Below are positions 1-37,142 of a stretch of 37,142 nucleotides of DNA, in pieces; within the stretch, counting starts at the first letter, position 1, and the number at the start of each line of letters is the position of its first letter. Both the position numbers and the translations under genes were made by a program. Where the stretch lies: contig JBHIFL010000042.1 in the NCBI GenBank assembly GCA_046761065.1, forward strand, positions 1-37,142, read 5' to 3'. The notes below the pieces were generated by a model, which made no database searches, was not told where the DNA came from, and saw only the letters and a program-made list of their open reading frames with translations. Source of the DNA: Candidatus Heimdallarchaeota archaeon. Lineage in GTDB: Archaea; Asgardarchaeota; Wukongarchaeia; Wukongarchaeales; JBHIFL01.

Positions 1-36
1 ACCCGCACGCTTTAAAACCCATCCGGGGCTAAGCAT
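1..36 (-). CDS. Possible 5' end of a gene running off the left edge (MLSPGWVLKRAG...)
   Basis: ATG at 36 on the minus strand with an open frame to the window edge; only 12 codons visible. Confidence 0.25.
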   Translation of the reverse strand, partial: MLSPGWVLKRAG

Positions 37-303
37 TTTTACACATCTCTGTTAATTATTTTATCAATGAACTTTGAATAAATAATGCCAAATACTCTAA
101 AATCAATCTTAAAAGATCTCAATTCATTGCCTTAGAAATTTTAAAGCCTTATTTAATGCATAAATTAATGTATTTTATAGCTCGAAAATAATTAATAAGT
201 GTGTAGAAATCATGCGATTTGAGTGCTAAATGTATTTAGATTATTTTATAATTATATAATAAAAATTGAAACTTGTAAGGTAATATTGCTGATAAAATAG
301 TTT

Positions 304-345
304 AAAAAAAAAGAGAAAAAAAGGGAGTGGGGACGAGAAAAAGGG
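304..345 (-). terminator. Oligo-T/pyrimidine-rich archaeal terminator of the actin gene
   Basis: Minus strand after the stop reads CCCTTTTTCTC...CCCTTTTTTTCTCTTTTTTTTT. Confidence 0.6.
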
Positions 346-351
346 TTTAGT

Positions 352-1491
352 CTAGATACAGCGGTGAATAGCAGATGTTCCTTGCTCTTGGTACTCTTTT
401 CTGGAGACCCACAATTTTTGGAATGTTTTGAGACTAGATAGAATGCTCCCACCAATCCAAACCGAGTATCGGCGCTCGGGGGGCGCAATAATTCGAATCT
501 CAACCCCCTCAGGGACTAATTCACTGAGTTCTTTGTGCAATCGTTCTTTCAAACCCGGAAACATTGTGGATCCCCCACTTAACACGATATTCGCGTACAA
601 TTCTTTTCTTAAGTCGATATCGCAAGCTTGAATTGCACGATAGATCGAGTCGTCCAGTGGCGCGTCTTCTCGCCCTAAGAGGGCCGGGTTAAACATAGCT
701 TCAGGTGCTAGGAATCGCTCAGGCCCGATGGAAATAGTTTCCCCATCTGGGAGAGTGTACTGTTTCTCCATACCACTAACTTTTTCTGCTAGTTTAAGCT
801 CCTTTTCTGGATCTAAAGCTACATAGCAAAGTCGTTCTTTTATATCCCGGACGATTTCTTTCTCGGCGCTGCTAGTTAAACTGTGCCCTCTCTGGCGTAG
901 TAAACGTCGTAAATATTCTGTGAGATCTCTACCACCTAGATCAACTCTCGCAATTGCATGTGGGATAGCAAAGCCCTCATAGATCGGGACGATGTGAGTG
1001 ACTCCGTCTCCACTGTCCACCACAAGACCGGTGGTTCGGCCAGAGGCGTACAGAGACAGTACTGCCTGCATCGAGACATAGACTGCAGGAACATTGAATG
1101 TTTCAAACATGATTTCAGCCATTTTCTCTCTATTGTTTTGTGGGTTCAAAGGTGGTTCTGTTAACAGAACTGGATGTTCACTAGGATTCACACGAAGAAC
1201 ATTATAGAAGGTATAATGCCATATCTTTTCCATTCCATCAAAATCAGTGACAATCCCATGTTCGATTGGATATATCAGTCTCAGAACTCCTCTGAGGTTC
1301 ATCGCTTCTTCGCCGATGTAGTACTCCCTTACGTAGTGTTCTACATCGCTCATGATACTTTGGTATTTCGGAAAGCCGATGATCGTCGGAAATACACTCC
1401 GTGGCTGATCCTCACCCGCATACCCGTTCTTACTCAATCCACTTCCATTGTCTACAACGACAGGTTTGCCAGCAATTGTTGTTTCTGCCAT
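352..1491 (-). CDS. Asgard actin (Lokiactin-type, eukaryote-like actin)
   Basis: VVDNGSG phosphate-1, [28 protein letters not shown] phosphate-2, [28 protein letters not shown]-terminal HRCI; 379 aa. Confidence 0.97.
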
Positions 1492-1587
1492 TTTTTTCCC
1501 CCAATTTCTAGTTTTTGGGCGATTGGGATCATATTCTCAAGAACTTTCTTAATTCAATAGTTCGTGGAATTACGAGGCCAAACAACT

Positions 1588-1606
1588 TTTATAAAGTTTT
1601 GGTTTC
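1588..1606 (-). promoter_or_regulatory. BRE/TATA promoter candidate for actin
   Basis: Minus strand GAAACCAAAAC-TTTATAAA about 100 bp upstream of the ATG. Confidence 0.55.
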
Positions 1607-2109
1607 AATTTAACATTTCCGGCGTTTAGGTTGCTTAATTCACAGTTTCGAAGTAATCTACTCCCGGAAAGGAGATCTCTGAGTTTCATGCCTTTACACA
1701 GGACTCATTTTTCCATCGTTATTCACAGAACAAGTTAAGCATGAGAGGATTGAATGAAGAAGTATGATGGATTGTTGTCCCTATCTTTGTCAAGAACATC
1801 TTAGCGGTCTTTATTCAAGGATAAATCTCCATAACAACTTGTTTATTGAAATTCTCTCCAAACTCATGCGAATTATTGTATTAAAAGGTTTTAAAACAGA
1901 AATAACACTTATTTTGGTATTATAAACATCAAAGAACAACGAACTAATAAGGTAATACGTTTTTAGTCGACAAATAATTAACATCTGATATGGATTCATA
2001 AATGTGACTCAATAAAATCATGTTTATCGCCTCCAATTAATGATTAAACCACTATGGATCGGATTTAACTATCAAAGGATAGGTTATTCTTTAAAAAAGG
2101 TGCATCATT

Positions 2110-2664
2110 TTGAAGGAGAGTGCTTTGGGAAAATTTCTAATTAGCTGTGTTCGCGGATTTGAACGAGATGCCGCTTCTGAAGCATGGTGGGTACTTTCTT
2201 CTCTGTTAAAGAACAAAACAATCGATGCTGATCTTACGGAGGTTCCTGGTCTTGTTTTTATAATAGTTGATGCTGATCCAAGGCGAATCATTGGATGCCT
2301 TCGGGAATTTCTTAGAAAAAATCTTGATGAGCTCCGATATTGCTTAAAATTTATACCTCTTCAAGATTGGTGTAAAACTGATCTAAATCTCATCTGTATG
2401 AAGGTAACAGAGAAATCTAACGAGATTTCCAACGCGGATCGATGGTGTATAGTATTGAATAAACGGTATAATTCACTAAAACGAGATGACATTATCAAAC
2501 AAGTTGCTTTGCGAATTCCTCATGGAAAAGTTGACCTTAAAAACCCAAATAAAATTATACAAATCGAGATCGTTGGAAAGAACACTGGGATTTCTATTCT
2601 TCAGCCGGATCAAATTATATCCATAGAAAAATTACGAAGAAACCGTAGGAACGTATCTTTATGA
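2110..2664 (+). CDS. Stand-alone THUMP-domain RNA-binding protein
   Basis: KVDLKNPNKIIQIEIVG..TGISIL THUMP signature; N-terminal GFERDAASE ferredoxin-like part. Confidence 0.85.
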   Translation: MKESALGKFLISCVRGFERDAASEAWWVLSSLLKNKTIDADLTEVPGLVFIIVDADPRRIIGCLREFLRKNLDELRYCLKFIPLQDWCKTDLNLICMKVTEKSNEISNADRWCIVLNKRYNSLKRDDIIKQVALRIPHGKVDLKNPNKIIQIEIVGKNTGISILQPDQIISIEKLRRNRRNVSL

Positions 2665-2696
2665 AAAGAAAGAATACAACTTAAAAAATCACATTG

Positions 2697-3269
2697 TCAA
2701 CTTTTCAGTATCTCAGTTGGAGGTCTTTTTGTTAGTTCAAGCATTCCCATTCTTTCTATTATAAGATCATGAATAGAACCAGTCTTCAGTTCCTCAGTGG
2801 AAATATCAAAAAGTCGAATAAGAGCTCTTTCCTTCTCTGGTGTCAAGTTAAATACGGTTTTCGATTGTTTTCCTTTTAAAAGGTTTATAATTTCTTGAAA
2901 GAGTTCAGAGCGATTAGTTGATTTGTCAGGAGGAAAAAGAACAATTACTGCGACATTTTTTGTTTTTGGGGTGATTCCTATGAGTGTTAGTGCCTTGTCA
3001 ATTTGGCGTTGACCAGTTGCATAAAGTAGGGTTTCGATTTCGAGGGAATTGGAAATTTGATTATTGTGTTGGAAAGCTTTCTTTGCATGGTAACTCGCTA
3101 ATTTCAGATGTTCTTTTCCAGCTACTCTATTGGCATCAACCAGTTGCAGAATTACGCCCTTTACTGTTGCTAACCGCTTGATTTGTCGAAGAACATCCTC
3201 TACATCATTAATTTGAGTTTCTGAGATGCCAATAATGTGAGTTGTAAGATTACCATAGTTGAAAGTCAT
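2697..3269 (-). CDS. cgi121: KEOPS complex subunit Cgi121
   Basis: QLVDA..VAG..HL..A, SLEIETLLYATGQRQIDKAL...G, IIERM motifs. Confidence 0.88.
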   Translation of the reverse strand: MTFNYGNLTTHIIGISETQINDVEDVLRQIKRLATVKGVILQLVDANRVAGKEHLKLASYHAKKAFQHNNQISNSLEIETLLYATGQRQIDKALTLIGITPKTKNVAVIVLFPPDKSTNRSELFQEIINLLKGKQSKTVFNLTPEKERALIRLFDISTEELKTGSIHDLIIERMGMLELTKRPPTEILKS

Positions 3270-3363
3270 ATTTTACTAACACCTTTCTTCATTCTTTTGG
3301 AGTTATAGTGAGTAATCAATATTATCTTAAGGGTGGTGATTTAATAAAAAACCAAAGATCAAA

Positions 3364-3999
3364 TTGATCCATGGGGTTACCAGCGTGTCGAATTCGAAAA
3401 CGGAATTCAGACTTGTTACTTGGGAGGAAATTCACAAGATCTGTGTTGAATTATATAATCAAATGCGAAAAGATAAACTTAAACCTGATTTAATCATAGG
3501 AATCGCGCGTGGAGGATGGGGTCCTGCCCGAATTCTTTCAGACCTGTTTAACGATACACGAGTTGCAAGCATAAAGATCGAATTCTATACTGACATTAAC
3601 AAGAGGACTAAAACACCCAAGGTTGTTCAACCCGTCTCAACAGATGTAACTGGAAAAACGCTCATTCTAGTAGATGATGTAGCCGATTCAGGGCTTTCCT
3701 TACGTGTTGCTTTAGATCATCTGAAAGAACGTAAAGCTCAAACGGTACGGACGGTAACCCTCTATTATAAGCCTTGGTCGATCGTTATACCTGATTACTA
3801 TGCAAGGGAGACCCGTGCATGGTTAGTATTCGCCCATGAAATGGCAGAATTTATGCGTCTCCGGATGACTAATCGAGAAAAGGAAGGTATACCCCTCGAA
3901 ACGATCCGAAATGAGTTTATACAGCTAGGAATACCCAAATTTTTAATCAATTTTATTTTTGAGGAAAAACTGAATATAATCCATAAGATTAATGAATAA
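3364..3999 (+). CDS. Type I phosphoribosyltransferase (purine PRT-like); true start may be GTG 3385
   Basis: IIGIARGG and ILVDDVADSGLSL PRPP-binding loop; YYKPWS..PDYY..W..F. Confidence 0.88.
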   Translation: MIHGVTSVSNSKTEFRLVTWEEIHKICVELYNQMRKDKLKPDLIIGIARGGWGPARILSDLFNDTRVASIKIEFYTDINKRTKTPKVVQPVSTDVTGKTLILVDDVADSGLSLRVALDHLKERKAQTVRTVTLYYKPWSIVIPDYYARETRAWLVFAHEMAEFMRLRMTNREKEGIPLETIRNEFIQLGIPKFLINFIFEEKLNIIHKINE

Positions 4000-4149
4000 C
4001 CATACTTATATTCTCATAAGCTTTCAAATTTAATAGGCACTTTCTGCTTCTTATTTAAAGCTTTTTTATCTTCAAACAGCTGATTCGATTGTTTCTACTC
4101 GTAGTTTTTTGAATAATGAATAGAACGTGTGTCAAATGCGGAATGGACA

Positions 4150-5031
4150 TTAAGGGGGGTATAAAAGAGGGAAGATTCTGATTAATTTGCGTAATGCTTC
4201 AATGAAGGATTTTAGTAAGTATTTGAGTTCCAATTGTTGTGGTAATGTCCATGTCCACCAAATGGGGAGTGATATAGGTACGAACCACTTTATTAAGATC
4301 ACTAAAGCAAGTATCAGCAAACTTACTCCAGTTAGAATAAAATCCATGCGGCTCATAGTGATTTCATAGAAATATGTGCGTTTCGTTTTCGGATTCCATG
4401 CTCGAGCCTCCATAGCTTCAGCCAGTTCCTGTGCTCGACGAAGTGCAGATGCAAACAATGGGATCAACAATGGAAGAGTTTTTTTCAATCTTGTTAAGAA
4501 GTTGCCTTTGTCAATCTGAAGACCTCGTGAAAGTTGAGCCTCTTTAACTATTCGAGCTTCTGCTGCAAGAATTGGTACAAAACGATAAGCTGTGCTCAAC
4601 GTCCATGCAAACGAATAGGGACCACCTAGTTTTTGAATAGCTTGAGAGAGGTCATCCGGATTGATTGTTAGAAAAAGAAGGTTTAGAACGGTGAAACTGG
4701 TATATATCCTAAACGCTATGGCAATTCCAGTACTGGTTGGGTGAGTACTGGCTTGTTGGAAGAGAAACACATTCAATACTACGATAATTATCACGAACAA
4801 GGTCAATCCTTGGATTGTCAATTTCCATTTCTTCTCGATCCGTGCGATCCAAACAAGAGGGAGCTGAGTTAAAAACAAGATTAGGAGTGGTAACAAGTTT
4901 ATAGTCAATAAAGATAAAGTTAAGATGGTGAGAGAGTATATTATCTTCGTTCTTGGATCGAGAGAATGAATAAAGGTGTCTTGGGGTGTGTAGTCAAAAC
5001 TCTCAATAAACCGTAGAGACGATTTCACCAC
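4150..5031 (-). CDS. ecfT: ECF transporter transmembrane component T
   Basis: LDPRTK, RFVPIL..EA..V.EAQLSRG, AEAMEARAW Arg motifs; multiple TM segments. Confidence 0.92.
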   Translation of the reverse strand: MVKSSLRFIESFDYTPQDTFIHSLDPRTKIIYSLTILTLSLLTINLLPLLILFLTQLPLVWIARIEKKWKLTIQGLTLFVIIIVVLNVFLFQQASTHPTSTGIAIAFRIYTSFTVLNLLFLTINPDDLSQAIQKLGGPYSFAWTLSTAYRFVPILAAEARIVKEAQLSRGLQIDKGNFLTRLKKTLPLLIPLFASALRRAQELAEAMEARAWNPKTKRTYFYEITMSRMDFILTGVSLLILALVILIKWFVPISLPIWWTWTLPQQLELKYLLKSFIEALRKLIRIFPLLYPP

Positions 5032-5843
5032 CTCTTTTGGATCTCTTTATGGACTTCATCTATAGTGTAAAATTGGGTTGGAAAATCAGACCAGATCTTT
5101 TTTTGAATTCCTTCCGAAAATTGAACCATTTGGGGGGGAGAAAGCCTTAATTCTTTCAGGAAGGTAGAACATAGATTTGTCTGGTTCTTTGGTTTATCTG
5201 AAATGATTTTTCCATCTTTCATTAAGATTAGCCGACCAGCAAGTGAAAGAGCAAACTCTATGTCATGGGTGATTAGTATAACGGTTTTAGAGTTGGTTAT
5301 GAGTTCTTTGAACAAATTCTTTAATCGCTCTTTATTTACGATGTCTTGCCCCGTGGTTGGCTCATCAAGAACTAAGTACTCGGTATCCATTGCTACAATT
5401 GAGGCAATAGTTACACGTTTTTTCTGACCCATGCTTAACGAGAGCGGAGATCGTTTGGCAACATCTTCTAGCTCAAATTTTTTTAAAATGCTACCTACTC
5501 TTCGATCAATCTCTTTTGGAGAGTATCCTAAATTGATTAGGCCGAATGCAACTTCACGGGTAACAGTCTTTTCAAAAAGTTGGCTGTCTGGATCTTGCAC
5601 TACGTAGCCCACGGTTCTTGCTAATTCGCTAATGGGCTGATTTTTTGTATTTTGACCCTCTACATGCACTTCCCCCGTTGTTGGCTTGAATAATCCATTA
5701 AAATGTTTACCCAATGTGGTTTTTCCTGCTCCATTCGGCCCCATGATTGCAACAGCTTCCCCCCTACAAATTTCGAGATTAATTCCTTTCAGGGCATGTG
5801 TTCCGTCAGGATAGTTGTAGTGTAAGTCTTCTGTAACAAGCAA
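5025..5843 (-). CDS. ecfA2: ECF transporter ATPase A2 (start reassigned to TTG 5843)
   Basis: GPNGAGKTT Walker A, QDPDSQL Q-loop, LSMGQKKR, LDEPT, THD; GGAGG RBS upstream of TTG 5843. Confidence 0.9.
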   Translation of the reverse strand: MLVTEDLHYNYPDGTHALKGINLEICRGEAVAIMGPNGAGKTTLGKHFNGLFKPTTGEVHVEGQNTKNQPISELARTVGYVVQDPDSQLFEKTVTREVAFGLINLGYSPKEIDRRVGSILKKFELEDVAKRSPLSLSMGQKKRVTIASIVAMDTEYLVLDEPTTGQDIVNKERLKNLFKELITNSKTVILITHDIEFALSLAGRLILMKDGKIISDKPKNQTNLCSTFLKELRLSPPQMVQFSEGIQKKIWSDFPTQFYTIDEVHKEIQKRW

Positions 5844-5974
5844 ATTAACTCCTCCAATGCATTTACAAACTTCTCTAAATTTTAACAATGAAATACTAAC
5901 TAAGGTTTTATATCCAAATTATTTGCAATTGTTTTTCCAAATTGATTCTCATAAGATAACATAAGAAATTTCTA

Positions 5975-6832
5975 TTATTTGCTAATTTTTGCTCCTATCA
6001 ACTGTTGGAGATAACTTATCGCCTCATTTACAGTAAGTGGTGTGTTTTTAACTCGAAAATCCAAATCATCCTTTATGCGTCGAAATAGAAGTGATATCTG
6101 TGGAAGTCCAATGTTCATCTCATAGAGTTTATCTAGCTCAATAGCTTTTTTTGGTGGTAAATCAATGACCTTCCTACCTCGATTCAGAACGATCAAACGT
6201 GAGCAAAGAGGAAGTATTAATTCAAGTCTATGTTCCACAATGATTACTGTTAGATTCAATTGGTGATTCAATTCTTTTGTCAGATGAATTATATCTGCTG
6301 CTGAAATGGGATCCAGATTGGCGGTCGGTTCATCCATGATAAGGATCGATGGCTTCATTGCTACCACTGCTGCAATTGCTACTTTCTGCTGTTCTCCTCC
6401 TGAAAGTGAATGAGGAGGTCGATGGCGGAGATTTTCTATTCTAAAGCGGTGCAATATTTCATCAACGTATTTACGAATATCCTTGGGCGGGATCATCAAA
6501 TTCTCAAGACCAAAGGCAATTTCGCGCTCTACTGTTGCTGAAATCAGTTGGTTTTGTGGATTCTGGAAGACAAACCCAACCTCTGTAGCTAATTCCCTAG
6601 TTGGAGTTGTATATACATTTTTTCCATGAATTACTAATTTACCGGAGAGCCTTCCTCCATAAAAATAAGGAATTAATCCGTTGCAACATCGCAGTAGAGT
6701 CGTCTTTCCTGACCCACTCGCGCCTGTGATCACGATAAACTCCCCCTGCGCAATTTGCAGATCAATCTCGCAAAGAACCGGTACATTCATTCTAGGATAC
6801 TGGTAGGTCAGGTTTTGCATCTCAATTGACAA
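5975..6832 (-). CDS. ecfA1: ECF transporter ATPase A1
   Basis: GASGSGKTT, FQNPQNQL, LSGGEQQK, MDEPTANLD, VEH. Confidence 0.9.
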   Translation of the reverse strand: MSIEMQNLTYQYPRMNVPVLCEIDLQIAQGEFIVITGASGSGKTTLLRCCNGLIPYFYGGRLSGKLVIHGKNVYTTPTRELATEVGFVFQNPQNQLISATVEREIAFGLENLMIPPKDIRKYVDEILHRFRIENLRHRPPHSLSGGEQQKVAIAAVVAMKPSILIMDEPTANLDPISAADIIHLTKELNHQLNLTVIIVEHRLELILPLCSRLIVLNRGRKVIDLPPKKAIELDKLYEMNIGLPQISLLFRRIKDDLDFRVKNTPLTVNEAISYLQQLIGAKISK

Positions 6833-7099
6833 GGTAAAAATCAGCCTCCCGTCTTGGGTTTTGAGTAGTGGGTCTATAGATTTTGAGTCTTGTTTGAGAA
6901 GATGAACGGAATAATTGCATGAACTTCTTTTTAAGGCCTCCCATAAGGTCTCATCTCTTTCTTAACACAATTTTATCAGTTATCAATCGATTAATTTGTG
7001 TTTGTATGATTTTTCTGTTTGACAAACTGAATATGGGAAAAACGAGAAAAAATGCCCTAATTCTTGATTGGTGTCTGAATGGTCATCACTCCCATCTCT

Positions 7100-8110
7100 T
7101 TATTGTTCTAATATGTGTTTCCGCAAGACACCTCGGATAAAGCTAATGATCGGCTTGGGATCTGTTTGAGCATTCGCATTGAGTCCTGCGGCGGTGCGAT
7201 GGCCCCCACCCATACCATTAATCGTCCCAGCTGCCTTCTCAAAGAGTTTTCCTAGGTGAATTCCAGTTTTTGCATGAAAATTGGATGAACACCGAGCACT
7301 TAAGCGTAGTTCGTCTTTTCTTTCGGCCCAGACTATTGCAATATCCGCACCGAGATAAACTAAAGTTCGAGCAGCAGCCGCTTCATAAGCACTGATATAA
7401 GAGGTAATGAGCAGATAATCATCTATTCGTTCTATTTCCATTCGTTGCGCGCACTTCACGCGTGCCATCCGCTCAGAAAATGAGGAAGGGACATTAAGAG
7501 TCGCCAAAATTTCTTGATACTCCACTCCTTGATCTAGTAAATCTACAATGGCTCTAAAAGTCGATTTTGATGCCAAAATTAAGTGTTTAGTATCATATAT
7601 GATGCCCGACAATAAAGCAAAAGCTATATCTGGTAGAATCTCCGTTTCAGAATATTTGAACATCTGATAAATGATTTCACAGGACGATGACACATCATCT
7701 AATACAAAATAGTTACTTGTTAATTCGAATCCTGTTGCATGGGGTGCATGATGATCAATAATAATTGGAGGATTTTCCACCAAGAGTTTATGTAATGATG
7801 TAGTTGCAATAGTTCCAAGTTGTTCAAGGTTGTTAGTATCTAACATAATAAATTTTCGTGCATCAGGATCTATTTCCTTCATAATATCAATTTGTAAACG
7901 CGATACCAGTTTTTCAGTTGGTTTGTTAAGTGATTCTGCAAGAATCTTGCAGGTTGCGGATATGTGTTTTCTGAGAAACTGTGCTAAGGCAAATGCGCTA
8001 CCAATTGTATCCGGATCTGCGTTTTTATGGCACAGAAGCATGATATCAGAACTGGGAATGTTCTTCAATACTTTGACGATTGCTCCGATTTTAGATTGAT
8101 TGGGTATCAT
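7100..8110 (-). CDS. DHH/DHHA1 family phosphoesterase (NrnA-like)
   Basis: H.NADPD, IIDHH, GIIYDT, GGGH..AAG motifs. Confidence 0.9.
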   Translation of the reverse strand: MIPNQSKIGAIVKVLKNIPSSDIMLLCHKNADPDTIGSAFALAQFLRKHISATCKILAESLNKPTEKLVSRLQIDIMKEIDPDARKFIMLDTNNLEQLGTIATTSLHKLLVENPPIIIDHHAPHATGFELTSNYFVLDDVSSSCEIIYQMFKYSETEILPDIAFALLSGIIYDTKHLILASKSTFRAIVDLLDQGVEYQEILATLNVPSSFSERMARVKCAQRMEIERIDDYLLITSYISAYEAAAARTLVYLGADIAIVWAERKDELRLSARCSSNFHAKTGIHLGKLFEKAAGTINGMGGGHRTAAGLNANAQTDPKPIISFIRGVLRKHILEQ

Positions 8111-8185
8111 AACCTCTGTTTCCTGTTATTTTCTCATTACCGCAGATTTTCTCATTGATTTTTTGGTATGGGGGATAAATCGAGT

Positions 8186-8551
8186 TTATTTGTTACTCTT
8201 GATCCTTGAATATGGTTTGATTGACTTTTTAAGTTCAATAAATTTCATTTCGACTTCTTTCAGTGCATAATTGGCTGCTTCTTCAGCCAATTCGTTTTCA
8301 TTCAAAGTAACAAAAGGAGGAAGATTAAGAGTAACTTGTATATCCAAATCGAATCCTAGATTGTTTGCATTCTCGATTATTACAGTTACATCCACATCCA
8401 AGATTCTCTTAAAGCTTTTATTTTTCGAAAATATTCCCGTAGAGGTTATTTTTCTATTAATAAACTGGCGAACCGTTTCTTCAGCTAAGATCGCTAGGTT
8501 TGAAAGGATTTCTGGGACTAGAAAATTAGTATTTGAAGGGTTATCCTGCAA
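8186..8551 (-). CDS. Small archaeal protein, DUF3194-like
   Basis: LA..AEE..R.FI...D.DV.V...LDI.V.L....AEEA..A pattern; position directly downstream of prefoldin beta matches the known archaeal arrangement. Confidence 0.6.
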   Translation of the reverse strand: MQDNPSNTNFLVPEILSNLAILAEETVRQFINRKITSTGIFSKNKSFKRILDVDVTVIIENANNLGFDLDIQVTLNLPPFVTLNENELAEEAANYALKEVEMKFIELKKSIKPYSRIKSNK

Positions 8552-8915
8552 TACGTCCCTCTTCTTGATATGTTTGGAGCTGTTTACTTAACCGCTCACG
8601 AAGTTCCTCAAATTTCTTACGTGCTCGTTCTTCTTGCTTTTGAAGAGTTTTTACTCGTAATTCAAGTGTTTCTTTTTTATCTGACAATTCTTCACTGAGT
8701 TCAGGTACCTCTGATTTAAATAATAGCATCCCAACATTCTTATAAACGGGAGCCCCTTCATCTAGATTTTCGAGTTCCTTTAGTGCATTTTCTGTATCTC
8801 TCAATTGAAGTTCAAGTTGAGATAGTTGAGTTTGAAGAACTCGTATCTGGGAACTTAATTGTTGGAGTCTTTTATATTGCTGTTCAATTGCTGGTGGAAG
8901 GCGTGTTGTTGACAC
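8541..8915 (-). CDS. pfdB: Prefoldin subunit beta
   Basis: Two coiled coils around the VYKNVGMLLFK beta-hairpin; ETLELRVKTLQKQE. Confidence 0.95.
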   Translation of the reverse strand: MSTTRLPPAIEQQYKRLQQLSSQIRVLQTQLSQLELQLRDTENALKELENLDEGAPVYKNVGMLLFKSEVPELSEELSDKKETLELRVKTLQKQEERARKKFEELRERLSKQLQTYQEEGRIAG

Positions 8916-8967
8916 TTTTACTTTTCCTCCTTTGGTCCTTCTGCTTCAGAGGGACTCTCCACTGCTT

Positions 8968-8985
8968 CTTATAAAGCCTTTTTTC
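8968..8985 (-). promoter_or_regulatory. Internal BRE/TATA promoter upstream of pfdB
   Basis: Minus strand GAAAAAAG-GC-TTTATAAG in the pcc1-pfdB gap; AGGAGG RBS nearer the start. Confidence 0.6.
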
Positions 8986-9200
8986 ACGGAAAAAGGATCA
9001 CAATTAATTTTTTGAATGAAAGCTTTTCTTTATCACACTCTTCTATATACTGCTAGCACTTTCAACTATCAAGAAATGCATTATCCAACTTATCTTTGGA
9101 TCTTTAAGCATTCAAACGTATCTAAATAAAAATTTAACTAAGTCCAAATCTGAATCTCTCGTAAGATGATTTTTTAGCTCTTTTAGAACAAGTTTTAACT

Positions 9201-9482
9201 TTATCCGGGAAGGGTCGTTAAAACGCTTCGTATTCCAATAAGCCATCTAAGATAGGAGTTGACTGCTGCTCGTAAACTTACAAGATCGAATGCATTAAAC
9301 TGCAAAAGGATTGAAGTGTTGGTAGATTTTATTTTGGTTGCCACACGATTCGTTGGCATGGCTTTCTCTTCTGGTATCAAAGCTTCTTTAGAGGCGTGTA
9401 GAATTTGTGAGTCGTCAAATTCTATCTGAATAGTGCAAGCAATATTCAAACTCTTATTTTCTTCCAAGCTAAGGACGTTCAA
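9201..9482 (-). CDS. pcc1: KEOPS complex subunit Pcc1
   Basis: L.PE....R..............A.DL.SLRAAVNSYLRW signature. Confidence 0.9.
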   Translation of the reverse strand: MNVLSLEENKSLNIACTIQIEFDDSQILHASKEALIPEEKAMPTNRVATKIKSTNTSILLQFNAFDLVSLRAAVNSYLRWLIGIRSVLTTLPG

Positions 9483-10044
9483 GGAATTTCACCGTTCCAT
9501 GTAGTTGTGGCCCCACCTCCTTATCAAGCACGCCACGGGTGAAAGTTAAGTGGATTAAGTTATTGGATTCCTTAATTTTCATAATTATTGTAGAATTTTC
9601 AACAATTTGATGTTCTTCTATTAAAGGTGCTTCAAAAATTTTTGATAACATTTCACAAAAACGTTGAACCCGAGAAGAATGGGTTATTGAAAGGATCAAA
9701 AGAGTATCTCCCCGTGGCATCCTCTGTCGAGTGATTTCATATCTCAGTTTTACTCCTTTCAGTGATAATTCCAGAGGTAGTTGAAAAAATCCTTGTTCAG
9801 TTACCCGATAGAAACTTATGGTTCCTGGATTTCCTTTACGGGTTGAGACCACCACTAGTAAGGTATTTCGTGACGCCAGCGCCTCAGCTGCCAACTCGTA
9901 GAGGTTTTTTGTTCCCCGTGAGATCCGTGTAGCTTTGGGAATGACATGCGCAAAATCTTTAATGAGGGTTCTCGTTCGACGGGAAGGGTTGCGTGAGGTT
10001 GTAAAACAAATGTGCAAATTTGACTGATCTTTTATAGGCATCAA
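9469..10044 (-). CDS. Brix/Imp4-domain ribosome biogenesis protein
   Basis: TTSRNPSRRTRTL.KD, RG.KNL.EL, KGNPG, EVGPQL motifs; superoperon position. Confidence 0.88.
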   Translation of the reverse strand: MMPIKDQSNLHICFTTSRNPSRRTRTLIKDFAHVIPKATRISRGTKNLYELAAEALASRNTLLVVVSTRKGNPGTISFYRVTEQGFFQLPLELSLKGVKLRYEITRQRMPRGDTLLILSITHSSRVQRFCEMLSKIFEAPLIEEHQIVENSTIIMKIKESNNLIHLTFTRGVLDKEVGPQLHGTVKFLERP

Positions 10045-10053
10045 CTCACGCTT

Positions 10054-10323
10054 TTAGGTCGTTTTAGCTAATCTTTGAGTAATTCGTTTAGAAGCTTTTC
10101 CAGGAGCGGTTTCTACCTTGAATGCGCCACCTGCAAATTTCAGGTTGCATTTTTTGCATTGCCAAATTCCTATACTAACTCTGAGTACTCTTTTTGACCT
10201 GCATCTTGGACAAGGGCTTGCGGCTTTTGTTTCTTTTTCTACTTGAGCAGTTCGTTTTCGAGCCAAAGTTCCATATCTCGCCCCAAAACGCCCAGTCGAG
10301 CCAACTTTCTTAGTCCGTTTCAT
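10054..10323 (-). CDS. rpl37ae: Ribosomal protein L37Ae (eL43)
   Basis: RTKKVGSTGRFGARYG, CPRC...GIWQCKKC..KFAGGA. Confidence 0.97.
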   Translation of the reverse strand: MKRTKKVGSTGRFGARYGTLARKRTAQVEKETKAASPCPRCRSKRVLRVSIGIWQCKKCNLKFAGGAFKVETAPGKASKRITQRLAKTT

Positions 10324-11153
10324 GATTTCTCCACTTCTGATCCAAGGAACTCATGTAACGCCGGTGATTTTTCTTGAGCAAGTTTGCTCAGGACTATAAC
10401 CTCTTTATATGGAAAGTAACCCGTTTCTCCCTTTTGCGCAGCTACAATGTTTCCTTCATTAGTCACCGCAAATGTAATTCTCGTATCCATTACGCGTTCC
10501 TCTGCCAGGCAGGGATCAAGGATTTGATAGTTGTTTATGCGTGCAAAAGTGGTTGTCACAGGGATTTTTTCTTTCTCAAGTGGGAGTGGAATACGTTCAT
10601 CTAAAAGCTCCACTTCTCCAGTATTAGCGTTTACTTCACCTTTTTTGATTTTTGTATTAAGGAGCGCCGCAGCGGCGCCTAGCGCGGATGCATCAAAGAG
10701 ATTTCCGTCATGATCTAAGATGTAAACATCTAGAAATAAAATTCGTACCTTCTCCCCTGGGATAAACACCATAGTCTCTGACTTGATATCAATGCATTTT
10801 GATTCTCTAATGCCTCGATCCACAACCCGGGCAAGTTCAATGGCATTTTCATCGGGAGGTCCAGGTTCGAAAGTGGGTGAAGCCAAAGGTATAAATTCTG
10901 CAGTAGTTGTGAATACTGCTTGATCGGGAGTATCTGGGAACGGAGGCCCTATATCTGTCTTCACACCAGCCACAACTTGTGTATTTCCCAGTTGAACACG
11001 CGCAGAGCCTTCAGCTTTTTCAATCAGTCCCACTTCAATTTCAATAGGTCGGATTTGCTTAAGTGTTCGTCCATCACATCGTTTTCCATGATCTAGAAGG
11101 GAAATTATGTGCCGCCGCTCGATCTCACTTACAACTTCGTTGGAACTACTCAT
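10320..11153 (-). CDS. rrp42: Exosome complex subunit Rrp42
   Basis: RNase PH fold: R.DGR, KAEGSARV.LG.T, PFPDTP, FEPGPPDENAIELARVVDRGIRES, DHDGNL.DA. Confidence 0.96.
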   Translation of the reverse strand: MSSSNEVVSEIERRHIISLLDHGKRCDGRTLKQIRPIEIEVGLIEKAEGSARVQLGNTQVVAGVKTDIGPPFPDTPDQAVFTTTAEFIPLASPTFEPGPPDENAIELARVVDRGIRESKCIDIKSETMVFIPGEKVRILFLDVYILDHDGNLFDASALGAAAALLNTKIKKGEVNANTGEVELLDERIPLPLEKEKIPVTTTFARINNYQILDPCLAEERVMDTRITFAVTNEGNIVAAQKGETGYFPYKEVIVLSKLAQEKSPALHEFLGSEVEKS

Positions 11154-11158
11154 TTATT

Positions 11159-11944
11159 TTAGTCCTCCTCCATTTCTTCCTCTACCAAGAGGTCTGCCTT
11201 TACTTCTTGTCTTATATCAGCATATTTTTTTGCGATGGTTTTTCGTTGAAGCTCATATATTTGGTTAATTCCTTCAATCGCTAGATTGAAGGCTTCCTCG
11301 AATTCTGCTTGGGTAAAAGTGCCGTCCAACTGCAATAATGTTACTCTCTTGTTGCGAGGCATGATTGCAATAGGCAGATCACCCTCTCCTTCTTTATCTT
11401 CAACATCACTTAAATCAAGAACAATTTGTCCGTCTACTTTACCTACAGCGACAGCACTAATAAGATCCCGAAGTGGAATCCCTGCATTAGCTAAAGCCAG
11501 CGATGCCGCGTCGATACTTGCACATCGAGAGCCTCCATCCGCTTGGAGAACTTCGATGTAGATGTCTATAGTAGTCCGAGGGAAGTATTCAACAAAGATC
11601 GCGGGCACTAAGGCTTCACGTATCACCTTGGAAATTTCAATTTCTCTCCTCGCAGGTGCCGGACTCTTCCGATCTTCAACGCTGAAGGTTGCCATTCGAT
11701 AACTACATCTTACGAATGCACGATCCGGCAACGCATAGTGTTTGGGGTGAAGTTCTCGGGGTCCATATATGGCTACTACGATTTTGTTACGCCCCATCTC
11801 AATGAGTGCTGAACCATCCGCACGATTCAGTACATCAACTTCGAAGTGAACCGGACGAAGTTCCTTTGCTGTTCGACCATCCAGTCGGATTCCGTCTTTG
11901 ATTAATTGTTTCGGTTTTTCCTGATTATCAGATTTCATTTTCAT
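11159..11944 (-). CDS. rrp41: Exosome complex exonuclease Rrp41
   Basis: RLDGR...ELRP, ADGSA, YGPRE, RREIEISKVIREAL, VLQADGGSR, ED..GEGD active site. Confidence 0.97.
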   Translation of the reverse strand: MKMKSDNQEKPKQLIKDGIRLDGRTAKELRPVHFEVDVLNRADGSALIEMGRNKIVVAIYGPRELHPKHYALPDRAFVRCSYRMATFSVEDRKSPAPARREIEISKVIREALVPAIFVEYFPRTTIDIYIEVLQADGGSRCASIDAASLALANAGIPLRDLISAVAVGKVDGQIVLDLSDVEDKEGEGDLPIAIMPRNKRVTLLQLDGTFTQAEFEEAFNLAIEGINQIYELQRKTIAKKYADIRQEVKADLLVEEEMEED

Positions 11945-12662
11945 GTCTTCCCGTTTGTATTTTTTCTTTTTCTTCGCGAATAAGTTCTGTTACGCGATCA
12001 GTTAGCCCCGATGTGTGCGCTTCTCGTTCAATTTTCCGTAACGCAAGTACTACGAGGAATTCATCTTTAAAACGTCTCCCTTTTATCCAGATCCGGCCGT
12101 TCTGTCCTACTAAGATTCTGGTTTTTGTTTCTCTCTTGAGCATGTTAATCATGGATCCCTTGCGTCCTATGATACGAGGAATCTTTGTCGGGAGAATTTC
12201 AATAATTCTTCCGCCCGTGAGTTTTCCTAATCCTCGTTCTTGTGTGTTAAGAAGTGGATCGCGAGTTCGATCAAAGATGATTACTTTAGCAAAGATTACA
12301 TCCCCAACATTCAGAAATTTCGTGAGATCCTCTTCTCTAGCATAGAATCCTCTTTCACGATTCCGTGCCAAAAAATTGGAAACGCTGAGAATCCCTTCAT
12401 AAGCAGCCCGGATATCCACATGCCATGAGGTAAGACCCACTCCGGTAACTATACCGATAATTATGTCTCCCTCTGCTGGATAATAGCTTCCTTGGAGTGG
12501 CACTACACTAACGGTATTGGTACCTCGAATATCTGCTAATCCCACTACCGAGCTAAAAATTTCATCACCTTCCCGGAAAGTTCCTCGCAAAGCTCGATAG
12601 TCCCCTTTGGCGAGTTTGTCACCTGGGACCACTATAGAATTTTGTTCAACAAAGATAGGCAA
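11928..12662 (-). CDS. rrp4: Exosome RNA-binding subunit Rrp4 (start reassigned to TTG 12662)
   Basis: VVPGD, Y.P..GD.IIG S1 domain, KIPRIIGRKGSMI KH domain, GQNGRIW, AHTSGLTDR. Confidence 0.95.
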   Translation of the reverse strand: MPIFVEQNSIVVPGDKLAKGDYRALRGTFREGDEIFSSVVGLADIRGTNTVSVVPLQGSYYPAEGDIIIGIVTGVGLTSWHVDIRAAYEGILSVSNFLARNRERGFYAREEDLTKFLNVGDVIFAKVIIFDRTRDPLLNTQERGLGKLTGGRIIEILPTKIPRIIGRKGSMINMLKRETKTRILVGQNGRIWIKGRRFKDEFLVVLALRKIEREAHTSGLTDRVTELIREEKEKIQTGRHENEI

Positions 12663-12703
12663 ACATGTCACAATCCTTTTTAATTTGAACGATCTTACAT
12701 TAC

Positions 12704-13459
12704 TCAAACTTGTCTCTCTACAATTTTTGTTTGAACCTTTCCTTTTGTAAAATTGTTCACTTTCTCTAGGAAACTTCCAGTCATCCCTCCTGGGATATTA
12801 GCAAGAACAATCCATGAGCCATCTTTTCCCCATTCCTGTTTTTTTATTTCGCCAAAGCTTTCAACGATACCATAGGCTTTGCCTGCAAACTCTGGTGGAA
12901 ATTTCAGTGCCACTATGACTTGTTCCAAGCGAATGGGGATTAATGGTTTCAATGATTTAATGGCTTCTTTTGCTTGGCTTGGTGCATCTCTTAGTGGGTC
13001 AATTGAGAAGCCAACTTGTTGGAGAGCATTTTCGATCCGCTGGGGTGGGTGTGGTATTCCAGTCTGAGGGTTGATAGCATTCCTTGTGATGATATTGATG
13101 ATCTGTTTGCGTTTCTCTTCAGTCATTCGGTTACGCTGCTCAGCGGTGAGTTGTAGCTCACCTTTTTGAAGAATTCTCTTGGCAACTTCTTCGGGATCCG
13201 TAGTTCCGAAGAGCTCTTCTTGAAGGTCTTCAGAAGCCTTTTCCCCTTTTGTTGCATTCCGAAAGACAATGTAACCTTCAAGGATTTCTTCCATAGGAAT
13301 TTCTTGTCCCTTTTTGAATGCATAAGCTTTTTCCGGATCGACAATAACTTCGAATCGTTCCCCATGGGTTTTCAGTCGTGCAATAGCTTTTCCTTCAAGA
13401 TCTTTTCGTTCTCCCGGCCCCTTTGCACCGGCTCGTATTCCCATTAATATTCCCACCAT
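12704..13459 (-). CDS. sdo1: Ribosome maturation factor SBDS/Sdo1 (start probably ATG 13459; ORF track start 13546)
   Basis: ARLKTHGERFEV, LFGT.D, LQLTAEQR, INPQTG.PHPP.RIE.A, C-terminal RRM-like domain. Confidence 0.93.
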   Translation of the reverse strand: MVGILMGIRAGAKGPGERKDLEGKAIARLKTHGERFEVIVDPEKAYAFKKGQEIPMEEILEGYIVFRNATKGEKASEDLQEELFGTTDPEEVAKRILQKGELQLTAEQRNRMTEEKRKQIINIITRNAINPQTGIPHPPQRIENALQQVGFSIDPLRDAPSQAKEAIKSLKPLIPIRLEQVIVALKFPPEFAGKAYGIVESFGEIKKQEWGKDGSWIVLANIPGGMTGSFLEKVNNFTKGKVQTKIVERQV

Positions 13460-13902
13460 ATCTTTGGCTCCCAACTTTCCAATCTCTATCACAAGATCTT
13501 GAGGAGATGAATCCTGGACTCCTCCTTTATTCGGATTAACTACCATTTGGGCAGCCCATCAACTTCAATCTTTTTTAATTTCTTCTTTTTTCGCTCGCAG
13601 GAATTGCTTCACGCATTTCTTTTTTTGAATGTCGAAAGTGACAAGGAATAAGAATCGAAAAGAAATTAGTTCAGTTCTCTTCATTGGAAGACTAGTTGAG
13701 TATATCCTTATATCATTCGTATGTTTAATATAGATTGACTTACTATGAGATAATCCTATTCCTCATTTTTTATTAATGAAATATGTTGACTCTTTTTATC
13801 TAATGATGTTGTATTAGCAAAAAAATGGTAAATTTTAGCTTCACCCATACTATACTCACTTAAGTTTTCGACAAACATGTTAGGGTTTTTTTGATTCAGC
13901 GG

Positions 13903-14322
13903 TTATTCAGAAGGCTCTGACAAACCTAGGTAAATTGTAAAGATGAGAATGAGAACTATTGTAAGAAGACCTCCCCACCAAGAAAGAAGTAGACCTCCAA
14001 TTGCAAAAGTGATAAGTCCACTCACTATCACATCCAAGATGCCAGGTACTTGTCTGAACACCTCACGAATGGCAGCGATGCCCACTGTTAAAAAAAAGAA
14101 GAAAAATCCAAAACAAATTATTCCCAAAATATCTATTACTGTTAGGTCTCCTAGTCCTATCTGATTTAGAAACCATGGAACTGGTTCTCCCTCTTCGGGG
14201 CGTGGCCACAATATCAACAAAAATCCAAGTACAACAAAGAAAGCTGTAAATCCTAAACTTAATATTATTGTACGATTTACTTTGTTTTTCCAGATTCTTT
14301 CATGAAGAGATGATATAGACAT
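13903..14322 (-). CDS. Small 4-TM membrane protein, unknown function
   Basis: Four hydrophobic segments; GAGG RBS upstream of the start. Confidence 0.7.
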   Translation of the reverse strand: MSISSLHERIWKNKVNRTIILSLGFTAFFVVLGFLLILWPRPEEGEPVPWFLNQIGLGDLTVIDILGIICFGFFFFFLTVGIAAIREVFRQVPGILDVIVSGLITFAIGGLLLSWWGGLLTIVLILIFTIYLGLSEPSE

Positions 14323-14665
14323 CTACTATCCCTCTATAAAGTTCATTTAAATCCTGTTTTAAATTTGTTCAATCGACCTGACTCTTTTGAACTTTGTATT
14401 CAACCGGAAAAGAAGAATCTTCAGTAAAGATTTAAAAGTGTTGTAACTGTCTTTTATTGCTTCAAGTATTACTCTCCTCATTTTCCTTTCTTCACGAAGT
14501 AAACTTTATTCTTCCTGATGAAGAGGACTTCCTGATAAATATCCTATTTGTCAGTTTTCCAAGTCGAACCTCTTTGTTCTGTTCTCTGTAATTAGAAAAG
14601 AATAAAAGTTTCTTTGCAAGTAATTTCAAAATATAGCATATTTATTGAGATCTGAGGTACAATCA

Positions 14666-14860
14666 ATGTCGGAAAAAAGCTACCCAAAGGCAATCCCACC
14701 AGATACTTATGTTTGTCAAGACTGTAAGGCGCGCTTTCAGAAGGCAGAAACAGTTGAAATTACTGAAGATGATATTATTATCACACGGAAACGGTGTCCC
14801 AAGTGTGGGGGAGAGAATCTTGTCATCAGTTGGTGGATTGATGGACCTAAGAAACAATGA
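14666..14860 (+). CDS. Zinc-ribbon microprotein (64 aa)
   Basis: YVCQDC and RCPKCG knuckles; GAGGT RBS before ATG 14666. Confidence 0.7.
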   Translation: MSEKSYPKAIPPDTYVCQDCKARFQKAETVEITEDDIIITRKRCPKCGGENLVISWWIDGPKKQ

Positions 14861-15403
14861 AATTACGAAATAATTCGTTGTTTCACTTTCCAGAATTAAT
14901 TAATCTTTGATTTCATTCCAAACATTTTCATGATATTTGTAGCTAAATTGACATAAGAGCGGAGTCGGGTGTGTGAATTTTCTTAAAAAGACGTATTACC
15001 ATTATTACAAGATTAATATTCTGAAAAACAGTTAATATTCCATTTAATCATTACCATAAACCCTTTATGACGTTTTAAGAATGAATTAATCGTCCTTTCT
15101 GCTGTTAGAAGATATAACGGTTTTTAGACACTCTCTTTAAGAATAAATCGTACAACGTGTCTATTTCTGAATTCTCACACGATTACAATATCTTTTTTTA
15201 TTTGTCCAATTAGGATTGTAAAATAGGAAATAAATCCCCAAAATGAATAAGGTATAAATTGCAATAAAGAATGTAATCCCCTCGGAGATTTTGCCGAATA
15301 GATTGGTAACAAGCCTCATCTGAAATTTGAACTTGAACCTACATCAGTTGTAAAGTGCGAATAAAATGCAAAAGAACTAACTTTCTTTGATAATGCAGAG
15401 GAT

Positions 15404-16132
15404 GTGATTGAATTGAAGGTTCTTGTCACAGGAAGCTACAACGCGGGCAAGAGTTCCTTTATTGACCGGGTAACTCGAGGGACAAGTCTTAGTATTGATC
15501 GTGCTGGAACAACCGTCGCGATGGATTATGGGGTGACATCCGCTTTTGGAGTAGATGTGCATCTCTTCGGCACGCCTGGTCTTGAACGGTTTAATGTCTT
15601 ACGAAAGGTCTTGGCACAGGGCGCGGATGGAATCATTCTTATGATCGACAGCGCAGATCCTGCATCTTTTATCGAAGGAAGTACTATCTACGAGGAAATC
15701 ACATCGTATCTTCCTAAAGCCCCTGTAATTGTTTGTGCAAACAAAAAGGATCTCGAAAAGGCGTTATCTCTCAAAGAATTAGGAAAAAAACTCCAATTTG
15801 CAAAAGATAAGATTATGATTGAAACTAGCGCAGTGACAGGTGTCGGAGTGGATGATGCTATCAAAATTATTACACTTGCTATCCTCCGGAAGTTACAAGG
15901 TACACTTCGAACAGTAGAACGTGTAGGGAAGAACGGTTTGAAGGCTATTGCGAAGGCTTTGGGGGAGGATGAAAAGGAAGCACGATTTCTCCTTCAATGG
16001 CTTTCTTGGAGACGACTATTAATTGCAGATTGGGATCAAATGCGATTTTCTTTGGCGCCACGGGTTCGTCAAATTGTTGAAATATTCGAAATTGTTGAGC
16101 AACGAAAAATTCTTGACAAGCACACAAAGTAA
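15404..16132 (+). CDS. MglA/Rab-like small GTPase with C-terminal winged-helix-like extension
   Basis: G1 GSYNAGKS, G2 TTVAMDYG, G3 FGTPGLERF, G4 NKKD, G5 TSA; extra ~75 aa C-terminal domain. Confidence 0.88.
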   Translation: MIELKVLVTGSYNAGKSSFIDRVTRGTSLSIDRAGTTVAMDYGVTSAFGVDVHLFGTPGLERFNVLRKVLAQGADGIILMIDSADPASFIEGSTIYEEITSYLPKAPVIVCANKKDLEKALSLKELGKKLQFAKDKIMIETSAVTGVGVDDAIKIITLAILRKLQGTLRTVERVGKNGLKAIAKALGEDEKEARFLLQWLSWRRLLIADWDQMRFSLAPRVRQIVEIFEIVEQRKILDKHTK

Positions 16133-16228
16133 TGGATTTCTCTTGTAATTAGCTGACTAGATTCACACTTTCTTCATCCCGGGTTGTAATCCATAAGACT
16201 TAAAAGCTCTCTTGGGGAGGGTTCTTTT

Positions 16229-16296
16229 GCGGGGATGACTGCGCCACCCCATTTCTGAGTCAGAAATGATGACCTTGCGACAAGAGGATGACCCGC
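16229..16296 (+). ncRNA. Box C/D-like (K-turn) sRNA candidate
   Basis: Terminal stem GCGGG/CCCGC, C-like GGGATGA, D' CTGA (16255), C' ATGATGA (16266), D-like ATGA (16288); TATA-like CTTAAAAG ~25 nt upstream and T-tract downstream. Confidence 0.55.
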
Positions 16297-16312
16297 ACTG
16301 CCGTTTACTTTT

Positions 16313-16693
16313 TTATTGAATACTATTACCTGCAAGATATTTCTTTTGTACTGTTTTCATTGTACCACTGATCCTCAATACACTGAAGCATGCTGGTTTA
16401 CCATTGATATCAGAAATAAATGCTAATGCAGTTCTAATTATATTTGTACTCTGGTGATTCGTTCGTAAACTTCCTCTATATATGTGGAGTTTTGAGAGTT
16501 CCTTCATAAGATTGGTCTCTTCTTCTAAAGTTATGTTTTTTAGTGCTGTTAACCAGAGTCCAGTTTTACTGGACCCACTTTCCCCAAAAAGCGCGGAAAT
16601 TTCCCTCCATATCGTATATATAAGTTCCCTGAATGTGATCTCATAACTGCTTAAAATCTCAAAAATAATATAGCGGGTTCGTTCTGTTTTCAC
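16313..16693 (-). CDS. rnp2: RNase P protein Pop5/Rpp14
   Basis: R.RYI.F, LFGE.G, R.AL.FI..ING, L.ISGT.K motifs; follows rpp30. Confidence 0.88.
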   Translation of the reverse strand: MKTERTRYIIFEILSSYEITFRELIYTIWREISALFGESGSSKTGLWLTALKNITLEEETNLMKELSKLHIYRGSLRTNHQSTNIIRTALAFISDINGKPACFSVLRISGTMKTVQKKYLAGNSIQ

Positions 16694-16735
16694 GTGTGCT
16701 ATACCTCCGCTATTCTGATCCTTTACATCATAAAT

Positions 16736-17431
16736 TCATAAATTCAAAGCGATCTTCTCAAGTCTTTCCTGAACGATTTGGACTGGTGTTTCGGAAATCG
16801 CTTCAAGCACCTTATCGTTAGGAAGTCCTAATAGGTCTGCAATTGCCATTACTTCCCGTTTCCTACGGAGTTCAAATATAGATGTTGCTCCACTTGAAAT
16901 TATCAGCTTTATTCGTTTCCGAAGAATTAAATCAATAATCTTGTAGTAGTTTCGGAGTAATTTGGAGCGTTGTGGCCCATTTACTTTGAACAGAGGTGCA
17001 TAAATTAGTTCGACAGGTTTATCATAGTTTTTTAACAAATTCGCTAGCCCCTCATCAAAAACCTCTTTCTGGGTAGGATCAATCGCTATGAGATCCACTC
17101 GATGATCGTGAGTAGCCCATTTACAGACGTTTGGCTCATTTGTCTCAACAGCGATTATTAATGCCCTTTGGCGGTTTCTCGCTAACAAGTGCTTTATCTG
17201 AGGAATTTTTTCAGCTTTTATTGATAAACGAGAAAAGAAGTTGAGTCCGGCTTTTTGAACCATGTATACTCCCTTTTCAGGTGAAAAGTAAGGGCTAGAG
17301 GCATCTATACCCAGTCCCGTTAGTCTCAATCGCTGAGCTACAATGATATACTCTCGCAGAGAAGCCCATTTTTGTGTCTGAGCTACGTGAATATAAAGAT
17401 CGTAGTGTTCAGTCAAAGAATCATGCCTCAA
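16736..17431 (-). CDS. rnp3: RNase P protein Rpp30
   Basis: D.RVDLI, G..RSKLL, IISSGA.S.FELR..R, LLGL....A.S..P. Confidence 0.85.
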   Translation of the reverse strand: MRHDSLTEHYDLYIHVAQTQKWASLREYIIVAQRLRLTGLGIDASSPYFSPEKGVYMVQKAGLNFFSRLSIKAEKIPQIKHLLARNRQRALIIAVETNEPNVCKWATHDHRVDLIAIDPTQKEVFDEGLANLLKNYDKPVELIYAPLFKVNGPQRSKLLRNYYKIIDLILRKRIKLIISSGATSIFELRRKREVMAIADLLGLPNDKVLEAISETPVQIVQERLEKIALNL

Positions 17432-17897
17432 TAAGCCCTAAATCTGCCAATTTCTCTTTAATCTTCTCAAAATTCTTGATATACTGTTTAAACTTTATTT
17501 TTATGAGGATTATGTTGTCTCCTTGGGCTAAGATGGCTTCATCTAGATAGGCTTTCTGTTTATCAACCTTCATATAGAAAATATTGTCTTTATCAATTCT
17601 TTCAATAAATTCGCTTGTCAATTTCTGCTTATCCATGGGACTAAATCTACTTACTAGATTTGTCAGAAAATTAAAAATTTGATCTGTTTTTTCAATTCGT
17701 AAGTTTAAAAAGATCACAGGATTGCCGTGATGTCCGCTAAATGCAGTTTGTTTGATGGCAGTATTTTCTATAGTTGGAGGAAGCAGATTTTGAAATGCTG
17801 CTAAGACTTTTTCTAGATTTTCTGTCGCATGAACACTTCCTGCAAGTTCGACCCACACAATTTCGGTTAAACTTCTCCTTTTTTTGTGATGAGGCAC
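17421..17897 (-). CDS. DUF54-type RNA-binding protein of the exosome superoperon
   Basis: VHATE..EKV..A, GHHGNP, Y.KVDKQ.AY, GD.I.IKIK. Confidence 0.88.
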   Translation of the reverse strand: MPHHKKRRSLTEIVWVELAGSVHATENLEKVLAAFQNLLPPTIENTAIKQTAFSGHHGNPVIFLNLRIEKTDQIFNFLTNLVSRFSPMDKQKLTSEFIERIDKDNIFYMKVDKQKAYLDEAILAQGDNIILIKIKFKQYIKNFEKIKEKLADLGLIEA

Positions 17898-18236
17898 ACA
17901 TAATCCCTCATGATCGTATTTATTGGTGAAAAACGTTCTAAAGCCTCAAAAAGACATGAGGAGTAAGGTTTAATGCGTTATTTGATTTGAATTGGAAGTT
18001 CTAGCTTACTTAAGAGAGGGTGGAATACCCTCCGTCGCACCTAAACGGAATATGCGGAAGTAGCACCTCTTACCAATCCCATAATGTTTGGCAATTTCTT
18101 CATCCACAACGGAAAATATGTTATTTGTGTTTAGGGAGATATATGTCCATTATTTGGAAAAAGTTAAGTCTCAAGTTCTTATTCAGCTTTCATTTATGTA
18201 AGAGTTGTTCCTCGAGTAGGATGGATGGTGAGATGA

Positions 18237-20387
18237 TTGAAATACATTGAAAAGGATTTCCCTCTCGAGGAATTAAGTCAAATTGCAAAGAAAGAAGGCA
18301 CTCCTGCCCTCAAACACCCCCTTCATGGGATTCATAAATGGTGGGCACGTCGCCCAAACAGTGTCTTTAGAATGATCATCCTCACCACCTTTCTTGAAGG
18401 ATCCCTGGAATCACATGAACTTTGGGAGACATTTTATCGGGCGACATTTCTCGATAAAACATTAGGTACATCTCCAATAATCCTTGATCCCTTTATGGGT
18501 GGAGGAACTACAATTGTAGAGGGGTTACAGCTAAATACACGTGTTATAGGGGTTGATATTAACCCTGTAGCTTGGTTTGTTACAAAAAAAACGATTGATT
18601 CATTATGCTTTGAATTGCTAGCTCCCGAACTAGACCAGTTGGAAAAACGGATTGAGTTTATGAAAGCATATTACCTAACACACTGCCCTCTCTGTGGAGG
18701 TAAAGCAGATGTAATGTATTTTTTTTGGGTAAAAAAAGTAAAATGCGTGAATTGCAAAAACCTTGTTCCATTGCATCCTAATTTTAGAATCACAACCCGC
18801 AGAGGGAAGGTAAACATCGTGTTCTGCCCCCAATGTGGCCATATTTTCAACATCAAAACCTCCGATTCTGCTCCTGTTTCTTGCAAAAACTGTCATTATA
18901 CGTTCATCCCTTCTAAAGGCTACGTTACTGGACGTGGATACTTCATTTGTCCCTTCTGTCAAAACCGAAATGCAGTCCTTCGAGCGGCACAACTTCAAGG
19001 AAAAATTCCTGAGTTAGAAATGTATGCAATTGAATATTATTGCCCAACCGATGAGCGGCATTATAAAAAACCTGACTCAATGGATCAAGCGGTCTTTGAA
19101 AAAGCTGTTTCTTCTTTCGAAGAAAAAAGGGATCAATTACCCTATCCACGGCAAAAAATCCCTGACGGATTCAACTATCAGCAAGCCAAGAACTATGGGT
19201 ATGAATACTTCTATCAAATGTTCAACAAGAGGCAGCTCTTAATCCTCTCCACCCTTCTTGAGGGGATTCTGGCAATTCACGATCAAAACACCCGGGAGTT
19301 TATGCTACTGGCGTTCTCGGATTCCCTTCAATATAATAATATGTTCACTCGTTATCATCGATCAAATGCGAAAGTCGAAAGCATGTTTGCAAAGCATGCT
19401 TACTGGCCTCCAACAACTACAGTGGAAAACAATACTTGGGGCATTCTTGGGAAGAACAAGACTCCGCAAGCGGGGAGTTTTCGGAGAAGCATCCAAAAAT
19501 TGCGGGATGGTAAGCAGTTCTGTTTAAATCCTTATCGGTTGCATGTAACATACGAAGGAAAGACCCATAAGATTCAGCTTTCTAATAGCACTGTTGAAGG
19601 CTATATAGTTCACACTTTTCAAGAGCTTAAGAAACACGAACACAGTGTTCTGCTAAAATGTCAAACCTCTGAAAACCTTCATTTCATCCCTGATAAGTCG
19701 ATAGATGCTGTGATTACTGATCCCCCTTATTTTGATAATATAATGTATTCAGAGGTCTCTGATTTTTTTTACGTATGGCTTAGGATTGGACTGCGTGACA
19801 ATCCAATATTTCAACCTCTCTTAACGCCACGAGCTCGAGAAATAATCGTCAATCCTGCACTGAATGGAAAACAGGATTCGAGGTTCTTTCTTGAAGGGTT
19901 AACGAACGTGTTTCGAGAAGCCCATCGCGTCTTAAAGGAGAATGGACTGTTCACTTTCACATTTCATCATAAAAACACGGTCGCTTGGTCTGTTGTTTTA
20001 TTATCTTTACTCAATAGTGGGTTTACTATTATTTCAGTTTATCCGATCCAATCTGAAATGGGGTCCTCTCTTCACATCCGGGATAAACAGGCTTGTCACT
20101 TTGATACGATCATAACCGCCAAAAAAAGGGATACTCCCAAGCAAACAATCACTTGGGATCAACTCGAGGAACAAATCTCCCTTAGGGCCAAGCAACTTCT
20201 TACACGAATACGAAAAGCACACAAAAACTTAACGGGGGCTGATCTTTCTTCAATTGTACTTGGGAAATGTCTAGAACTTTATTCTCATCATCATCCTAAT
20301 GTTTATCATAAACAGAAACAAATGGAAATCTCTTCTGTCATCACAAAGATGATGACACTTATAGAAACCCTCTCATCTACTGCTTGA
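18237..20387 (+). CDS. Adenine-specific DNA methyltransferase with Zn-ribbons (DUF1156/COG1743-like), orphan
   Basis: HKWWARRP, motif I DPFMGGGT, GVDINPVA, five CxxC pairs, motif IV TDPPY..N..Y.E.SDFFY.W, FTFHH. Confidence 0.88.
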   Translation: MKYIEKDFPLEELSQIAKKEGTPALKHPLHGIHKWWARRPNSVFRMIILTTFLEGSLESHELWETFYRATFLDKTLGTSPIILDPFMGGGTTIVEGLQLNTRVIGVDINPVAWFVTKKTIDSLCFELLAPELDQLEKRIEFMKAYYLTHCPLCGGKADVMYFFWVKKVKCVNCKNLVPLHPNFRITTRRGKVNIVFCPQCGHIFNIKTSDSAPVSCKNCHYTFIPSKGYVTGRGYFICPFCQNRNAVLRAAQLQGKIPELEMYAIEYYCPTDERHYKKPDSMDQAVFEKAVSSFEEKRDQLPYPRQKIPDGFNYQQAKNYGYEYFYQMFNKRQLLILSTLLEGILAIHDQNTREFMLLAFSDSLQYNNMFTRYHRSNAKVESMFAKHAYWPPTTTVENNTWGILGKNKTPQAGSFRRSIQKLRDGKQFCLNPYRLHVTYEGKTHKIQLSNSTVEGYIVHTFQELKKHEHSVLLKCQTSENLHFIPDKSIDAVITDPPYFDNIMYSEVSDFFYVWLRIGLRDNPIFQPLLTPRAREIIVNPALNGKQDSRFFLEGLTNVFREAHRVLKENGLFTFTFHHKNTVAWSVVLLSLLNSGFTIISVYPIQSEMGSSLHIRDKQACHFDTIITAKKRDTPKQTITWDQLEEQISLRAKQLLTRIRKAHKNLTGADLSSIVLGKCLELYSHHHPNVYHKQKQMEISSVITKMMTLIETLSSTA

Positions 20388-20449
20388 CTTATTGAAGTTG
20401 ATCAGTTTGCGATCCTTCATCGACTTTATTAAGAACACTTGTTCCTAAG

Positions 20450-21031
20450 TTATTTCTTTTGGCGCCTTTTTCGTGCTCTAACAGACGGTCTGAAATGTTC
20501 CCGTCCTATCCCCCTGCCTCGAAGTCCTCTGACTTTTTTTCCAGCACTGGTCAATCCTCTATACACGCGGTGACGATGCTGAGGTGCCGTTATCCAGCTA
20601 ATCCGCTTATCATTCTTTATCACTGGATGGTGTGGGTCCCCAAGTAGCACTTCAAACCACTTATACCGTCCATCTTCGCCAACCCAGTAGGATCCCACCA
20701 CTTCTAAATTCAAAAATCTTCTGGCCGCACGTTCTTCAGCGATCCATTGGAGGTTTTTGCCCGGTGTCTTATGTATTGTCATCTTTTTTGACCGCCGACC
20801 TAAACGAGGCCATGGTTTTCGCCGCCCCCCTCTTCTTACACGAACCCTAGCAACAATATATCCTTGCTTTGCTTTATACCCGAGACCCCTCGCGCGATCC
20901 AAGCGGGTAGGGCGCTCAATCCGGGTCACAACCCCCTCACGTCTCCATACGATGAGCCTAGTTCTCATCAGCTGTTTGAACTTCTCACTGTTTTTATTTC
21001 GCCAGAAATCTGCAATCGCATGGTATGCCAT
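20450..21031 (-). CDS. rpl15e: Ribosomal protein L15e (eL15)
   Basis: [50 protein letters not shown]. Confidence 0.98.
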
Positions 21032-21425
21032 TATGTTTCTCCTCCTTTGTGCACTTATATTCGTATCAGTGCATTCTCATGGTAATTAAGAAACACCTGC
21101 CTATTCACAGGATGTTTTTCCATGAGCCTGTCACAAGATCGTGTATGACGTCATATCTTCTCCAACAGTCTGTGCATTCCCCAAAAATCTTTTCTAACTG
21201 GAAATCTCGATCTTTTAATCGTTTGATAAGGGCATTCTTATGTATTGTCGTTAATACAAAAACAATTTTCTTCGAGTCTTCTTTCTATAGCGCGCATAAG
21301 ACGCGAATTATTCCAGCAATTTGTCTTTATGTTATAATCTCTTTGGTTCCAAAACATGTATTCCAAAAGTAACCTTATCATAAGATAACAAAAAGAGCTC
21401 TAAGTTTGCAAAGAGGTAGTTTTCC

Positions 21426-22628
21426 ATGAATGCGGAGGAAGAATGCGAAGAACTTTTGTCACTAACTGAGTTCGAAGTGCTTTCACTTATTGCCATTAGG
21501 TCCGATCTTCATGAAGGTCCTGAAGGCGTTCGCCACTTTTTACGGGAAGTATATCGATACCCAGGACTTGGAACCCGAAAGGTTGCGCAGAAAGTGGGAC
21601 TCCCTCTCCCTGTTGCAGTGGCAGTTCGAAATGAGCTAGAACGTATTGGGCTATGTAGAGGAAAGGGTGGTATTCGTCTTTCTGAATGTGGACGAACTTT
21701 CGTTGAGCAAAAAATGGGAATTCGGGTTCGGACAAACTTTCTTTGCCCACGGTGTATGGGGTCTGGGATGATAATTCCTCATGAGGTCGAAACAATCAAA
21801 CAGCAGATGCTCCCGTACTTTAAAATGCGGGGTCCGCCCAACACTACAATTGATCAAGCGTTTGCAACCCCAGAAACAAGTTTAAAGCGCGCTATATTTG
21901 TGTGTGAGCACGATTGTATCGAAGGTCGCCAGATAATTTTTCTCGGTGATGGGGATCTGACCTCACTTCCTATTACGTTATTCGGTGGAGCCAGAAGATT
22001 GACTGTTCTTGATATAGATCCCCGTGTGGGGAGGATCCTCGAACAGTTCAACCAAGAAAATTCCACAGAGATAGAGTTTGTTCTTCATGATCTTCGGAAT
22101 TGCATTCCGGAGCATCTACGGACTCAATATGATGTAGTTTTGACTGATCCGCCGTATACACTCCCTGGCGCGGATCTTTTTCTTTTAAGAAGCTTAGAAT
22201 GTTTGAAATCTGACACTTCTGGCTCCATATTTTTGTCATTTGTAGTTCAATCCCCTGAGAATGCTTTGAAACTTCACACAATTTTCGTTGAGAAAGAATT
22301 AATAATCCAACAAATCATACCGGGTTTTAATATCTATGAGGGAGCTCGAATCATCGGTAGTCGTTCTAACTTCTACCATCTCGTGACGGCTCCCTCAAGA
22401 CGTGAAATTGCCCCCCAAAAGTATGAGGGGAAGCTCTACACTGGCGAAATTCGTGAAACATTTCGAATCTATCGTTGTAAGTGTAACGCTGAGATTGAGG
22501 TGGGGGCATCTTCATCCATTCCTACTATTGAGGCGCTGAAAACGCATGGTTGTCCGACGTGTGGGGCCAAAAAAGGCTTCAGAATGATGTCGCGAGTACC
22601 ATTTGATCCCCCTTCCGAGAATAAGTGA
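21426..22628 (+). CDS. BpsA/DUF43-family (bis-aminopropyl spermidine synthase-like) SAM-fold protein with N-terminal HTH and Zn-knuckles
   Basis: DQ..ATPET..KRA, FLGDGDLTS, LDIDPR, HDLR, TDPPYT..G..LFL.R, PGFN.Y.GA; CPRC and CKC...CPTC. Confidence 0.8.
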   Translation: MNAEEECEELLSLTEFEVLSLIAIRSDLHEGPEGVRHFLREVYRYPGLGTRKVAQKVGLPLPVAVAVRNELERIGLCRGKGGIRLSECGRTFVEQKMGIRVRTNFLCPRCMGSGMIIPHEVETIKQQMLPYFKMRGPPNTTIDQAFATPETSLKRAIFVCEHDCIEGRQIIFLGDGDLTSLPITLFGGARRLTVLDIDPRVGRILEQFNQENSTEIEFVLHDLRNCIPEHLRTQYDVVLTDPPYTLPGADLFLLRSLECLKSDTSGSIFLSFVVQSPENALKLHTIFVEKELIIQQIIPGFNIYEGARIIGSRSNFYHLVTAPSRREIAPQKYEGKLYTGEIRETFRIYRCKCNAEIEVGASSSIPTIEALKTHGCPTCGAKKGFRMMSRVPFDPPSENK

Positions 22629-22871
22629 GAATTTCCTTTTCAATGAGTGTCAGATTTTTTTCAAGAATCCATTAATTCTAGAATGAGTTTCAGATTGGAA
22701 ATATGCCAGATTTATTCGAAACCTATGCTTGGAAAACTTCCAGCAATCTCTGGGTCCCCTCTAAGGGATTGGAGTTCAAATTGCACACACTCATCATGTC
22801 TAAGAATGCTTTCTTACTTCCCCAACTCCTCTAAAGTGGGTGGGAAGGGGTTGCCATATGTCACATTGACT

Positions 22872-25103
22872 CTACTGTTTCGTTATCCTTCGTGCCAGAA
22901 CGACAAGGCAAGCAAGGGCAAGCAGCAACTCGACCGAGCAAAACCCTGGAATGAAAGCGGTGGGGGTATCCGTCGTCGCAGTGTCCGTTGCCGTACCCGG
23001 GGTCGTGCTGGGGTACTCTGCTGGATCCTGAGGATTGGTTCCTGCGGTCACCTCTGCCCCATCTGAATATGTATCACTATCAGTGTCCACGACCAAGGGG
23101 TCAGTCTCGTACGTGAGCACCTCCGCCCCGTCTGCCAGTCCATCCCCATCGGTATCCGCGACCAAAGGTTTGGTCTTGTACGTAAGCACCTCTTCCCCAT
23201 CTCCTAATTCATCCCTGTCTGTATCTACGACAGTGGCGTTAGTCCCGTACCGATCGACCTCAGCCACATTGGCCAGCCCATCCCCATCGGTGTCCACCTC
23301 GGCATCGGGAACCCACGGGTTGGTTCCATATTTGGTGACCTCCTCCGTATCTAGGAGCCCATCCCCATCGGTGTCCGTTTCCGTGGCGGGTTCGGGCATC
23401 AGGGGATCTCTGCCATAGCGTAACTCGTCATCATCGGCGAACCCATCCCTATCGGTATCATAAAAGGGGGGATCGTACTCCTCTACTGTACTAAGGCGCT
23501 GATTCCCATCATACCCCCCAATCGCATAGAGCCGCCCCCGCACCACGGCGGCAGCCAACCCGGAACGCGGAGTTGGCAGGGGAGTTCGGCTCTTCCATGT
23601 GTTGGATAGGGGATCATATTCCTCCACAGGAGACGGATAGGTTTCCAAGCCCCCGATCGCGTACAGCCGCCCGCCCACAATGCCTGCCGCTAAGCTGATC
23701 TGGGCAGTCGGCATATCAGCTACCCGGCGCCAGGTGTTGAGAATGGGATTGTACTCCTCGACCGTCGCTAAAGGCCCATCTATTGCATTAAAGCCTCCAA
23801 GGGCGTAGATCCGGCCGTGGACCATTGCCACGGCCAAGCCATACCGGCGGGTCGCCATATCGGCTCGGGGGCGCCAGGTATTGGTTGCGGGATCGTACTC
23901 CTCAACCGTCTACTGATATCCTTCTGCGATTTCGTTCTGGCCACCAATAGCGAAGATCCGCCCGCCGACGGCCGCCATGGCCAGGCCATACCGATGGGTC
24001 GGCATAGGGGCCCGGCGACGCCACGTGTCAGTCGTGGGATCGTACTCCTCTACAGTCGGTAGATAATTGGTGCCGTCCCAGCCCCCAAGCACATAGATCT
24101 TTCCGTTCACTGCTGTTGCTGCCAACCAACCCCGGGCAGTAGGCATCGGGGCTCGAGAACGCCAGGTGTCAGTCGCGGGATTGTACTCCTCCATGGTCGC
24201 TAGATTCTGGATTCCATTAAAGCCGCCGATCGCGTAGATTCGCTCATTAACGACCGCTACCGCAAGATCGGCCCGTGGGGTGGGCATCGGGGCGCAGGGG
24301 TGCCAGACATCCCCGCCTAGCATTTGGTTATAATGCGTCTGTATCTCTATTTCGCTCAAGGCGCGATTGTAAATGCGGAATTCATCGATGATTCCATGGA
24401 AATATCTCATGCTCATGTGGCGCCCTTCATCATCCCACCTACCAATAGAAGGATTGCGGGCATGATATCCAACGTTAGATCCTGATTCCACTTTTGTTGT
24501 TTTTAAAACAAAATCGACATATATCTTTGATTCAGAGGATGTCATTGTCCAAGCAACATGATGCCAAGAATCTCCTAAAGATAGACCGGTAATAGCAGGC
24601 GTATTTTGGGAAAATACGCCATACCAATCACGAAGAGACGCACCACTTTTATCAGCTCTAATACCAATACTAGTTGAACTCATTTCGAAAACAAGGTCAT
24701 TATGATCAACCGGTGTGGCATCCGAAAGTATCGTACCAATATTGCTACCACTGGTGTAATAAACCCAACATTCTATGGTGAGTTCTGTCATATCAACCAA
24801 GGACTTTGATAAACTTACATAATCATCCACTCCATCAAACACGAGAGCCCTCCCGGAAATGCCCGCTGTCCAGCGCGCCCCGTAAATCATGCCGTCGTTA
24901 TGATTGCCTGAGTGGTCATAGACGGTGCTGCCCGTGCCTTCGTCCATAGGGAGGTGAAGAACTAACCCCTTCGCTTCAGAAACTGCCCCTTGCACTTCCA
25001 GTGTAGAAAAACTCGCTAAGGCAACGCCTGAAAGGACCAATAACAAGCATAATCCGAAAAGATGCAACTCAAACTGTTTCCAAGCCATTTTTCTCCATAT
25101 CAT
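22872..25103 (-). CDS. Secreted/anchored surface protein: signal peptide, LamG, 6 Kelch repeats, DTDxDG Ca-binding repeats, PGF-CTERM-like anchor; interrupted by in-frame TAG at 23910-23912
   Basis: The two ORF-track ORFs share a frame: ...GYQ-TAG-TVEEYDPATNTWRPRAD-MATRR...; six IYxIGG...EEYDP...W blades; C-terminal Thr-rich linker, IPGF, hydrophobic helix, RR. Confidence 0.8.
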
Positions 25104-25560
25104 TTAATTGAGGTATAGATTTAACCAACGATTAAATTATTTCAACTTATCAATAAATAAATTTTAGTGCAAAATATCCACGATGATAAAAAACATCATG
25201 GAACTGCTCGTGAACGGGCGGGTTGGAAGGGACCGAGAGATTTACGACTCTTGATTTTGAATTAAGCCGATTCAGGTTTAATTTCCTTCAAAAGGGAGTC
25301 TTACTGGCATTACGTTCTATCCAAGATGAAATAGCGGCGTATTCACCCGTCCGAAAATGCTTCTCGCAATGGTAGAACTTCTACTCATTACTCTCTCATT
25401 TATTGGATCTTTTAGCTGGCTTTCCTCTGCATGATCATAACATACATACATAATTCAAATGAAAATTGCGTCAAACTCAACTTTGTTCATCATAAAAAGA
25501 AGGAAGCTACCCCCCAAAACTAAATCCTTACTTAATACGCAAACTCTAAAAAATCAGCCG

Positions 25561-26112
25561 TTAGCAAATTTCTTTGGTCATTATCACTCGGTCAAGATAC
25601 TTTCCTTTTCTATATATCCCCTTTGGGATTCGGCCAGTCTCCTTGAAGCCCACCTTTTCATAAACGTGAATGGCGCTCTTGTTCGTGGCAAACACTGTGA
25701 GCGTCAGTACTTTTAAGCCCATCACATCCGCTTGATCAATCAGGGTCTTCATCATTTTCGTACCAATGCCTATGTCCTGTAACCCGATTTTATTAATATG
25801 CCTAAATCCCCCACTTGATTTTCACAACGAAATCTCCGTTTCGTTATTCCAGAACTAGCCACAACCCTTCCATCAACTTCAGCAACTATGTATAAAGCTT
25901 CGTCTTTCTCTAACTGAGCTATAGCTCTAGATAACCAGTCAACTTCCTCATCTCGGGTTTTTTTTAGTCTCAAACTCTATCTCAACACCTTCTTCTACAA
26001 GCGAATTGATTAACTCCACAAGATCGTCAAGATCCTCCCATCTTGGTGTTCTAAGAATAACTTGTCTTCCATTCGTAGCAGTAAAACGGTGTAAAATTTT
26101 ATTTGGTTTCAT
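25561..26112 (-). pseudogene. GNAT family N-acetyltransferase, two frameshifts
   Basis: MKPNKILHRF..VILRTPRWEDLDDL..; extra A in the A8 run (~25958-25965); missing base at GYR|DIGIG (~25776); C-terminus N.SAIHVYEKVGF. Confidence 0.8.
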
Positions 26113-26138
26113 TCACATGCCTCGTTTTATATACTATC

Positions 26139-27437
26139 TTAAACATCAAGAGATGTCCAATCCGCTAGCTTTTCCCTACGCCGTAATTTCATGATCCGTT
26201 CTTCATTTACAGTATAGATCGCAGGTCTTGGATAGCCAAACTGCTCACTCATCGAAATGGTGTAGGCCCCGGTATTCAAAATAGCAAGGATATCTCCTTC
26301 TTTAGTCTCAAAGTTGACTTTGACACCTTGAAGTCTATCCGTTGGTAGACAGAGGGGGCCTCCTATCTCTTTGATGCTCGAACGTGTGGTAGTTCTCGTG
26401 GGGATGACATCAAAGGTTGAAAACCTCAGTGGGATGAGAAAATGGGCGCCTGCATCTACTAGCAGCCAGTTCCTGCCCCAATTTTTCTTCTCTCGTATGA
26501 TTTTGGTTAAGACAACAAAGGAGTCTCCCACCAAGAATCTCCCGGGCTCCAAGATCAAGACATACGGTGTCTCTATCTTTGACATCGCTGAATGAATTTT
26601 CTCGGCGAAGTCACGCATATTATGCCCTGTCGATTCAATTAGGTATCTGCTTGCGAATCCTCCACCAAGATTAATCGTATTAATCTCTATATTGTCCTTC
26701 TGGAGTTCAATAACAAATTCTTGGACAAAACTCGCAACTCCCTCATGGAGTGCTGGGGTTGCTTGTTGAGTACCGATATGAATGTGGATGGCTGAGATGT
26801 CCAAGACTTTTGATTTAGCGGCGTATTTCAATATTTTTGTGGCTCGAGCAGGATCTAAACCGAGTTTCGAAGTCTTTCTTACTAAGGCACGTTTCTCAAG
26901 CGCCTCCTCTAACAGGGGATGCAGGCGAATACCTAATTGGGTCCGAGGTTCCTCTCCATGAGCTCCTGTCTTTTTCATGAGACGTTCAATATCTTTCAAC
27001 TCTGCGAACGAATCGATATTGATCATCCTCACCCCCATGGCAAGAGCACGCTGGAGTTCCTCAATGGTCTTGGCTGGGCCATTAAAGATCATCGTCGAAG
27101 GGGCAAACCTATTGGTTTGGGCAAGTTCCATCTCAAATGCGCTCATGACTTCTGCCCAACACCCAACGGAACTCGCAACTGCTAACACATAGGACAATGT
27201 ATTGGCTTTGAGGGCGTAAGCGATGTATACCTCCTCAAAAAATTCCTGAAAGGCATTTGAAATATTAGATATGTTGTCTTTAAACCGCTCTTGACTAAAA
27301 ACAAATATGGGGGTCTGGTCTTCTCGAAGAAACTGTTTGTAGGGGATTCCCTCGATTTCAAGAACTCCCATCTTATATTCTAAACTCCCAATCTTCTTAC
27401 TTAGTTCTTCCCACTCAAATGAAGTTTTCTCATTCAT
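26139..27437 (-). CDS. Fold-type III PLP decarboxylase (diaminopimelate/ornithine decarboxylase family)
   Basis: YALKAN PLP lysine, FNGPAK, HIHIGTQ, NLGGGF, EPGRFLV, GPLC, GAY. Confidence 0.88.
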   Translation of the reverse strand: MNEKTSFEWEELSKKIGSLEYKMGVLEIEGIPYKQFLREDQTPIFVFSQERFKDNISNISNAFQEFFEEVYIAYALKANTLSYVLAVASSVGCWAEVMSAFEMELAQTNRFAPSTMIFNGPAKTIEELQRALAMGVRMINIDSFAELKDIERLMKKTGAHGEEPRTQLGIRLHPLLEEALEKRALVRKTSKLGLDPARATKILKYAAKSKVLDISAIHIHIGTQQATPALHEGVASFVQEFVIELQKDNIEINTINLGGGFASRYLIESTGHNMRDFAEKIHSAMSKIETPYVLILEPGRFLVGDSFVVLTKIIREKKNWGRNWLLVDAGAHFLIPLRFSTFDVIPTRTTTRSSIKEIGGPLCLPTDRLQGVKVNFETKEGDILAILNTGAYTISMSEQFGYPRPAIYTVNEERIMKLRRREKLADWTSLDV

Positions 27438-27557
27438 ACGGCTCTACTCAGGCATATTTCCAGATAAAAATTAATACCTCTGATATTATTATCTTCTGTT
27501 CTAAACCGGTTCATTAATCCTGAATACCACCTTAGCTGACTGGTCATGGAATTTGTG

Positions 27558-28472
27558 TTACATGTCCTTTAATTTATTGAGGATCTGTTGAGCAATTATT
27601 TCTCCGATAGCTTCTTGAGCTTCTTGGGTTTGTCCAGCTATGTGTGGTGTAACTACTATATTATTCAACTTAAATAGGGGATCTTCTCCAGGAGGCTCCG
27701 TTTCAAACACGTCCAGACCGGCACCTCCAATACCTCCCGATTTCAGAGCGCGATAGAGCGCAGATTGATCAACCACACCTCCACGAGAGGTGTTGATTAG
27801 TATTGCCTCCTTTTTCATTTTCTTAAAGGTCTCTGCATTAAACATCTTTACCGTCGAGGGCAATAATGGCACATGGATCGTAATGATATCCGCTTGAGCT
27901 AGTAACTCTCCAAAACTCACATATTTAACTCCCATCTCACGAACTTCGTCATACTGGATCACATCATAGCCAATGACTTTTGCTCCGAAGGCCATCGCGA
28001 TCTTGGCAACGATTTGTCCGATCGCCCCTGTTCCAACGATTCCTAACGTCTTTCCATTAAGTGTCTTCCCTATCATTTGTTTTTTCAACCATTCCCCCCT
28101 TCGTAGACCCGCATCACCCACAAGGATCTTCCGCAAGACTGCTAGCATCAGTGTAATGGTGAGTTCCGCTACCGATTGCGCAGGTGCCGCTGCCGCATTC
28201 ACTACAAGAACACCCACTTCTTTTGCAGTCTCAGTGTCAATATTATCAAGTCCAACCCCATACCGGGCAATTATTTTGAGCTTCGTTCCCGCACGGATGA
28301 CTTCTGCATCCACCTGTGTTCTACCTCTGACAACTAAGGCCTCAACTTCTTTAACCTTCTCTAAAAGCCCAGCTCGATCCAGATCTAAATCTTCTACAAC
28401 CTTAATGCCTTCTGCCTTGAGACGCTCTATGAGCGTTTTGTCTACTGGATCTACAATGAGAGTTACCACCAT
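27558..28472 (-). CDS. D-2-hydroxyacid dehydrogenase, short D-3-phosphoglycerate dehydrogenase-like (no ACT domain)
   Basis: GVGLDNID, SVAEL, GTGAIG Rossmann, INTSRGGVVD, LDVF..EPP, TPHIAGQT.EAQ. Confidence 0.9.
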   Translation of the reverse strand: MVVTLIVDPVDKTLIERLKAEGIKVVEDLDLDRAGLLEKVKEVEALVVRGRTQVDAEVIRAGTKLKIIARYGVGLDNIDTETAKEVGVLVVNAAAAPAQSVAELTITLMLAVLRKILVGDAGLRRGEWLKKQMIGKTLNGKTLGIVGTGAIGQIVAKIAMAFGAKVIGYDVIQYDEVREMGVKYVSFGELLAQADIITIHVPLLPSTVKMFNAETFKKMKKEAILINTSRGGVVDQSALYRALKSGGIGGAGLDVFETEPPGEDPLFKLNNIVVTPHIAGQTQEAQEAIGEIIAQQILNKLKDM

Positions 28473-28856
28473 GATTGTCCCTCTTTACGTGTTACAGGGT
28501 TCTAACTGACCGTCTCCCGTTCTTCTTAATAACTTCTTTGTCATGGATGTGATGCCCTCGAATCTGTAGATAAGTAAAATAATTCCGTCGTATACACTGT
28601 CAAGTAAGCATGGTGAATGTAGTTATTTTCTAAAAACCTCCACACCAGTATTCTTCTTCATAGGTGGCTTTCCCTAATTTACAGCTCAAAACGATGAATA
28701 TGATATAAAAAGATTAAATTCCAACCAGTTATAGCAAAAAGATAAGATTAGACAACTTTTTTCCACAATCGATAACTCTGAGAAGTTTTTAAGGAATAAC
28801 CTCAAGAACCAAACGAACCCTTATGACATCTCATCCAAAAGTGCCCTGAGAAGGGA

Positions 28857-30467
28857 GTGGCAATGGCAATCAATGAGCGATATCGATCTGAGATTTTAAA
28901 AACGATTTACTTCATCCAATTCAATCTTGAGAAATCCGGCGAAATGGACTGGGAGACCGTGCACGAGCGCCTCTCCCAGACTGCCATCAAAGAAGAAATG
29001 TGGCGGCAAGCGGAGGGAGGTAAAGGGCTCCGAAACAATGAACGAATCGTCCAAACATTCAAAGAACTTGAGGAAGAGGGCCTTATTACCGTCAAGGAGG
29101 GAAGACAAAAAGCCAAGCTCTATTTTCTTACTGAACACGGCCGAGCATGGGGCAAAGAGTATCTCAGACACGAACCGCGTCGCCTGATCTGGCGAAGAGG
29201 CACTCAGAAGTACCCCGTAAACGTGAGCATCGCCAAGATCTCTGCCTTTGTTGGGCTTGTTTGCTTTACCCTAGCTGCGTTCAACGGATGGGAGAGCGTA
29301 ATCGGTTGGGCTGGACGCTGGACATTTTCCATCACTCCGTGGCCCGATCCTTGGGGTTTGGCCCATAAATATTCCCCCGACATTAGCGAGGAGGCAATAT
29401 TAATGGTGCTGGGGCTTTATTTCGTTTGCAATCCAATATTGACGGTTTTCGCATATCGTACCTATACCAAGATAGAAAAAGGCATTTATGCAGCTGCTCG
29501 CCCGTATACCCTTACCCTAGGAATCTTGGGCTTATTTCCCGGCTTTGGGTGGGTTCTTGGTGGCTTATGCTTCCTCCTCACTTATTATCAACTCGGGACC
29601 GTGCTAAAAGTGAGCCATCCCCCCACTCCCGGGCAAAAACAATCCCCGACAATGTTCACAACTAATAAAGCCAGGATATATGCCATGATCGGGGTCTTGT
29701 GCTTTGCAATAGGGGCGTTCAGCATGTGGGAGGGCATCTGGGGCTGGTTTATGGCTGCACGATTCGAAATTACCCCCTGGCCTGGCCCCTGGGGTTTTGC
29801 TCCGGAGAATTATCCGTATTATCCCGACAGTACACTAGAAGGGTTCTTACCACAATTTGGCCCAGATGCTGTTGGTAGATTTATGGTACTGGAGTTCTAT
29901 CTTGGTTTCAGCATCCTATTAACGGTTTTGGCTTACTGCACCTATACTACCATAGAGCAAGGCAACTACGCAACTGCTCGCCCGTATTCTCTTGTATTAG
30001 GTATTTTTGGTTTGTTTCCCGGCTTTGGGTGGGTGTTTGGCGGTTTGCTATTTCTCTTCGCCTATTACCAACTCGGAACGATGCGAAAGACAAGCCAAGT
30101 CCCACCATCCACCTCCAAGTCGATGGTGTACCTTGGGTCTACCATCGTGTTCAACATCCTGTTCGCCTTTGTTACATTGTTCGGTGAAATTATAAGTATA
30201 CATGCAAAGTTGGAGAACCTATTTTCTTTTGGTGTTTGCGTATTTTTTGCGGCGCTAGCGATCTTAAGGATGAAAAAAATACCGAAAAAATCAGTTGACT
30301 TGTCAGTATGGCCCGTAGTGTTGACGAGTAGTGGTGTCTTCATAGGCAACCTCCTCTTTTTTGATTTCATGGCATTTCATATCCCGGGCTGGTGGGAGTG
30401 GTTCTTTATGCCGGCATTGTATGGGTTGATCATGTGGACGCTCTTAAGGTGGGAATTGCCCCCATGA
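28857..30467 (+). CDS. PadR-like winged-helix domain fused to a polytopic membrane domain with an internal tandem duplication
   Basis: FKELEEEGLI......KLYFLTEHGR wing motif; ~10-12 hydrophobic segments; two copies of ITPWP.PWG...TY..IE.G.YA.ARPY.L.LGI.GLFPGFGWV.GGL.FL..YYQLGT. Confidence 0.8.
   Translation: MAMAINERYRSEILKTIYFIQFNLEKSGEMDWETVHERLSQTAIKEEMWRQAEGGKGLRNNERIVQTFKELEEEGLITVKEGRQKAKLYFLTEHGRAWGKEYLRHEPRRLIWRRGTQKYPVNVSIAKISAFVGLVCFTLAAFNGWESVIGWAGRWTFSITPWPDPWGLAHKYSPDISEEAILMVLGLYFVCNPILTVFAYRTYTKIEKGIYAAARPYTLTLGILGLFPGFGWVLGGLCFLLTYYQLGTVLKVSHPPTPGQKQSPTMFTTNKARIYAMIGVLCFAIGAFSMWEGIWGWFMAARFEITPWPGPWGFAPENYPYYPDSTLEGFLPQFGPDAVGRFMVLEFYLGFSILLTVLAYCTYTTIEQGNYATARPYSLVLGIFGLFPGFGWVFGGLLFLFAYYQLGTMRKTSQVPPSTSKSMVYLGSTIVFNILFAFVTLFGEIISIHAKLENLFSFGVCVFFAALAILRMKKIPKKSVDLSVWPVVLTSSGVFIGNLLFFDFMAFHIPGWWEWFFMPALYGLIMWTLLRWELPP
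29232..30080 (+). repeat. Intragenic tandem duplication (29232-29600 and 29670-30080)
   Basis: Shared DNA blocks such as CTGCTCGCCCGTAT, TTTCCCGGCTTTGGGTGGGT and TATTAYCAACTCGGRAC in both copies. Confidence 0.85.
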
Positions 30468-30733
30468 GACATCAATCGGTTCGCAGATACCGAGAACTAA
30501 ATGATGGAATCTAATGGTGAAAACCACAAAAAGAAAACGTATCTGCAGTTCGAGTTTCAAGGGGCTCTTGGTTCTTCCCACAATATTTGTTTTTGATGAA
30601 TAAACAAATTCATTTAGTAAAAAAAGAATAATCTATCTCCATCCGAATTTTTACAATCCAATTTATACAAAACTTGTATCACAACAAATGCAAGGGTTTA
30701 ATCCATTTATCTTAAATCTTTGGAGGAAATATT

Positions 30734-31192
30734 TTGAAACCACTTAAGAAAATAAGTTTATTTGTTCTTATACTTTCCGTTCTTTTATTACTCTCTGGAG
30801 TAATTGCCCTCGGTTACACGTATCTGCTTTTCCCAACGCTCATCCCTTCTTATGTTGGTGGGGAACCATTTTATCTAGATGCGAGTAACAACTATAGTAC
30901 CCAATTCCCTTGGTCCGCTAACTCACGGCTGCACATCACGATTAAAGCCAACGATACGGTAGATGTCTATACCGATGGGAGTTACGTTTACAGTGGAACC
31001 TACTATGAATTAACAATAGAACCTAATGTAGTAGTCATGATTATGCTAAAGTCCAGTTCCTCCGTATCGGGACGGTTTACTGCACGCCAAGAGATTCCGC
31101 GGAAGATGCAGGTGGTTGCTTTTGGCTTACTGTTTCTGGGACTCGTGGCTACTACTTTATCAGTAGCCTTTCACGTTTGGCTCCAAAGATAA
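30734..31192 (+). CDS. Membrane protein: two terminal TM helices flanking a small beta-rich extracytoplasmic domain
   Basis: GGAGG RBS before TTG; hydrophobic N- and C-terminal helices with alternating beta-strand pattern between. Confidence 0.75.
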   Translation: MKPLKKISLFVLILSVLLLLSGVIALGYTYLLFPTLIPSYVGGEPFYLDASNNYSTQFPWSANSRLHITIKANDTVDVYTDGSYVYSGTYYELTIEPNVVVMIMLKSSSSVSGRFTARQEIPRKMQVVAFGLLFLGLVATTLSVAFHVWLQR

Positions 31193-31293
31193 CACCCGCG
31201 TCGCTTATTTTCATGCACCTCATTTTTATAATATATTTTAGCATGCTTTAAAAATCTAAGAGTCGAGAATAAACAGTCTTCCCAACTTAAAAC

Positions 31294-32247
31294 TCAGAGC
31301 CCTATCCTTGGTAGTATTTCCAAATTAACGAGGCCGTGGGCTAAAACCGCTCCAACATAACCCGTGGTCGAATCGGAGTGAGATAACAATAGTAGAAACA
31401 CACATGAAAAGCCAAGACCACCTGTAAAATACTTAAGAAAGGCATAGGCATCAAAAAAGGGCTGTCGCCAATGGCCACTTGCGAATAGTAAGGCAGAAAA
31501 GACATGACTTACGACAACGGGGAGAGGAAGTCCCCGGATCTCTTGTTTCATAAATTGAGAAGTACGCGTAAAAGCAAGAAGAAACCCATAGGGTAACAAA
31601 ACGCGGAATATAAATTCTTCAATCAACGGGCCAAAAATCCCACCATTTATAATCTTTTTTTCGACGTAATATAACCCAACAAAGCGGGAGTACAATGACC
31701 AAGCACGTACCAGATAGATCCCATATAGGACGAGCATCACTGCCCCTATGCCCTGCTCTGTTTTACGCTCGCCCGTTCGTAACACGAAGGGGCGCTGTAC
31801 TTCCCCTTGAGTCTGTTTGTAGAGGGTAATCATAAGTCCTGCAACTAAGACCCCCATGTAAAGCGTAAACAGATCTAGGTAAGTTCTCAAATACTTTAAA
31901 TAGTAAAGATACGAAAGTCGATAGGCAAATAAAAAAGTAAGTGGAAGGTATAGCCCAAGGATTATTAGGATAACGGTTCCTTTTGCCCATTCTGTTATGC
32001 GATCGTTTTTTCTCTGTATGAATGGATGCAATAATTTCCTTTTTGTATGTTTATAGAGAATAATATAGAACAATAGTACGATTGCAACAAACCAAATTCC
32101 CATGAAAAACGCAAAGGGATCTAACAGATAAAATTTTTGATTTCTAGCCTTGAATATCCCTTCTAAAGCAATAACAAAAGTTATATAGGCTAACACAGAG
32201 AAGTGATGCCTTTTTAGGTCCCTTAATGATTTTTTCCACACCTTCAA
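31294..32247 (-). CDS. CPBP (CAAX/Abi) family intramembrane metalloprotease with extended N-terminal TM region
   Basis: GPLIEEFIFR (EExxxR), LLFASGH (FxxxH), AHGLVN (HxxxN). Confidence 0.88.
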   Translation of the reverse strand: MKVWKKSLRDLKRHHFSVLAYITFVIALEGIFKARNQKFYLLDPFAFFMGIWFVAIVLLFYIILYKHTKRKLLHPFIQRKNDRITEWAKGTVILIILGLYLPLTFLFAYRLSYLYYLKYLRTYLDLFTLYMGVLVAGLMITLYKQTQGEVQRPFVLRTGERKTEQGIGAVMLVLYGIYLVRAWSLYSRFVGLYYVEKKIINGGIFGPLIEEFIFRVLLPYGFLLAFTRTSQFMKQEIRGLPLPVVVSHVFSALLFASGHWRQPFFDAYAFLKYFTGGLGFSCVFLLLLSHSDSTTGYVGAVLAHGLVNLEILPRIGL

Positions 32248-32446
32248 TTTGACCCATCTATCTTTTTTTAATTATCAATATCTCTTCTCTTGAGGATTAA
32301 CTCTCGCTTTCCAATTCAACAAGAATATCTCAACCCTGTACACCCCATATCAACCTTCCGATCCGTAAAAGGGCGGCTGTCAAAAAGGTTTCTGACAGGG
32401 GTCTTAGAAGCAATTGTCGCAATTTAATAAGAGTTTTGTACTGAAA

Positions 32447-33370
32447 TTAATGTGGTTGAGACGAACGAAATAAGGGGGTACTAAAATATTTCATTCCGTT
32501 ATCCGGAAGGACAGTTACGATGGTTTTCCCGGTCCCCAGCTCTTTTGCTTTTTTGAGGGCGATATATAGGATCGCCCCGGCACTTAACCCTATAAATAAG
32601 CCCTCTTTTTTTGCAGCCTTTTGGACTATTTCAAACGTATTGGGGAGTTCTCCCGCAGAGATTTCTATGAGTTCATCAAACCGTTCTCTTCGGAATAGCT
32701 GAGTCGGGTAGGGCTCCCCCGGATTTCGCAAGCCTTGAATACTAACTCCTAACGCTGGCATGACACCCACTATTTTTATGGTTGGATTGTATTCCTTTAC
32801 TCGCATTGAGGTGCCGACGCCGGTTCCTGCCGTTCCAATCCCAACAACGATCATGTCTACAGCGCCATTTGTTTGTTGGAGAATCTCCTTTCCTGTCGTT
32901 TCATAATGGGCCAAGATGTTCGCTGGGTCCTTAAATTGGTCCAGATCGACGTATTTGTCAGGATGGTCGTGAAGGAGTTTTTGTTTCAGTTCTATAGCTC
33001 CGCCTGTACCTTTTTCCCCAGGTGATAGGATTAATTCAGCTCCATGGGCGGTTATTATCTGCCGTCTCTCGGAAGAAACCGATTCGGGCATTACAACACT
33101 AATTTTGTACCCTTTAGCAGCAGCGATCATGGCGAGCGAGATACCGGTGTTCCCTGAAGTGGCTTCTAAAATAGTTTTATTATTGTTTAATTTTCCTGCA
33201 GCTTCAGCATATTCTATTAGATACAACCCCATTCGGTCTTTAACGGATCCCCCGATATTGTACCATTCTAATTTTGCATAAATGGTTGCGTCCTCGGGTC
33301 CAGTTAATCTGTTGATTCGGAGTAAGGGGGTCTTTCCGATTAAATCGGTAATATTCCTTGCGATGATCAT
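32447..33370 (-). CDS. Cysteine synthase family PLP enzyme (CysK/CysM/O-phosphoserine sulfhydrylase); start ATG 33370
   Basis: IGKTPL, GSVKDR PLP lysine, EATSGNTG, DQF..PAN..AH..TTG.EI, GIGTAGT, LPD.G.KY. Confidence 0.93.
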   Translation of the reverse strand: MIIARNITDLIGKTPLLRINRLTGPEDATIYAKLEWYNIGGSVKDRMGLYLIEYAEAAGKLNNNKTILEATSGNTGISLAMIAAAKGYKISVVMPESVSSERRQIITAHGAELILSPGEKGTGGAIELKQKLLHDHPDKYVDLDQFKDPANILAHYETTGKEILQQTNGAVDMIVVGIGTAGTGVGTSMRVKEYNPTIKIVGVMPALGVSIQGLRNPGEPYPTQLFRRERFDELIEISAGELPNTFEIVQKAAKKEGLFIGLSAGAILYIALKKAKELGTGKTIVTVLPDNGMKYFSTPLFRSSQPH

Positions 33371-33393
33371 CTCTGCACCCTTATTGCAATAAC

Positions 33394-33434
33394 TTAACAC
33401 TGTTAATTATAACGATAAATATTAACACTGTTAA
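33394..33434. promoter_or_regulatory. Two palindromic operators TTAACACTGTTAA upstream of the cysteine synthase gene
   Basis: Identical 13-mers at 33394-33406 and 33422-33434 flanking a TATA-like segment. Confidence 0.75.
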
Positions 33435-34008
33435 TTTAAAATTTTACTCGTAAACATAGAAGCTAAAAATATGCGGCAGAGCTTCTTTCTGGAATTATGG
33501 AACAAAAATTCTCTTAACACTATGATATGCTTGTTAGAACATTGTTTTGTGATTATCAAATACTATAGATGAATGTAATGGAGTAATTAGGTACTCAAGT
33601 TGAATAACTCGAACATCAATATAACAGATCTCCGAGAAGATTTCACATGAGTTAAGTATAGAGAGTGAAGTTTAATATTGCCTCCTTCTTCTTTAGAGGT
33701 GATAAATTGACTCAAACTTACCAAAATTCTCGTAAAGTCTAAAGGGGGTCAAGAAATAGGCTAGACCACCCTATTATGAGTTGTAAAGATCAAAACATTC
33801 CTCTTTCCATGTTTGGTATGGAGAGACGAACTTTGGAATGGGACAAGTCATAAGAGGAGGTTAGGTGAGGCAACGGAATGGAAAATTTCCAACAAGAAGC
33901 TGAACATAATAAAATTAGGTAGAATGCAAGATGAAAGGGTTTCCTATTAAGGAAGAGGAATTAATAAAGGACACAGTAACTCGGAAAAGAGTCAGAAATT
34001 AAAAGACT

Positions 34009-34043
34009 ATAACACCGTCAATTTTAAAATATAACACTGTTAA
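34009..34043. promoter_or_regulatory. Two operator copies flanking the TATA box of the HTH regulator gene
   Basis: ATAACACCGTCAA (34009-34021), TTTTAAAA (34022-34029), ATAACACTGTTAA (34031-34043). Confidence 0.7.
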
Positions 34044-34066
34044 TCTAAAATGATGAGGTTTCTCTC

Positions 34067-34438
34067 ATGAAGACGCCATGTGAAATTATCGTAACCAAGA
34101 TCTTGCCGAGTATCCGTGCGGTTTTAGTGAAAACTCTAGTAAATGATCATAAGATGAAGCAGGTGGAGGTCGCGAAGTTGTTAGGGATTACGCAAGCGTC
34201 TGTGAGTTATTATATGACCTCGGCGCGGGGAGCGGATAAACAAATCCTGTCCATTTTTCCAAAGGTGGAACAATATGGCCGTGACATGGCCGCAGCACTC
34301 ACACGGGAAAAAACATCAGGCGATCAAATAAGGGATCTGTGCCGAGCATGCAGGGATCTCCGCGAGCAAAAGACATTCTGCGACTACCATAGACATTTGA
34401 TCCAAATAGATGACTGCAATATCTGCCAAGACATTTGA
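34067..34438 (+). CDS. Archaeal HTH transcriptional regulator (COG2522-like) with Cys-rich C-terminus
   Basis: PCE....ILPSIRA..., MKQVEVAKLLGITQASVSYY HTH, C-terminal CRAC...FCDYH...CNIC. Confidence 0.88.
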   Translation: MKTPCEIIVTKILPSIRAVLVKTLVNDHKMKQVEVAKLLGITQASVSYYMTSARGADKQILSIFPKVEQYGRDMAAALTREKTSGDQIRDLCRACRDLREQKTFCDYHRHLIQIDDCNICQDI

Positions 34439-34839
34439 GAAAATCCTAAAAAAGCTAAGGTGGAGAGAATCCAGGCAAGATGCAAATAGTCAATTTTAGA
34501 GGAGATCAACTGATTCGTAGGTAAGGTTTCGCATGACCTAGCAGAGAAACTAACTGTTAAAAAGGACGTACGGTCACTTCAATAATTATTTTGAGCTCAA
34601 AAGCAAAATTATTTAAAGTTAGGAACTTGGGACAAGCCAACATCGTGATGGTGATGAACATAAAGGGTAGGATCCTCCCGAAGGCAATCTGAAAACTGGA
34701 ACTTATTTCTAAATCAGTGCCAAAGCAAATAGAGATACAAAAGACCATTACGCAAAGAATTCTTCGATAAGTAAGCATGTGCTGAGTAATTGATCGCTGC
34801 TTTTTTATAGAACGAATTTTTCCATCTCCCTTGATAAAT

Positions 34840-36009
34840 ATGAATATCGACGAAATTAGACATGATTTTCCGCTTTTAAACAAAATTATCTATCTGAATA
34901 ATGCCGCCACAAGCATCCTCCCTACACCCACACGACGGGCAATTGAGGATTATATGGAAAGACGGGCATATATGTACCCTTTTGATTTTGAACAGTTCTT
35001 CTCCGAGGTTTGGGATCGTCCGATCAGTCAATTATTAAACGCAGAACCGGAAGAGACGCTTTGTGTCCACTCGACCGCTGAAGGGCTCAATCGAATTTAC
35101 AATGGACTGAACTGGAATCAATCCGACAATGTGGTAACCTGTGATCTTGAATACCCAGCAGTGGTCATCCCCCTCTTTCAACTTCAGCAAAAGGTGAATT
35201 TTGAGATTCGCATGGCGACAAATCATAATGGGCAATATCCTATTGATACGATAGTAAATCTTATTGATGACAATACCCGGGCTGTTGTGCTCTCGCATGT
35301 TGAGTGGATTGGAGGATGGCGCCATGACCTGGAACAAATTGCCAAAACAGCCAAAGATTACAATGCGTTGGTGATTGTGGATCCCATCCAATCTTTAGGC
35401 GCATTTGAGTTTGATGTAAAAAGAATGGGAATTGATGCGCTTTCAGCCCAGGGCCTTAAATGGCTCCTAGCACCTTTTGGGATTGGTGTAATGTATATTA
35501 GAAGTGAAATTGTCGAAGAACTCTCCCCAGTTTATACTGGAGTCGGCAGTTTGGCGAATCAAAAAGAGTTCTGGGATATAATTCAAAAAGAAGTCTCCTT
35601 GATGGACGCGATCAAAACATGGCCCATTCGAACCGACATTCATAAGTTTCAATTGGGCTTACCAACTTGCCTCGCTATCGTTGGGCTCAGTCGATCTATC
35701 GATTATTTACTCAACTTGGGTCTCCAAAATATTGAAAAACGCGTGTTAGATCTTTCTGAATTCTTGACCCGTCTCTTGACCGAACACGAGTACAAGATCT
35801 TTGGTCCAACGGATCGTATTCATCAATCTGGAATCGTATGCTTTCGCACAAAGGTCAAAGATCCCACAGAGGTTTGTAAACGACTTGTTGAGCAGAAAAT
35901 ATATATTTCGGCTAGAGGAGGCATGCTTCGTGTCTCACCACATGTATACAACACCGAAGATGAGATAACCCACTGTATGGACGCTATCATGGCATTAGAC
36001 AAAGCTTGA
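34840..36009 (+). CDS. Aminotransferase class V / C-S lyase (cysteine desulfurase-like, lacking the catalytic Cys loop)
   Basis: IR.DFP, YLNNAATS, STAEGLN, LSHVEW..G, VD..QSLG, KWLLAP.G.G PLP lysine, RVSPH.YN. Confidence 0.88.
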   Translation: MNIDEIRHDFPLLNKIIYLNNAATSILPTPTRRAIEDYMERRAYMYPFDFEQFFSEVWDRPISQLLNAEPEETLCVHSTAEGLNRIYNGLNWNQSDNVVTCDLEYPAVVIPLFQLQQKVNFEIRMATNHNGQYPIDTIVNLIDDNTRAVVLSHVEWIGGWRHDLEQIAKTAKDYNALVIVDPIQSLGAFEFDVKRMGIDALSAQGLKWLLAPFGIGVMYIRSEIVEELSPVYTGVGSLANQKEFWDIIQKEVSLMDAIKTWPIRTDIHKFQLGLPTCLAIVGLSRSIDYLLNLGLQNIEKRVLDLSEFLTRLLTEHEYKIFGPTDRIHQSGIVCFRTKVKDPTEVCKRLVEQKIYISARGGMLRVSPHVYNTEDEITHCMDAIMALDKA

Positions 36010-36562
36010 AAGGGATAATCACCCTTTTCTGGGTTCTTCAATACGGATATTGGGTATACATCTTGGAATAAGCATTATTTCTGATAGTTGTAAACCTACT
36101 AGTATTGAATTCTATCTTTTACTTTCTTGCAGCAAAATTATCTTTTATCATGACCACGAAGAGAAATCTCAATAGCGATGGAAGCAGGGAAAGAGCTTAA
36201 ATGACCTTTCCAAACTCAATCAATTCACTACCCTACTAAGAAATGTCTTATTAATACTGTGTTGAGCCTAATCTACCTCTTCAGGTGTTATTCATCTCTA
36301 AGTATTGATTTTAAAAAGAAAAGTGTGCCAGAGAATGCCTATGGATATCCTTAATTGTTACTTCTTGCCCACAAGTAACATACTGAAACTTATAGGATTT
36401 AAGAATAGTTTCATCAAAACGTAACAGTTTTAGATGATTGCAGCCTATATACAATTGATGAAGATCATCTTCAGCGTAATAAAACAGAGTTAAATAACAA
36501 TTGGAACAAGAAACTGAAGAAGAAAAATTGCAACTGTACCTGAGAAATACGGGGATTTCATA

Positions 36563-37142
36563 ATGCGATACGCTCCACCTAATCTTTGTCTCAATGACTT
36601 TGATATCATCAAGCTTGATGATCTTTATCATGTATTTCATCTACAGGGCTCGCAAACCTATCTTTTGATCCAAAAAAACTAGAAACCAGCTACGGCCATG
36701 CTGTATCTCGTGACTTGATCTTTTGGGAGACAAAGGACCCAATTTTTTGGATTTCAGATCCGCCACACTTTGATAACGGTGCGCTTTGGACGATGCATAT
36801 TGTATCCTACGATAATCGACTTTGGATGTTCTATACGGGCTTGAATCAACGAGTCTACTTTCAACAGCATATTGGATTAGCATATTCCGATCGAACCGAT
36901 GGCACGGGTTGGATTCGATACTCTGAAAATCCAATTGTTTCAGCAGATCCTCAGTGGTACCAAACTGAAGGAGATATGGCATGGCGGGATCCATTTGTCG
37001 TCTACGATGAGGAACACCAACATTGGATCATGTATATCGCCGCAAAACATAATAACGGTCCTAAAGAGACCAGAGGGTGCATTGGAGTCGCATTGTCCGA
37101 CGATCTAATTCACTGGGAAGTCCAACCTCCGATTTTGGCCCC
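36563..37142 (+). CDS. GH32/clan GH-J five-bladed propeller glycoside hydrolase, -1 frameshifted near 36661-36680, truncated at window end
   Basis: Own translation: MRYAPPNLCLNDF..YHVFHLQ.. (frame stops TAG 36680); the -1 frame continues GHAVSRDLIFW, LWTMHIV, WMFYTG, HIGLAYS, WRDPFV, GCIGVALSDDLIHW. Confidence 0.85.

Follow-up and report, generated by a model that had tools for sequence, protein, structure and literature searches.

Several regulators of sulfur and cofactor metabolism offer points of comparison for the locus described here. The archaeal thiamine regulator ThiR, reportedly described by Rodionov and colleagues in 2017, joins a helix-turn-helix (HTH) module to a ThiN domain. It is reported to recognize palindromes that differ between lineages and are located in its target promoters, and to be active after ordinary aerobic purification. 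SurR, the sulfur-response regulator of the archaeon Pyrococcus furiosus, has a CxxC redox switch and recognizes the motif GTT-N3-AAC. In Bacteria, IscR (Rrf2 family, [2Fe-2S]) and SufR (DeoR-type HTH, Fe-S) are small autoregulated repressors found beside cysteine desulfurase and scaffold genes, and in both a Cys-ligated cluster reports Fe-S sufficiency. Also in Bacteria, CymR (Rrf2) together with CysK, as well as CysB (LysR), control cysK and related genes according to sulfur supply. No description of cysteine-synthesis regulation in Archaea was found within the searchable papers.

Here we analyze a stretch of 37,142 nucleotides (the window) from the 4,419,285-base genome of a Heimdall-type Asgard archaeon; it contains a cysteine-synthase-like gene, referred to as cysK-like, and a divergent gene for a 123-aa HTH protein. 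We estimate a probability of about three in four that this protein is a sequence-specific repressor of its own gene and of the cysK-like gene, acting through a 13-bp palindrome. The protein resembles ThiR in having a module with the PCE, CxxC, CxxH and CxxC elements common to ThiN-fused proteins, but differs from it in that the ThiN effector domain is missing, the predicted targets are cysteine rather than thiamine genes, and the predicted operator is TAAC-RSY-GTTA. SurR is likewise archaeal, has a CxxC motif and recognizes the same DNA triplets. However, SurR is a winged-helix (ArsR-type) protein with half-sites in reversed order (GTT..AAC versus the AAC..GTT of the predicted operator), and its targets are hydrogenase and sulfur-reduction genes and not cysteine synthesis. 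IscR and SufR serve as a working analogy only; a paralog of the window regulator heads an iscS-nifU operon in this genome. CymR and CysB control similar genes but belong to protein families unrelated to the regulator.

Paired palindromes at the cysK-like and regulator promoters

The palindrome TTAACACTGTTAA occurs as two exact copies upstream of the cysK-like gene, O1 at 33394-33406 and O2 at 33422-33434, with a centre-to-centre distance of 28 bp. Between them is an AT-rich TATA region (33407-33421, minus strand), which reads TATTTATCGTTATAA on that strand and has a predicted position based on the usual layout of archaeal promoters. O2 abuts this region on its upstream (BRE) side while O1 falls between it and the expected transcription start, and an SD-like GGGTG and an ATG, both read from the sequence, follow on the minus strand 14-24 nt downstream of O1. 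The ATG at 33370 is the most likely start, since the protein read from it is covered by the family models from residue 7 onward, which disfavors the other candidate start, GTG 33400; with the ATG start both sites are upstream of the gene. The regulator promoter has a comparable layout on the plus strand, where O3 (ATAACACCGTCAA, 34009-34021, three mismatches to the 13-mer) abuts the upstream side of a TATA box (TTTTAAAAT, 34022-34030) that was read from the sequence and is conserved in a three-way alignment. O4 (ATAACACTGTTAA, 34031-34043, one mismatch) comes after this box but before the expected start, and is followed by an SD sequence GAGGT (34055-34059) and an ATG at 34067. A first-pass annotation of this DNA had described an exact pair upstream of cysteine synthase and a near-exact pair before the divergent HTH gene, with both pairs bracketing the TATA region; these copies are present, and each promoter has one predicted operator on the upstream side and one on the downstream side. 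Upstream of the regulator, on the plus strand, is an ORF remnant (33780-34028) broken by one in-frame stop. It matches no Pfam family and is the counterpart, at 45% identity across 85 aa (tblastn E 1e-13), of a small ORF found ahead of the regulator at the locus of its closest ortholog.

The exact 13-mer is found only twice in the whole genome, both times at the cysK-like promoter, where about 0.3 copies are expected by chance as estimated from base composition. The refined core TAAC-RSY-GTTA has three matches in the window versus 0.05 expected, a number reached in none of 100 shuffles. Copies of the 13-mer at three mismatches are not enriched (20 found versus 15.5 expected), and therefore only exact and near-exact copies are counted. 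We also considered whether the palindrome is an RNA hairpin or terminator and rejected this reading, as a stem of 6 bp closed by a loop of a single nucleotide would be an implausible structure; an Rfam scan of positions 31000-37142 gave zero matches and a scan for bacterial-type terminators found none.

A Cys/His-rich regulator related to the DNA-binding module of ThiR

The regulator (34067-34438, plus strand) combines an XRE-like HTH at approximately residues 30-51 with a helical, Cys/His-rich half. It matches HTH_3 (PF01381) with 18.7 bits, under the cut-off of 23, and the same family is matched by all 24 of the 24 aligned homologues (best E 8e-07). With this weak match, no Pfam family specific to the regulator, no solved relative in the PDB and no paper found that describes the protein or its operator, its initial characterization as a member of a poorly characterized family appears apt. 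The Rrf2 domain is matched neither by the regulator nor by the 24 homologues at E values up to 1. The family itself is sizeable, with 89 close homologues and 1052 representative clusters. The AF2 model (pLDDT 82) has seven helices. A homodimer prediction, which scored 0.40 against a mark of 0.42 with controls at 0.00, was given no weight in either direction; it is the dyad symmetry of the site that makes a dimer probable. The PCE plus CxxC...CxxH...CxxC ligands noted in the first-pass annotation are present as P4-C5-E6, C92xxC95, C105xxH108 and C117xxC120, and this pattern is conserved across the family. Among the homologues, C5 and C92 occur together in 211 and are both missing from 9, with C5 alone in 4 and C92 alone in none.

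Over its whole length the regulator is homologous to the N-terminal module (first ~120-130 residues) of ThiN-fused proteins. With the regulator as phmmer query, matches cover residues 1-120 (P0129), 1-112 (P0168) and 1-122 (P0217), and in the alignment P4-C5-E6 and C92xxC95 are present in all sequences and C105, H108 and C117xxC120 in most. The ThiN-fused relatives score 1e-46 to 1e-52 for ThiN (PF10120), a domain that is absent from the 123-aa protein. Thiamine genes were not found at regulator loci; the neighbors and the genes with motif-bearing promoters are cysK, CBS/CGL, cysE, cysS and similar. The window genome encodes a ThiN-fused paralog (contig C55), and the paralog at the head of the iscS-nifU operon is on contig C79. 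Taken together, this suggests that the ThiR DNA-binding module also exists in stand-alone form, its paralogs serving cysteine genes and Fe-S assembly.

The first-pass annotation proposed that sulfur or redox status is sensed via a Cys/metal or Fe-S site. The conserved Cys/His set may form a sensing metal centre, an Fe-S cluster or a Zn-thiolate site that reports cysteine or sulfide, a tentative proposal to which we give somewhat less than an even chance. Since the set is also found in ThiR-like proteins that have a ThiN effector, it belongs to the DNA-binding module and does not point specifically to sulfur sensing, and the retention of the cysteines in ThiN-fused relatives, along with the reported activity of aerobically purified ThiR, favors a metal site with a structural rather than a sensing role. 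In an alternative that is possible though somewhat unlikely, the protein and its sites are as proposed but the cysteines bind structural Zn only, and the signal is a metabolite bound elsewhere or a partner protein, or there is no effector and autoregulation by itself maintains homeostasis. For this alternative, CxxC...CxxC is a common Zn motif, and the full pattern is shared with relatives whose effector domain is ThiN; however, the AF2 model depicts a helical 123-aa protein without an obvious extra pocket, and its cysteines are positioned in helices and not in zinc-ribbon hairpins. A partner-protein signal has a precedent in Bacillus subtilis, where CysK is the partner protein of CymR. Partners of CysK insert a C-terminal Ile into its active site, and the window regulator ends in -QDI. 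The C-terminal Ile is not conserved, with the tail longer in the ortholog of 79% identity and most homologues ending in Lys, and we consequently rejected insertion of the -DI tail into CysK.

Conservation of the palindrome in other archaea

The first-pass annotation had proposed phylogenetic footprinting, and the core does recur upstream of orthologous regulators and of cysK across phyla. The sequence aTAAC-RSY-GTTAt is located in core promoters of orthologous regulators from Asgard archaea, Thermoplasmatota, Hadarchaeota, Theionarchaea, Methanofastidiosia and Aenigmatarchaeota, and 48 distinct sites yield a consensus that is a dyad of 13 bp. Among 80 loci from other species (715 kb), 30 of 40 exact core matches are within 150 nt upstream of a regulator gene, a 178-fold density, although many of these loci come from related genomes so that the counts overstate independence. 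Several of the remaining matches directly precede the next gene, cysK, and overlap its TATA box. At the closest ortholog locus (L031, Heimdallarchaeota, 79% identity) the operator-TATA-operator block is nearly unchanged while the flanks have diverged; O4 is identical there and the O3-equivalent position reads ATAACACCGTTAA, as compared to ATAACATCGTTAA in the copy on contig C23. Asgard relatives have two tandem sites before cysK orthologs (69-72% identity) with the regulator gene following, and a second Asgard family (L173, L174 and L176) has this very 13-mer, TTAACACTGTTAA, upstream of cysK. The neighborhoods of the regulator comprise at least eight arrangements of cysK, cysE, cysS, tRNA-Cys, CBS/CGL, class-V aminotransferase and NifU genes. 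In one family (f9) the regulator is found in 0 of 41 genomes and the motif at 0 of 7 cysK loci. An exact core site is missing from about half of the Thermoplasmatota loci that share this synteny. The closest cysK orthologs (77-78% identity, genomes G020 and G040) carry another palindrome, ATGACACTGTCAT, for which no matching regulator was found in these two genomes; their two homologues, one of them fused to ThiN and the other a short form that has yet another palindrome, were considered for this role and rejected. Overall, comparison of these genomes supports the palindrome as a conserved cis-element tied to the regulator family.

The position of the sites also bears on the direction of control. 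The protein could be an activator or dual regulator that recruits TFB/TBP from sites just upstream of the TATA box and switches cysteine genes on, as the archaeal activators Ptr2 and TFB-RF1 use this position and the sole site is 1-3 nt upstream of the TATA box at L039-L042, L081, L090-L092, L095 and L098. We consider this improbable, since the window, the Asgard relatives and a Thermoplasmatota clade have a site over the TATA box or between it and the start, and occupancy there is incompatible with initiation. Less probable still is that another factor binds the palindromes, or that they have no function and remain from a duplication in which the regulator moved together with its promoter, and that the HTH protein has other targets. 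The regulator, its promoter and the upstream ORF remnant do look duplicated between the C23 and C42 (window) loci, and duplication could explain the similarity of these promoters without selection. However, duplication accounts neither for the exact pair at the cysK-like promoter, nor for the recurrence of the core, across six phyla or classes, upstream of regulators that share just 33-49% identity, nor for its absence where the regulator was not found.

Extent of the predicted regulon

Returning to the proposed repressor, core sites occur as pairs 11-40 bp apart seven times in the genome, and three of the seven pairs are at regulator-family promoters. The window accounts for two of these three, and the third is at a decayed regulator copy on contig C23. 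Behind this decayed copy the operator pair precedes a CBS-CGL operon, which is likely a second target of the regulator; since it is on another contig, the regulon is probably not self-contained, contrary to the first-pass annotation. Single exact core sites number 57, below the ~115 expected by chance (composition estimate), and most fall within ORFs. A genome-wide scan had been expected to find the motif at sulfur or Fe-S genes; the inspected intergenic single sites (C92:4818, C37:36818, C117:6749 and C55:19238) adjoin no recognizable sulfur gene. The scan added no member to the predicted regulon past the cysK-like gene, the regulator itself and the C23 operon.

Enzymes encoded next to the regulator

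The predicted target (32447-33370, minus strand) is a cysK/cysM-like PLP enzyme of 307 aa (PALP 3.1e-64) whose translation includes the SVKDR lysine and the TSGNTG loop. It scores under the cut-offs of the equivalog models TIGR01136 cysKM (313 bits, cut-off 344), cysM (298, cut-off 394) and cysK (285, cut-off 351). CymR and CysB sense sulfur supply via O-acetylserine or N-acetylserine, whereas no cysE over its cut-off is present in this genome, and the enzyme may for this reason use a substrate other than O-acetylserine.

Downstream of the regulator, a plus-strand gene (34840-36009) encodes a class-V aminotransferase-fold PLP enzyme of 389 aa (Aminotran_5 6.8e-51) that is C-DES/SufS-like. Its score to the SufS model is 149 bits versus a cut-off of 475, and it has a full-length match to the L-cysteine/cystine C-S lyase C-DES (E 2e-23) reaching residue 380. 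Alignments to PDB desulfurases end at residues 335-357, short of the persulfide-forming loop, and no Cys is seen by eye in ISARGGMLRVSPH, the expected place of that loop. This gene had been placed in the regulon, but it has a TATA-like element of its own and no copy of the motif is present in the preceding interval (34439-34839), where a half-site-like AACTGTTAA near 34553 is the sole trace.

Discussion

We propose that the regulator would bind the palindrome aTAAC-RSY-GTTAt, in this lineage TTAACACTGTTAA, at both window promoters, with one site abutting the TATA element on the BRE side and a second filling the gap between TATA and the start. Because the sites flank the TATA element, bound regulator would exclude TBP/TFB and RNA polymerase. 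The archaeal regulators MDR1, LrpA, Phr and TrmB occupy DNA at the TATA box or immediately after it and thereby block initiation. The palindrome, its conservation, its place in the promoters and its association with cysteine genes are shown by the sequences; the autoregulated repressor of the first-pass annotation fits this geometry, from which we infer repression. The outcome would be negative autoregulation along with repression of cysteine synthesis, and the regulator would probably also act in trans on the C23 operator pair before the CBS-CGL (homocysteine-to-cysteine) operon. If the Cys/His set does hold a metal centre, whether a Zn-thiolate site that is redox-labile or an Fe-S cluster, the presence of this centre may signal that cysteine or sulfide is sufficient and may be required for DNA binding, in which case sulfur shortage would derepress these genes.

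A broader and speculative view, against which we would place the odds, is that the family constitutes an archaeal master switch for sulfur supply in which an ancient module of HTH and Cys/His helices reads cysteine or sulfide directly. The sensor within the module would be either an Fe-S cluster or a thiol switch, perhaps the coupled C5-C92 pair, and paralogs of the module would divide cysteine synthesis (the window), Fe-S assembly (C79) and, with ThiN added, thiamine (C55) among themselves. If true, neither a cysteine regulon nor a sensor of sulfur status would have been described for Archaea before, and the system would be analogous but unrelated to bacterial IscR, SufR and CymR. The comparative analysis links a protein family, a precise 13-bp predicted operator and its target genes in at least six phyla or classes, and provides a directly testable candidate for control of cysteine supply in archaea. 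With this link, cysteine and sulfur regulons become predictable in uncultured archaea, Asgard lineages among them.

Operator sites and promoter architecture

The palindrome reported in the first-pass annotation is present at all four of its positions, with exact copies of the 13-mer TTAACACTGTTAA at 33394 and 33422 and near-exact copies, ATAACACCGTCAA at 34009 and ATAACACTGTTAA at 34031, recovered by a motif search of the window. A whole-genome search found no copy of the exact 13-mer elsewhere in the assembly (G000, of which the window is contig C42; 4.42 Mb in 234 contigs, 42% G+C, completeness 91.5%, contamination 8.2%). The core TAAC-RSY-GTTA occurs three times in the window versus 0.05 expected, a count reached in 0 of 100 shuffles, and 48 distinct sites, once symmetrised, give the consensus a-TAAC-R-S-Y-GTTA-t.

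These sites occupy two promoters. One belongs to a cysK/cysM-like PALP enzyme on the minus strand (32447-33370; start ATG at 33370 from alignment to family models), and the other to a 123-aa HTH protein, the regulator, defined on the plus strand by ORF translation and family searches (34067-34438). At least five further PALP cysK/CBS-like paralogs are encoded in G000. As read from the sequence, the regulator promoter consists of O3 (34009-34021) directly before the predicted TATA element TTTTAAAAT (34022-30), then O4 (34031-34043), GAGGT (34055-59) and the regulator ATG at 34067. On the minus strand the cysK promoter reads O2 (33434-33422), the predicted TATA region TATTTATCGTTATAA, O1 (33406-33394), GGGTG and the cysK ATG. 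Both promoters place one site on the BRE side of the predicted TATA box, while the second fills the approximately 20 bp from the TATA box to the predicted transcription start. Occupancy at such positions by archaeal repressors such as MDR1, LrpA, Phr and TrmB stops recruitment of TBP/TFB or polymerase. From this geometry we infer that the regulator represses, with operator occupancy predicted to block the same recruitment steps.

Conservation of the predicted operator

Footprinting covered 80 loci on contigs taken from one genome per species. An exact TAAC-N3-GTTA lies no more than 150 nt upstream of the regulator at 27 of the 80, and 30 of the 40 exact core matches in 715 kb fall within these 150 nt (178-fold density in 1.7% of the sequence), counts that come from related, non-independent genomes and are to be read as consistent patterns, not statistics. 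Several of the other 10 exact matches are situated about 400-440 nt past the regulator start, before the next gene. The closest regulator homologue carries the name Candidatus Heimdallarchaeota, and its locus (L031, regulator 79% identical) has the block ATAACACCGTTAA-GTTTAAAT-ATAACACTGTTAA upstream of the regulator, near-identical to that of the window and set in diverged flanks. Jordarchaeia and Freyarchaeota records are among the genomes of the same phylum, which identifies the source of the window as an Asgard archaeon.

Sites of this kind also occur in other genomes. The cysK promoters of a Thermoplasmatota clade contain ATATATAACGNNGTT(T/A) overlapping the TATA box. Asgard relatives have a ATAACGGCGTTAT-type site that immediately follows a TATA-like element in front of regulators preceding cysE-cysK or a CBS-like gene, as well as a tandem pair of sites before cysK orthologs (69-72% identity to that of the window) that have the regulator gene after them. 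In a second Asgard family, f12, an identical TTAACACTGTTAA precedes a cysK of only about 42% identity. In family f9 the regulator was detected in 0 of 41 genomes (E <= 1e-15) and the motif at 0 of 7 cysK loci. The closest cysK orthologs (77-78% identity; L153 and L154, in genomes G020 and G040) are preceded by ATGACACTGTCAT-type palindromes, which differ from the window operator by one A-to-G change per half-site, placed symmetrically; a regulator with its own matching site of this type was not found in those two genomes. Comparative genomics thus gives good support to the earlier proposal of an operator and an autoregulated repressor, with DNA recognition, conservation and promoter position of the predicted operator all well supported.

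A stand-alone ThiR module and its paralogs

Searches with the regulator returned just one sub-threshold HTH_3 match in Pfam, nothing meaningful in NCBIfam and, for a profile of 24 homologues searched against solved structures, only generic HTH domains. The family is a large archaeal one, with archaeal Atlas clusters, 89 close homologues and, at E <= 0.001, 1052 representative clusters. In three homologues of greater length a ThiN domain forms the C-terminal part. ThiR, the thiamine regulator of archaea reportedly described by Rodionov et al. in 2017 (a work cited in PMC12029414), combines an HTH module with ThiN in this way. The ThiN-fused homologues align along the full length of the window protein, cysteines included, so by alignment the window protein corresponds to the ThiR DNA-binding module on its own, matched over its whole length and differing from ThiR in having no ThiN effector domain.

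Besides the window gene, G000 contains two other intact members of this module family and one decayed member. A ThiR-like paralog (C55:24403-25341, L150) combines the same Cys-bearing N-terminal module with a ThiN domain (3.6e-40). A 126-aa paralog without C5 and C92 is the first gene of an IscS-like, NifU_N and DsrE-like operon (C79:12201-14930, L149); upstream of it a TATA box is followed by TTAACAATAGTTAA, whose half-sites are those of the window operator with a 4-bp spacer, which suggests a sister regulator for Fe-S assembly. The decayed copy (C23:37286-40746, L151) has three in-frame stops and a frameshift, and its operator pair is intact.

Candidate sensing site

Residues P4, C5, E6, C92, C95, C117 and C120 are invariant among close homologues, and C105 and H108 are kept in about 85% of them and lost jointly. 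Residues 5 and 92 (plus strand, 34079-34081 and 34340-34342) are strongly coupled, as among 229 homologues both cysteines are present in 211 and both absent in 9, with C5 alone in 4 and C92 alone in 0. This coupling suggests two sub-sites, the C5-C92 pair versus the set C95, C105, H108, C117 and C120, where C5 and C92 may form a disulfide or act as joint ligands.

A sulfur-sensing chemistry, as the first-pass annotation envisaged, is plausible. Our leading, tentative assignment is an Fe-S cluster (probability roughly 0.4), and a redox- or persulfide-sensitive thiolate and a purely structural Cys/His site are somewhat weaker candidates of equal probability. Occurrence of the same residues in ThiN-fused relatives speaks against a sensing metal center. 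In favor of one, the regulator has no other candidate sensor and its seven conserved Cys/His residues are placed in helices, resembling those of small Fe-S regulators. A sensing metal center would also have an economical logic, as cysteine shortage would itself keep the cluster or thiolate from forming and thereby cause derepression.

Extent of the regulon in G000

Under a paired-site criterion the whole genome yields only three promoters of the regulator family, the two in the window and one at C23:37286/37307, where ATAACATCGTTAA and ATAACATTGTTAA lie ahead of the decayed regulator. Following this copy are intact CBS and Cys_Met_Meta_PP (cystathionine-gamma-lyase-type) genes, each 86% identical to its L031 counterpart. 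The intact window protein would be the only plausible occupant of the C23 operators, and this predicted homocysteine-to-cysteine operon probably belongs to the regulon, which would consequently not be self-contained at the window locus as had been proposed. The cysK and regulator promoters remain predicted members. Membership of the C-S-lyase-like gene, a class-V aminotransferase-fold enzyme identified by ORF translation and family models (34840-36009, plus strand), is not evident, as the motif search of the window found no operator before it and an TTTTTTATAG element of its own precedes the ATG by about 30 nt; its apparent link is that class-V aminotransferase genes recur beside regulators elsewhere.

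In the 570 bp that separate cysK from the regulator lies the remnant of a small ORF (33780-34028, plus strand), interrupted by a stop and with 45% identity over 85 aa to the ORF preceding the regulator in L031. This remnant suggests that the cysK locus received the regulator and its promoter as a copy from the CBS locus, where the original then decayed. The parent is a putative ORF of 106-117 aa of no known family, which in L031, L033 and L034 overlaps the regulator start and has the operator pair inside its 3' end.

Gene neighborhoods and cysteine supply

The outer flanks of the window locus encode an Rce1-like protease and a GH32-like hydrolase, neither of them sulfur-related. The window cysK-like enzyme scores under the cut-offs of the cysK and cysM models, and no cysE (serine acetyltransferase, TIGR01172) exceeds its cut-off in the 91.5% complete assembly; the cysK-like enzyme may therefore act on O-phosphoserine or on another substrate.

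Elsewhere the arrangement varies. A large Thermoplasmatota clade has the order tRNA-Cys(GCA), regulator, cysK, cysE and cysS, and has IscS/NifU genes a few kb upstream. At six Thermoplasmatota loci (L044, L046, L049, L053, L063 and L077) the tRNA-Cys(GCA) gene is directly upstream of the regulator and cysK-cysE-cysS come after it, forming a compact cysteine island. In one Thermoplasmatota and one Hadarchaeota genome cysE-cysK-aminotransferase is divergent from the regulator. The regulator and a class-V aminotransferase gene are divergent in Methanofastidiosia, and in Theionarchaea the same gene is on the opposite strand, about 0.9 kb upstream. Aenigmatarchaeota have regulator, aminotransferase and NifU in succession, and in the Heimdallarchaeota ortholog the regulator is followed by CBS and a cystathionine gamma-lyase-type enzyme. 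Despite their differences, these arrangements consistently indicate a connection with the supply of cysteine and its consumption in Fe-S assembly.
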